Assembly: GCF_016432865.1 (NCBI RefSeq) | Contig: NC_067403.1 | Span: 200,322,001-200,386,000 of the forward strand | Length of the DNA stretch: 64,000 nt | Reading direction: 5' to 3' | Source of the DNA: Antechinus flavipes | Lineage: Eukaryota | Shown: positions 1 to 64,000 of the stretch, piece after piece | Position numbering within the stretch: the first letter of the stretch is position 1 | Layout of the letters: each line of letters opens with the position of its first letter | The notes under the pieces: model-generated | The model's database searches: none | Told to the model about the DNA's origin: nothing | Seen by the model: only the letters and a program-made list of their open reading frames with translations | Translations under genes and position numbers: made by a program

Positions 1-1275
1 CTGGAGAAAGGTCAGGACTAGAGATACAGATTTCTCAGATGCTTATGTAGATGAAACCATGGGAATCAATGTGATCCCTAGGAAGTGTCTAAAAGAGCAG
101 CAAAAGATTCGGGTATAAACTTCTTAATATATTTATAATTAAAGGATAGAACAAGGAAGTAGACACATTGAAAAGATAGGGGTTTCTAGATCATGGGCAT
201 TAAAGCTGAACAGGACCTAAAAGACCATCTCATTTGAGGTTCTGAACCTTTTTTGTCACAGGCCCCTTTGGCAGTCAAGTGAAGTTTATGGAGCCTTTGC
301 TCAGAATAATATTCTTAAATGCACAAAATAAAATATATAGAATCACAAAAGAGTAAATAATGAAATAAAGATAGACTATTTTTCCAATCCAAGTTCATGG
401 ATACCCTGAAATTTATTGATAAATTCCCTTGGGAAATCAGTGGATTCCAGATATTAAGTTCTGATCTAATGCCACCTCCTTATTTTATGGAGAGGGTGCA
501 TCAAGAGCCAAGAGAGAAGAGGGAATCCAGAAGGAAGGTTTGGTGTAGGACATTGCCGAGAGGTCCAGAGGATCAGGACTGACAAAGGCCATCAGGCCAT
601 TGATGAGCTTGGAGTGGGCATGTGAGCAATATATTGGGGGTGTAGGCGATACCTCCTATTCTGAGCAGTGTTCGTTGGGTGTGATGAGGTTTATACATTA
701 GGTTAAGGGATGCATTCTGCCCTGGGAGAGGAGGTGCACCATCTGGTCAAAACCGTACTGAATGCTGGAGATATGTGTCTTCTTTGGGTGAGATATAGAA
801 TGTAGAGACTGTGGTTAAAGCCATAAACACTGGATGGAGGATGTACACTTGGGAGTGGATTTAGGCTGGGAGGATGGCTATAAACTACAAGGACCTTTCT
901 AATTAATTTCTTTACAACTTCTACCCTGTAGCCCCTTGCTTGTCCTCCCCCACCCCCACCTCTGCCATCCAGGGACACTGGCCTTCTCTCAATTCCTCCA
1001 TTTCTCCAATCCAGGCAGAGTCACTGGACCCCCAGACCTCTCACATTCTCTTTCCTCGTTCCTATCTCCCCTGGTGTGCTTCAAGTTCCCCCCTTCTCAA
1101 AGAAGATTGTTCTGATCCCCCTTAATTCTTTCCTTTTTCCTCTGTGGATCATTTGCAATTCATCCTGTCTATATTTTGTATTTGGTTGTTTACACTATCT
1201 TTCTGATCAGACTCTGAGCTCCTTGAGGCCAGAAATTGTTTTTAAATTTTTTTCTTTTCTTTTCTTTTCTTTTTT

Positions 1276-1385
1276 ACTGAGGGTTAAGTGACTTGCCCAG
1301 GGTCACACAACTGAGGCCAAATTAGAACTCAGGTCCTCCTGACTTCAGAGCTGGTGCTCTATCCACTGCACCATCCAACTGCCCC
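1276..1385 (-). mobile_element. WSINE1-like SINE
   Basis: ggttaagtgacttgcccagggtcacac...atccactgcaccatccaactgcccc, with a T-rich tail to the left. Confidence 0.8.
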
Positions 1386-1838
1386 AAGAATTGTTTTTAT
1401 GTTTCTTTGTATGTTCAGCACTTAGGTTAGTTCCTGGCATACAATAGGCACTTAATATAAGTTTATTGACCAACTGTATGACATAGGGAGGGATATATAC
1501 TATGTGAGGGGATGTGAACCCTGAAGGATAGTATTGTAGTGTGTACACTGTAGGAAAATACAGGCAGTGGGAGGGTGGGGGGGAGAGTTTGTGCTGGGTA
1601 TTACATGTTGGGTTACTTTTGGGGGGAACTTTAGGAGAAATCACCACTTAGGGGGATGCTGCATAGATGGAGATGTGTGCTTCTGGGGGGACAGTTATGC
1701 TATGGGCAAGGATGTAAATATTATGTAATGGTAGAGCTGTGTGTTGTGTATGGTGCTCCATGCCCTGTGTGTGGGTGTACACTGCAGGTGAGAAGATGCT
1801 GTGTATGTGTATGTGTGTGTGTCAGTGTGTGTATGTGA

Positions 1839-2210
<372 letters not shown>

Positions 2211-3507
2211 TAAGGGTAGTTCTAAGGCTGGGGGTGGGGATAGCTTGTAAAATTATCTTGGGCACCCAGAACTTCAGAGTGATCCCAGTGTTGGACCCTG
2301 TAAGGCCTCGGCTTCCCTGTCCCCTAGGACTGCAGCCTGGGCCCTTTGGACCCCCCAAATTCCCCCCCTCCCTGTCAGTTTTCTGTTCAGAGCTCTACAT
2401 TTCCTAAGGGGATTTGGTGATGGAGGCTTCCTCTCATTCCCTAAGCCCTTCCTCCTCTTCCTCAGGGCTTTAGAAGTCTCAGGGGGCTGGGAACCTGAAT
2501 GGACAGGGACTCCCCTTAGGAGAAGGGGCCCTAGGGTGGGGTACTCTCAGCCATTTCTCCAGGTCCCCCCACCCCCAAGATCCCTAGCCAGTGGAGGTAG
2601 AGGGGGGGTGCGAGTGGGGGTGGAGCAGCTCCTTCTCCCCTGGCTGCTGAGGCCTCATTAGGGCCCCACTTAAGGAGATGATAATTGTGACATTTTTACA
2701 TGATTAACGACCCAGCTAATTTACATAGCGTGAGGCAGAGAGCAGCTGCCCGGTACCCCCCCACTCCCACCCCCCAGGGTGCTGAAGAGTTTGGGAGGGG
2801 AGCCCGGTTAGTGCCCCCCCTTACCTTTCCAAAGGGTGGGGCCTGCCCACAATCCCAGATCCAAAGGGCTCCCAGCAAGCCCTGGTGAAGAGGCAAAAGT
2901 GGGGGATAGTGAAGGGAGCCGGAGGGGCTTAGGTCTGGTCTACCCCTGCTCATTCCTACCTTCCTTCCCTTGAAGTGGAAGGGAGCATCCTTCTCCCTTC
3001 CCCTTCTCTGCCTCCCTGTTGGTGGGCCCAGGACCCCTCCCTCAAGTCCCACTTCAGATACCACCTGAGGGGCCTGAGGGGAGTGAAGAGGCACTCTCTG
3101 AAGCTATTGCCTGCCCTCTGCACAGAGGCCCAGACCTGCCATATTTTAACTAGAAGTCCTTTTCTCCAGTGCCCCGGATGGACCCTTTGAATTGTCCAAG
3201 ACTTAACCACATTAAATATGAAGTCCCTGTTTTTGTGAGAGGGACAGGAGGAGCAGGAACCCCATCATGAGGGATGGGGGTCATGAGCATCCTCACCTCC
3301 CTCCTATTTCCCTTTCACTCTGGCTAGTCACTTTGCCCAGAGGACTGAAGCTGGGGAAAGAGAAAGAGAGAGGTGGGGGTGGAGCCCCCCACCCCTAGAC
3401 AGCAGTTGTATTCCTGGGGATATCCAGGGTTCAGAGAGGCTGGCTGCCTTGGGGTACATTTGGGCTCTGCCTCTCTGCTGGCTTCTTAGCTAGTCATCCT
3501 ACCCTGA

Positions 3508-3756
<249 letters not shown>

Positions 3757-3975
3757 TGACACCTTCCCTTGGCCAACGGCGCCCCCTCCTCCCCTCCCAG
3801 GGAGGCCCACTCATCCTTCTTTCGGTCACCTACAGTGAGCACCTTCACCCCCACTCTAGGCCCAGTCCCGTCCCCCAGGTATAGCCCCGGGGGCTACCTT
3901 TTCCCCCTCCATCTCCCCCGTATCATCCCAGCTGGAGCAGCCCTGCTCTCTCCTTTCCTCATGCTCCCCTCCTGA

Positions 3976-4260
<285 letters not shown>

Positions 4261-4263
4261 TGA

Positions 4264-4437
<174 letters not shown>

Positions 4438-6188
4438 TAAGTGAGGCAGGGGCCAGCCCCCTTTCCTTGGTAAAAACAGGGTGGGTCAGAAGGGAAATAA
4501 GGAACCTGTAGTGACCACTCTGAGCTTGGAGGACCCTTTTCAAACAATCACAGATTCTATCTCATACAACAATTTATGAAAACAATCTCCAAGGAAATAA
4601 CCCTTCAGCTTTTCTGATTGTTCTCATTTAGAGCTCTTCTGTCCTCTTCCCCACTCCCCAAAACCTTCCCTTTCATCCCAAATACTCCAAGAATGTCTCT
4701 CCCGTTTTGAAAGATTCATCTATCACTCTTTGGGCCCATCCCAAGTTCATCTTTCTACTGCAAAATTTCTTAATCTTTCTCTCCTCTGTGGTTCTCTCCA
4801 TTCAGCTTAGAAACAAAAGTGAGTTTTATCTCGTAGTTCTGAAAAAGTCAGCATTAAATCATGGTATTCTGAGCTCCGTCAGTGCTTAGGCCAGTACTTG
4901 CATTTCTTGAACTTTAGGCCTCTTTTTGTCACCCTAAAAGTTCATTTTCCCCCTCACCATTCAAACAATGAATAAGCATTTACTTAATGCTTCCAATCGG
5001 TCAGAAACTGAGCTCAAATAACTGGTGATTCAAAGAAAAACAAAAACACAAAAATCAGTACCTGCCCTCCAGAAGCTTACATTCTAATGAGAAAGGCACC
5101 ATGGGAATAAGAAGGTACATACAAAGTACATGCAAAATAGAAGGAAGGTAACCTTAAAGTTTACTTCCTCAATGGCAGAGCTCAGCTTCTGGCCAGATCC
5201 CTGTCTTCATGAGTCCTTATCCCTTTCGGTGGGATATTTAGTATCCTTACTTCAATTTCCGACATCACATTTTCTTCATTCTGATTCCTTTCTGCTCTTT
5301 TCTCTCTGGTCTCTCATTGTCAGCCTCTCATTCTTAGTGGAAATAATACTGAATTTGGAGTCAGGTCTAGACTCGTATACATCTCTGCTGCTTACTATCT
5401 GTGTGACACATTAAACTCTTGGCTCCAAAGGTCTTTTCACTCTAAACTGAATATTATATGAACACTTATCCCTATGCTAATTATTACTGAATCTACCTCT
5501 CAAGCAATCAAGCTGACAGTATTTATTAAGTGCCTGCTGTGTGCATGGGCATGTGGCTAGATGCTGGAGGAGCAACAAAGTTGCTATAAGACACAGTGCC
5601 TGCCTTCAAGGAGCCCACAGCTAAGTAAGGGGATAAAACACTAACAGATATAGCCACAATATGTAACAATCTAGAATGAATATATTAGAGAGGCAACCAA
5701 AGTTACAATATAAATATTGTACAAAATCATAATACAAATATTATACAAAGTTACAATATAAAAATTTTCTTTAAAGAAATTCAGTCCTTAGCTCATCCCA
5801 ATTATGGCATAAATGACAATTTAGTCATTTCCCCCCAAAAAGTAACTGTCCCTCCTGCTTTCCCCAGCGCCTTCTCTTTTTTCCCACAGTGGGGAACCAG
5901 GTTCACTCCCTGCTCCCCTGGGAAGGAATCCAGATTGGGCAGGGACCCAGTGTCAGTTTTTATAGCTGCCTGACAGATTTGGAGTTGGGTCAAAGAGGCA
6001 TTTTTGGAAAAACCGAAGTGGTTCCCTTCAGTGCTCCCTGGTGGGGCTGTCTTGGGACACTCGGAAGGAGGGGAGCACGACATTATTTTCTGAATGTGAA
6101 TACTCTGTACATGTATGAATACCCACACTCTGGGAATAAATTGTCTGTGTACTGAGCTGCCCCACGAGTGCTTGGTTCAGGAGACTAA

Positions 6189-6509
<321 letters not shown>

Positions 6510-6580
6510 TGAGCATTTCTGGCTCTTTGCACCATGGGATTGCCTTTGGGCTGATCCTCCCTCCTCCATCCCATCCCCAG

Positions 6581-6646
6581 GAAGTGCTATTGAAAAGGGC
6601 AGCTGACCTGGTGGAGGCTCTGTATGGGATGCCGCATAGTAACCAG
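6581..6646 (+). CDS. EBF4: EBF4 exon ([22 protein letters not shown]; helix 2)
   Basis: CAG acceptor and GT at 6647. Exon is 66 nt. Confidence 0.96.
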
Positions 6647-7024
6647 GTATAAGGCTTTGAGCCACCTTCCCTTTTCCTCAAGACCCTTCCAACTCCCTGG
6701 TCTCCCACGTGCGCCATCTCCTTCCTTTCTCAGGCTTCCCACACAGTAGCAAGAGGGCTGGGTTTGAATCCCAGTTATTCTGCTTGCTGCCTGTGTGACC
6801 TCAGGCATATGACTTTACTTCTCTGAGTTTCAGTTTCCTATAAACATCGTAAAATGAAGGGTTGGGACTGACCTCTAAGGTGCTTTGCAGCTCCCAATCC
6901 ATCATTTATGTTCCAACTTGCTGGTTCCTTGTGTGTCCCTCTCCTCTCCTTCCCTCTTGTCATTCCTCCCAAGGGCTGGTGGGGGTTTAGGGGTTGGGGG
7001 CCAGCCCTGCCCTTGCCTCCCTAG

Positions 7025-7202
7025 GACCTCATCATAAAGCGGGCAGCGGACATTGCAGAAGCACTCTACAGCGTCCCACGCACCCCCTCCCAGCTCGGCT
7101 CGCTGGCCCCGGGCCATCCCCACACAGCCATGATGGGGATCAACTCCTTTGGGAGTCAGCTAGCAGTCAACATTGGAGACTCCACCCAAGGGGCCGAACA
7201 AG
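7025..7202 (+). CDS. EBF4: EBF4 exon ([19 protein letters not shown]...GAEQ; duplicated helix 2')
   Basis: TAG acceptor at 7022-7024 and GT at 7203. Exon is 178 nt and carries the vertebrate duplicated helix. Confidence 0.96.
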
Positions 7203-7330
7203 GTGGGTCTGCCCTTCTGCTTCTTCTTGGGACACTGTCTCCTCCCGGGCCCCTCCCTCTGCCCATCAGTGCCCTGGGTCGGCCCCAAGACCCCTTGCGG
7301 CCCCCACCCTGACCCGTTCTTCCTGGCCAG

Positions 7331-7516
7331 GTTACTCCCGGAATACCAGCAGTGTGTCTCCGAGGGGCTACGTGCCTAGCTCCACCCCGCAGCAGAGCAG
7401 CTACAGCAGCATCACCTCCAGCATCAACGGCTACGGAGCCACGGGCATGGCTGGCCTGGGGGTACCCAGCTCCCCCAGCTTTCTCAATGGCTCCACTGCA
7501 AATTCACCCTATGCTA
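7331..7516 (+). CDS. EBF4: EBF4 exon ([22 protein letters not shown]...[10 protein letters not shown]; Ser/Pro-rich activation region)
   Basis: CAG acceptor at 7328-7330 and GTGAGT donor at 7517. Exon is 186 nt. Confidence 0.95.
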
Positions 7517-7809
7517 GTGAGTTTCTATGGTGGGCAGGGCTGAGGCAGGGGAAGGTGGGCGCTACCAAGGTCTTAGTGAGCCCTGCTCCCAGTCAGCTGC
7601 AAAACATGGAGGCTGAATTCGGTGACCTGTAAGGTTTCCCCTGGCTTGCTGTGACTCTCTGCTGTGATGCCCTGTTGGGGGGAATACTCTATCAAGTCAG
7701 CTCTGGAGGGATGACAGAGTCCTGGCAGCAAGAGAAGTCTAGTTTGGGAGGAGAGAAGACTCCACTTCCCCTTAGATATCAGGCTGGGCAGGGTGTTGCC
7801 ATCCACTCA

Positions 7810-7812
<3 letters not shown>

Positions 7813-7854
<42 letters not shown>
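7813..7854. repeat. (GT)21 microsatellite
   Basis: Direct reading. Other (GT/CA)n tracts are at 8195-8230, 19275-19314, about 26980-27010, about 28297-28322, 33812-33862, about 56150-56184 and about 60459-60482. Confidence 0.98.
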
Positions 7855-7856
<2 letters not shown>

Positions 7857-8191
7857 TGGAGACAGGAGGTGGAAGCCTACAAGAGATTCTAGGGACCTCG
7901 TAGGAGCTTTTTCCACAGCCTTTTCTTCCATCTGACCCCCACCTCCCTCATGCTTAAAACCCATCCTGACAGAGAGGTGCAAGACAGGCCCTGGGGCCCC
8001 TCAATAGGACTGAAAGTGGTCCTTCATCATCCTAGAGTTCCCCCACCCACTCTCCCCAGTGACCCCATTATTGCCTGAACTATTGCTCTAGTCTATATCA
8101 TGGCATACACACACATATATGTATATATACATACTTATACATAATACATATATGTATATACATATATGTGTACATGTGTATGCTTCCCCTT

Positions 8192-8232
<41 letters not shown>

Positions 8233-11200
8233 AATTCCTCCAGTGCTCGATCTAGGAGTTCAGTAAAACTTTCCAGGTCAGAGGTGAGTAGTTCAGGAGT
8301 CAGAAGCATATTCCTCTTCAGCTGTCCCATCACTGGAGCAGAAATAGAGGGAGAAGGTGACTGCTCCTGGGTATCTTTGAGCCCCAGGGAAAGGGCCGAG
8401 GGAGTCACTGCCCCAGGCAGGATGTCACCATACTTCCACCATCTTTTTCCGTCCCACCCTCTTCTACCTCCAAAATTCTGTCTTCTGTCCCTCTGGAGGA
8501 CCACAAGTGATTATAAATTACATATTTCTAGTTTTTTTCCAATACAGCACCAAAGATTCCCTCCTCAGATGCCAATCTCATGTCCCACCATGTGAACTTT
8601 GTCCTTTTCCTTTTTCCTGATTTTTTCCTTTCTGATCCTGCTCTTCCCCCAGGACCACGGGACCTTTCTTCATACCTTAACAGCTCTCTTTCTATCTTGC
8701 CTTTTGATCTTTTTCTTTAACACCTGGAGTTTCCCAGCTCTGTCATCTCTGCTCACAGAACCACTGGCTCATAGGTGTAGAATATCGGCAGACTTTCCCT
8801 TCCTCCCTCTCTTCTTCATTGTCACTTCTTCCCCCTCCCCATCCTTCCCTATCCTCCTTTCTCTGCTATGTTTGTGGGGCTTGGCCACCTTCTGCTAGGC
8901 AACAAGCCATTTATGCCTGTTTGTGGATGATGCTGGATGTCAGGAGATTGTTGCACAATCTAGTTGGTATCTTGGGATCCACACCGGCTTTTCTTACTGG
9001 AACACCTCAGGCCCCCTCTGTCTCTGAAGGTCCCCCACCTGCTGGTTCTTGGCAGATCCCTCCCCACATTCATGTGGGCCTCTTCCCAGGCTTTTCACTG
9101 CAGCAGGAAAGATGGAAAATTCCACTTACATTACTTTCTGGCCGAGGTCAGAACCACAAAAGGGGAAATTTAATTTCATTGTGGGCATTTCCAGGCTTCA
9201 TCCTTGCATATCTGGGAACTGGTATGCTCTGGTAAGAGCCCGGGCTCAGTGAGTCACTGCCCAGCCTGGTGACGGATGGCGCGGCATTTCTCTAGCATCT
9301 TAAGGTTTACAAAGCACTGTCCTCAAAGCGTGCATTCCTGTGGCGTTCTATTATTACCATTTGATAGTGTAAGAACCTGTGTCTCAAAAGTGAACTGACT
9401 TGCTCAGGTTCATGTAACTAGTGAATGGGAGGGAGGGGGCTTGGATTTGAACCCTGGCCTCCTGACTGCATGTCCAGCTCTCTGGTCATTGCACTGAGCT
9501 CTGATAAAATGCCTTCTCCCATCACTATCAAGAAGCCCTTCCTGATGTCTAGCCTAAATTCATCTTGCTCCAATTTGAGCTCCTTTTCAGTGATTCAGTG
9601 GGAATTCCTATTTCTCAGTGATTCAGTGGCTTTTCCTTGGGCATGTTGGGGGCTCCCATTGACCTAGTTCTGTCCCATTACTAGAACAACTACTTCTCAT
9701 CATATTTTTGTTTTCAGTTGAGCTTTGGCTAACCTCCTGAGATCTCCCAGCCTAGACACCTGGGGGGAATTGCCCCTCCTTGTGCTGCCAAGTGACCAAG
9801 GCTTTCCTTTTAGAAGGTCATTACCAGAACCAGGGTCTACTATGAAGGAGAGATCCCTTTGAACGAAACCCTCCAGATGTCTGGGACTGATTTCCCAAAC
9901 TCACTCTAATCTCACAGGATAGATGATCTTTTTGCATGACAAGGAGCTGCCCTAGAAGGCTCTGTTCAATTTTCACTGGAGACAGGCAGCCATGAGACTT
10001 CCATTCACTGGTATTTAGATCTTACCTTCAATCCCATTCACCCTTGGGATCATCATCTAATCATCTCTCTGTTGTTTGGCTAGTGCTGCCATTTTGATCC
10101 CCAGTTCACCTTTGCTTTTGGCCCCCTCTCTTGATGGATTTCTTCTCCCAGTGGTCATGCTGATCACAAGAACACCTTGGCTCTGGCCCCTTGGCTCCAA
10201 CCTGTTAATGAAACCTGTACCATTCTTGCTGGAGCTGCTAAGTAGTCACCAGATTTCTTTCTTTTGCTGAACACATGGCCCAAATTTTGCCTGCCAGACC
10301 TGGCTCTGATCCGAGTAACTAAAATTAGCAGGTGCCTATTAGCCAAAATAGGTCCTGGAGGATGTGGGAAGCTATAGGCCCTTGTAGCCCTTACTCTAGA
10401 CTTACAACTCCAGACTTATCTCTTGGTTCTAACCTCAGATTCTAAAAATTACCATGAAAAATGATTCACGCCCAGGAGGTCAGTCAAAAAGAAATGTGAT
10501 AATGGACTATAGATTCCCAACTGGGTCTTTCAGGGTCTCAGTGTCCAGAGTTTATATTGGGCATGTATTATTTCCAGGATAGGCAGATCTAGGGAAAACT
10601 TGCTGAATTCAGGTGGAGTCATAAAAACATCTATTAAGCATCTACTGAATGCTAAATCACTATATTAAGCACTGGCAATTGAAAGGCCAAAAATAAATAA
10701 ATTACAGTTTCTGCTCTCAAGGAGCAATTAAATGCATGTATCCATAAAATCTATTTCTGTGGAAAGGCAGGTTTCAGTGCCATAATAAGGAGAAATTTTC
10801 CAACAATCAGAGCTATTCTGAGTGGAATGAACTGCTTTGATAGTAAGTTCCCTGTTATAGAAAGTGTTCAAGTGCAGTCTGGATAACCACTTGTCTAGGA
10901 TATTCTAGAATGGATACCTGTTTGGGTATAGGTTGAATTAGGTCCCTTTCAACTGTGAGATTCCATGCTCTGTCCAAAAACTGTCCAAAGCTCTAACTCC
11001 TTTCCACCTCCATTTCATTTCTTCACTCTCCTTAACCAAGACCCCTTCATTTCAGATCATGTTTTATCAAAGTCTTCTCTAGCTGATTCTGCTCAGATGC
11101 AAGATGGCTCTGTGTCTGGATCTTGTGGCCCGAGCTGTTCTGTTTCCCTTAGCTCTGACTCTTTGTCTCTTCAACCATCACTGAGCCCTAACCTCTAACT

Positions 11201-13118
11201 TTTGATCCCAGTGTTCTATCCTGCTTTGCATATAGCTGATTGTCAAGGCACTGGGGTGAGTAGTGTTTTCTACTGGGCCAGTAAGATGCAGAAAGGGAGA
11301 TCTGGGGATAGGGATAGATGGAATGGAAGGACAACGGATGGAGCTCACAGGAATGGGAGACCGGGACGGCATGCAAGGTCGGCAATGGAAAGAATCATTT
11401 GGGGATCCGCCTTGAATATAGGTCTGTGAGCATTTTCTATTGAAACTGGCTCGGAAGAACAGCCATGGGGAGATCTGGGCAGCACTATCCATATGCCTAA
11501 TGACCAGGAACTGCAGAAGGATCAAACACAGATGCCAATCTGTGCCAACTCAAGTAGATAGCATTGAACACGTCCTCTTCCCTTCTCTTGAAAATTTTCA
11601 GTGATTTCATCCAACCCAATAAAATGATATTTGAGAAAGATTATCCTGGCATCCTTATAGAAGACCAACTAGAGCTGGAATAGGCAGGAGGCAGTGAGAC
11701 CAATTAGGTGCCTGAAGTAATGGCACCTAGACAAGGCTGGTGACAAAGGGAATGGAAAGGAAGGGATGCAGATGAGAAACATTGGTGGAAGAATCGGCTG
11801 GACTTGGTGACTGATTGGATATTGAAGATGATGAACAGGAAGAATCAAAAATTACACCAACAGCTCCTGGTCTGTGAGGGATGGCAGGGTTGTTGCATTC
11901 TGCAGAGAAAAGATGATGATGCTTTGGGCCTGCTGAATTTGGGTAAGAACAGAGAATCTAGCCCCATCTCCTATTTTAACCACTGATAACATACCTGATC
12001 ATTCATCCTATGCCTAAACCTGAATTTCACCTCCTACTGATGGTGATTTACACTCATCTGACTCTCAGGTAAGAAGGGGGAAGGGAAACAGACATTTATT
12101 TTGGAGCCAATTATAAACAAGGAGGAGGGACTTGCTGGTAAAGTGGAAACCACAGTCACCTTTAGAGAGAGGGAGCGCATTGTGCTTGTTTGTGATGGTT
12201 AAGGAGGAGAATGTTGTTCTTAGACTGATATAACCATAGGTTTTAGAAGGGTATATTGTAGTGTTCACAGGGAGGGACAGGTAGCATCTCAAGCCATGAG
12301 GCTCTGACAAGGAAGTTGGCTCAAGAGAAGAAGCAAAATTCTGACTCTACAAACTTGAATGACTCCAATGAGGAAAAAAATGTGAAGGAGCAGCTAAATA
12401 CATCACTGTGACCGCACAAAGTGGAAATTCAAATTTTAAAAGGTCCTGAAGTGAAAGAGCACTGGACTCAGAGTCAGGAAGTCCTACATTCCAAGCCCAT
12501 CTCCAACACAGGTGGACTTCAGTTAGATTACTTAAGCTTTCTGTGCCTCTCATCTTTCAAAAAAGGGGGGTTGAATTATATGATCTTCCTTCTATGATCT
12601 TCTGATAAAATGGAATTGAGGCTGTACAGCCGAGGATGGAAGGCAAAAAGAGTCATGATCTTGTGAAAATAGTTCCAAGGAAACCTAAAGGCTGGAGTAA
12701 GTGAAGATTTGGAGGAGCAAGAATGCTATGGACATGTCTTGAAGCAACTTTGGACAAACAATGAATATGTGGCCCTAGTGAATGGGAGGAAGACAGAGGA
12801 TAGCAAAGAGAAGACAGAATTAATGCACTCTTATTTCACCTCTGCATTCCCTATTAAGGAACACAAAGATAGGGAAAAAATAGTTCAATAGTTATGCTGG
12901 ACAACTGAGGAAATAGTAAAACCATGTCTCTCTGCCCTTGATGAGTTCAATTTATCAGGATGAATTATACTACTAGCTGACATATATAGTGGTTTTAGAC
13001 TTGCAAAGCACTTTACATGATCCCTTTAATGATCAAGAAAAACATAAGTTGGTGATGTGATATTGCACACTTTTGAGTTAAATTTGCATTATTAATATTT
13101 TCTTCCATTGTTTTCCTT

Positions 13119-13340
13119 TTGTTGTTTTTCAGTCACATTTGTGACCCCTTTTGGGGTTTTCTTGGCAAAGTTACTGGAGAGGTTGGCCATGTCCTTCTCC
13201 ACCTCATTTTTACAATGAGGAAACTGAAGTAAACAGAGTGAAGTGACTTGTCCAGGCCACACAGCTAGAAAGTGTCAGAAGCCAGATTTGAACTCAGGAA
13301 GATGAGTCTTTTTGACTCTCAGCCCAGTGCTCTATCCTGC
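13119..13340 (-). mobile_element. MAR1/MIR-like CORE-SINE
   Basis: CORE motif (gaggaaactga...gtgacttgtcca...gatttgaactcagg) with an RTE-like tail (ttcagtcacatttgtgacccc...ggttggccatgtccttctcc). Confidence 0.75.
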
Positions 13341-14049
13341 CTAAGATATTGTCAGTTCAGCAATATTTGAAAGATCACAAACTGTAGAGCCAGAGAAGTG
13401 GAGAAAAGCAAAAATAGTCTGATTTTTTTTAAGGGGAAAGTTGAGTCCCCTAAACCATGAGCTGGTGACCCAGGACTTAATTCTTAGTAAAATTTGTAGT
13501 AGAACATCATATTCTCTTAGTTGAATAATTCATGAATTATTCATGACAGGGCAGCTCTGATATGACAAGTCTGCCTGGATTTGTTAAGAAAAAATTATGG
13601 CCAACTAAAGTCATTATCTTCTCTTTCTAGATTGGTGTATTTGGAGGATGTAATAGGTAACAATTTGCCCAGATTTCAATATTTGACAATCTCTCAAGGT
13701 AATCTTGTGGATCCCAGGTTAGAGAAATGTAAAAATGTACTGTTAAGCAGATTGATAACTGGCTGAACTCAAAGTTTGGATAAATGAACTGATGTCAACC
13801 TAGAGAGAAGTCACTAGTGAAATACCTTCAGACTTTTCTGTTTTAAATGTTCATGAGTGACTTAGATAAAGGTGTGGATAACCTGTTCTTTAGTTTTTAG
13901 AGATGGAAGGGATAGTCATCAAGTTGGCAAACTTAACTGAGATCCAGAAAGGATTGGGTAATGGGCTGAATGCAAGAAAATAAAACTTAATTGGAATTAA
14001 TACAAAATCTTCTGTCCAAATATAGTATTCAATTTACCCACCATTTATT

Positions 14050-15130
14050 AAGTACCTATTCAGTACCACAAGGAGCAGTGCTATGAAATAGTCCCTGCCT
14101 TAGAGGAATATATATTCTTCTGGGAGAAAGGGAGGAAATATACTGTGTACTTAGATAAGAAAGAGCATTTCCAATTTGAGACTTAGGAGAGTACCAACAA
14201 CTAGAGACAATTAGGGAGAGTTTCAAAGAAAAGGTGGCAGCTCTTCTTGAAGCTATCTTCTTGATAGAGAGGAGGAAGGAGTATCTTTCAGCTATGGGGG
14301 ATGGTCTGTATAAATGCACAGAGACAGAAGATAGACTAGCAAACATTTTGGGAACAGCTAGTACTCCAGCCTGGCTGGAACACTGAGTGCACAAAGAAGA
14401 GTACAGCGTGATAAGGTTGGAAGAATAGGTTGGAACTTAATTGTGCAGTAACTTAGAGGCTGAGGGGGTTGTATTTTATCATAGAGGCAGTAGGGAGCTA
14501 CTGAAGGTTTTTGGTGGTGCTTTTTTGTTTGTTTGTTTTAGCAGAGAATGGGTATGAATGAATGAAGTATTTATTAAATGAGCAGCTGGGATACAAATCC
14601 AAAAATGGGGATAGTCTTGCTCTGAAAGAATTGACATTCTATGGAGGGGGTGCAAAGAGTATAGAGGGATGGTAGTCAGGGAGCTATATTTCAGTTTGGG
14701 GAGTTACAGGGTAGTGAATGGTATAAATTGACGCGGACTTTCTAGTAGCAGTGATGCTATTGGTTTTAATTATAATTCCAGAACTGGAAAGGGGTGATGG
14801 TAGTGAAATTAGTTACAAGATAGTTAAGGGGACAGGTAAAAGCATGGCTGGAGTCAGTTGGATATAAAGGCCCTCGCCAGTCAGGATACGGTCAGTTCTT
14901 TGTCTCAGGAAGATTATTTTGGTAGTTGTATAGAGGGTAGATTGGGAGCAGGGAGCCCTGTTAGATTATTCCAATAGTGCAGGGGAGATTGGATGAGGAC
15001 CTGGAGAACGGTGGTCTTGTGAATGGGGAGGGAAGAATGAGTCAAGCATGATTCCAAGGTTACAAACCTGGGTGACTGGGAAGAAAGCAGCAAAAATGGA
15101 GAAGTTTGGAGGATGTGAGGGGCGTGTGTG
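14050..15130 (+). mobile_element. Degenerate L2 relic
   Basis: L2-like tail motif (tttattaagtacct...tccctgccttagagg) and body motifs (agcatgattccaaggttacaaacctgggtgactgg). Similar pieces occur at about 26300-27480 and 61340-61690. Boundaries approximate. Confidence 0.6.
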
Positions 15131-15699
15131 AGAGAAAGAGAGAGACAGAGATAAAAAGAGACAGAGACAGAGAGACAGGAAAAGAGAGAGGAGAAAGGGA
15201 GGGAGAGAGAGAAAGATGTTTGCACAGGCTGAGTCTGAGGTGCAGCACCGCCGGGCGCCAGGTGGAGATGTCCAGTGTCTAACACAGTTGGCTGAAGGGG
15301 AACCGCCCTGAGGACCTGAGTGTGTCAGCAATGGGATGCTGCAGCCCACGAAGCAGCCATGATGGCTTAGATCCAGGATGCGGCAGGCCGTGGTCTGGCC
15401 ATTGCAGGAGGCCGGACCTCCCCATCCTACCCCCGGGGGCTTCTGGACCCCACACCCAGTTGTGGGCGTGTCACCTCCGGAGAAAGGCTTTGATAAAGTG
15501 GAGCACGTGCCAGGAGGAACCAAGATGAGGAAACTCAGCCAGGCGGGAGCGCCAGGGAAAGAGGCCCAGCATTTAGCCTGAAGAAGGGGCAAATTGGAGC
15601 CCTGCCTTCAGATGACCGGGGAAGGACTTGGGCGTGTTCCCTGTAGCTCAGAGGGGCAGATTTCTGTAGAATATAAGGAGAAAGGGCCTAAAAGGAAGG

Positions 15700-16900
15700 C
15701 TGTTCTGCGGGCGGCCTGGCTTGGGGCAAGGTGACTTCTTGTCCAAAGCCCCGTTTAGCCAGAGACTGGACGAGGGGACTCTGAGGACTCTTGGGTCTTC
15801 CCGATGCTTGCCTGGGCTAACCTCTGATACAAACCCTGTTCGTGCCTAAAGCCTCGCGCCCCCATCCATCTGAACGCTCCTTCGCCCCAGCTTCTCTTTT
15901 TTAAAGCCGCTGGTTCCGGCTCCCTGACCTCCCCTGGCCCACCCTGTTTAGGTCCAGCATTCCCTTCATGCTTCGCCCCTTCCTGGAAAGGCTGCTCTAA
16001 GCCTCAGCAGCGCGGGCCAGTCTCGTGTCCTTCTGGTCTCTCTCCGTCCCTCAAGGTGCCGCGGCCACGAGATGAGGGCTAACTCACTCATCCCACCATG
16101 GGCCGGCTGTTGTCAGAGTCCCTCATCAGGTCAGGGCTAGGGAACCGGGCACGTGCTAGGAAGCCCATTCCGTTTCCTCGCCTCTGGCGCAGAGGGTCCA
16201 GCTGCCCCCCGGCCCAGCGTAGCTCCTCTCCGCCCCCACCGCGGGTCCCTCGGGGGGAGGGCAGCGGCAGCAGGTGCCCCCCAGGCTGCCCCCGAACGCT
16301 CTCTATAGTGCTGTTTCCCTGTTGTGTCTCCTGCGCCACTCCTGCTCCCCACCCTTTCCCCGGAGTCATGCCCTCCAGCCCTCCGCTGGCCGCAGCCTCC
16401 TCCATCTCCCTCCCGGCCGCTGCCCCCACCACCAGCGTCTTCTCCTTCTCGCCGGTCAACATGATCTCTGCGGTCAAGCAGAAGAGCGCCTTCGCCCCCG
16501 TGGTGCGCCCGCCCGGCTCCCCGCCCCCCGCCTGCACCAGCACTAATGGCAGTGCCCTGCAAGGTGAGTCAGCCGCTATCCCACCAAACCCGCCTCCGGG
16601 GGGACAGAGAGCTGAGCCAGCGGAGGGGTTGGCCGGGGGCCTTGGCGGTGACGGGCTCCCGGGTGGGCTCTCTGACCAAGAGGAAGCAGGAAATGTGGGC
16701 GCCACTGCCTCCTGCTGGGCAATGACCTGGGGCCGGGCTCCCAGCCTGTACCCCGAAGGTGCCCATGAATGGTGACTGAGGAGCCAGTTGCCCATTGGTT
16801 GGCTGGCTTTCTAAAGAGCGGGGCCTTAGTCTCGGAGTGGGCGGGTATTTCGGTTCTGGGGGGTCATCCTGGAGGCCGTTCCCGGGTCCAAGGGGGGAGA
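15700..16900. promoter_or_regulatory. Intragenic CpG-rich island over the EBF4 penultimate exon
   Basis: Visibly high CpG and GC density compared with the CpG-depleted flanks. Boundaries estimated by eye. Confidence 0.6.
16366..16563 (+). CDS. EBF4: EBF4 penultimate coding exon ([17 protein letters not shown]...[16 protein letters not shown]...NGSALQ)
   Basis: Peptide matches the COE C-terminal region and the donor GTGAGT is at 16564. The homology-predicted acceptor is an unusual GAG (16363-16365). An in-frame TAG alternative at 16306-16308 also exists. Confidence 0.9.
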
Positions 16901-18666
16901 GGCGCTCCTCCCAGTCTGGGAGCCCAGAAAACAGTCCTGAGTCCTGTTAGAGAAGACCTCCTGCTGAATCAGTAGGCCTGGACTCTGTTGGATGAAGACC
17001 CAGAAAGGGCAGCCCTAGCTTAATGGCCTTTGAGTGGCCACTGGGGCGTCAACAAACTCCAGAAGCTTGGTTAGGCAAACACTTGCTAAACCACGCGGTC
17101 CCCTCCTGGTCTGGGGTCTGGAGAGCCCCCAAGACCCAGGTCTAGCCCTTTATGCTTTTCAAAGCGCTTTCCCAGACGTGCAGTTGGAGCCCACAGAAGC
17201 CCTGGGTGAGGGCCAACCGCTCCGACCCCCTCTCCAAGGAGAGGCAGTGGGAAGGGACTTGGGGGACGGAAGCCTCGGGTCCTGGCTGAGTTCGAGCTTT
17301 CTCCTGGCGTTCATTCTCAGTTGGACCAACCACTGGGGAGAAGACCTACCTCACAGGGTTGTTGTGAGGAAGCGCTTTGTAAACCTTAAAGCATTACAGA
17401 AATGTGGGTGATTACTAATATAAAGTGATGGGCTGTGAAGGCAAGGGGGGAAACAGATGGGATTTGGCATCTGGATTCTGCCCACAATCTGCAAACATCT
17501 GGCACTTGTGTCGCAGAGGGAGAGCGGGGCTCACAGCTGATCAGAAGGGGAGTCCTTGATGTTTGGGCACAGAAGGTCCCCCAGGGCCCGGTCCTGGAGC
17601 CGGAGCCATCGGTGCATGTTTGCAATGATGGGACCCAGGCGAAGGAGCCGAGAATCGGTTCCTCAGATCCACAGCTGACACTGAGCAGAGGAGACAGGGG
17701 CAGAAATAATTCAATTTGACAACATTTGGGAATGTTTGCCCAAGGCCTGAGGCCATGGAAAGGCTTCCCGGTGCCCTGAGAATGTCAGAGAGAAGCTGGG
17801 TCAGAATTGGGGTGAGGGTTCCAGAGGGAAGGAAGGGGGGGTCAGAGGCGGCCCACAGCAGTGGGGCAGAGATGACCCCAGTAGGGCCGTGGGAATACAA
17901 GGAGGAGGAAGCCACAGTCCTTTTTAGGCCCTGTGTCTCACCGTTCCCATCACATGTGGGATGTGCAGAGGCTAGAAGGGAAGGAAATACCGTGAGAGGA
18001 TGCTGGGGACCAGGCCAGCCCCCCGCATTTCTGACCCTTTACTGTATCTCAGGACAAATGAGACCAGGCTTTAGTTAGACCCAAGAAAGAAGCCCCTTTG
18101 TGCCGGGATGATCAGGAAAGGATGTAGCAGTGGGCTCCTAAGGCCTTGTCTGCCTCGGGGTATCCTATGACGGCCAGCCCGTGGTCCGCTCTCTGCTTCC
18201 CCCTCCTGACCTAAGGTCCCCCTCACCAGACCCCTTTAAGCCTGATCTGCCTGGTCCCCAGAATGGGAAAGTTGCAGGTTCCTTGGTACCCCCAGGGCTG
18301 GGGAGGACCCAGAGGAACCGGAGCCCCAGGGCCTTGGTGGTGAGAGCTCAGGGGAGGCGACTGAACAGGGTGGGTCCTTGCCAGTGTCTGTGCCCTGGGG
18401 CAATGCATCGGTCCGGCCTGTCCAGAGGGGCTTCATTGGGGGGAGGCCTTGGAGGAGGGTGGGAGGTGGGTGGGAGCGGGGACAGCTCTTAGCTGCTGCT
18501 GCTGCTGCTCCCTCTGGCCACTCATCTCACCTTCTCACTCTCTCCTCCTGCCTCTCCCTTCCCTCCCTCCTGGATCCCTGCTGTGACTCCCTGCCTGTCT
18601 CCTGCCCATCGGCGCTTCCCTCCTCTGTCTCTCTTGCCCCCTCCATCCTCCTCCTTCTGGACACAG

Positions 18667-18737
18667 ACCCAGCTTTTGAGGACTCGGACAAGTTCCATTC
18701 CCCCCCTGGGGCCCTACAGGGACTGGCCTACTCCTAA
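18667..18737 (+). CDS. EBF4: EBF4 terminal exon A (DPAFEDSDKFHSPPGALQGLAYS*)
   Basis: CAG acceptor at 18664-18666 in the correct phase. Peptide resembles the eutherian EBF4 C-terminus as recalled (DQSFEDSDKFHSPARGLQGLAYS), which supports the EBF4 paralog assignment. Confidence 0.88.
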
Positions 18738-19007
18738 GCACAGTATGTGTCCTGCAGCCCGGCCTCGAGGGCCGCTCTCTGTCTCTGTCTGTTCTCTCCT
18801 CTGTCCCTGAGCCTGCACTGGGATTGCTGGTTGTGAGCCCCCGGCCGGGGTGGGGGCAGGGGCTCCGTTCTGTCCGTCCTGCCTGTCCCGCCCCCGTCTC
18901 CCGGCTGAGCCCGAGCCAAGGACCCGGAGCAGGTCGCGGGAGGGGAGGGGGAGGAGCGGCGCTCCGGGACCTCTTGCTTTCTTGGACTTTTCTCTCCCTC
19001 TCCCTAG

Positions 19008-19039
19008 CCATGTCTGGACTCCTCATCCCCCCCATGTGA
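19008..19039 (+). CDS. EBF4: EBF4 alternative terminal exon B (AMSGLLIPPM*)
   Basis: Strong pyrimidine tract plus TAG (19005-19007), phase-compatible with the 16563 donor. Peptide resembles the EBF1 AISGMIVPPM / EBF3 AMSGLVVPPM C-termini. Confidence 0.8.
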
Positions 19040-19272
19040 GGCCTGCACAAGGAGAAGAGCCTGGCCTTGGATGCAGCCCCGGGGCCGGGCAGGCCAGGGG
19101 CCCGAGATGACCTGGAAGAGGATCTCCCGCGGCAGTGGGAGAGGCCCCCGCTGTGCTTTGGACGCTGGGCCCTTCCCCTCCACAGCCCACCCTCTCCTCT
19201 CCCTTCCGCTCTCAGGACTGGCCCCAGGAGGCTTCACTCTTCACAGCACCATTTTAACTTGGGTGGACGGAT

Positions 19273-19316
<44 letters not shown>

Positions 19317-20232
19317 ATATGTGTGTGTGGTTCTGGGGGTGACTGATCCCCCCATCCTTTTCCCATTATAAGCTTGGGGTGGGAGGGAGGTCCTGGGGAT
19401 GGGTTGGGGGGGCAGGGGTTCGGGTAGAAGGTCCTGCCCTCTAGAATGCTCAGGGAAGACGATCTGGTGTTTGGGGAGCACTGCCTCCCCTCCCTGGGAG
19501 GATTCCCCACTCTGCCCGCATCTGGGGAGGGGGGCTTGTGCTGGCTCTGCCTGCCTGCTTCTGGCTGGGAGGTGACCACTAGGGAGGGACTGGGCAGGAC
19601 CACAGGAGATAGGGGTAGGGACTGGGGTAGAAATGCAGGTTAAGGGGAGGTGGGGTCAGGGAGGGGCTCATCCCCCCAGCGTGGGGCTCTGAGACCGAAT
19701 AGGAACATTACTGTAGGACCCATCTGTCTGACTCCCTTTCCCAGGCCCGGGGCCCAGCAAGCATCCTCCTTTGCCTGTCTCCGACCCCACTTCACGCACA
19801 ATGCTGGCTCCCTGGCAAAGCCAGGGGCAAAGCCAAGGGTCCAGCTTCTTCCTTCCAAGTTCTGGGGAAAGCCCCCAGCAGCTCTAGGAGATCTGACCTT
19901 TTAGGTCCATGGAACAAAGTCCTAGGAGCTGGGAAGTGACCTTCCCCCCAATTCTGAAACCCTCCTACCTGTGCCCTCTCCTACCTCTCCTTGTCGCAGG
20001 CTCTCACCCTCCAGCTGGGGGCTGTCTGCCTCCCCTTCACCTGCCTCCCCTGGGGTTACTCTCATCGTCTCTGTGCCTCCTTTGTCTCTTCTCTTGGTGG
20101 CCCTTCCTTCTCCCCGGCCCACCAGCTCCCCTCATCTCCGAGGGGCCTGTCCTGCCCTCCCCTTTCCCTGGCTGGCAACCAGAGTCTGGCTTTGGTCATT
20201 TCATCTGGGAGGGGGTTGGGGAGAAATGAAAT

Positions 20233-20238
20233 AATAAA
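20233..20238 (+). terminator. Probable EBF4 polyadenylation signal AATAAA
   Basis: AATAAA about 1.2 kb downstream of the last coding exon, at the end of a GC-rich 3'UTR-like tract. Confidence 0.55.
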
Positions 20239-23200
20239 TGGAGATACCGATGCCCTTTCTGCCTCCAGTTCATGCCTTCTGCGGATCGTCATCCCACAGA
20301 GACAGAAACATCTGGACTCGGTCCGTTTCTTTTGTTGGCCATTTCCTGACCCTTCCTTCCCCATGGGAGGCTTTGGGTTGGGGATGGAAAGTCTCACTTC
20401 CCTCAGGATTCTTGGGTGTTTTGCTTCTTACTATCTACATATCCCTCTTGACATGGGTAGTTTGAGACCCACGGGAATCCCAATTTTTCTTTGCTGCCTT
20501 TTTTTCTCCTGGCTCAGACTGGGTTCCTTCTCCGCTGTGGGGACTACGCCTCTATAAAGTGCTCAGCCAGGTAGATGGAGGCCATCTGCAATCCCGGGGG
20601 AAGTCGGGAGGGCCCAAGCCCCTTCTAAGCTGGGCTATTCGCCTCTTACCTGCTGTTATTCCTTTTATTTTTTCTTCCTTTACTCCAAAACTAAGGGTCA
20701 CCTGTGCAAGTGGGTAACAGGATATGGTTTCAAATTCCCAACAGCAAGATTAAAGGCAAAGAAATGAGTGGTATTTTATAGCACACCTTGTTTTTGAATT
20801 GAACTTAAATTATTAGTATATTTTATAAAGTACTTTCGGTTTACCAAGCACTTTACATAGATTATCTCCTTGGAGTCTCATAACAACAAAGGTACACAGG
20901 TGCTATTAATATACTCATTTTAGAAAAGAAAACTGAGAGAGGCAGACCGATTAACTGATTCCCCCCAAATCACATAAGTAGTAAATATCTAAGACAGGAT
21001 TGGAACGCAGATCTTCCTGATTCTAATCTAGCACTATATTCACTATACCACTTTGTCCCCAAGGGGCAAAAATTTGTTATCTTCCAAATCTTTGTGCAGG
21101 TTTAAACTGGTTTAGTTTTCTAAGCTGAGTCGGGAAAAGGGGGGAATTATGGCAGACAATCCTTAGCACTGAGGTGGCCAGAGGGGAAGGGGGAAGGGGC
21201 TAAACACGCAAGGTTCCCTGTGGCCTCAGACCCCCACACCTGGCCCCGAGGTGGCCACCTCTCTCAGCTGTGTTCCTCGGCTGTTCGGCTCAGCCAGCCT
21301 GTGTCTGTGGCTCCGGGAGGGGCACGAGGCACATTCTGGAGCATACGGCCCATTATGCAAAGTCAACAGTTTGGGGAAACAAATCCTACAGTTTGGGAGC
21401 TGCTAGGGAAGGTGAGAGCCAGAGTAGGTTTGCCATCTGTGCCAGGAGAGACTCAGAGATACAGAAACAGGGAGAGGAGGAAGGGGCCCCAACTGCTGAT
21501 GGCCAGGAACTATCCAAACCCCAAGCTGGCTGGTCCCCAGCACTGCTAACTGCCCTCAGCGCAGAGCATACTGGACAGGGTGGCTAAAGAAGGAGGGCTA
21601 CCAGCTCACAAGATGCTTCCTCCTGGTGGAGGGGATGGGGCAGAAAGGAGAAAGGATCTGAGGCCCAGGGTCTCAGGCTTCTCAACCAGCTTCCCAGGCC
21701 ACCAAGTCTTCTTGGGATTTACCACCTCTGCTCTGAGCTCTGGGGCTTTCATCTCTACCCATTCCTCGATTTTCCCATTGACCACATCCTGCTCTAGGCC
21801 CCAAACTTGCCTGGCTTGGAGACCTTTCTTACCTGATTTGTCCTACAGATACCATTATTCTCTTGGAGCCCAAGCAGGATCCCAGTCAACTTTGCATCCC
21901 GCCTCCGTCTTTGCCACATACTCCAGTCCACACAAAAACATTTTTTAGGGTTTATTTGCAAGGAAAAACAAAATTACAGATTTAGGAATCATATACCTGG
22001 GAAAGATTCCACTCAACAGCCTGTTTTCGAGATTCCAGAAGGGTCTCTCTTTAGTGGTCCAAGTAAGAATAGTTTTCCTATCAAAACACCCACATCAAAT
22101 TTGGTCCTACCTCCTCAGATCCCAAGGGCCTGGCTCGTGGGCTTAAGGGTCTCCACTTCTTCCCCTACCCGCCATGATCACCACCATTGTATAAACAAGG
22201 ACATAAACTGGAGGAAACAGAAACGGGTTTACTTCACAGATGTTCCCACCCCTGGCTGTACTCCCATGTCCCCTTCTCCTGACCCAGCTCCTTGACATTT
22301 TCCCAGAGACAGCTGGATTCAATGTGCACCCCACCCAGAGCTACTGGAGCCTTGGCCAGCAGCAGATGTGGATCAGGGACAAGCCCAGGCCTCAGAGGCC
22401 CACAGGAACTCTAGCCTCTCCCAGGCCTGTGAAGGGATCCAATGGCTAGCTCAGTAGATATGGAGGGAGCTTCCCATGTGAGATCCCCATGGACAGGAAA
22501 GGTAAGGACAGGAAAGAACACTTCCTGTGGATCGAAGAGCTCGGCCCATCAAACCGGATCTGGCCGATGCCTGCAGCCCATTCTCTCTTGGCTGAGGTAG
22601 AGAAGGGGGTGGGTGACTTGTGGAGCCCTCTGCACCTGGAAGAACCTCTAGGTCAGACTCAGAGGCTGCTCAGCCTGAGGTGAGGTTTTTGCTTTAGATT
22701 TTTATCTAAAACCTAACCTTCCGAGTCTGTTCTCCTAGAAAGAAATGGAAAGCACTCAGTGACATGGAAAAGGGCCCGGTGCCAGCAGAGAGAAGGGAAA
22801 GAAGGGCAGAGATGTTAGGAGCAGGTGCCAGGAGACGGCAGCAGCACGCGGTGATGAGCGACCGCAGCAACAGCCAGAAGCCCATCTCTCCGAGGTCGTT
22901 CCCTGCACACCCATCCCAGCCCGGTTCCAGCCGGACGATAAATGCTTGCTAATTGACTTACAAAGCACTTTGCTCCCCATGTGCCCAGTTAGCTCTGGAG
23001 AGGAGAGCTCTTATTACTCTCCTTCTGGCAGAGGCTCAGAGGGCGGTGGGACTGGTGAAGCACCAACCCGAGAGCATCCAAGCGACGCTTCCCGTGGCAG
23101 ATCCAGAGCTCCCTCGCCTTGTGCTCCCCTTCCTAAGCGTTGGCGCATACTACAAATGGTCTTTCCACCCTGGCAGGCCTGTGGGGAAGCCCAGGGAGCC

Positions 23201-23484
23201 AAGCATCCTTCAGGGTTAGAGTGATCAGAAAACCTGAGCAGGGAAAGGCGAATGCCCCGACCCTAAGGGAGGATCCCTGGGAACGGGTTCCACTCCATGA
23301 GACTTAAGGTCCAAGGGTGGGTGCTTCACAGGTGCAGGCTTAGCTGGGGCAGAGGCCAGTGTGGACACAACCGAATCCGCCATCTCTAAGAGAAGGAAAC
23401 ACCGGTGCCTACTTTCCTCTCTAATGCTCCTCTGAAAAGTGTCCAACAGAGAGAGAGACAAAGCTGAGCAAGGTCGGGAATGGT

Positions 23485-23490
23485 TTTATT
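23485..23490 (-). terminator. Probable polyadenylation signal of the NAT8-like gene
   Basis: AATAAA on the - strand about 570 nt after the stop codon, followed by a U/GU-rich tract. Confidence 0.65.
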
Positions 23491-24060
23491 TTCTTAGGCC
23501 CTGTCCAAGCCCCAATCCAACAAGTAGTTATAAAACGTCTGTAATCCCTCAGGCCTCCCTCAGGCCCAGAATCTGTGACCATTCCCCATCCCCTTTACAC
23601 TTCTGACAAAGGATCATTTAGTTTCTCCTTGAGGCCCCTGAGAAATGGTGACTCCACTATCTCCCGAGATGGTCCACTGCGTTTGGGGGTAGCTGGGACA
23701 GGTTCTTTCGGCCAAACCTTGGATGACGTGGTGACCATCCCAGGTGCCCCCGGATGGCCAGAATCCCTCAATGTCTTCCTTCAGATGCCAGATTGATTAG
23801 AAGGCCCTCTCCAGCCCTGATCTCAGCTCAGGTCCTGACAGTTGTTCTCAGAAGGCCCGTCTGACCCTGACTCTCACCCATCGCCACATCCAGCCCCTCA
23901 GCCATCCTCCCAACCTCTGTGCCCACTGACTACAGGCTCACCGCCTATGTCTCAAGGCTGCAGAGCTGACATGAGGACCTCCATCCCTGGAGGCACAGGC
24001 ATCTCTGGGCTGGCAGATTGGTGGGTGGGAGGCTCAGGCCCTGGCTGACAAGTGGAAGGT

Positions 24061-24798
24061 TCAGTCCTCACCAGCAGGGCTGTTATCTTCAGTTCTGTTG
24101 CCAGTCAGGGAATAGTGGTAGCGAGTGACAGGGAGGTCAGCCAGGAACCCACTAAGTGTAGGCTGCAGGCATGTAGGGCCTGGGTGGAAGCCAAGGCTGG
24201 AGAAGAGCCTCTGGGCAGGACTATGGAGCATATGTGTGTCCAGCACCACGACCCGGCAGCCAGGGGAGCCGCGGGCAAAGGCCAGCACAGCCTGGCACAG
24301 GGCCCTGCCCACCCCATGACCCCGATGCTCGTGGCTTACAGCCAGGGACCTCAGCTCCAGCTCCCCATCTCCACTCTTCCCAATCCCTGACACACCCACC
24401 ATTCCCACCACGCTGCCATCTGTGTCCTCAGCCACCCAGAACCGAAACCCTGGGGCCCCCGGAGCCCTCAGACCAAGACTCATGTCTTGGTGAGCGTACA
24501 GAGCCCAAGCATGAGCCAACGCGGGGCGGCCAACAGCCAGGAATAGCGCCAGGACCAGCAAGGGCAGCAACAGGGAACGGGATGAGGTTGCCAGGAGAGT
24601 GAAGCCACATCCCAGCAGCAGCAGGAACCACGGCCGCCGCAGCATCCGGGCTCCGAGGGCCGACCCCATCTCGGCCGCCACCACCTCCAGGAGCTTCCGA
24701 AGGGCAGCCTCGTCCCCCGTGGCCTTTGGCCGTACCTGAACCCGCAGAGGCCCGTCACCATCGGCACCATCGGCGAGGTCTGTGGGCTTGGCCTCCAT
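24061..24798 (-). CDS. Camello/NAT8-family membrane-anchored GNAT N-acetyltransferase, 245 aa, single coding exon
   Basis: ATG at 24798 and stop at 24061-24063. It has the N-terminal 'VQVRP...DE' start, a hydrophobic segment (RPWFLLLLGCGFTLLATSSRSLLLPLLVLALFLA), 'FWVAE...VVGMVG', acetyl-CoA motif A 'LRSLAVSHEHRGHGVGRAL' and motif B 'VVLDT...AQRLFSSLGF'. All are colinear with NAT8/NAT8L/NAT14. A splice acceptor (pyrimidine tract + CAG) places the exon start at 24812, 14 nt before the ATG. Confidence 0.9.
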   Translation of the reverse strand: MEAKPTDLADGADGDGPLRVQVRPKATGDEAALRKLLEVVAAEMGSALGARMLRRPWFLLLLGCGFTLLATSSRSLLLPLLVLALFLAVGRPALAHAWALYAHQDMSLGLRAPGAPGFRFWVAEDTDGSVVGMVGVSGIGKSGDGELELRSLAVSHEHRGHGVGRALCQAVLAFARGSPGCRVVVLDTHMLHSPAQRLFSSLGFHPGPTCLQPTLSGFLADLPVTRYHYSLTGNRTEDNSPAGED

Positions 24799-26975
24799 CC
24801 CTGCGCCCAGGCCTGCAGCAGTGAAAGACCCGAAGAGCACGAGGTCACTATAACTGGAGGCCCCTGGGGCTCCCCACCCCCCAAATCAGCACTGGGTTCA
24901 AGTACAAGCTTCTCATAGAGCAGAGGGGTTTAGTCAAACTCTCCTCCCATTTCATTCCAGAAAAAGGAAGCTAAGGAGCTTGTCGCAGGGCAAATGCATC
25001 TTGGGACTCAGAAGGTTTTATGTCTCTGATGAGACTGGCAAACTTTTACCTGTTCCTTTTTTCTTCCTGATGGGAGTGTGGAGAGGGGGCTGAGTTCAGG
25101 CCAAGATGAGGCTGGAGCACTCCTGAAATCAAGCAGTAAAGATATCCAGGCCAGCCTCCCTCCATGCAGGGACTAGAGGGAGATAAGATGAGTCAGGAAA
25201 CCAGGAGGGCTGGACTGGCCTGGGCAGCAAATGCTACCACCCTTTTCAACCCCCTCCAACCTTCAGCTTGGCGCCTGTAAAAGATCCTGCCGATTCCATG
25301 CCCATCTCCTTGCCAGCCATCTCCCACAGCCACCAAGTCAGCTTCCCAAGGCCTAAGTCTGAGCCTCCCTCCACCTGCCTCCCAAAACCTTCAGGGGCTC
25401 CCTCCCACCTCTTCGGCTAGCATTTATTCCTCCCTAAGTGGATGGGACTTCTTATTCCAATCTTCTCTCAGAATTTCAGAACTCTAACAAGTCCTACCCA
25501 GGGCTCCCCCAAACACGCCACTCCATCTGTTCTTATCAGGGTCTAGATAGTCCCAGATAGTCTTTCTAAGCTTAGTTTAGACACCACTCCTTCTTTGGAG
25601 CCTTCCTGGATTTTCTCCAAGATCTGCCCTCCACCCCCCATGGTTAGTGCTTTCTCTTTTTTCAAATAAACCTTCCATTTCGTTATTTGTAAACATGAAG
25701 ACAAGGGCAATTTCATTTTGGTTTTAATTCCTAGCACCAGTAATCCCCCAATAAATATTCGTTGAATGAACTGAGGATTTACTTCTGAATCAAGATTCCC
25801 TATTTTCTCAAGAATAAAGATAGCAAAGCAGAGACTTGGTATTTTACTTAACATTCTGATACAGGGGAAAGATTATGGATTTGAGGTCATAAGATCTCAG
25901 GGCAAATCTAACCTCTGTCACTTACTACTCGGGTAATCCAGGATAAATCATAACCTTTCAAGGTTTCAACTTCCTCAAATGCAAAGGGAGGGAGTAGGCC
26001 CAGAGGCCCCCAGACATTGCCTCCAACTCCACAGTTATCAGTTTGTGCCTGTGTCTCAATAAGCCCAGGAAAAGGAAGCCTGAGCCCAGACTATGGGCAG
26101 CCTTCCCCTGGTGCCTCGAGGCTATCTTTGGGAGGAACTTTCCCCACCAATTAGTCCCCAATTTATCAGGTTCAATTACCCCAAACCTAAAACAAACAAA
26201 CCAAACCACATCCTTCATTTGACCCTCAAGCTATCCTCCAGCAATAAGCATTTGTTATTAGCCACAGGCCATTCGAATTTTACATAAGGTATATAAGACA
26301 GACCACAGGGGAGAAATAGAGTATAAGGAAGGACTCTGAGATGGGACGGCCCTCACAGCTGGGGACAAAGGCCTCCCCAAGAAGACATTGGAGCTGAGTT
26401 GGAAAGGAAAACACTCCAGGGATGGGGAGTACAAAGTCCCAGGATAAGGAAATAAAGCGTCATGTGTTAGGAGGAGCAATAAACCAATCTAGGACACTCA
26501 GCGTGGAAGAAGATTGGACAGGAAGGATGGGGGCATGTTGGGAAGAACTTGAAATGCCAAACAAAGAACTTTTTATTGGATCTTGGAGGTAAAAGGGACC
26601 CACTGGAACAGTGAGTGGGGGAGAGACAAGGGGTGACAATAGTCAGATGAGCGATGTAAAAGAATCACTTTGGCAGCTGAATGGAAAATGGACTGGAGTG
26701 GGTTGAGTTTTGGGTCACAGATATCAATGAAAAGACTATCACAATAGGTTGGCCAGTGGTGTCAAACTAAAATTGAAACAGGGTCATTAAATCATACATA
26801 AGGATCCCTGCAGGCTGCAAATTGCCTCAATTTTAAAACTATCTATACTAAATCTATACTTGATTGTGTTTGTATTAATTTTGTTAAGTATTTCCTGATT
26901 ATATTTTAATCTGGTTTGGGTGGACTCTTGTCCACATGTCTAATACTAATGATGGGGGCCTGAGCTAGGTGGGCA

Positions 26976-27013
<38 letters not shown>

Positions 27014-27502
27014 GAGAAGGGGGCAGTTCCCAGAGGTGTGGTAGAGAAAGAAATGATGAGATGTGACAAGTGACTGGATATGTAGGTAAAGGAGAAAGAA
27101 GAGTTGAGCTTGATACGAAACTTACAAATGTGGGGTACCCCAAAGGATGGTGATCCCCTAGACAATAAGGGGCAGAAGGGAACAGTTTGAGGAGGAATAG
27201 AGAGAAATTCTGCTTTGGGCTTGTTGAGTTTTAAATGGGTATAGGACATCCAGTTTGAAATATCCATCATGTAGTTAGTGATGCTTGGACTGAAGCTCAG
27301 AAGAGAGATCTGGACCAAACAGGTGGATCTGGGAATCATCTGCATAACTGTTGAGGTCACCAAGTTGAAAGAGAAAAGAGATGAGGGCCCATGACAAAGC
27401 TTTAAAGGACACATAATTAGAGAGTATGATGTAGATAAAGAAAGAGCAAAAGAGACTAAAAAATAGTCAAAGAAGAACATGGTTAAAAGTCAAATGCTGT
27501 AT

Positions 27503-27680
27503 CAGGGCTTCTTAACTTTTCCCACTTGTGACCTCTTTTTGCCACAGAAATTTTTATGCCGCCTTGAGTGCACAGGTATATAAATCAAACATTTACTGGT
27601 AATAAATCATAATTGTGCAATCCCCACATTCAGTTATGAGACCCCATAAGGGGTCAAGAATTACAGCTTAAGAAGCCAGG
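27503..27680. mobile_element. Putative hAT-type MITE (about 180 bp)
   Basis: Imperfect terminal inverted repeats CAGGGCTTCTTAA / TTAAGAAGCCAGG. No clean TSD recovered. Confidence 0.55.
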
Positions 27681-27684
27681 CTGT

Positions 27685-27812
27685 GGGGCAGCTAGTTGGT
27701 GCAGTGGATAGAGCACTAGCCCTGAAGTCAGGAGGACCTGAGGGCCTCAAATATATTTCCTGGCTTTGTGACCCTGGCCAAGTCACTTAACCCCAGTTGC
27801 TTCAGCAAAAAA
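27685..27812 (+). mobile_element. WSINE1-like SINE
   Basis: ggggcagctagttggtgcagtggatagagcac...gtcacttaaccccagttgcttcagc + A tail. Confidence 0.85.
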
Positions 27813-29444
27813 AAGCTAGGTTGTATATATTTCTTCTCTCTGATAAAAAAAAAAAAAAGTCCTAGGGTGTCACCTAACTGGATATCAATATTTTTTATTC
27901 ATTGTTTCGCCACCCACTCATTTGCTCCTCCACCTCCTGCTAGCTTCCAGCTTAAAGGTGCATGCCTTAAGATCACCTCCTAATCTACAAGTTTAATGAC
28001 CATTTCCTCACCCTCATTCTCTTAAGACATTTCTGCAGCATTTGACTTTGAAAACTGATTACTCACATGTTTGGGCCCCAAATGGCTCAAAAGTAAATGT
28101 AAATAGCGATTATTTCTGTTTTGGACAGAAACCTTGAGGGCCTTCCCCTTACAGATTTGTGTCTGTGTATATACGTATTGTATATACGCAATACACACAT
28201 GTATATACACATATAATACACACATATTATATACATATATGTACATATATACGTATACCGTGCATGTTTGTATGATGTGTGTGTATGTATATACATTCAC
28301 ACACACACACACACACACACACATATAATTTTTTAGCCTTCATTACTGATCGGGTGTTGCTTCAACTGCTGAGATCTGTTAAAGACCTTAGCTTTAAAAA
28401 GGCCAAAATTTCCCATTGTATCCAGACCATCTCCAGTTGTACTGATCTGTATCTTGCCACTGGACCCAGATGGCTCTGGAGGGGAAAATGAGGCAGGTGC
28501 CCTTGCACAGCCCTTCCTCACTCAAATCCAATTCACTTGCTTGTTATGGTATCGCCTTCCTGAAGTTCTGGTCATCTTCAAGAACAAAGGACAAATAACA
28601 ACAACATCCCACTTCCCTCCCAGACTATCTTTTCCTTTGCTTTCTGGGGAGTTACTCTCTTCTGAGACCTTTATTTGGCTCCTTGGCAGAATCATCCTTA
28701 AACTTAGCAATGCTGAACAATTCAATTTTTAGTCTTTTTCTCTTATGGGATCAAAAAGCAACCTTAGAGATCATCTCATTCAACCCTTTCATTTTACAAA
28801 TGGAGAAACTGAGGCTCAGAGAAGTCAAACAAATGACCTGCCCCAGATAAGCTGCAGAGCCTGAAACTCAATCCAATTCTTATCCATGATTCAGTGATTC
28901 CACTGTTTCTAGTACAAAATGGCGCCTCTTGGATCTCCACATTCTCTCTTGATCTCAATCACTCCCATCCAATAGCTTTAATGATAACTTCTATTTCTGG
29001 CCTAAAATCTGACTACCTATCCCGTTCTAACGTCTCCCCGAGCCTGACTCTTCAGCTCTGGGGGGGAAGTTTCATCTGGGGTGTTCGGTTGACATCCTTG
29101 GATTCAAGACAAATTCTATTTATCTCAAGCAGAACTCGTTTTGTTCTCCTCTAAACCGGCCCTTCCTCCGGAGTTCCCTGTGGTGTGACAGTATGACAGG
29201 TTTGGGTGAACGGCTGGACCCCAAGAGTTGCCAGTAAAGTTCGATGTCAGCTCGGAAGGAGGGCCCCGATGGAGTGCTCCACGTTCTCGCCTTACTTTTA
29301 GAAAAGCGATGACCTCTTGGCCGTAAAGGGGCTTCGCCTTCAGCTGAAGGGGACAAGGACAAGTTCCTTTTCCCCGACCCCCTCTTCTCCCCTAAACCCA
29401 CCCTCCCTGCCCGGTTTCCGGTAGTTCCACCGACGGCACCGCGG

Positions 29445-29902
29445 CCGCCTCCCTGCATCTCTGCCAGGACGCTCCCTCCTCCCCAAGCCCTCCCTGCCGG
29501 GACCCCAAGGACCGTGTCCCGGCCTCCCCGAATCTCTGCCAGGACGCTCCCTCCTCCCCAAGCCCTCCCTGCCGAGACCCCAAGGACCGTGTCCCGGCCT
29601 CCCTGCATCTCTGCCAGGACGCTCCCTCCTCCCCAAGCCCTCGCTGCCGGGACCCCAAGGACCGTGTCCCGGCCTCCCTGCATCTCTGCCAGGACGCTCC
29701 CTCCTCCCCAAGCCCTCCCTGCCGGGACCCCAAGGACCGTGCCCCGGCCTCCCCGCATCTCTGCCAGGACGCTCCCTCCTCCCCAAGCCCTCGCTGCCGG
29801 GACCCCAAGGACCGTGTCCCGGCCTCCCCGCATCTCTGCCAGGACGCTCCCTCCTCCCCAAGCCCTCGCTGCCGGGACCCCAAGGACCGCGTCCCGGCCT
29901 CC
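29445..29902. repeat. GC-rich minisatellite, 75-bp unit, about 6 copies
   Basis: 'gccaggacgctccctcctccccaagccc...' recurs at 29463, 29538, 29613, 29688, 29763 and 29838, with few substitutions. Confidence 0.97.
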
Positions 29903-30153
29903 GCCAGCGTTTCCTGGGTGGGCAGAAGCGCGGAGGGGAGGACGAGGCAGCGACAGCGGGGTCTCGGGGAGGCTGAGGCCCAGGCCCTGGGCTCGCTCGC
30001 CTCAGACACTCACGGACTGGGGAGAAGAGAAGGGACTCCCTCCACCCGGTCTGCCTCCCTCCTCCACTCGCGGTGCAGCCCTCGGGACCCTCCCCTACGG
30101 GACTTTAGGCGGGAGCCGACGCCGCGACCCACCCAGCAACATCCAGCACTCAC

Positions 30154-30280
30154 CTGCCTCCCGGGGCTGCTCCTTCCGGTGGTCGGTCCGGGGCCACGTG
30201 ACATACCGCCGCCGGCGCCTGAGAATGCTGATTGGGTAGCCCCGAGGGAGGCCCGCCCCCTCCTCGGCCAATAGGGAGAG
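30154..30280 (-). promoter_or_regulatory. CpG-island promoter and probable non-coding first exon (likely of the NAT8-like gene)
   Basis: Perfect donor CAG|GTGAGT on the - strand (last exon base 30154). Also ETS CCGGAAG at 30173-30179, E-box GTCACGTGGC at 30193-30202, two CCAAT boxes (30231-30235, 30268-30272) and a GC box between them. The link to the 24812 acceptor is inferred. Confidence 0.6.
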
Positions 30281-30975
30281 TAACAGAAAGGGGTGGGGCC
30301 ATATCTTCCTGCTCTCCTCGGCCGCACACGTGGGTGAGAGGTCTGCGTTCCCTCCCTGCATCCGGAGCTTGAGCATCCTCGGAGCGTCCAGGCCGGCTCA
30401 CACACCCTCGGAGGTGGGCGCTTAACGGGCGGCACTGGCTTCGCTCGTAGCATGCCAGAACCGGCCAGAGGGCTTTCTTGGTGAAGATGCTGGAGCAGAT
30501 TAATGCAAACAGGGTTAAGGGACTTGTCCCGGGTCACACGGCTAGGAAGTGTCGGAAGCCAGACTCCTGGCCCAAACTGAATGCACCGAGCTACCTAGCT
30601 GCCAGCATACAGCAGGCACTTAATAAATGCATCAATAATAATAATAATGATGATGATGATGATGACGATGTTTGTTCAATTGCATTGGACTCTGTGACCC
30701 AAATTGGGGTTTTCTTAGCGAAGATTATGGAGTGGTCTGCCATTTCCTTCTCCAGCTTATTTTACAAATGAGGAAACTGAGGCAAACAGGGTTAAGGGAC
30801 TTGCCCAGGATTAATGCATTGGACTCTGTGACCCAATTTATTTTATAGATGAGGAAACTGAGGCAAATGGGGTTAAGCAACTTGCCCAGGGTCACATGAC
30901 TAGTAAGTATCTGAGACTGGATTTGAACTCTGGTCTTTCTGACTCCACGCCCAACACTTTACTGTGACACGAAGA

Positions 30976-31135
30976 NNNNNNNNNNNNNNNNNNNNNNNNN
31001 NNNNNNNNNNNNNNNNNNNNNNNNNNNNNNNNNNNNNNNNNNNNNNNNNNNNNNNNNNNNNNNNNNNNNNNNNNNNNNNNNNNNNNNNNNNNNNNNNNNN
31101 NNNNNNNNNNNNNNNNNNNNNNNNNNNNNNNNNNN
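30976..31135. other. Assembly gap (160 N)
   Basis: Run of N bases. Confidence 1.
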
Positions 31136-33805
31136 TCTTATCCTCCACCTCTTCCTGAATCCTTTTGCTTGTTGCCTTCCCTTCAGATTAAAAGTTTCTT
31201 CAGGACAAGAATTGTCTTTTTATTAATTGTGTCCCCATTCCTTAACACTAACCTCAAATGAAATAGGCTCTTATTGGATTGGATTGGATCCTCACACCAA
31301 CCCTCAGGAGGTAGGCACTATTATAACCGCATTCTATAGAGGAGGAATGGTTGACGCTGGAATCATCTAGCTACCCGCCAGAAAGACACGCACATCTAAA
31401 GACAGGGAGCCCATTATCTGTGGAGGTAACTCCTTACCTTCATTGTTTGAAGTTTTATAAAGTGTTCTTGCTGGTGGTGGGCTTAGTTTGAGTGTTACAA
31501 ACTTCACAAAATTTCAGACTCTGGGAGCTGAAAGACTCTAATCCAACCATTACTTCAACAATAATCTCTTTTGTTGCTTCCAACTTTATGTTAAAGAAAG
31601 CTGAAAAACTCACCACCTTTTGAAGAAACCTATTTCACTTTCCTTCTCACTAATAAGTTTATTCTCACACCAAATCTAAATCTGACTCTCTTTGATAGCC
31701 ACCCATCAGCCCTAGTTCTATCCTCTGGGACCTAGTAAAATAAAACTAACCTCTTTTGCATGAGATAATCCCTAACTTTCCTGTTACCAGAGAGATCTCT
31801 TCTCTGATTTAAACATGCTTATTCATCTGACAAAGGAATCTTACTATCTAGACCAACCTCCTTCATTTTATAGAAGAGGAAATAACTCCAGAGAGTTTAG
31901 ATAACTGAGCAGATATCACAGAGATAGTAGCTGACAGGATTTGAATTCAGTTCCCTGATTTCAAATCAAATATAGTACTCTGTGAACTTCAACGTGGCTA
32001 CCCTTCTCTGGATAATCTCCAGTTAATCCACATCCTTCTCAAAATTGCTCTGGAACTGAACACTAAATTATAGACCAGGGTGGAATTTGGGAGAATGACC
32101 TCCTTCTTAGTCTTGAACCCTATCTCTTTCTTTATGCAGCCTAAAATTGAAAAAGCTTTTTTTTTTTTTTTTGCTATTGTATCATTCTATCCTGTTGACT
32201 CATATGGAGCCTGTAATCCACGAAAGCCCCAAAATATTTTTCAGATGAGTGATTATCTAGCTATGTTTCCCTTCATCTTGTACTTGCAAAAGTCATCTTT
32301 TTTTTTTTTAATCCTACATATAAAACTTTGCATTTGGTCCTATTAAATTTCATCTTATATTCAGCCCAGGGTTATTGTTTGTCAAGGTTTTGTTCTGTTT
32401 TCTTTTAGTTTGGAATGTGATTGTTATCCAGCAAGTTAACTATCTCTCCTAGCTTTGTAATTTCAAAATTTAGCAAGCATCCCATCTATCCCTGTATCAA
32501 AGTCCATGAAAAAATGTCAGAGGGCACAAAGTCAAGTAGAAATAGATCCCTGGGGCACTCCATTAGAGACCTTCTTCTAAGGAGTTGATATACAACTCTA
32601 GTTGGTGCTTGAGTTTCACTTTGGAGGGAGTGGAGGGGGGGAGCTGAAGGCAGCTGAATGATCCAGGAAGTTGTCACAAAGGGAGAAACATTCTAAGACA
32701 GTAAATCCTATATTAGATTGGAGGATATGGAATTCATGTATGAGCACATAGGTCTAAGATTCTCTTTTTTCTTGCATTGTCCTTGACAGATTTCCTAATT
32801 TCCATGCTGGGAATGGGAAGCAAAGCATTGGACAGAATTCCTATTCACTATATGAGCGTTGCTGTTGTTATTCAGTTATGTCCAATTCTTTGTGATCTCA
32901 TTTGGGTTTTTTTGGGCAGATATACTGGAGTGATTTGCTATTTGCTTTTCCAGATCATTTTACAGAAGGGAAAACTCAGGCTGACAGGGACTAGTTTACC
33001 GACACACATCCAGTAAGTGTCTGAGGCCAATTTTGAACTCGGGAAGAGGAATCTTGCTGGATCCAGACTGGGGTTGTCCCACCTATTTGCCTTGTAACAA
33101 CTAACATGAGGGGCCAGGACTAGTAAACTGAATCAACCCAAGACCCTCTGCGAGTGACTTGGCCTGCAGGAAGGGACATAACCATCACTATAGAGCCAAG
33201 CTCTGACTCTGGAGTGTAGGAACACAACATTTTTCCTATCATTTTTTTTTTAAACAACAAGGTCACAAAATGTCCAATAACTATTTTCCTGTGAATGTGG
33301 GGGGTTCTTTCAAATAGAAAGAGATGGTTCTAAGAAGGTTATACTGATGTCAGATATGGATGACTACTGTTGCCTGGGAAAGCAGTCCTAAGAAAGTGGC
33401 GATCAGAGGAGATGGCATAGGGAAAAGAGTACAAGGAACCCCTGCCCTGGGGAACAACCAATCAGGGCCTAGAAGGGAATAATGAGTCTGCACTGGGTAG
33501 TTAAGATCAGCACCTTCCCCAAACCTAATTGGCTGGTGCAAAGACTGGAAGATGGATCCACCTTCTGACACCTGACTCAATGGGACACAGGTTCCCCCCC
33601 AATGCTTTAAGATTTTAAGATTTTCCCAAAGTTTACTGGAAGCAAATGAGTAAATTTATGATTAAATTAATCATACATTCTATACAAATGTCTTATTTTT
33701 AAACTTTAGTCCAAGAGGAGAAAAACCAGAACCAAGACACTAGGAGATGGAGGTCCTGAAAAAGCTCTTGAGCATTGGTGTTCAATCAACTGTCTTTCAT
33801 CAGAC

Positions 33806-33863
<58 letters not shown>

Positions 33864-34539
33864 CTATACACATATTAGGGGGAAACTTTCCATACCTGGT
33901 CAAACTAGCTACCAGTCTACATGTGAGGCCATCTTCTCTCTACTCTTATTAAAGAACTAGTTAGTGAACATCTCAGAAATGAAACCATGACCACAAGGAT
34001 CCAATATGGCTTCACCAAGAAAAAGTCAGACTAACTTTATTTTCTTTTTTGACAGAGTTACTTAACTGATCTATCAGTGTTTTGCTGCACATTTTTAGCA
34101 AAGCATTTAAAAAAAATTAATGATATTCTTATAGATAAAATGAAGAGACATAGGTTATATAGTATTATGACGACATGACTGGAACTGAATGGCTGGACCC
34201 AAAGAATCGTCATTATTGATTCATTGTCATCTTAGAAGGAGGTCTCCAGTGAAGTGTCCCAAATCATCTCCTCACTGCACTTTTATCAAACCAGATGACT
34301 CCTTGGGTAGCTCATAATGGAGGTTCTCCTTCAGGTTTAAGTTGGGCTAGATGACCACTGAGTTTCCTTTTAACTCTGAAATTCTGTAGTTTTATGAAAT
34401 GTTCTTGATGAAATTTTGTGATCACTGCTTCCTTTTCTAAATAGTCACCAACCATCCCTTTCATACTCTGTGTTAGAATTTTCACAGCAAAACAATGTCT
34501 ACAGCCAGTGTTTCTGATAAAGGCCTCATTTTAAAAATA

Positions 34540-35542
34540 TATGGAGAATTGAATCAAATTAATAAGAATATAAGTCCCCAATTGATAAATGCTGAAAGAA
34601 TATGAACAGATAATTTTAAGAAGAAATTAAAGCTATCACATGAAAAAATATTCTCTAAGCAAATCACAACAACTCTGAGGTACCACCTCACATCTTTCAG
34701 ATTGGCTAAGGTGACAGAAAAAGATAATGATAAATGTCTGAGGGATGTGGGAAACCTGGAACAAGAGTGGGTTGTTGGTGGAATTGTAAACTGACCCAAC
34801 TATTCTGAAGAGCAATTTGGAACTATGCCCAAAGGGCTATAAAACTGTGCATACTCTTTGATCCAGCAGTGCCAATACAGAGTCTATTCCAAAGTGATTA
34901 TAGAGGAGGGGAAAGAACCAATATGTGCAAAAATGTTTATAGCAGTTCTTTTTGTGGTGGCAATGAATTGGAAATTGAGTGTATACCCATCAATTGAGAG
35001 ATGAGTGAATAAGATGGGGGTATTTGAATGTAATGGAATACTACTGTTCTATGAGAAATGATGAGCAGGCTGACTGCCGAAAAGCCTGGAAAGACTTAAA
35101 TTAACTGATCCTAAGTGAAGTGAGCAGAATACAGAGTAACAGCAGCATTGATGATCATCTATGACAGACGTAGCTCTTCTCAGCAATACAATAATCCAAG
35201 ACAATTCCAATAGACTTGGGATGGAAAATACCATTAGCATCCAGAGAAATAATTATGGAGACTGAATATGAATCAAAGCATATTCTTTTTCACCTTTTTT
35301 TGTTTCTTTCTTGTGGTTTTTCCCTTTTGTTTTTATTTTCTCTTTCACAATATGACTAATATAGAAATATATTTAAAATGATTGCACATTTATAACCTAT
35401 ATCAATATAATTAAGATATGTATAAATATGTACATACATATTATGTATAATATAAAAGTTTACAAAATCTTACAAAAATAATGTTAAAAATTATCTTCAT
35501 GGAATTGGAAAAAATAAAATACTATTAAATGAAAAAAAAAGG
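34540..35542 (+). mobile_element. Older LINE-1 3' end (degenerate ORF2 end + 3'UTR)
   Basis: L1-like sequence (ctgagg taccacctcacatct...gatccagcagtgcca...) ending in an A-rich tail. Boundaries approximate. Confidence 0.8.
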
Positions 35543-35679
35543 AAATTTCCCAGCAAAGTAGAGCTCATTGTCCTATAGTTTGCAGACTCTATTCTTTTCC
35601 TTTTTAAAAAAAAAATGTATTTCTCTTTCATTAGTTGTATAGAATTTCACTAACTTTTTTTAACATTTCATTTTTTATG

Positions 35680-36299
35680 TTTGTGGCAGCCCTGTTTGTA
35701 GTGGCTAGAAGCTGGAAAATGAAAGGATGTCCATCAATTGGAGAATGGTTGAGTAAATTGTGGTATATGAATGTTATGGAATATTATTGTTCTGTAAGGA
35801 ATGACCAGCAGGATGAATACAGAGAGGACTGGCGAGACTTACATGAACTGATGCTGAGTGAAATGAGCAGAACCAGGAGATCATTATATACCTCAACAAT
35901 GATACTGTTTGAGGATGTATTCTGATGGAAGTGGATCTCTTCGATAAAGAAAGCCTTAATTGATCAAAGATGGACAGAAGCAGCTACACCCAGAGAAAGA
36001 ATACTGGGAAATGAATATAAACTGCTTGCATTTTTGTTTTTCTTCCCGGGTTATTTATACCTTCTGAATTCAATTCTCCCTGTGCAACAAGAAAACTGTT
36101 CGGTTCTGCACACATATATTGTATCCAGGATATACTGTAACCTATTCAACATGTAAAGGACTGCTTGCCATCTGGGGGAAGGGGTGGAGGGAGGGAGGGG
36201 AAAAATCGGAACAGAAATGAATGCAAGGGATAATGCTGCAAAAAATTACCCTGGCATGAGTTCTATCAATAAAAAGATATTTAAAAAAAAACAAAACAA
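35680..36299 (+). mobile_element. Young 5'-truncated LINE-1 (ORF2 C-terminus + 3'UTR + A-tail) with 18-bp TSD
   Basis: Encodes MFVAALFVVARSWK..CPSIGEWLSKLWYMNVMEYY (L1 ORF2p C-terminus). Flanked by aacatttcattttttatg at 35662-35679 and 36300-36317. Confidence 0.95.
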
Positions 36300-39200
36300 A
36301 ACATTTCATTTTTTATGATCAAAAATCACTTTTTATGATCACACTTTGCTAATTCCTTCTGTACCCCAGGCTGTACAGGGAAGCAAAGTCTCTGTAGTCA
36401 GAAGACCTGTTCAAATCCTATCTCTGACACTACATTTGTGACCTTGGACAAGTCACTTGATTTTCTTGACCTGTAAAATGAAACAGTTGGAACCTCTGAA
36501 GTCCTTTCCAGCTCTAAATCTGTGATTGACAAAGATAGGTCATCTGGACCAGGGACTTGAGTTCATAAAGGATTTTTTTATTATATTCCTACTTATTCTG
36601 GACATCGATGCCATGTCCACTATTTTTATAATCCAAAGGTTATTCTTGGCAGAGGAAACAAACAAAATCAGAGTAATTCTGTTCTGTCTTCTCACCCTAG
36701 TCTCTTCCTTAATTCTCATCTTTTCCCCAATATATCTAAAAATCAATCCCCTTCCCCCCTCCCACTCTTACTTGTCTTCCTCATCCTTCCCTCATATTGA
36801 ACTTTAGCATTCCTGAAATCTTCTTATCCTAACAACATACTATAACTTTCTATTCATCTACTATTACATATTTTTGATTTCACCTTTTGTATGTCTTTTT
36901 TTTTTAACCTAAATTAGTTGATATATCTTGCAATGGTATCTTTTGACAACTCCTACTTTTCTTCCTTATCGGAGGACATATTAGAGAAGCATTCTATGTA
37001 GTGGGGAAAGGGTTAGTTTGGGAGTCAGATGAGACTGAGTTCAAATCCGCTCTTTGATTGTTTGAGTTCTGTTGCTATGGGTTTAATCATATGTTAAAAA
37101 GAGGATAATAGTTTGATAATATTCATTTGACAGGGTTCTTGCAAAGATCAAATGAAGTAAAATATGAAATCATTTTGCAAATCTTAAAGTTATTATTATT
37201 ATTGGAATTGTTTATCTTTGTGAATTCTAAATTTCATTCCTGAGAATGCTGAGAATTCTTAAGTTGATTTCCCTTATAAAATTTTTAATCCCTGGGATCC
37301 TCCTTATCCTTCTCTGAATGCTTTTGAAATCTGTTCTCCCAGAATCAGATTCATATCAGACTATGCTTGGATTTCCAGCATCACAAATCATAAATTCTAA
37401 GATTTAATCACTTCCCATAATCTTCACCTGTGCAATTAATGTGAGTGAGAATCGGATTCAAGATAGAAGTTACCCTTCTTTATGCTACCATATTTTAAAA
37501 GATGAAGTAATCCACAAGTGAAATTAAGAAATTCTTAGCTTTTCACTTTGTGGCAAAGAAAGACACAGAAGAAACATTGACATAGAAAATGAGAATACCG
37601 TGTAAGTAAATCAAGAATTTATCAGCTGTCTTTCTTTTAAAATGTCTATGGTCTTTATGGAGCAACTAGATGGTGTATTGCATAGAGCACTGGCCCTGAA
37701 GTCTAGAGGACCTGAATTCAAATGCAGCCTTAGACATTTAACACTTCCTAGCTGGTTACCCTGGGCAGGTTACGTAACCCCCCAAAATGTGTATGGAAAG
37801 TGAGGGAGGGGAAGAAGAGAGAGTAGAGATGGGTATGGAGAGAAGGAGGAAGTGAGGGAGGGGAGAAGAGGAGTGGAGAAGAAAGGAGAAGAAAATGAAA
37901 AGAGAGAAAAAAAAGACATGAAAAAGAGACGGCAAAGAGAAGAGAGTTGAAATTTTCCATCAATACTAACTATATTTATCAGCCCTCTATATCTATATCC
38001 TGAACTCCCTCTCTAGTTCCTCTTTCTACCATTTCTCTTCAGTATACATACTAGTATGGAGAGGAATAAACTATAAAGTTCTATCTTTTCAATAGTACAA
38101 AACTTGAGGAGCTGAGGCTTGGTGAAGGAGCAATCTATAATTATGTTTTCTCTGAGATGTTTGTAAAATGCTTAGCACAAATCCTGGCATGTAGTAAGTA
38201 CCTAGTAAATGCCCTTTGCCTCCCTTGTACAACATGTATAGTCATGTTGACTAGAGGGGTCCCCGATGACAGAGGAACCAAGAGAAGAAAAGAGATTTTC
38301 TCAATTATTTATGGGCTCTGGTATGAATCCTTTTTGTTTGCTGTCAGGTCAAATAAAGTTTTAATATCTTGTTATTCCAAGTGATGAGCTGAGGAGTTTC
38401 CTCCTCCTCCCCTGCCTTATTATTTTTTTTTGAGACATATTTGAGCCAAATGGAAAAACCCTATGTAGAGACATGAATACTCAAGACTGGTAACTAAGAA
38501 ATCCTCATACTTGAATTTGCTATTGCAGAGTTCTAGTAATTGGTCACAGATTACAAGTATGCCCTGTACTTTTTCAAATGTTATTTGAAGCAAACAAAAT
38601 TATATACATTCCTACATATATAATAAGAAACAAATTATACATTTTCTCAATCAGCAGGTACTAATAATACAATTATGATCAGATAGGTAGAGCCACAATA
38701 TTTCTGGTATTAAAAGGGGGGGTTTCATATATAATAGGTTTTAGACCATAGATTTGGGGAGCTAGGGACACCTAGTGTGGGAGTGAGGAATTTTCTTTGA
38801 TCCACAAGTCTAATGACTTTTCCCTGATGTTTTATTTCTGAGTCTAGTTATTCTTTCTTCTCATAAATAAACCCTAGGAAGCACACTCATATAACTTAGT
38901 ATGCTGACCAGGGGAAACCATCCATAGAGCATCCAGTGATAAAAGCAGTAACAGAAGGGAATAAAGTAATTAAAGATCAAGGATAGGTGGTCTGAACCTA
39001 TGGAATGGGGATGGGGATGGGTTAAGGGGATTCTGGTCTTTAGATGGGAATTTAGGGATTAAGATTTAGAACAGTGAAGATGAAAGCTCTGAGACTGGGA
39101 GCGTCCTGGAATTGGGGGCTTCACAACTTGCTCCTACATAGCTCATAGTCAAGTAGGGACCAAGATCACAGTAAAGATAAATAACTAGATTGAATCTGAT

Positions 39201-40658
39201 TCGTGCATTTAAGAAATGCTGACAAAGTGCAAGGGTTAGGGAAAGTTTCAGCAAAGGACAAAATCATTTCATGATTGGAGGAGTTTGGGAAGGCTCGGTA
39301 AAGAAGATAGCAACTCAGGTGGACATTAAAAGATAAGTAAGACTTCCTAGAGAAAGATAGAGAAGGGTGTTGTGGGATTAAAGTACAGCTCGTGCAAAGG
39401 TAAAAAGGCTGGAAAACATAAGAGCAGAAGGAAACCCAGTTTTTTGCTTTGTTTTGTTTAAAGTCTAATTTGCTACAGTGGGCTATCTCAGAATATACAA
39501 TTACTGTGCTTAGTTACAATCCAGCTTAATTATGGTTTCTTTCTTGATCACTTAGCTTAATCCCCAAATCAGTATGGTTCTTTCTCAGACCTCCTGATTA
39601 TTGACAAAAGCAAAGTATTTTAACAACTTGAAAAGACTAGATCAATGCAATGGTCAACTGTGATTGGAGAGGAATGGTCCTCCTCACCTCCTCACAGATC
39701 TAGCAGGAAGCACACATTTCTGGACATGGCCCAAAACCCAGAAATTTGTTTTGCTTGACTAAGCATATTTGTTACAAGGGTTTTGTTTTCCTTCTAAATG
39801 GGGTCAGGAGAAAGCGGAAAAGCAGAAAGAAAGCAAATGCTAGTTGATCAAAAAATAGAAATAAAAACAAAAACAAGGTTTGGGGGAGCTGATTTTCCAG
39901 AAACAACCCCTGGAAATCAGGCTAAACAAGAGTGATCCAGTTTGGCAGATCGAAAAACCAACATGTTAATGATAATAATGTGAGTTCATCCAGGAAAAAA
40001 TGTTGATTGGAACCTGAATAAGGAGGCTTCATAGTATTTCCTGCCTTCCAGCCTGGAGAACTGAGTTTAAATCCTTCCTGTCACTTAGAATTGCGTGGCC
40101 TTAGGCAAGTAATTACTTAACCTCTCATTCTCCAGTTCCTCTTCCGTAAAATGGGGATGATAATAGCTCTTACCTACAGGGTTGTGGATAGGATCAAAAG
40201 ATTTGTTTTTAACCATGTACAGACTTTGTAAACCCTTAAGGCTTGTATAAATGTTAACTTTGACTATTATTTAGGGAGCAAATGGAGTCACTGAAGATTT
40301 TAAAGTAGGAGAGTGAAGTAACCAGATCTGTGCAGAAAGATGGATGGAATGAATGCATGAGAAGGCTGCAGGGTCTTGGGGCTTGGTAAATCAATAAAAC
40401 TGGAACCCCCTCCCCCCACCGGCAGGAGACTCTTCTGTGTCTGTCTTAGCTTCCTCCTAAGCTCTGAGCTCCATGAGAGCAGGGATGTGCGTCTCATCTA
40501 CGAATGTTCCCCTACTCTTGCTCAGGGCCCGGTCCACAACAGGTACTTAAAGCTTAAATGAATGCAAAATGAGTAAGTGAGAGAATGAAGGAGGGCGATG
40601 AGACTAGTTGGGAAGGCTCGAGTCACAGTCACTGACACGGTGATGGTGACATGAAGGC

Positions 40659-40664
40659 TTTAAT
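40659..40664 (-). terminator. Probable CPXM1 polyadenylation signal ATTAAA
   Basis: ATTAAA on the - strand 28 nt after the stop, implying a very short 3'UTR. Confidence 0.55.
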
Positions 40665-40692
40665 CCAGGTCCTGCCTGTAAGAGCCCCCGGG

Positions 40693-40955
40693 TTAGCGTC
40701 CCGCGCCACCTGCCCGCACCCCACGGCCCCGCAGGCGGTCCAGCCGCCGTCTTAGGTCAGGGGGCACCTTGGCACCTGCCGCCAGGAGCTCTCGCAGACG
40801 CTGCTTGGGCGTCTTGCTGAGACGGAAGTGGCAGGGAGTGGGACCTTCCTCGAAAGAGACTCGACAGCCCTTGGTGGCCGAGTGGTACCCCTCCGCGCTG
40901 GCTGTCACCATGTAATCACCGGGAGTCAGCATCCGCCAGTAGTCCCCGCCTGGGG
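40693..40955 (-). CDS. CPXM1: CPXM1 exon 14 (APGGDYWRMLTPGDY...KVPPDLRRRLDRLRGRGVRAGGAGR*)
   Basis: CAG acceptor and stop TAA at 40693-40695. The 14 exons sum to 2463 nt = 820 aa + stop with no frame break. Confidence 0.96.
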
Positions 40956-41656
40956 CTGGGGAGAGGGACACAGACATATAAGATTCTAGAGCTGGAATAG
41001 AGTTAATGACTGCCAGAACTGAACCTGTCCCCCAGAAATCTGTGACCCCCCCATACATACCCAGAATCCTACTTGCCCTCCTGAGTCTTGCAAAGATCTT
41101 CCAAATCTAGGACCCAAGTGGGCCCTCCTGGAGATCCCACTGAGCTAGCCCCAGCTGCCCTCGTCAAATTCTAAAAGCCCACTTTCAGACTTTGAAATTC
41201 CTCCAGTGAAGGGGAACACTCTCCCTATTCTGGGACCCTTCCAATAATTGGTGAAGGACTTTCCTTCTAAACTTTAGGGTCTTCCTCAACCACTGAGCAC
41301 TCAGGCCTCCCCAAATCTTAATAATTCCTTCAAGTCCAAAACTTAATTCATAGTCTAGAATTCCTGATCACTCCTGGGTGTCTCTCCACGCCCCCCCCCA
41401 TTAGTCTCCCACATTTTTCTAGTTCCATCTGCCCTCCCACATTCCATACAATTCTACTCCAAACTGAAGTTTCCCAATCTTCCCAAGATCCCTTTATTCC
41501 CTGGAAACCTCCATTTCAGATATTTCCCTTCTTCAAACCTCAGGACTTCTCCTTACTCCCCAAGATCCCCACAATTTCAAGGATGAAAGGTTCTTTTTGG
41601 CTATATTGGGTTGGGGCAGAAGGAGGCTCCTAGTCTGTCTACCCATGGTGACCTAC

Positions 41657-41759
41657 CTGTGGTGACATCATGGTTGATGCCGTCCACTGCAATGACAGCA
41701 TCTGGGATGCCTTGCTCTGTGTCTTTATCTAACACAAGCCCTGAAATGCCCATTCGCAC
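41657..41759 (-). CDS. CPXM1: CPXM1 exon 13 (VRMGISGLVLDKDTEQGIPDAVIAVDGINHDVTT)
   Basis: Canonical AG/GT, 103 nt, transthyretin-like domain. Confidence 0.96.
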
Positions 41760-41949
41760 CTGGGGTAGATACAGACAGAAGAAAGGACTTGGATCCCACC
41801 ACCTCTGTGCCCTCTTTTAATCTTCAATAGGGAGGGGAATGAGGGATCACGATTGCCTCAAGCCCAAGCCCCTCTGTGGTGGGTAGGGATCAGAGATGGT
41901 GACTGGGTAGGACCAATCTCTGCTCATAAGTAGGGTCAGAGATTAGTCA

Positions 41950-42111
<162 letters not shown>

Positions 42112-42165
42112 TTACTCTGGGAGCTTCACGATCCAGAGGGACAATAATACCAGGGATAAAGATAT

Positions 42166-42999
42166 CATGGACAGGTGGGTTAGGGACAGGGGACAGTTAC
42201 GCTGTAGACAAGTGGGTTAGAGACAGGACACAGTTACACCATGGACAGGTGGGTTAGGGACAGGGGACAATTATGCCGTGGACAGGTGGGTTAGGGATGG
42301 GGGACGTTATACCGTGGACAGGTTAAAGACAGAACACAGTTATACCATGGACAGGTTAGAGATAGGACCCAGTTACACCATGGACAGGTGGGTTAGAGAC
42401 AGGACACAATTATACCGTGGACAGGTGGGTTAGGGACGGGGGACAGTTATACCGTGGACAGGCTAGAGACAGAACACAGTTATACCATGGACAGGTTAGA
42501 GATAGGACCCAGTTACACCATGGACAGGTGGGTTAGAGACAGGACACAGTTATACGGTGGACAGGGGTTAAAGACAGGACACAGTTACACCGTGGACAGG
42601 TGGGTTAGAGACAGGACACAGTTATACGGTGGACAGGTGGGTTAGAGACAGGACACAGTTACACCGTGGACAGGTGGGTTAGGGACAGGACACAGTTATA
42701 AGGTGGACAGGTGGGTTAGAGACAGGACACAGTTATACGGTGGACAGGTGGGTTAGAGACAGGACACAGTTACACTGTGGACAGGTGGGTTAGGGACAGG
42801 ACACAGTTATAAGGTGGACAGGTGGGTTAGAGACAGGACACAGTTATACGGTGGACAGATGGGTTAGAGACAGGACACAGTTATACCGTGGACAGGTGGG
42901 TTAGAGACAGGACACAGTTATACGGTGGACAGGTGGGTTAGAGACAGGACACAGTTACACCGTGGACAGGTGGGTTAGAGACAGGACACAGTTACACCA
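42166..42999. repeat. Minisatellite in CPXM1 intron 11, unit about 37 bp (33-37), over 20 copies
   Basis: 'gtggacaggtgggttagagacaggacacagttata(c)' tandemly repeated, with more degenerate copies at the left end. Confidence 0.97.
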
Positions 43000-43177
43000 A
43001 TCAGTTACACAGGGGAGAGGGCTTCAGAGGACAAGCACAGGTACACTTTAGGGAAAGGCTCCTCAGAGAGGAGGTGGAGGTGTACAACATTCTGGGGGAA
43101 GGCCCACGATTATAGAGCCCTGGTTTGCACACTCCTTGGGATATGGAGGTGTCTGGGGGAGAGGGGGGCTCACGCAC

Positions 43178-43475
43178 TCCCAACGACTGAGTGCCATTCC
43201 GCGCCGTTGATGACGTGGCCATGGTGTGAGAAATCCTCGCTGTGGCAGGGTCGGCGCCCCGGGTCGTTCATGGCTCGGCTGGTCCCTGCATAGACAGTGC
43301 TGAGCCAGCGGAACACGGGCTCATCAGGTGTGGGGGTGAGCTCACTGGCCTCCCAGGGTGTCCGAGTCATATCAAAGGGATAGGATACCACCAGCTCCCC
43401 GCCATGCAGGTTAGCACTCAGCACAAACGGAATCCTCTGCATCCAGTCAATCACAGCCCGAGTCTCTGGGGCCAC
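43178..43475 (-). CDS. CPXM1: CPXM1 exon 11 (VAPETRAVIDW...SANLHGGELVVSYPFD...NGAEWHSVVG)
   Basis: AG acceptor and phase-1 donor A|GTGCGT, 298 nt. Confidence 0.95.
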
Positions 43476-43642
43476 CTGGGGATGCCGGGAGAGCAAAGTG
43501 AGAGAGACACGGCTCGGAAGCTTTGGGGTGGTTGCTGGAGCGTTTCTGGGTCACTTTTGAACATCTTTCAGTGGTTATTGGGGGGTGTTCCTGCCTATTT
43601 CTGAGTTGTTTCTCAGTACCCAGTGGCGTAACTATCACTTAC

Positions 43643-43822
43643 TGTGGCATTAGGCATTACGTAATAAGCTGGCAGTGGCAGGTGGTGATTGGGGAACTTA
43701 TGGGGTACCAGTCCCTCGTCCTCAGCTTCCCAGAAAGGTGTGTTGAGGTCAGCAAAGTTGTGGTTCAGGTCAATGTACTGTCGAGTCCATCGTCCTTCGG
43801 CCCACCCAACCAGTTCTGAGCC
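43643..43822 (-). CDS. CPXM1: CPXM1 exon 10 (GSELVGWAEGRW...DLNHNFADLN...PNAT)
   Basis: Canonical AG/GT, 180 nt. Confidence 0.97.
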
Positions 43823-44306
43823 CTGCGAGATAAAACAGAACACTCAAAAAACCTTGGAGACTCACAGACTCACGGGGCTGAGGCTGGTGCTCTGGGCTTA
43901 GACATGACAGTCAAGCCATAGACATGGTCACTGATAATCAGGAGTCAGGAATTAGGGGGAAGACTCTGGTAATTGGGTGCCCTGTAGAGAATAATAGGGA
44001 GACTACCTGCCATCTAGGGAAGGGAGTGTGGGAAGGAGGGATAATTTGGAACAAAAAGTTTTGCAAGGATCATTGTTGAAAAAATTACCCATGCATATGT
44101 TTTGTAAATAAAAAGCTTTAATTTTAAAAAAAGAGACAATAATAGAGGGCAGGGAACTAGGGGATCATTCCTGATTGCATAGTCATCAGGGCTTAGGGAT
44201 GAGACTGGAATCTAGTAGGTAGGGCTCATGGATTATACATGGACATAGGATAACTTGAAGATGCTAGTGCACTTGAAGGTGAGCCTCATTTCAAAGTCGA
44301 GAGTCA

Positions 44307-44624
<318 letters not shown>

Positions 44625-45349
44625 TCACAGCGCTAACTTCTCAATTCATACTTGCCTCAGGTGACGCTCAGGGAGAGATAGGATACAGAGCTCTCCCATT
44701 CACCTCTGACTTCCCCTGGAGAACCCAGACTCACCCACCCCTCTTAATGTTTCATTTCTGGTATGATCTAATGTCTCCATCAAACTGCTTTTTATACACA
44801 TATCCCATGACCCATTACCATTCCCTCAATCCCTTCCATCCCTCTTCTTCCCTTTGCCCAAGTCTTTCCTTTGACCCAGCTTTTCTGATCCTGATTTTAG
44901 CACTCTTCTTTTCTCTCTGATCCCCTCCCTACTCATTTCCAAGATCAATTAGAAGCTGACTCATTGCCAACTCAGTTTTCTGTCCCATAGTTCTTGAGCA
45001 ATCCATACTTAAGGGTGGGATTGTAGAAAAGGCTGTTTTCTGGAAATCATATGATTAAAGAATTTGAACTAAAGGGACAAGGGAATTCATCTAGTCATCT
45101 GGAATCCTACAACTTGTTTTTTGAAGAAAAAAAAAAGATAGACAGACAGATAGATAGATAGATAATAGATGATAGATAGATGAATTGCAGCACAATTGAT
45201 TTCCTTTGTAATTTATCTTTTATATGCATTTTAAAAGATTATTCTGAGAAGAGGTGCATAGCTTTCCCAGACTGCCAAAGGGAACCATGACATGAAAAAG
45301 ATTGAGAATACCTGGTCTAGCCCACCACTCTCATTTTTTAGAGGAATCT

Positions 45350-45423
<74 letters not shown>
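45350..45423. repeat. (AG)n microsatellite, with a (GATA)n tract at about 45138-45181
   Basis: Direct reading. Confidence 0.97.
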
Positions 45424-45427
<4 letters not shown>

Positions 45428-45790
45428 ATCGAGTTGCTCACATGAGTAGTAACAAAACTAGGCTTCACACTTGAATTCACTGACTCCAAATCTGGAATTC
45501 TTCACACCCCTGTTTCAGGTGTTTGAATTCTGTCTTAGTCAATTCTTCCCCTCAGGGTCTCAGTTTTCTCCTCTATAAAATGGATACAATAATCCATTCT
45601 CTGCCTATTTTGGGGGGTTGTTATAAGGACTGTACCAAATGCAAAATGCAGACTGGTCACTATCCTAGCAGGTACAAAGACTGGAGGCAAAACATACCTA
45701 TTTTCCAGGTTATCTAAAAGAGTGTTTTAATGAAGCAGAAGAAATAATGACCAGAATACTAACCTCACATTATTGTGAAGTACAAATAAG

Positions 45791-45961
45791 TTTTTTTTTG
45801 TTTTATTTTATTTTATTTTATTTTTGCTGAGGCAATTGGGGTTAAGTGACTTGCCCAGGGTCACACAGCTAGGAAGTCTTAAGTGTCTGAGGTCAGATTT
45901 GAACTCAGGTCCTCCTGACTTCAGGGCTGGTCCTCTATCCACTGCGCCACCTAGCTGCCCC
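45791..45961 (-). mobile_element. WSINE1-like tRNA-derived SINE with TSD, in CPXM1 intron 8
   Basis: Reverse complement reads GGGGCAGCTAGGTGGCGCAGTGGATAGAGG...GAGTTCAAATC...AACCCCAATTGCCTCAGC + A tail. TSD gaag(t/c)acaaataag at 45777-45790 and 45962-45975. Confidence 0.9.
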
Positions 45962-46059
45962 GAAGCACAAATAAGTTAATAAATGTAAGGTGCTTTGCAA
46001 AATTTAAAGCCCTTTGTAAATGCCAGTTATTTTTTTTAAGGGAAATTAAACTGCTACAT

Positions 46060-46540
46060 TATCATGGCCAGACATACCCAACACAAATAGATTTAAACAA
46101 AGCAGTTGACAAAGGCTCAAATGCTATCTTTGTGCAATAAATAGAGGGATGTGGGCTGGTAGAATTTGGTGAGTGGTAAATGATTGAATCAAAGTGTAAT
46201 CATTTGTAGGTTGATGTTGACTTGGAGGGAGGTCTCTAGAAGAATGCCATGGGGAATAGTTTAAACTCTTTATCAATGATCAATTATGAAGACATAAATG
46301 GCATAATTTTCAGATTTGGAGATAACACAGAGCTGGGAGTAGTGATTCCAAAAGAGCTTGATAGACTAGAATGATGGACTAGGTCTGACAAGACTACATT
46401 TAATAGAGATCAATGTAAAGTTCTATATTTGGGTTCAAATAATCAACTTCAAAAGGATAGAGGAGATTTTTATATACAAAAGATGTTAGTATTTTAATAG
46501 ATTACAAGCCTAAAATGAGCCAGCAGAATGATGTGGAAGG
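46060..46540 (+). mobile_element. Degenerate CR1/L3 reverse-transcriptase fragment
   Basis: Remnant of the CR1 pattern F(A)DDTKLG..LDRLE.W...FNRD.CKVL.LG (cagatttggagataacacagagctggg...tttaatagagatcaatgtaaagttc). Similar relics occur near 13350-13870 and 33960-34270. Confidence 0.65.
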
Positions 46541-46715
46541 CAAAAAACCCTGAGAGATAGGATTGGGGGCAAAGATATGACAGTAGAACTAGAGGAGTGG
46601 AACTAGAAACAATGGAGCAAGCTCACAGAGAAGTTTAGATTTGAAGTAAGATTAGTGCTCTCTAAAAATGTCCCCATTGGAGATTTTTCATCCTAATTTC
46701 CATTGACATGTTTTA

Positions 46716-47009
<294 letters not shown>

Positions 47010-47031
47010 TCAGGGTACAGGGGAATCTGAC

Positions 47032-47120
47032 CTGTCTCATAGCCTTGTAGTTGTGATGGCGGAAGTCCAGAGGGTCTGAGGATCCAAGCTGAGGTTCTCG
47101 AGGGAAGAGCCCATTGGGGT
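47032..47120 (-). CDS. CPXM1: CPXM1 exon 7 (DPNGLFP...LDFRHHNYKAMRQ)
   Basis: Canonical AG/GT, 89 nt. Confidence 0.95.
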
Positions 47121-47319
47121 CTGGGTAAGAAGGGAAGAAAGACTTTGTTACCAATACCCTACCTGGTTTTCCCCCACAGTTAATCCCAGTGACCTCTAGG
47201 ACTTGTTGTTCTGGCCCTAAACCCCCCCCCCCAGCCACAACTTTCCCCTTCTTCTCTACTCCCAACCACTGCCTCCTGGAACTCCCATCCTGCTTCATGT
47301 TCTCTCCCCGGGTCTTCAC

Positions 47320-47470
47320 CTGGGAGCAGACAGGCTAGCACCTCAAGGCGGAGGCAGGCTGCACCCCCATCTAGCCAGGTCTGGGGTAGTAGCCTTATGT
47401 ATCTGGCCACCTGAGGCTGAGAGAACAGTGCCAGCACTGATGTGTCAGGGTCCGAATTCCCAGGGAACAC
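47320..47470 (-). CDS. CPXM1: CPXM1 exon 6 (VFPGNSDPDT...YIRLLPQTWLDGGAACLRLEVLAC)
   Basis: Canonical AG/GT, 151 nt, end of the discoidin domain. Confidence 0.96.
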
Positions 47471-47940
47471 CTGAGGAGGAGAGAAGTCATAATCCATTCC
47501 CAGGGAACTCCCACTTTGGAGCCCACGGTACCAAAATAGCACCCTGTCCAATGCTACCCACACCCAAAAGAGGGTGGGACCTCAACAATGATCTCTGCAT
47601 CCGTTTCTGCCTTCCCATCTCCCTGTCTCCCTTTAAGTCTTTATATGGGTTTTTAATCTCACCATCTTCCTGAGCCTATCTTACCATCTCCTTCTGTCGA
47701 TCTCTGTCTGTACCTCCTGTTCTATCTGACTATCTCTCTATCTCCCCATGTCTCTCTTCCACATGTATCTCGGCAGGCACAGAGCAGGATCTGTCTGACA
47801 CACATGAAGGACAGCTCTATTCTAAAGGAATTAGAGAGTTGAAGTCACTGAGGCTCGAGTTGTGGGATGCGATAGTCTGATCTGCCCACAGCCCACCCTC
47901 CCATGCCCTTCCCCTGCTCATCCCTCCCACCCCCATTCAC

Positions 47941-48031
47941 CTCATCCAGTCCACTGCTTCGATTCTTAGTCCCCCACCAGGTGAGAGTGTCGTTGCTGAA
48001 TTGGACCTTGTAGGAAGTGACCCAGTCATAC
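47941..48031 (-). CDS. CPXM1: CPXM1 exon 5 (YDWVTSYKVQFSNDTLTWW...)
   Basis: Canonical AG/GT, 91 nt. Confidence 0.96.
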
Positions 48032-48451
48032 CTTCAGCAGAGAAAAGGAGAAGAAATCCTGAGGCTGGAGGGAGGAGCCTCTCTTTCCCCCTCTTGCACC
48101 TAGTGCCTCATCTCAGTATCCTATGATGCTGTGCCCCACCTATAGCCATTCCTAGAATGTCAGCCTCTAGAGATCATTGAATATAGTTTCCCCATTTTAC
48201 AGCTGGAGAAAATGAGCCCCAAAGAGAGCCCAAGACACACATTTGGGACATAATCAGGGGAAGAATCAATGTGTCCTGATATCCAGGTTCAACTTGTTGT
48301 AGATCCTAACCTTAAGACCCAGGATCCCAAAAATCCTTTTATGGTCTGTGTCCAGGGCAAAGATTCCAATGGATGTTCCAACCCGAGTCCTGCTTTCCCA
48401 GTCCCTCTCTCTCTCCAATTCACTCTAATTCAACCCAGACTGTCTTTGCAC

Positions 48452-48591
48452 CTCCAGATGGAATTCCTGCCCTGGGTGATGACACCGGTGAAGCGAGCTG
48501 TGCGACCAGCATCCACTTGTAGCCAAGGCCGATCATCCTCCGGCTCTGGGCACCAGGCCCCATCAAATAGATCCCCATCCTCTAAACCTGA
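48452..48591 (-). CDS. CPXM1: CPXM1 exon 4 (SGLEDGDLFDGAWC...VITQGRNSIW)
   Basis: Canonical AG/GT, 140 nt, discoidin domain. Confidence 0.97.
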
Positions 48592-48759
48592 CTGCAGGAC
48601 AGACATCAAGAGAAAAAGAAGGTATGGGGAGGAGGAAACATAGTATGGGATGGAGGAGTTTTCTTTCAGGGAGAAGGTATCTGAGAGAATATTTGCTATG
48701 ATTTTTCTTTTCTTTCTTTTTTCTAAGAAGTTCTCTCTGTGTCTTTGCAGAAAGGTTTA

Positions 48760-49056
<297 letters not shown>

Positions 49057-49175
49057 TTAATGTACATGTTGTATCAAACTGTGTTTCCAAACACATCTGT
49101 AATTACATGTATGTATCAGTGTATCTGTGACCAGATGTTTCCATGTTACTTGAATGTCCCTCAGTTGGGAGCTAC

Positions 49176-49304
49176 CTGGCTCTGGATCCTGAGTGATCTC
49201 TTGGTTTTCTGGGCTAGGCTGAGTTGGAACCAACTTCTTCTTCTTCTTGATCACAACTTTTTTCTTTTTAACAACACGGACCTTGACTCGAAGCTTTGGT
49301 TTTG
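49176..49304 (-). CDS. CPXM1: CPXM1 exon 2 (basic: KPKLRVKVRVVKKKKVVIKKKKKL)
   Basis: CAG acceptor. The basic peptide is characteristic of CPXM1 exon 2. The only phase-compatible donor is the weak G|GTAGCT. Confidence 0.85.
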
Positions 49305-50472
49305 CTGAAGGAGGAAGGGCAGGAAGGTTGGAAGAGATCCAAGCAGGGAAAAAGCTGAACTAGATCCCTGGAGACAGACATTCCTCATTCATGATCTTGG
49401 TGGGAGGTTGGAGGGGGGGAGGCAGAGGAAGAGACAATGTATGATATTGTATCTTCCCTTTCCCCCCTCACACACAGCTTCAACTTACCAAAAATTTGTT
49501 GATTCTGCTTCAATTACTTTTCTCATTTTTATTCCTTTCTTCCTCTCATCCACTCTTTTTTCTACCTACCCTTCTTTTCCTGTTTTCTCTATCTCCCTTG
49601 TCTCTATTGGTTCCACAATTTTTATGTCTTTGTCTTGTCTATCTCTCATTTTGTCTCTACCTCTTTCCTTCTCCTTCCTTTCCTCCTCATCCTCCTCTTT
49701 GTTCTCTCTCTTTTTCTTTCTTTTCTCCCACCTCTCTCTCTCTCTTCCTCTCCTTCTCCCTTCTCTCCTTCCTCCTCTTTCTTCCTCCCTCCTCCTATTT
49801 TTCTCTGTCTCTGTTTTCCTGTTTCTGCTTCTCTCTTCTCTCTCTCCTAATCTTTCATTTCTCTCCCCCTTTCTTTATTTCTCTCATTCTCTTCATGGTT
49901 AGATTTCCACCTGAATTTCATGTTTTTCTCCCTTTATCTCTTTCCCCTTCTGTCTCTGTTTCTCCATGCCTTCCATTCTGATTAAATTTCATCTCCTGCA
50001 CATCTCTGAACAGCCTTAGGTCTCCTCTCTTTATAGAGCTTTTCAAGTCTGGGATCGCTGGAGGGACAGAGGAACCAGGTTCAGACAGAGTTTCCAATGC
50101 CCAGAAGGTGGGAGTGTGAATAAGCAAGTATGTGTATGTTGGAGTCAGTGAGTGTGTGTGTGTGTGTGTGTGAGGGGGGGGGTGCGTGGTTTGTATGCTG
50201 TGTGTGTGTGTGTTTTTAAGAGTTGGAGGAGGGATTATGGAAGGTTTTGAGTGAATGTAGGGGGAAGGGGCTGAGAAATATGTGTCTTGGAAGGAGAAGG
50301 GGAGTGGAAAGAGAACGGGCTGAGGCACAGAAGTCTTGATTCCTACGAAGGTTCCTGGAGGTACCAACTGGACTCAGACTCGGACCTTGAGACAATTCAA
50401 TTCAATTCAACAAAGATTTCTAGAACTGACCTGACTAGAAAAAAACCGACCTGAGAAGGAGGAGAGTCTCAC

Positions 50473-50920
50473 CTTTCTTCTTCGCCTCCTCTTTGGACTC
50501 CCCAGGCATCGGGGTGAAAGTATGGGGAGTTCGGAAAGCCGGGGTCCCTGGTCTTGTGGTTCGAGGAACCGAAGTCGTCTGGGTTCCTGGTCGTGAGGTG
50601 GGAGTAGCAGGAGCCGGGGAAGTTGAGGACCAAGGGATTCTAGGGGTGAGGGACTCAGGGGGCCAGGGACGAGGGGTAAGGATATTGGGGATGGGAGTTG
50701 AGGGCCGAGAAGTTCGGGGGACCTGGAATTTCGGTGTCCTGGACCATGGGGCGGAGGTGGTAGGGTCCGGGGAAATAGCAGGCCTGGAGGTTGAGGGGAC
50801 CTGGTTTTCCGAGGTCCGGAGGCGGGAAGTTGAGTTGGCAAAGACTGGAATTGCCCCCAGCCTGGGGCTGAGGCGAGAACTCTGTGCTAGGACGGTCAAG
50901 GTAAGCAGGAACGCCCGCAT
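50473..50920 (-). CDS. CPXM1: CPXM1 exon 1 (signal peptide + Pro/Ser/Thr-rich region)
   Basis: ATG at 50920 (gccATG) gives MRAFLLTLTVLAQS. The frame is open to a phase-1 donor AAG|GTGAGA at 50472, which joins exon 2 in frame. Confidence 0.85.
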
Positions 50921-51059
50921 GGCCAAGACATGGAGCGGGTAGACGAGGAGATGGATTGGGGGAAAAGCTGTGTGGTGTCCGTCCGTCCGTCAGTCAGTCT
51001 GTAGATCTGAGTCTCCCTCCCGGTCTGAGCTCCTTTCACTGCACTGCCCCTCCCCCTTG

Positions 51060-51080
51060 CCCCTCGCCTCCGCCCCTTCC
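51060..51080 (-). promoter_or_regulatory. GC boxes of the probable CPXM1 proximal promoter
   Basis: cctccgcccc (GGGGCGGAGG on -) about 140 nt upstream of the ATG, within a pyrimidine/purine-skewed tract. Confidence 0.4.
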
Positions 51081-51515
51081 TCCCTGTTCTCCCCTTCCCT
51101 CTGAGTTGTCCCAACCCAGAAAGTGAGGGGAGGTTATGGCTGGCCCGCTCTAAGCTCAGGTCCCTCCCCCGACCAGCGCCCCTTCGATATGGAATAAAAA
51201 GCCGGGAAACTGAGGCTCAGGTTTCTCGAGTATTCCTCTAGCCACCTTCCCCTTCCCTAGTCCTGCCAGTAACCTTTAGGTAGTGAAATCCAGGAAACTA
51301 AATTGGGAGAAGACGGGAAGGAGGGGAGGAAGGGGGGAAAGGGGAGGGAGGAGAGATAGGAGGGGGGAATCTCATCCACGTGCCAGGCTTCTATCTACAA
51401 CTCGCCACTCCCTCTTCTTCAGGCTGTCCAGAGACTCCCAACCCCCCCTTTTATATCTGGAGGAGCTAGAAGGGATGCTCCGCCAGGAGGGTCCTTTTCC
51501 ATTCCGACTGCAAGG

Positions 51516-51533
51516 CTCCAGCAGGGGGCGGGA
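51516..51533 (+). promoter_or_regulatory. CTCF consensus site
   Basis: CCAGCAGGGGGCGG (51518-51531) fits the core consensus CCASYAGRKGGCRS at every position. Binding is not demonstrable from sequence. Confidence 0.55.
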
Positions 51534-52687
51534 CTGTGGGAGGAGTATACTCTCTGGGGCCTTGAAGAGGGGGATCAGAGGAGATGGGGGAGGGGATTTT
51601 GCTCAGGGAAAGACCCTAGCAGCTAAGCTAGGAAAAACCAAGCTGCGGACCCGAAGCTCCTGGTGCCCAACCCGACCGTACCCTCCCACCATTTCTGAGA
51701 GAGTGTTGAAGAGGAAGGAAACTGAGGCTGGAAGTATGTGGGAGGTGGGAAAAGGAGAGTTCCATCTTTGTTCAGTCTGGATGGAGGACTGGAGGCGAAC
51801 ACTGGCATCGGAGCTCTCCAATCCACTTTCCTTCTCTCCGCCCCCGCCATCTGCCACGTTCCCGGTTATGTAACTACAGCTGAGGTTGCAGATGCAGAAG
51901 GGAGGGAACCGGGCCCCGACAGATGCGGGAGGGGGCGGAGCCAACGTGGGAGCTGGGGGTCTTTCGGCTAGCTCTAGAAGATCTAAATCCCTCCGCTTTA
52001 AAAATTCTACCTGAGTCCAACGGAACTGTTTCAGTCATTCTCTTCCTTCTTTGCCATCTCCTTAAGACCCGGGGAGGGTTCCCATCCAATTCCATAAACA
52101 TTTATTGGATAAAAACCGAACAATATCTACCCTCAAGGAACTTGTGTTCTCTAGGGGTTGGAATGGGTGCGGGAGGACTATCCCTAGCATCTGAAAACTC
52201 GATCTCTTCCATCAGCCCCGGGACTGTGACTCCCCACCCGGTTCCGTACCTAAGGTTGCCATACACCCACCCACCCGCTCAATGGGGTCACAATAGGATC
52301 AGAGTCGCCTCCCAGGAGCTGGGACTGGCCTGAGAAGAGGGGCCTGGGCAGTTCCAAAAGCAGGGGTGAGACCTCGGCCCCTGGAATGGGGTTGGTTAAG
52401 GCATTCGAGGGCGGAGGCGGCAAATGTGGAAGCCTCGGGGATATGGGGGTCAAGGCTGAAGATGGAGAGGCTGAGCTAAAGCCGGGAGGAGGAGCTGAGA
52501 TGGGAGAAAAAGGACTAAGACTAGGGGCGGAGAGAAGATTTAGCTTCAGGGAGAGGCGGGCGGAGCTGATCTTGGAGGGGCGGTGCTTTATGGATCTCCT
52601 CTCCACCCTCCAGCCCCCAACCCCAGCTCCTCCATTCCATCTGGGGCTGGCTGAGTCCCGGGCCCCGCGGGGTCATCAACGGCGGGA

Positions 52688-52770
52688 ATGAACAGGAAAA
52701 AGATAAATTGGGACCAGTCGCTGAGGTCTGGCAACACTGATAACTCCCGCAGTTCTCCGCCCTCGAGTGT
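52688..52770 (+). CDS. Exon 1 of a putative 221-aa membrane protein (MNRKKINWDQSLRSGNTDNSRSSPPSS)
   Basis: ATG with G at -3 and 83 nt open to a GTGAGT donor at 52771 in phase 2, matching the phase of the acceptor at 53173. Confidence 0.6.
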
Positions 52771-53173
52771 GTGAGTGACAGAAGCCAGTGGCCAGATGCT
52801 CCCCCAGAAGTTCCTGGCCCTATCACTCCACTCTCTCAGGAGGAGCCCTCTTGCCTTTCTAGATTCCCCTCCCCTCCAACTTTGCTCTCTACACCTTCCC
52901 CGTCCCTCAACTGGCCCACTCCTCCGTGCCCCACTCCCAGTCTCTTAGGACTCTATGATTTCAAGAGACCCGGCTATGTTTGCGCCCTGAATCCGGGGAC
53001 AGAGGAATAGCTCCGGAGGAGCTGGTGGGAGGGGGAGAACTTTGCGGGGGGGCGGGGATTTGGGAATGGGATTTGAGAAGTGAAGTGCCCACAGGCCCCG
53101 GCTGCTGTCGTTTTTCCGACACATAATCCCCTGCCCCACTTTCTGTGCCTATCGTGCTGTGTGCCCCCCCCAG

Positions 53174-53357
53174 GTCCCGGAATTTGCAGGAGTCCGCGGA
53201 CTGCGTGAGGAGTCCCCCACGCCCGCGGTACAGAGGCAGGAGGAGGAATATTCGGTGCCAAAAATGGATTGAGGAATGTGTGAAGGCGTGCACTAAAGAC
53301 AAAGACAGGGTCCGAGACAAGGACCGGGATCAAGATAGGTCCAGGGACCTGGACGAC

Positions 53358-53397
<40 letters not shown>

Positions 53398-53756
53398 AGA
53401 TTGGGGATGGGGACGGGGATGGGGACGGAGATGGAGATGGGGACGGGGATGGGGACAGCTCCACGTGGCAGGTTCCATGCTCGAGCCAACCCAGCCAATG
53501 CAGCAGCTACCTTTCCTCCGAAACCCATCGAACGAGACACCCCGAGGCCTTCAGCTTGCACTGGCCTCATCCTCTGGAGCTGGCCCTGGACTTGTCCGCC
53601 GGCCTGGCCCTGCTGTCCTTGCTGGGAGAAGGGGGCTCAGAAATGATGCTGCCGCCCTTGTTCCTCTTTATCCTTTACCTGTTGCTCACCATGCCCTTGG
53701 CGATGGTGCTCGGCTGCAAGAAACGAACTCGAAGGCTGACTTGGAGGGATGGTTAA
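53174..53756 (+). CDS. Exon 2 of a putative 221-aa membrane protein (acidic GD repeat + C-terminal hydrophobic hairpin), in the C20orf141/TMEM239 syntenic slot
   Basis: Strong acceptor (tttctgtgcc...ccccccccag) and 583 nt open to TAA. Two hydrophobic stretches are followed by a basic tail KKRTRR. AATAAA lies at 54018-54023. Confidence 0.65.
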
Positions 53757-54017
53757 TCCAGAGCCCTGGGTCTAGTACACGCTCAGCCCCAAACGCAGGG
53801 AGCTCTCCTCCGAAAACAGAACAAATCACCAAATATTGAAGTCCATATCTGGAATACAGAGCCCCGATCAGAAGACAGATTCGATCTCCCTAATCCCTGC
53901 CTGACCTCCAACAAGAATCTTGAATTGGAAAGCAAACACGGGAGCCCAAAATATAGCCCGAGTACAATGGATCCCAGACCCAAACAGGACTCAGACTGGA
54001 ATACACCTGGTAAAAGC

Positions 54018-54023
54018 AATAAA
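54018..54023 (+). terminator. Polyadenylation signal AATAAA of the putative 221-aa gene
   Basis: About 260 nt after the stop at 53756. Confidence 0.55.
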
Positions 54024-54370
54024 GGGGCCCTGACCCAGCTGCCACTCAGTATTTTGTCCTGCTGGATTGGGGATGGGAAGGGGACGGGGGAGGGGAATGT
54101 CATATTCTGTTGACTTCCAAAAACAGGCAATGGTGACTTGTGATGTTGGGAATAACCATATGGATTTCAAGGTTTGCAAATTACTTTTCTCAAATCAACC
54201 CTAAAATACGAATAATACCCAATTTATAGTTGGGGAAACTGAGGTCCGTATAGATTAAGCGACTTGCCCAATCTCTCTTAAATATACTATGCTTTCCTCT
54301 AAGCTTCTCTACCATTTTAGATCTCAGTTCATTTGATTGGGGAACAAGATTTGAGAGACATGCTGGTGGG

Positions 54371-55290
54371 TTTTTTAAATTATTATTTTAATAGCATTTT
54401 ATTTTTCCAAAACATGCAAAGATAGTTTTCAAAATTCACCTTTTGCAAAACCTTGTGTTCCAAATTTTTTCTCTCCTTCTCTCCCTCCAAAAGACAGTAA
54501 GCAATCTGATAAGGTTAAACATGTGCAATTCTCCTAGATGTATTTCTATATTCTATATTCATCATGCACACACAAAATCAGATCAAAATATGAGAAAGAA
54601 AAAAAAAACAAACAAAAAAATGGTGAAAATACTATGCTTTGATCCACATTCAGTCTATAATTCTCCTCTGGATGTGGATGGCACTTTCCATCCCAAGTCT
54701 ATTTGAACTGCCTTGAAGTATCTCATTATTGAAAAGAACCAAGTCCATCATAGTTAATCACCCCATGATCTTGTTATTGTGTACAATGTTCTCTTGGTTC
54801 TACTCACTTCACTCAGCATCAGTACATGTAAGTCTTTCCAGGGTTTTCTGAATCCAGACTGCTCAACATTTCGTATAGAACAAGAATATTCTATTACATT
54901 AATGTACCAAAACTTATTCAGTCATTCCCCAACTGATGAGCATCCACTCAGTTGCCAATTTCTTGCCACTACAAAAAGGGCTGCCACAAACATTTTTGCA
55001 CATGTAGGTCCCTTTCCCTCTTTTATATGATCTCTTTGGGATACAAGCCCAATATAAACACTGCTGGTTCAAAGGGTATGCACAATTTGGGCATAGTTCC
55101 AAATTGCTCTCCAGAATGGTTGAATCAGATTACAACTCCACCAACAATATATTAGTATCCCAGTTTTCCCACACCCTCTCCAACATTTATTTTTATCTTT
55201 TCCTGTCATCTTAGTCAATCTGAGAGGTGTGAAGTGGTGCCTCAGAATTATCTTAATTTACATTTCTCTAATCAATAGTAATTTAGAGAA
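54371..55290 (-). mobile_element. LINE-1 3' end, antisense
   Basis: T-rich start followed by the reverse complement of the L1 ORF2 end (cagtttcccacaccctctccaacattt..., tgagaggtgtgaagtggtgcctc). Boundaries approximate. Confidence 0.8.
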
Positions 55291-56148
55291 TTTTTTTTTC
55301 ATAGATTTACTGGGTTTAATTTGGCTCTTAGGATCTGGATAGCTTAAACATAGCTTAAAAACACAGATGTTAACCATATCCTAGGAAATAGTACATACAC
55401 ATAGAAGACCCAGAGATGGAAATAAACTTGAGTGTCGGGCAGGTAGAATTGTGTTCTTGGCTATTGGGAAGGAGAGAGTTGGGGAGGAGCATGGTGTGGA
55501 AAGAAAAGGACTCTTGTGGAAGGAAGAAAGGGATGGCAGAAATGGGAGCCAGCAGAGGGAGCAATGGGTTAGTAAGCGGTTTAGGTAAGTGTATGCAGTA
55601 TCCGTTGCTTCTATGAAGTGGCAAAGGAGCTAGCCCTTGGACATCAAGGGACTGAAGCTCTAAGGCCTGAACCTGGGGCCTCAACTAGATTCCCTTGCAT
55701 TCTTCCCCCTTTTATTTTTAGATCCCCAACACACAACACAAAAACCTATCTCCATGACATCCCAGATAAGTAGTCAGCCAGTCTTTCATTTAAGACTTCT
55801 ATTGATGGAAAACTCACTGATTTCAATTCTTCAGGAATTCTTCAATTCTCAGCTTCAATTCTTAGGAAACTTCTTGCATGGAGCTTAGATCTGATTCTGT
55901 ACCTTCCACTCATTTCTCCCTGTTTTGCCTTCAGGGGCCAACACGAACATCAAATCTATTTTACACTTGACAAGCCTTCAAGTACTGTAAGATAACATGT
56001 CCTAAATGTTCTGTTTTTCAGACTAAACACCCCCAGTTCATTTAACCTACTCTCCTGAGACATAAAAAAGGCAGCCTGACACAATAACAAAGAATAGATT
56101 GGCAGCTATATGTACTTGGCTGAAATACTGGCTCTGTTAGTATGTGAG

Positions 56149-56186
<38 letters not shown>

Positions 56187-56288
56187 CATATATCTAACAA
56201 AGAGACAGAGAAAGAAAGAGAGAGAGAAGTGACGTAGCTAGGTAATGCTGTAGTAGATGCAGCACCAGGCTTGAAATAGGAAGATTCA

Positions 56289-56582
56289 AGAACACTGGGA
56301 GATGAATATAAACTGCTCGCATTTTTGTTTTTCTTCCCGGGTTATTTATACCTTCTGAATTCAATTCTCCCTGTGCAACAAGAAAACTGTTCGGTTCTGC
56401 AAACATATATGGTATCTAGGATATACTGTAACCTATTCAACATGTAAAGGATTGCTTGCCATTTGGGGGAGGGGGTGGAGGGAGGGAGGGGAAAAATCGG
56501 AACAGAAGTGAATGCAAGGGATAATGCTGTAAAAAATTACCCTGGCATGCGTTCTATCAATAAAAAGTTATTTAAAAAAAAA
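56289..56582 (+). mobile_element. Young LINE-1 3'UTR fragment with 16-bp TSD, nested in an older SINE
   Basis: Near-identical to 36000-36290. TSD gaaataggaagattca at 56273-56288 and 56583-56598. The flanks join into a MAR1/MIR-like SINE. Confidence 0.92.
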
Positions 56583-59500
56583 GAAATAGGAAGATTCATC
56601 TTCCTGAGTTCAAACTTGGATTCAAGCTAGTCTGGGCCAGTCACTTAATTCTGTTTGCCTCAGTTTCCTCATACATAAAATGAGCTGGAGAAAAAATGGC
56701 AAACCACTTAGTATGTTTGCCTTAGAAAACTCCAAATGGGGTCCCAAAGAGTCAGACACAAATGAACAACAAAGTTGCTAGATTATCTGTAAACTCTTCA
56801 GGCTTGAACTTCTAAGATCATGATCTAAGAACGTGATAACCATCATCTCTCATGGACTTCCTGAAAAGTGATTATTATCCCTTTGACAAGCTCCAGGGTC
56901 TTCATGGTCTTCCTAAAATTTGGAGTCCAAATATGGTCTTATCCTGCTTGGTAGTATTTATAACCTCCATCATTTGGGACTCTTAAACTTTCTTAATATA
57001 GTCTTAGATTGCACTAGAATTTTTCTTTTCTTTGCCTCTTTGTTAACTCAATTTAAAAGATAGGAAGAGTCATCTCCTGGAGGGGGATATATAGTATATG
57101 ACAAAAAGATTCATAAGAATGGAGTTTTCTGGAGGCTTGCAAATTTAATTAGTCCTTAAACTGCAATGGAAGAGAGAAGGAGAAAAATAGCTTCCTAGTT
57201 CCACTAAGCTAAATACCAGAGTAGAGTGACAATATAGAAAGGGTAATGATTAAAATGCTCAGAAATCCACATACTAAATCCAGAGAAGAAGGTCGTAGTA
57301 AACTACTTGTTGAATTATTGGAATGAACACTAAATTCAACAGCTACTGTAGCTATTCAGAGGTTGGAAAATTAGTACACTTTCTTGGAAATTGATTCAAA
57401 TGAAGAGCTATTTATTTGGAGGGCAACACAATTACTGTGTTTCTTTTTCTTTTTCTTTCTTTTCTTTCTTTCTTTTTTTTTTTTTTTTTTTTTGTTGTTG
57501 TTGTTGTTGTTGAGGCGACTGGAGTTTAATGATTTGCTTTTGATTTTAGGGCCAGTGCTCTCTCTATTGTACTGTCTAACTGTTCCTACTGTGGTACTTT
57601 AGATACAACAGTATCTAAACGGTCTGGTTGGGGTAAATGAAAGGTAATAATGTTGACAGTTAGTTGCAATCTATAAAAATATATGCAAAAGAAAAAGTTT
57701 TCATTGGATCTTAGTATTACTATGGCAAATACCATAAGCTTGAACCAACACAAAAAACAATATTGAGAAAAATGTTTTTAATTAAAAATAATTGAGATAT
57801 GCTGGTAACATGCAATAATCCTTGTTATCTTCACTATTTGTACGTGGTTGGAATTCCCATTTATACACATGACTCCTCAAATTCCTCATTTTTATTATAT
57901 TATCTCAGACTAGCTAATATTATGTCTATTTCTTATACTGTAGTAGTACAAAAAAAGAACAATTTGCTCAAAATAAACTTGCAGGGTAAAAATTTGGGTA
58001 ATAAATTAAATGGGCAATACTCAACAGCTCATGCCTAAATCCACAACATCTCCCAATCACTAGAGATGAACATTTAGCCTGACCCCAGTCCCACAGTCAA
58101 GCAAACAATCCCCAATCTTGGAAATTAGGATATGGGAATTTAATAACTTTTGTATTTGATGATTAGGAAAGGTGTTTGATCATCTTGTCCTAACCACCAT
58201 GAATCAGTGAATTTTCAAGATTCTTAATGGCAGTAATACATGGATTCCATGGCATTGATGTCTGGCATTAGAAGGAATTAGGAGAAACCTCAGTATCTAT
58301 AACAGCTGTCATATCAATTCCCTAAAGTATGTCATCTGGAGAAAACAAATGTCTGCATATTTTGACCAGATAAGGAACAGCATCCGAAGAATATCCTGGC
58401 TCCATAACCATTTTCTTTGCATTCCTTCCTTCATCTTCCTTTTCCCTTCTACGCCCTGCTTCAAACTCTGTCCCACATCTCTGTTTGTTTCAATGTGCAA
58501 GTCTGAGCTGGGAGCAGGTTGGGTAACATCATATGTATGGGAGGGCCAGTTAATTTGATTGCCACAACTTATTTCATAATGTCTGGGAAATCGATTGTTT
58601 TGACCATTTTCTACAGCCTGTAGAAAGATATTTACTATTCAGCATCTTTGTAATTGCAAATGCCATCTTTTTTATGAATTGCTTGCCAGTAAATATATAT
58701 ATATGGACACAAAAATTTGTGATTGCCTTCTAGCCCATTTCACAGATATTCCAATATATGAAATATTAAGTTAAAAACCTCGAGTCAATATTAGACTGAT
58801 GACTACAACTAGAGCATGGTTTTGTGTCTGGACACAGTATCAAGAAAGTTGAGTTAAATTAAAAATCCAAGCTGGAAACAAACTGAATGGCACATTTGTT
58901 GTTATTGTTGAATGGTAACATGATATTGTTGATAATGATGATGATGATGTTTTACCATAAGACCTGTTGTGAATTAGTGGTTGTCTGAGTGAGGTGGGAG
59001 TTCTGAGACACTGAGAAAATTCTTTCAGAACCCAGCTAACTAAGACTATAAAAGCAGATTATTTCCATGAGAATGAGCCAAACAAACAAGCAAATACCAA
59101 TGATCCATGAGATTGAGTTGGATTGTCTCTCTTTCCTTTTCTTCAATTACAAAGCTCAAAAATCCAAAGTGTACACTCTATAAGAGGTGAGATAATTCCT
59201 TAACACTTTGTACTTCCACTAGTCAATTCTCTAGAAACTTTAAGATTCAAGAAAAATTAACATAGATTAGATATGGGATCTTTCCTGTTTAAAAAGAGAA
59301 TACTGAAAAGCCATTTTTCAAAAGTTCAGCTGTACATGTATTTTCTCCAGTCCTCTGCAAGTAAACATATATCCAACTCATCCAGAGAAGACCTCTACCT
59401 CGAGAAGCAAGCTAGAGAACTTTTATTAACCCTTATCTCCAGCTTTCCTGAAGCCTTATATTTAAAGTGAAGAATAATCTTCAATACATCACTTTCAAAT

Positions 59501-62500
59501 AAATAAATTTAGTGCTTGAAGGCCATACTTCTTTTTCCTTTGAAAAATGTGTATATTGATGTACCATAAAAATAACTTATTTGAAAAAATTTTAAGGTTG
59601 AAATTAAAATGGATATGGTAACTTAATAAATTTTTTTGTCTTTAAGAAAAGCAAATCTTTGCATTATAAAAATGGATATGAAAAATTTAGAGAAACATGA
59701 GAAAACTTGTATGAATTGATGCAGAGTGAAGTAAGCAGAAACAAGAAAACAATGTAAATATACATTGTAAAGCATAAAAATGTAAATGGAATAGGAAAAA
59801 AGTTAAACTGAAAGCAGTGCTATTATTTAAATGAAGTTTGGTCCAGGAAAAGACATGAGAAAATGTACAGCCCTCTCCTGTTCTTTCTACAGATAGTGCT
59901 ATGGATATGGATAATTGCATGTACTGTCAGAATCTATTGGTCTGTTGCTTAGTTTTGCTAAACTTGTTTTTCTTTTTCTTTTTTGTTTTTTTTGCTAAGA
60001 GAATTGGCTTCAAAGGCTGAGAGAGTGAGGAAGAATAGATTGAAAATGAATGAGATCTCTCTAATCCATCTGTCTATCTCTGTGTGTATTCATCCCTGCA
60101 GCAGGAATGAACCGTAGTACTTCCCATAGAGTTGGCCATGTGCTCTAGCCACTTTCGGTGAGGATTTCTCAAGGATAAATGTGACCCAACCACTCCTGAT
60201 TGATTCCTTGATCTTTATGACTGGGGTTACATCAACGACTATTGTTCCGGGAGTTAGTAGAATCCTTGATCTCTCCCCCATTCCTAGCAAACTATAAGAG
60301 CAGTACAAAGTAGAATCCTTGATGTCTCCCTTTGAATCTTATGAGTTGCCTAGACAGTATAGGTCTAAGGTGAAAGTGAAATCATCTTTTAAAAAGAAGT
60401 TTCACAATGTTGTCTTTACCTTTTAGGAGACTATAATGATTTTAACAGGGTTTTCTTGGTGTGTGTGTGTGTGTGTGTGTGTATTTAAAGCATTTCTTTT
60501 GTGGTGAAGGAAATAAATAGCTATTCTATATCTTTTATCTGTTTTGAACATTGGTATCTTTTTGACAAGAGATAGTTAATCAATTTGGGGAAGGAACATG
60601 GAAGTACACTTTCTGAAAGAGGGTTCAATTAATCTCCTAATCTAATCTAAATCTAATTTTGTAGAAATCTGGGGCACACTTAGCCTTGTGTTAGAGATTT
60701 TTTTAAACCATAAGTACAAGCCAAAGAGATCAAGAGGAGCCTTGATTTCCTGTCTTTGGGGTTAAGCAACCCCCAAGATGAATCCATAATCTGTTTGAGC
60801 ACAGAACCAGAATACTTTGAGTAAGAACTTCCTCATGCCATACGCCACAGAAAAAGAAGAAAATCTTATAAACTCAGAAAAATAGCTTTCATTCAACATG
60901 ATATGGAGCTCGTGATATACTGATGGAAAAGGCAGTTCAGAGCATCTCTGCTGTGAATAAAACTCCCCACAAATTTTTGGGAGGCATAAACAATAAACAA
61001 ATGGTCTATGCCTAAATGTGGGTCCCTTAAAATGTTCTTTGAGAACATTTGCCTTCTATGTAGAGAATAGTTTGAAGCATGATAAGTCCAAAAGTAAGGT
61101 GGTCAATTAGAACAATATTAATTGACTCTTAAAAAGAGGTGATGAGAAGCCCAAATAGGATAGAGTGGGCCTGATTGCAACTGGTCCCCATTTCATTAGG
61201 TTTGGTATTGGAACAAACTGAGATGCTCATAGGTCATCCAACAGTTAACAAAAGGAGGTTTACATGCCGTGATTGAGAGGCTATTCAACAAAGATCCTGC
61301 ACATTTGGCTTAGGTAAACAAGGACCACTTAGAAATCTGTGTGGTTGAGAAGAGAAAGGGAAACCTGATGGCAGTCTTATCATAAAGTCACATGAATAGA
61401 GAGAAGGGGACAGAAACTAGAGATATCAAGGGATGTGACTGACAAGACTTGAGATGTGACTGAATATGGGAGGAAGAGTCAAGAATGACTCTGAGATTAA
61501 CAACTTGATGACAGGAGACTGAAATGCCTTCAGTAGCAACACAGAAATTTTCAAAAGAGCTAAGATTGAGGGAATTTTTAGTTGAGTTTAATTTGAGGAG
61601 CTGATAGGACATAAATCAAATACCAGTTATAATGAAGACCAAGAATTTAGGAGGGAGACAAGATTTAGAAATCATCTATATAGAGGTGATGCAAATAGGC
61701 AAAATTAGGTTTAATATAAAGAAAAATTTCTGAAAAATTGGAACTCCACTGAACTCCCTTGAAAGGTAATGAGTTCTTCCTTACCAAGGGTTTTCATACT
61801 AACATAATGGAGACTCATAATGGAGGGAATTCTTGTCCCAGCACTAGTAGAATGAGATGGACCTGGAGGTCCCTTCCAATTCTAAGATTCAAGACTAATA
61901 TTAATGCTACTATTTCATAAAGGCTCTAGGATATTTTTAAAAATTGATCTCTTTTGTTTTACATCAGTTCTATTTTCCTATTATATCCCACCTCTGTCCC
62001 TTCCTAGAGAGCCATCCTTTGTAGTGAAGAATTTTAAAAGAGGAGAGAAAATTCACAGTTCAGCAAAACTAACCCACATATCACCTAAACATGTTATATG
62101 TAATGTTCCAAATTCACTGATCACACCCTCTCCCACGTAGAGAAAAGGTATCTTTTCATCTCTTGTTTGGGACTAAGCTTGGTCATTATAAATTCATAGC
62201 ATTCAGTTTTTTCTCTGTTGCTCTTTTCATTTATGTTGTTGTAGTCATTGCCGATACTGTCTTCCTTTGCTAGGATTTAAATTTTTTTTTATACTTTTGT
62301 TCATATGAAAACACCAATCCTGTCTCCCAAATCCTAGACCTTTTATCCCCTAGTCCCCTTGTATCCCCAGCATGGTTGTCTTGCTGGAGCTGTCCAGGCT
62401 GAGGGAACCATACTCATTGTCATCACCATGGATTTCCAGGTTAGCTAGGGCTGGGTTTCAGGAAAGCTGTGAAGGTTTGGGAGGATGTTAATGCAGGCTC

Positions 62501-64000
62501 AGATGATCCTAATGTGAACATAGTGGGGGCAGGATAGAAGGCTCTAATGATCTTGGTAGGTTCTATCCAATTACTATGTCCAGGGTTCCTCTTGTGCCCA
62601 TGTAGGTTATGTATGCCCTTATGGGTCTGGCTAGATATGGCTTGCAAGGAGGTAATAATGGATGTCTCTAGGGTTTACCTCTAGCCTTCTCTAAAAGAGA
62701 CTGTTCTTGTAGAAAGAGAAACAAAAGTTTGAGACCAGGGGCTGATCATATAACTCGACCTCACTTAAATTCCAATTCAGGAGCAAGTTAAGGCAACACT
62801 TATGGTATCTTGGTCCTCTTTGAAAACAAAGGATGAACAACAATACTACATCTGCCCTCTTTAAAGGGAGTTGCCAGAATTATATCCATCTTATTCCTTA
62901 AATATTGCTACTCTAAGCAAAAAAAAAAAAAAAAAAAAAGTTCAAATTGCTCTCCTGATCACTGAACCGGGTGCCCTAAGCTACATACCTGAGACTTGAC
63001 TACCTTGCTGATAAATGCCAGTCCCACAATTAATTCACATAGATTGCAAATCCATTTATCCAAGTGGACAGCAAAATAGAAATCAGAAAAAGTATACAAA
63101 GGACCATATGTACCACACAATCTAGTCTGAATGAATTTTTTGGGGGGAAGGGAAATAAATTCACTCAACTAAGAGCAAAGAGGGCCAGATCTCACCCAAA
63201 GGCAAATTCCCTGAAGTTTCTAGTGTAGTAAGCTGGGGAAGGGGATATGATCTAGTGCCTGCTCCTTTACATGCTGATATCTTCCTAGAGTTTCTCCCCC
63301 TTCAGAAACTTGAAGAGAGTCTGAAATTAGATTTTCTCCTTTGAAGCTAGAAGCTAGAAAACCAGGATCTTTCTTCTCTCCTGTTCTCACCAACTCCACC
63401 CCTTATGCAGGTGAGTACCAAGAAATTAGTATCCAGTCATGAGGAAAGTTCCGTATAATGCACCCTTGGAACCTAGGGTTACAAGTGAAACAAAGGGATC
63501 ATGGAAATCTTTCTATAATCTTTCCCTCCTCTCTCTCACTGCCCAGGACTGGGCATAATTGTGGATCTAGCTGGTCCAAAGAGAATTTGGTCACAGCTAT
63601 TATGTGTGTGTAGGGTGTGTGTGTGGGGAGGATGACCTCTGGAGCAGCCCCCTGCTCTATATGTCACAATGCCTTCCCTCTCCCCTGGCAGTGTATGTCC
63701 CCAGAATGGCAGGCCCGATAGGGAGGAGGTGAGGAGTGGGGAGGTTGGGGAGGGAGAAGAGGAAAACAGGACTTCACAGTAATGACTGTGTTCCAACAGA
63801 GCTGGCCAGAATTTTGCTTGTTCCCTGTGTTTGGCAAGGATCCTCTCTCTGGGGTCTCTTGGGCTGCTTGCCATGCAGGTCCCAGCTGTCTTGAGTTTAT
63901 TGTTCTCTTCCTAATAACTTTAGTCCTACTCTACTTTGGTTCTGACACTGACACCCATCCCTCACTTCCTCATCAGAGTTCTTGTCTCCCCATCTCTGGT

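What the first reader, a model, noticed from the sequence alone, without database searches (positions are those of the whole stretch)
24061..24812. Intact Camello/NAT8-family acetyltransferase gene between EBF4 and CPXM1
Seen: a 245-aa uninterrupted ORF with the full Camello layout (hydrophobic membrane anchor + GNAT motifs A/B), its own splice acceptor and a polyA signal. Knowledge: I recall no protein-coding gene between EBF4 and CPXM1 in human; NAT8/NAT8B are at 2p13, NAT8L at 4p16 and NAT14 at 19q13. The protein mixes NAT8-like (FWVAE..VVGMVG, VLDT) and NAT14-like (RP..LLLL, HR..GVGR) features and is close to none of them. Inference: this is a distinct Camello subfamily member, either ancient and lost in eutherians or marsupial-specific, with an unknown acetyl-acceptor. 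An upstream intron and CpG promoter argue against a recent dead retrocopy.
Basis: partly seen in the sequence, partly recalled or inferred. Interest (0 to 1): 0.75.

Follow-up and report, generated by a model that had tools for sequence, protein, structure and literature searches.

The report
Divergent marsupial camello acetyltransferase beside CPXM1
This is a real, intact and selectively maintained membrane-anchored acetyltransferase gene, the fast-evolved marsupial copy of an old vertebrate 'camello' gene that sits next to CPXM1 in platypus, lizard and bird and was found in no placental mammal; databases already annotate it in other marsupials, so it is a modest rather than a striking find.

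Summary
A 245-codon ORF lies on the minus strand at 24061-24798, with a GNAT domain (Pfam E 2.5e-17), a hydrophobic hairpin, a conserved splice acceptor and a conserved AATAAA.

The gene is not unknown. NCBI annotates orthologues at 77-95% identity in Sminthopsis, koala, Dromiciops, wallaby, bilby and Monodelphis as 'putative N-acetyltransferase camello / 8B(-like)'. In Monodelphis and Dromiciops it lies tail-to-tail with an EBF-family gene.

It is not close to nothing. Trees place it beside a second, conserved marsupial copy, then platypus, inside the vertebrate 'camello' lineage. Grouping it with NAT8 proper is rejected (AU p = 0.005). In platypus, Anolis and falcon the camello gene lies just downstream of CPXM1 on the same strand, as here, so this copy occupies the ancestral position. 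No eutherian member of this lineage appeared in three protein searches.

The marsupial copy diverged sharply. Its stem branch is about 1.0 substitutions per site, and 38 of 87 lineage-conserved positions changed. The usual GNAT general-acid Tyr is Phe, and a D-I-x-x-x-Y motif is deleted. Since then it has been under purifying selection (dN/dS 0.22-0.30).

The parts
24061..24798 (-). Complete coding sequence of 245 codons plus TGA, in a single coding exon
   Evidence: ORF list and translation. Orthologues at 77-95% identity in seven marsupial sequences. dN/dS 0.22-0.30.
24187..24453 (-). GNAT acetyltransferase domain, residues 116-204
   Evidence: Pfam PF00583 E 2.5e-17. AlphaFold model pLDDT 85.4. 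Best Foldseek PDB matches are GNAT enzymes at E about 1e-9.
24307..24324 (-). Acetyl-CoA-binding motif A, R159-G-H-G162-V-G164
   Evidence: R159 and G162 are invariant in the 64-sequence family alignment. The G-V-G form is shared only with the marsupial paralogue T2.
24202..24204 (-). Codon of Phe199, at the position of the usual GNAT general-acid Tyr
   Evidence: Tyr in at least 85% of the non-marsupial family rows and in T2, but Phe in all eight T1 sequences. It aligns with Tyr in PDB 5c82, 9cr5, 6yug and 7ypu.
24514..24633 (-). Hydrophobic hairpin (membrane anchor), residues about 56-95
   Evidence: Kyte-Doolittle peaks at residues 64 and 83. Modelled as helices 56-73 and 77-110.
24799..24812 (-). 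14 nt of 5' UTR at the start of the coding exon; the acceptor AG is at 24814-24813
   Evidence: CTGCAG|G is conserved in the window, Dromiciops and Logan contig L004. The koala and wallaby models join an upstream exon at the corresponding point of the protein.
24813..25049 (-). Inferred 237-nt intron in the 5' UTR
   Evidence: The donor GGAACAG|GTAAAAGTTTGCCAGTCT is identical in the window and Dromiciops. No RNA evidence was obtained.
25050..25090 (-). 3' end of an inferred upstream non-coding exon; its 5' limit and the transcription start are unknown
   Evidence: Conserved block next to the donor. In this species the frame carries a stop and no ATG, so translation starts at 24798.
23485..23490 (-). 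AATAAA polyadenylation signal, 570 nt past the stop
   Evidence: The only AATAAA or ATTAAA within 760 nt downstream. It lies in a block nearly identical to Dromiciops.
40693..41058 (-). Context: ORF holding the last coding part of CPXM1, upstream on the same strand
   Evidence: Pfam CarboxypepD_reg. 80%, 69% and 68% identical to the end of the CPXM-like genes that precede camello in platypus, Anolis and falcon.
16253..16586 (+). Context: late coding exon of the EBF-family gene (EBF4 by synteny), convergent with the acetyltransferase gene
   Evidence: 91% identical to a coding exon of the Dromiciops gene whose product carries COE1_DBD, TIG and COE1_HLH. The same tail-to-tail neighbour is seen in Monodelphis.

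Best explanation
The gene, called T1 here, encodes a membrane-anchored GNAT N-acetyltransferase of the Camello/NAT8 family.

Origin. T1 descends from the old vertebrate 'camello' lineage (lineage B). In amniotes that lineage lies immediately downstream of CPXM1 on the same strand, and T1 still occupies that position. On the marsupial stem, after the split from monotremes, the gene duplicated. The copy elsewhere in the genome (T2) kept the ancestral sequence. The copy at the ancestral site (T1) changed rapidly and has been held by purifying selection since the marsupial radiation. No eutherian member of lineage B was found.

Inferred mechanism. A hairpin of two hydrophobic helices (residues about 56-95) anchors the protein in an internal membrane. 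The GNAT core binds acetyl-CoA through motif A (R159..G162.G164) and transfers the acetyl group to an amine of an unknown acceptor. T1 replaced the usual general-acid Tyr by Phe and lost the family's D-I-x-x-x-Y motif. Its acceptor or its chemistry therefore probably differs from that of its relatives.

Shown here: the ORF, domain, fold, orthologues, synteny, phylogenetic position, selection, and conserved splice and poly(A) signals. Inferred: membrane location, catalysis, and the timing of the duplication. Not tested: expression and substrate.
For: ORF and GNAT domain. AlphaFold pLDDT 85.4 and pTM 0.80, with GNAT enzymes as the best PDB matches. Orthologues at 77-95% identity in six annotated marsupials plus one Logan contig, all intact. 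dN/dS 0.24, 0.22 and 0.30 for three pairs; the CDS is 88% identical to Logan contig L004 against 71-75% in its flanks. Careful ML tree: T1+T2 98/88, plus platypus 100/98, tetrapod lineage B 100/99. Seven derived residues are shared by T1 and T2, against none shared by T2 and platypus. Placing T1 with NAT8 proper is rejected (AU p = 0.0046). Synteny: CPXM-like gene followed by camello on the same strand in platypus, falcon and Anolis, the same order as in the window. An EBF gene lies tail-to-tail in Monodelphis and Dromiciops. The window holds only one NAT8-like copy. T1 changed at 38 of 87 conserved lineage-B positions against 16 of 87 in T2; stem branches are 1.01 and 0.34. Motif A is kept, Tyr199 is Phe, Gln192 is His, and D-I-x-x-x-Y is lost. 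No eutherian appeared among the lineage-B hits. The best eutherian hits to T1 score at most 72 bits and fall in lineage A. Donor, acceptor and AATAAA are conserved.
Against: So transcription, the intron and the start site are inferred only. The AU test does not formally reject T1 lying outside tetrapod lineage B (delta lnL 25.2, p = 0.067), nor a duplication before the monotreme split (p = 0.37). T1 sits on a long branch. The genomic position of T2 could not be found: no neighbour lies within 10 kb in Monodelphis or wombat. Which copy moved therefore rests on T1's synteny alone. Loss of the general-acid Tyr could mean weak or no catalysis. Eutherian absence rests on annotated proteins, not on genome searches.
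Confidence: 0.72

Rival explanations
1. T1 is maintained by selection but is catalytically impaired. It would be a membrane-bound acetyl-CoA-binding pseudoenzyme, or a regulatory partner of T2 or NAT8, rather than an active transferase.
For: Phe replaces the near-invariant Tyr in all eight T1 sequences. The family-wide D-I-x-x-x-Y motif is deleted and Gln192 is His. 44% of the lineage-conserved positions changed on one branch. A conserved paralogue, T2, could keep the ancestral job.
Against: Motif A and the FWVAE strand are intact. From general knowledge of GNAT enzymes, Tyr-to-Phe changes usually slow catalysis rather than abolish it. One solved GNAT, 4h89, has Trp at this position. A dN/dS of 0.21 over the hairpin and GNAT part of the protein suggests the active-site region is still constrained.
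Confidence: 0.18
2. T1 is an old, separate Camello subfamily that arose before tetrapods diverged. Its place beside T2 would then be an artefact of a long branch or of shared base composition.
For: The AU test does not reject T1 outside tetrapod lineage B at the 0.05 level (p = 0.067). The T1 stem is very long, at 1.01. The same tree also joins birds with mammals, which suggests some compositional pull.
Against: Long-branch attraction would pull T1 towards the root or other long rows, not into a nested position that fits the species tree. Seven derived residues are shared with T2, against none for the alternative. T1 sits exactly where the lineage-B gene sits in platypus, Anolis and falcon. 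No T1-like protein exists outside marsupials in an exhaustive search of 1.84 billion representatives.
Confidence: 0.06
3. The ORF is a conserved but untranscribed or non-functional relic, or a retrocopy.
For: No RNA evidence was obtained here. The coding sequence has no intron, as in a retrocopy. No protein identical to this ORF was returned from the collection.
Against: Eight intact ORFs across Australidelphia and Didelphimorphia. dN/dS 0.22-0.30. The CDS is more conserved than its flanks. A 5' UTR intron with conserved donor and acceptor, and a conserved poly(A) signal. The position is ancestral, not a new insertion. A single coding exon is normal in this family: the lineage-B genes of platypus, Anolis, Monodelphis and Astyanax are each called as one uninterrupted coding block.
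Confidence: 0.04

Closest known systems
Marsupial paralogue T2, annotated 'N-acetyltransferase 8-like / CML1 / 8F1-like' (P0011 wallaby, P0174 Monodelphis, P0010 wombat)
   Same: Sister clade in the ML tree (98/88). 42-46% identity over about 86-93% of the length. Same layout of beta1, hydrophobic hairpin and GNAT core. Shares derived residues such as G-V-G in motif A and L-V-L-A-L in the hairpin.
   Different: T2 keeps the lineage's conserved residues: it differs at 16 of 87 against 38 of 87 for T1. These include Tyr199, Gln192 and the D-I-x-x-x-Y motif. T2 lacks T1's acidic N- and C-terminal extensions. It lies on another chromosome-scale contig in Monodelphis and bilby.
'Probable N-acetyltransferase camello' of platypus, birds, squamates, turtles and amphibians (lineage B: P0179, P0182, P0191, P0012; Xenopus tropicalis nat8.1, P0283)
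   Same: Same genomic position, downstream of CPXM1 on the same strand. Same clade (100/99). 36-45% identity. The coding sequence is in one block in platypus and Anolis.
   Different: These proteins are 215-235 aa and mutually about 50-68% identical. T1 is 242-245 aa and far more diverged, with altered catalytic-site residues.
Eutherian NAT8 / NAT8B (ATase2 / ATase1), lineage A, with Dromiciops P0037
   Same: Same family and architecture. NAT8 and NAT8B are described as type-II ER membrane lysine acetyltransferases (PMC8041774). NAT8 is also the cysteine-S-conjugate N-acetyltransferase (Veiga-da-Cunha 2010, as listed in the references of PMC4133703).
   Different: Only 28-36% identity. A different ancient lineage: a clade joining T1 with amniote lineage A is rejected (AU p = 0.0046). 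In Anolis and falcon the lineage-A gene is the second gene of the tandem pair after CPXM1. In Dromiciops the lineage-A gene lies on a different contig from T1, and in Myotis it is annotated together with TPRKB.
Mouse Camello proteins CMLO3 and E0CYR6, and zebrafish CMLO3 (Karmodiya et al. 2014, PMC4133703)
   Same: Same family. That paper already reports two camello groups that split in early gnathostomes, which matches lineages A and B here. It also notes an N-terminal transmembrane helix plus the acetyltransferase domain.
   Different: The paper reports histone H4 acetylation and perinuclear location for these proteins, and embryonic defects after CMLO3 knock-down in zebrafish. None of this has been tested for T1. 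The paper did not include marsupials or the CPXM1 linkage.

Membership tests
GNAT superfamily (Pfam PF00583 Acetyltransf_1) | Profile match above the curated cut-off | tested here: met
   63.6 bits against a cut-off of 20.7, E 2.5e-17. PF13508 also matches at 57.4 bits against 27.
GNAT superfamily | Motif A, R/Q-x-x-G-x-G/A, which binds the pyrophosphate of acetyl-CoA | tested here: met
   R159-G-H-G162-V-G164. R159 and G162 are invariant in 64 family sequences.
GNAT superfamily | GNAT alpha/beta fold | tested here: met
   AlphaFold pLDDT 85.4, pTM 0.80. The best 50 Foldseek PDB matches listed are all GNAT acetyltransferases, at E 9e-10 to 2e-7, probability 1.00.
GNAT superfamily | General-acid Tyr before the G-F of motif B. 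This is common in the superfamily but not universal. | tested here: not met
   Phe199 in all eight T1 sequences. Tyr in T2 and in at least 85% of the other family rows. The position aligns with Tyr in 5c82, 9cr5, 6yug and 7ypu, and with Trp in 4h89.
Camello/NAT8 family | Hydrophobic hairpin inserted between the N-terminal beta1/alpha1 and the rest of the GNAT core | tested here: met
   Hydropathy peaks at residues 64 and 83. Helices 56-73 and 77-110. The segment aligns with the same segment of all family members.
Camello/NAT8 family | Family-wide conserved residues: the FWVAE strand and the D-I-x-x-x-Y motif before it | tested here: inconclusive
   FWVAE is present (F120-E124). The D-I-x-x-x-Y motif is lost: Asp is Gly, Ile is deleted and Tyr is Ala.
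Camello lineage B (platypus, sauropsid, amphibian and fish 'camello') | Falls inside the clade | tested here: met
   ML tree: tetrapod lineage B 100/99, mammals 100/98, T1+T2 98/88. The AU test of exclusion gives delta lnL 25.2, p = 0.067, so exclusion is disfavoured but not formally rejected.
Camello lineage B | Position directly downstream of CPXM1 on the same strand (amniotes) | tested here: met
   Seen in platypus L001, falcon L002 and Anolis L003. In the window CPXM1 exons lie at 40.7-47.6 kb (minus strand) and T1 at 24.06-25.05 kb (minus strand).
NAT8 proper (lineage A: eutherian NAT8/NAT8B, rodent Cml) | Falls inside the clade | tested here: not met
   A clade of T1 plus amniote lineage A costs 39.9 lnL, AU p = 0.0046.
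NAT14 / NAT8L | Sequence or clade membership | not tested
The 'NAT14-like' G-V-G motif is explained as a derived feature shared with T2.
Active N-acetyltransferase | Acetyl-CoA-dependent transfer to an acceptor | not testable with these tools
   Needs recombinant protein and assays.

The most novel reading that the evidence does not exclude
After duplication in the marsupial stem, the copy left at the ancestral CPXM1 site took on a new role specific to marsupials. That role could be a new acetyl acceptor, or a non-catalytic acetyl-CoA-sensing or regulatory function. The marks of the change are the Tyr-to-Phe replacement at the general-acid position, loss of the D-I-x-x-x-Y motif, and new acidic tails. 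Placental mammals would lack the whole lineage.
Probability: 0.3. Interest if true: 0.45.

Novelty: new member of a known kind. Interest (0 to 1): 0.3.

Why it matters
The finding gives an evolutionary frame for a small, poorly understood enzyme family. That family includes NAT8 of the mercapturic acid pathway, the ER lysine acetyltransferases, camello of gastrulation and histone H4 acetylation, and NAT8L.

In two sauropsids, Anolis and falcon, genes of both camello lineages lie in tandem just after CPXM1. This points to an ancestral amniote array. No eutherian member of lineage B was found. Marsupials kept two copies, one conservative and one strongly remodelled at catalytic-site positions.

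That pair is a natural experiment on what the invariant Tyr and the D-I-x-x-x-Y motif do in this family. It also flags a gene that placental-based annotation names misleadingly, as '8B' or '8-like'. Beyond that it is ordinary gene-family turnover, and the gene models already exist in RefSeq.

Tried and rejected
- RNA evidence. The look-up of sequencing runs listed no holder on record as RNA. Expression and the intron are therefore untested. Local BLAST in the sandbox used the window file only as the subject.
- T2's locus.
- Older synteny. In Astyanax the neighbour is a Zip-family gene, not CPXM1. The caecilian locus showed no neighbour. The CPXM1 linkage is thus shown for amniotes only.
- A second NAT8-like copy or a remnant in the window: none (tblastn).
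- The upstream ATG used in the koala and wallaby models: absent here, with a stop in frame. It is probably not part of the conserved protein.
- My first dN/dS run used a wrong frame for L004. It was corrected.
- Literature. No paper on this marsupial gene was found. Veiga-da-Cunha 2010 is not held in the library.
- The search of earlier findings by words found nothing.
- The sequence of Sminthopsis P0001 is not on record in the contig index.
- Two tree or AU scripts got no answer from the machine and were re-run.
Full report
**Observation**

On the minus strand an ATG at 24798 opens a 245-codon frame that ends with a TGA at 24063-24061. Pfam places a GNAT domain at residues 116-204 (PF00583, 63.6 bits against a cut-off of 20.7, E 2.5e-17; PF13508, E 2e-15). 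NCBIfam gives only sub-threshold matches to bacterial GNAT models.

Motif A reads R159-G-H-G162-V-G164. Two hydrophobic peaks are centred on residues 64 and 83. An AlphaFold model built on a 64-sequence family alignment is confident (pLDDT 85.4, pTM 0.80). It shows beta1 at 21-24, helices at 27-54, 56-73 and 77-110, and then the GNAT sheet. Its best PDB matches are all GNAT enzymes (Foldseek E about 1e-9).

**Context in the window**

CPXM1-type exons lie on the minus strand: the F5/8 type C domain at 47180-47563 and the carboxypeptidase regulatory domain at 40693-41058. A late exon of an EBF-family gene lies on the plus strand at 16253-16586. It is 91% identical to a coding exon of the Dromiciops gene whose product carries COE1_DBD, TIG and COE1_HLH. 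So the acetyltransferase gene lies downstream of CPXM1 on the same strand and is convergent with the EBF gene. That this EBF gene is EBF4 is an inference from synteny. The 64-kb window holds no second NAT8-like copy or remnant (tblastn).

**The gene is already annotated elsewhere and is conserved**

The word-index search found orthologues, called T1 here, in these marsupials:
- Sminthopsis crassicaudata, 95%
- koala, 85%
- Dromiciops, 84%
- tammar wallaby, 82%
- bilby, 79%
- Monodelphis, 77%
- one Logan contig, 87%

All are intact. NCBI names them 'putative N-acetyltransferase camello', '8B', '8B-like' or '8-like'. No protein identical to the window's own product was returned, so this exact product may not be annotated for this genome.

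In Monodelphis and Dromiciops the gene is a single coding block of 729 nt. It lies 5-6 kb from an EBF-family gene, tail-to-tail, as in the window. The Dromiciops locus L008 is colinear with window 36.7 to 15.9 kb.

Pairwise Nei-Gojobori dN/dS is 0.24 (window against Logan L004), 0.22 (window against Dromiciops) and 0.30 (L004 against Dromiciops), with dS of 0.24-0.35. The coding sequence is 88% identical to L004, against 71-75% for the flanks. This is purifying selection, not a decaying relic.

**Gene structure**

The acceptor CTGCAG|G is conserved in the window, Dromiciops and L004. The donor GGAACAG|GTAAAAGTTTGCCAGTCT, with the exon ending at 25050, is identical in the window and Dromiciops. 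This implies a 237-nt intron in the 5' UTR.

The koala and wallaby models carry 19-21 extra N-terminal residues, which would come from that upstream exon. In the window the same frame has a stop and no ATG. The conserved start is therefore the ATG at 24798.

The only AATAAA within 760 nt downstream lies at 23490-23485, in a block nearly identical to Dromiciops.

The minisatellite has no counterpart in the Dromiciops alignment, while the flanking part is about 70% conserved. Nothing shows that it drives this gene.

I could not test transcription. No listed holder of the sequence is on record as RNA.

**Relatives and phylogeny**

An exhaustive phmmer search of 1.84 billion representatives gave these best hits:
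- the T1 cluster
- a marsupial 'NAT8-like' protein at 45% identity (T2)
- a turtle protein at 38%
- sharks, lungfish, amphibians and fish
- the best eutherian proteins (Myotis, hippopotamus, Suncus), at no more than 72 bits

Searching with T2 showed clear orthologues at 47-55% identity in platypus, birds, squamates, turtles and amphibians, and at about 42% in fish. No eutherian appeared. A profile of this lineage gave 149 hits at E <= 1e-40. The 120 best are turtles, tuatara, squamates, alligator, birds, many amphibians (including Xenopus tropicalis nat8.1), coelacanth, sturgeon, paddlefish, teleosts, platypus and marsupials. Again none is eutherian.

A careful ML tree (69 rows, LG+C20+F+G4 by PMSF) splits the family into two old lineages.
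- Lineage A holds eutherian NAT8/NAT8B, monotreme NAT8, Dromiciops P0037 and many amphibian Cml proteins.
- Lineage B holds the 'camello' proteins.

This split was already reported by Karmodiya et al. 2014 (PMC4133703). T1 is sister to T2 (UFboot/SH-aLRT 98/88), then platypus (100/98), inside tetrapod lineage B (100/99).

AU tests gave three results:
- T1 with amniote lineage A is rejected (delta lnL 39.9, p = 0.0046).
- T1 outside tetrapod lineage B is disfavoured but not rejected (delta lnL 25.2, p = 0.067).
- A duplication before the monotreme split cannot be excluded (p = 0.37).

A simple count of derived residues favours T1+T2. Seven are shared by T1 and T2, none by T2 and platypus, and two by T1 and platypus.

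**Synteny decides what the locus is**

In platypus (L001), falcon (L002) and Anolis (L003), the lineage-B gene lies directly downstream of a CPXM-like gene on the same strand. The last exon of that CPXM-like gene is 80%, 68% and 69% identical, respectively, to the window's. In falcon VPS16 follows. From general knowledge, VPS16 is a neighbour of CPXM1 in mammals.

Falcon and Anolis carry a second tandem copy, and in the tree it falls in lineage A (100/95). In these two sauropsids the order is therefore CPXM1, then camello-B, then camello-A. That points to an ancestral amniote array of the same order.

The window gene thus occupies the ancestral lineage-B position. It is neither a retrocopy nor a gene moved in by rearrangement.

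T2 lies on another chromosome-scale contig in Monodelphis and bilby. Its neighbours could not be found. In Astyanax the neighbour is a Zip-family gene, so the CPXM1 linkage is shown for amniotes only.

**What changed in T1**

The T1 stem is 1.01 substitutions per site, against 0.34 for T2. Branches within T1 are short. Of 87 columns at least 90% conserved in non-marsupial tetrapod lineage B, T1 differs at 38 and T2 at 16.

Among family-wide conserved positions, T1 keeps R23, D29, P56, S75, FWVAE (120-124), V154, R159, G162, F174-A175, G180, L186, T188, A195 and G203-F204. It has changed the following:
- The D-I-x-x-x-Y motif before beta2 is lost: Asp is Gly, Ile is deleted and Tyr is Ala.
- Pro138 is Gly.
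- Gln192 is His.
- Tyr199 is Phe.

Position 199 aligns with Tyr in PDB 5c82, 9cr5, 6yug and 7ypu, and with Trp in 4h89. From general knowledge of GNAT enzymes, this Tyr usually acts as the general acid that protonates the leaving CoA thiolate. T1 also gained acidic N- and C-terminal extensions.

**Most likely working**

T1 is probably a membrane-anchored GNAT that binds acetyl-CoA through an intact motif A and acetylates an amine. Its acceptor, its chemistry or both have probably shifted from those of its conservative paralogue. I put about 0.7 on 'functional, selectively maintained lineage-B camello paralogue, probably still an acetyltransferase'. I put about 0.2 on a catalytically impaired, regulatory form.

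Known activities in the family are cysteine-S-conjugate N-acetylation (NAT8), ER-lumen lysine acetylation (NAT8/NAT8B, PMC8041774), histone H4 acetylation at the nuclear envelope (CMLO3, PMC4133703) and aspartate N-acetylation (NAT8L). The sequence does not tell which, if any, applies to T1.

**Verdict on novelty**

The gene models exist in RefSeq and the family is known. No paper on this marsupial gene was found.
- the gene's identity as the positional descendant of the CPXM1-linked camello gene
- the absence of any eutherian lineage-B member in the searches
- the marsupial duplication
- the remodelling of catalytic-site residues under later purifying selection

This is a new member of a known kind, of modest interest.

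Noticed in passing
window 29447-29902: A 75-bp unit is repeated 6.1 times (96% matches) inside a CpG-rich stretch between the acetyltransferase gene and CPXM1. It produces several long spurious ORFs on both strands (29120-30239). It has no counterpart in the Dromiciops alignment, whereas the adjacent 29965-30563 is about 70% conserved and carries CCAAT-like and CACGTG motifs. This could be an unassigned promoter.
   Followed up: partly
L002:13480-14166 and L003:18411-19082: Falcon and Anolis have a second acetyltransferase gene in tandem after the camello gene. In the tree it groups with NAT8 proper (lineage A). NAT8 therefore seems to have started beside CPXM1 and to have moved in mammals. 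In Dromiciops the lineage-A gene is on a different contig from T1, and in Myotis the NAT8B protein is annotated together with TPRKB.
   Followed up: partly
window 45802-45968, 27684-27814, 1245-1388, 13231-13337, 30835-30953, 37658-37778: A short interspersed element of about 120-160 bp occurs at least six times in the window and at least six times in the 20-kb Dromiciops locus L008, at 70-95% identity. It is probably a marsupial SINE.
   Followed up: no
window 52688-54023: Another first-stage note on this window (s1-196646) reports a hidden two-exon gene divergent from CPXM1. I saw only low-complexity Asp/Gly-rich ORFs there, with a weak sub-threshold Pfam hit.
   Followed up: no
   Followed up: no
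P0002 (koala) and P0004 (wallaby), N-termini: The RefSeq models begin 19-21 residues upstream, at an ATG in the 5' exon. That ATG is missing in the window species, where a 20-nt gap removes it and the frame has a stop. In Dromiciops it is present in the DNA but the annotated protein does not use it. The extension is probably an annotation choice or an upstream ORF rather than conserved protein.
   Followed up: yes

Follow-up and report, generated by a model that had tools for sequence, protein, structure and literature searches.

A probable unannotated protein-coding gene with a predicted membrane hairpin beside a CPXM-type gene in Antechinus flavipes, with orthologs in other marsupials

The question raised by this locus is whether the DNA lying head-to-head with a CPXM-type gene in the marsupial Antechinus flavipes encodes a protein that the mechanical list of open reading frames does not display, and whether such a gene is related to human C20orf141 or TMEM239. 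The window, meaning the whole stretch of 64,000 nt that was analysed, corresponds to positions 200,322,001-200,386,000 of the forward strand of NC_067403.1, and all positions given here are relative to it. An earlier note on this DNA had described a hidden two-exon gene of 221 amino acids, divergent from CPXM1. The signals on which that description relied are all present. The ORF list contains a single GTG-started frame at the locus (53145-53756, 203 aa); an ATG exon with a GTGAGT donor lies upstream, a pyrimidine tract is followed by the acceptor AG at 53172-53173, and the AATAAA at 54018 is the sole poly(A) signal between the stop codon and 55000. The ATG has a G at its -3 position, and the frame is closed upstream by a stop at 52652. 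The join is also in frame as claimed, since 83 + 583 nt is a multiple of 3, and it yields 221 aa plus a stop. A second donor of the same phase lies after 52725, and both donors preserve the reading frame into exon 2. Read without splicing, the frame from the ATG ends at TGA 52772-52774, and the first methionine of exon 2 is residue 157; therefore, the conserved frame is readable only from spliced RNA. The divergent neighbour, on the minus strand, has discoidin, Peptidase_M14, and carboxypeptidase-regulatory exons of the CPXM type; the first of its coding exons lies at 50435-50926. Taken as a whole, the locus is probably an unannotated, transcribed, and spliced protein-coding gene, seen so far only in marsupials, with products of 221 and 206 aa. 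This degree of confidence covers the entire explanation, including the hairpin anchor, the cytosolic N-terminal part, and the acidic module discussed below. The structure of the gene, its transcription in a relative, the conservation of its reading frame, and the regional constraint on the hairpin are observations, and the topology, the membrane location, and the function of the acidic tract are inferences. Two other sequence features were considered and set aside. An antisense ORF (52974-53570, 198 aa) is no gene, being the mirror image of a hexamer repeat, and a 17-nt match of 82% between 51299-51315 and 52704-52720, at which a first-exon duplication had been suspected, was dismissed as chance.

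Table 1. Features of the Antechinus gene model (positions relative to the window)
Feature	Position	Strand	Details
Upstream 5'-UTR exon, 3' part	52270..52365	+	contigs reach back at least to 51973; donor GGG/GTGAGA
5'-UTR intron	52366..52613	+	joint 52364/5 to 52613/4, GT..AG, runs X1, X2, X8
Coding exon 1, long form	52688..52770	+	ATG, 27 codons plus 2 nt (GT); exon itself from 52614; donor GTGAGT from 52771
Coding exon 1, short form	52688..52725	+	donor GAG/GTCTGG; predicted product 206 aa
Coding intron, phase 2	52771..53173	+	retention leads to the TGA at 52772-52774
Coding exon 2	53174..53756	+	193 codons plus stop TAA 53754-53756
Predicted helix with C28 and C35	53250..53318	+	exon-2 residues 26-48
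Hexamer repeat GACGGG x16.5, encoding (GD)n in frame	53358..53456	+	in acidic tract, residues 44-94
Hydrophobic helix 1	53568..53627	+	exon-2 residues 132-151; Kyte-Doolittle, AlphaFold
Hydrophobic helix 2	53652..53717	+	residues 160-181; Kyte-Doolittle, AlphaFold
3' UTR	53757..54043	+	AATAAA 54018-54023; RNA 3' end about 54036-54043

Transcription was observed in a dunnart-like relative, whose RNA-type contigs differ by 5-8% from Antechinus, the RNA nature being guessed for 3 of the 4 runs. An in-frame Cys-Thr-Gly insertion is common to the relative and the dunnart protein. The joint 52365^52614 (GT..AG, plus strand) was listed explicitly in runs X1, X2, and X8, with contigs ending at 52365, and the contig ends in the 5' UTR fall at the positions predicted for a k=31 assembly graph around this joint. 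The description as a two-exon gene is thus right for the coding part and wrong for the gene, which has at least 3 exons: at least 1 non-coding upstream exon, ending at 52365, and 2 coding exons with two alternative donors of the same phase. Among the joints listed, neither 52770^53174 nor 52725^53174 appears; the evidence that the coding intron is spliced comes from contig break points and from steps in depth. In run X1, contigs 52613-52772 and 52743-53203 form the exact k=31 branch pattern for 52770^53174; in run X11, contigs 52699-53199 and 53172-54019 fit the branch pattern for 52725^53174. The explicitly listed 5'-UTR joint shows the same contig-end signature as both of these. Additionally, the summed depth, 351 at 52718, is down to 92 at 52737, and dunnart isoform X2 reads LRS/QNLQE, which matches the short-donor form 52725^53174. 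At the other end of the gene, contigs terminate at 54009, 54019, 54036, and 54043, coverage stops about 20 nt past the AATAAA, and X1, X2, and X11 have no coverage at all over 54074-54307. The 5'-UTR intron lies within a GC-box-rich block (52336-52642), in which the unspliced contigs show only 2-3 changes in 307 letters (about 0.7-1%, compared with about 8% in the coding intron); this block is probably also a proximal promoter or regulatory element.

Unspliced contigs that begin at 52613 also cross the coding intron in runs X2 and X8, where they reach 53354 and 53392. The dominance of unspliced contigs in two runs, together with coverage throughout 51500-54043, would suit a different explanation, namely that the locus gives rise to a non-coding or promoter-associated transcript of the bidirectional, CpG-rich CPXM1 region, that the G/A-rich repeat keeps the frame open, and that the database proteins are meaningless. 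We regard this as highly improbable. It could draw further on the rapid change of the N-terminal half of exon 2, at the pace of the intron, and on the fact that the matching proteins in the six other marsupials are all automatic "uncharacterized" models, for which no paper was found in the literature. Against it stands a frame of about 200 codons that is open in seven species of four orders, with the start, phase, and stop region shared. Moreover, the C-terminal hydrophobic part, which is free of repeats, is the best conserved and about 3 times less changed than the intron in the comparison with the relative; the sole indel of exon 2 is 9 nt long, and an Rfam search over 50500-54500 gave no match.

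The conservation of this open frame in other marsupials, a point raised in the earlier note, is carried by orthologs in 6 species: dunnart (LOC141546453, 84% identical, E 5e-104), koala (LOC110221113, E 3e-91 in the profile scan), bilby (LOC141518228, E 1e-47, profile scan), sugar glider (Petaurus breviceps, an unnamed protein, E 4e-43), opossum (Monodelphis domestica, LOC103095854, E 1e-42, profile scan), and wombat (LOC114023412, an ortholog match), with E values from 1e-42 to 1e-104 overall. The searches used exon 2, and the similarity spans it from end to end at 40-85% identity, the opossum protein being 40% identical to that of Antechinus. When the dunnart and wombat proteins were compared with the window by tblastn, their N-termini fell on 52688-52756 and the remainder on 53172-53753. 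At the protein level, the coding exon layout is that of the orthologs: one short exon for the N-terminus, then a phase-2 junction and a single large exon. All six entries are automatic NCBI predictions of the "uncharacterized protein LOC" type. The gene is hidden in this genome, as the earlier note had it, but not in the annotations of other marsupials, which already carry it. The Antechinus gene is an ordinary ortholog, not yet annotated, from a marsupial gene family that is still uncharacterised.

The two halves of exon 2 have changed at different rates. In comparison with the relative, about 8% of the letters of the coding intron are changed, with 7 gap letters, and the flanking non-coding pieces have indels of 1, 2, 3, and 4 nt. 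Exon 2 and the 3' UTR show a single indel, a 9-nt in-frame insertion behind 53499. Divergence is 2.9% over the segment 53459-54036, compared with 8% for the intron, and about 9% over the first 250 nt of exon 2, on a par with the intron. Should the relative be the dunnart, nearly all changes in these 250 nt would alter the protein, and the N-terminal half of exon 2 has 21 amino-acid changes in 95 residues compared to dunnart. There is no purifying selection on the exact sequence of this half. The hairpin region is under constraint: it is 100% identical between Antechinus and dunnart, and in the comparison with opossum helices 1 and 2 are 75% and 55% identical (overall range 55-80%), against 24-33% for the other parts. 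By these comparisons, the two C-terminal hydrophobic helices are the best conserved part of the protein, and the basic and acidic N-terminal half changes about as fast as the intron.

The composition of the protein is as the earlier note described it. A basic patch is followed by a DK/DR run, the (GD)n stretch, a linker rich in Ser, Gln, and Cys, two hydrophobic segments, and a basic tail. The peptide of exon 1 is hydrophilic and lacks an N-terminal signal peptide. The Arg-rich patch occupies about residues 14-25 of exon 2 and precedes the predicted helix, in which C28 and C35 are invariant across the orthologs within the motif RRxxRC-x5-EC. The acidic tract (residues 44-94) has a net charge of -21, and its length varies between species. 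Helix 2 is clearly a transmembrane segment, with Kyte-Doolittle values of 2.2-2.6 in all orthologs and identities of 55-100%. It is followed by 12-17 residues to the C-terminus, the Antechinus tail having 12 residues and a net charge of +5. Helix 1 is 60-100% identical among the orthologs, and one Glu and one Asp within it are conserved; its Kyte-Doolittle 19-mer mean is 1.5-2.1 in the seven orthologs, and its hydrophobic moment is 0.06. Among the orthologs compared, the loop between the helices is acidic and the N-terminus hydrophilic. An AlphaFold2 model from 4 sequences places helices at 133-150 and 159-179; with a pLDDT of 48.8 it is a poor model and was used for the positions of the helices only. 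Several further matches were rejected. The Pfam family TrAA12 matched the (GD)n tract below the cut-off, as low complexity; the single match of a PDB profile search (E 0.33) also lay on the acidic tract and was dismissed; and the structural neighbours in the ESM Atlas were generic bacterial two-helix membrane proteins with TM values below 0.3 by query, which do not indicate kinship.

The position of helix 2, close to the C-terminus in all orthologs, would also fit a single-pass, tail-anchored protein in which the membrane is crossed by helix 2 alone, helix 1 being cytosolic or interfacial. Helix 1 reaches just 1.5 in the dasyurids, which is borderline for a transmembrane segment, and its charged residues point the same way. 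However, its low hydrophobic moment indicates that it is not amphipathic, and its values rise to 1.8-2.1 in sugar glider, koala, and bilby. The basic tail, moreover, would then be lumenal, contrary to the positive-inside rule, and two-helix membrane hairpins are the predicted structures closest to the C-terminal part of the opossum protein, although these matches are weak (TM 0.5-0.7 over about 65 residues). A single membrane pass is rated as unlikely, though less so than a non-coding transcript. Under the preferred reading as a hairpin, the two conserved helices and the short acidic loop would anchor the protein in the membrane, and the basic C-terminal tail and the entire N-terminal part would lie on the cytosolic side. 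This cytosolic part would present the Arg-rich patch and the helix with two invariant cysteines, followed by the long and variable polyanionic Asp/Gly(/Glu) tract, which probably works as a charged module on a tether, binding cations or proteins. Of the two identities suggested in the earlier note, one was a lineage-specific hairpin membrane protein with an acidic N-terminus, and this one is supported by the orthologs in four orders, the splice-consistent contigs, and the conservation of the hairpin.

The other suggested identity was a highly diverged ortholog of C20orf141. Human C20orf141 and TMEM239 are small hydrophobic proteins with C-terminal hydrophobic segments, and TMEM239 constitutes a Pfam family. 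To our knowledge, neither has a counterpart of the Arg/Cys motif or the polyacidic tract. The human gene order is EBF4, CPXM1, C20orf141, FAM113A, TMEM239, and VPS16 (PMC3704668), and the Antechinus gene adjoins its CPXM-type neighbour divergently; the two positions may be equivalent. No PCED1A or VPS16 exon is reached before the end of the window, and no other candidate ORF competes for the position within 10 kb downstream of the gene. A pig array probe set spanning C20orf141 and TMEM239 is high in sperm RNA (PMC7084236). It is possible, though doubtful, that the marsupial gene is the ortholog of eutherian C20orf141 (or TMEM239), old in therians and diverged past the reach of sequence searches. 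The small size and hydrophobicity of the human pair and the fast evolution of the family favour this; with only 40% identity between Antechinus and opossum, even related genes would be expected to escape detection at twice that distance. Opposed to it is the result of every search. Pfam returned no accepted family and no TMEM239-type match for any of the seven orthologs, the C-terminal 98 residues alone included (E up to 10); a 4-sequence profile scanned against 1.84 billion representative proteins recovered only marsupial proteins and low-complexity matches to (GD)n; and word searches using C-terminal parts of the Antechinus (E up to 1) and opossum (E up to 10) proteins, as well as an ESM Atlas feature search, gave no relatives or matches. 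The profile-scan matches P0014-P0030, on profile positions 41-184, are D/G/E- or T/D-rich and were rejected as repeat matches. The likeness to C20orf141 proposed earlier found no support in Pfam, the profile scan, or the word searches, and the gapless alignment behind it sets one Leu-rich membrane segment against another. That neither human protein is known to have such an Arg/Cys motif or polyacidic tract counts against orthology as well. The reading is compatible with the best explanation except for the age and name of the gene. If it were true, one small membrane-protein gene would have stood beside CPXM1 since before the marsupial-placental split, with only the hydrophobic hairpin retained and the rest rewritten beyond recognition, including a lineage-specific polyacidic repeat. 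The locus would then provide a clean, datable failure of homology detection at a syntenic position, instead of a gene birth.

An unnamed predicted gene in six marsupials was already known; new are the Antechinus gene model and the grouping of the family. This dasyurid genome gains a model that has at least 3 exons and two coding isoforms and whose 3' end is defined, and the unnamed database entries become one marsupial-wide gene family in which the membrane hairpin is conserved and the charged N-terminal half changes fast. The locus can also be used to ask whether the small "orphan" genes at the CPXM1 boundary share an origin in marsupials and placentals. Beyond that question, the result is an ordinary annotation gain, and nothing suggests an unusual mechanism.

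Compared to known systems, the gene may share with human C20orf141 and TMEM239 its chromosomal neighbourhood next to CPXM1 (PMC3704668); Pfam, profile, and word searches gave no sequence similarity to them. With proteins of the tail-anchored and helical-hairpin class it likewise has no signal peptide, an anchor at the extreme C-terminus, and a bulk that is predicted to be cytosolic; this class is defined by topology and is not a family, and the Antechinus protein is placed in it by prediction. The closest likeness is to its own orthologs, in which the same parts follow in the same order: N-terminal exon, Arg/Cys motif, acidic D/G/E tract, Ser-rich linker, two helices, and basic tail. Within this family, the acidic tract is a long (GD)n in the dasyurids, and in bilby and opossum it is shorter or rich in Glu; the N-terminal exon of the opossum isoform is a different one, and the diprotodonts carry an upstream CxxC pair that Antechinus lacks.

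The spliced small membrane-protein candidate on the plus strand is a real gene. It comprises three or more exons, encodes two isoforms, and adds a member to a marsupial gene family that had already been predicted but is neither named nor studied. The two-exon coding model proposed in the earlier note, comprising the ATG, donor, acceptor, in-frame join and AATAAA, was found to be correct base by base, and the six-frame ORF list likewise displays only the GTG-started frame 53145-53756 (203 aa). The 83 + 583 nt of coding sequence correspond to 221 codons plus a stop; the alternative product would have 206 aa. Upon intron retention the frame ends at TGA 52772-52774, and the first Met of the exon-2 frame is residue 157, with none earlier. 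Therefore, the conserved frame can be translated from spliced RNA only. The divergent arrangement with CPXM1 was also stated correctly, since the exons of the minus-strand neighbour encode F5/8-type-C, Peptidase_M14 and carboxypeptidase-regulatory domains, behind a signal-peptide-like first coding exon (50435-50926), and this neighbour is of the CPXM type. Inside its first intron region, 49400-50000 is pyrimidine-rich and of low complexity (GC skew -0.75, AT skew -0.72), with long Ser/Leu/Phe pseudo-ORFs. In the AT-rich DNA downstream of the gene, at 54100-63500, a comparable ORF was not found.

Features of the gene and its product (protein segments numbered by exon-2 residues; identity is that between the window and opossum proteins)
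Feature	Position	Strand	Remarks
Start codon	ATG 52688	+	G at -3; in-frame upstream stop 52652
Coding exon 1, long form	52688-52770	+	27 codons + GT; donor GTGAGT from 52771
Alternative donor	after 52725	+	same phase; GAG|GTCTGG
Acceptor	AG 53172-53173	+	C-rich tract before; exon 2 begins 53174
Coding exon 2	53174-53756	+	open to TAA 53754-53756
Poly(A) signal	AATAAA 54018	+	sole one up to 55000
Basic part	residues 1-43		net charge +8; Arg-rich patch; predicted helix 26-48; identity 28%
Acidic tract	residues 44-94		net charge -21; includes (GD)n from GACGGG hexamer x16.5; identity 27%
Linker	residues 95-131		Ser/Gln/Cys; identity 27%
Helix 1	residues 132-151		Kyte-Doolittle 1.5-2.1 across orthologs; identity 75%
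Loop	residues 152-159		acidic, 8 residues
Helix 2	residues 160-181		Kyte-Doolittle 2.2-2.6; identity 55%
Tail	residues 182-193		net charge +5; identity 33%

Transcription was assessed with Logan contigs of four sequencing runs from four studies (X1, X2, X8 and X11), aligned to 51500-55000 at 90% likeness; RNA is on record for X8 only and presumed for the others. The contigs come from a dunnart-like relative, organism A, whose coding intron shows about 8% divergence from the window. Behind 53499 this relative carries a 9-nt insertion adding Cys-Thr-Gly. The dunnart protein has precisely these additional residues, and organism A is therefore the dunnart itself or a species very near to it. The contigs end at 54009-54043, and three of the four runs have no coverage at 54074-54307. 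This is the 3' end of the transcript, about 20 nt past AATAAA, and it argues for an RNA source rather than contaminating DNA. Lying 25-60 nt beyond the RNA 3' end, a G-rich stretch at 54065-54099 shares 77% identity with the DNA that encodes the GD repeat, and may represent either a relic of that repeat or a downstream polyadenylation element of the G-rich kind. Further on, 54308-55000 shows summed contig depths from thousands to about 170,000, with numerous short joints and loose ends, and is an interspersed repeat outside the gene.

A 5'-UTR intron with the joint 52365^52614 (GT..AG, plus strand; last exon base ^ first base of the next exon) is listed in X1, X2 and X8; its donor reads GGG|GTGAGA, and a good pyrimidine tract precedes its acceptor. 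The Logan assembly uses k=31, consistent with the 31-letter words in the alignment data, and break points were computed for such a graph in which spliced and unspliced forms coexist. For the 5'-UTR joint, a common contig end at 52365, an unspliced-only contig 52336-52642 and a downstream start at 52613 were predicted, and the contigs of X1, X2 and X8 match exactly. The coding-intron joints 52770^53174 and 52725^53174 are absent among the joints listed and were derived from contig breaks. For the former, the predicted common end 52772 and unspliced-only contig 52743-53203 agree to the base with X1. For the latter, an unspliced-only contig 52699-53201 and a downstream start at 53172 were predicted, which is fitted by X11 contigs 52699-53199 (2 letters unaligned) and 53172-54019. 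Summed depth in X11 is 351 at 52718, drops to 92 at 52737 and reaches 964 on exon 2, contig depth being a poor measure of abundance. At this intron X2 and X8 contain unspliced contigs only (52613-53392 and 52613-53354). The break points thus provide strong but indirect evidence for splicing of the coding intron, in organism A and not in Antechinus flavipes itself.

Several features of the upstream region can also be observed. In X11 the 5'-UTR contigs break differently than in X1, X2 and X8: one spans 52345-52655 and is followed by two of 87 nt at 52626-52712, possibly reflecting an alternative acceptor AG at 52625-52626 or allelic bubbles. The segment 52336-52642, coinciding with the 5'-UTR intron, holds four or five GGGCGG-type GC boxes; only 2-3 letters in 307 are changed in organism A, plus one 15-nt indel, whereas the coding intron close by differs at about 8%. 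The segment probably acts as a regulatory element or proximal promoter, either for this gene or for the bidirectional pair that it forms with CPXM1. Over 51500-51953, contigs far deeper than the gene's own extend leftward without indicating strand (in X2, 2985 nt at depth 411; in X11, 1759 nt covering 51500-52246). They may represent a long CPXM1 5' end, a further upstream exon of the gene, or a separate transcript.

Protein searches were run exon by exon, and the exon-2 product matched orthologs in Sminthopsis crassicaudata (dunnart; LOC141546453 isoform X2, 209 aa, 84% identical, E 5e-104), Petaurus breviceps (sugar glider; unnamed protein, 203 aa, E 4e-43), Vombatus ursinus (wombat; LOC114023412, 207 aa, sequence match), Phascolarctos cinereus (koala; LOC110221113, 205 aa, E 3e-91), Macrotis lagotis (bilby; LOC141518228, 207 aa, E 1e-47) and Monodelphis domestica (opossum; LOC103095854, 227 aa, E 1e-42). 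The last three were found with a 4-sequence profile against 1.84 billion representative proteins; the 17 other profile matches (E up to 0.001) were D/G/E- or T/D-rich low complexity on the acidic tract and were rejected. Conservation of the ORF in other marsupials, suggested earlier as a check, therefore extends to six species of four orders, Dasyuromorphia, Diprotodontia, Peramelemorphia and Didelphimorphia. No non-marsupial relatives were found in the protein searches, including the profile scan, and no paper mentioning the ortholog LOC names was found in a literature search. Since the protein collection searched held no near-identical Antechinus flavipes protein, the gene is probably unannotated in this species. 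In tblastn against the window, the dunnart and wombat N-termini fall on 52688-52756 and the remainder of the ortholog proteins on 53172-53753, indicating that both coding exons are conserved. The long first exon is present in the glider, wombat and koala proteins, and dunnart isoform X2 reads ...LRS|QNLQE, the expected product of the donor after 52725.

Relative to organism A, exon 2 with the 3' UTR shows one indel, of 9 nt, and flanking non-coding pieces show indels of 1, 2, 3 and 4 nt. Changed letters amount to about 9% in the first ~250 nt of exon 2, and to 2.9% in 53459-54036, the C-terminal coding half and 3' UTR. Compared to the dunnart protein, 21 substitutions lie in exon-2 residues 1-95 and 7 in 96-193, with zero in helix 1, loop and helix 2. 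Across all seven proteins 28 columns are invariant, including, in the basic motif RR-x2-RC, its Cys and two Arg, then six residues further a Glu-Cys pair, and in the helices several Leu, Phe, Tyr, Thr, Pro and Gly. Judging from these comparisons, the hydrophobic hairpin appears to be under purifying selection; the helices are the best conserved regions. The N-terminal half retains its character, basic and then polyacidic, rather than its sequence. Provided that organism A is indeed the dunnart, nearly all nucleotide changes there alter the protein, which suggests relaxed or positive selection, although the numbers are small.

The exon-1 peptide is hydrophilic, indicating no signal peptide, and helix 1, with a hydrophobic moment of 0.06, is not amphipathic. 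With a pLDDT of 48.8 the AlphaFold model is of low quality, and only helix positions were taken from it. By the positive-inside rule, a hairpin with both ends cytosolic would be the most economical topology, the main alternative being a single-pass tail anchor. The acidic tract may form a tethered polyanionic module binding cations or proteins. Upstream of the two invariant cysteines, the proteins of diprotodonts and opossum contain an additional CxxC pair, giving four Cys within about 20 residues that might together make up a small knuckle binding metal. The pair's first Cys is lost in dasyurids, and in the window protein the second is missing as well.

The earlier note also proposed kinship with human C20orf141, for which no computation gave support. 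Its gapless alignment pairs Leu-rich membrane segments and is not evidence. Pfam gave no match for any of the seven orthologs or for the C-terminal 98 residues alone, the scan of 1.84 billion representatives found no eutherian protein, word searches using the C-terminal portions of the window protein (E up to 1) and of the opossum protein (E up to 10) retrieved nothing but marsupial proteins or the query, and Atlas and PDB searches added nothing. Since identity within the marsupial family falls to 40%, a miss at marsupial-placental distance is compatible with common origin. Descent linking the gene to C20orf141, unsupported by computation, is considered less likely than not. The positional lead is nevertheless fair, because human gene lists place C20orf141 and TMEM239 directly after CPXM1 (PMC3704668), and in sperm RNA a pig array probe set common to both genes gives a high signal (PMC7084236).
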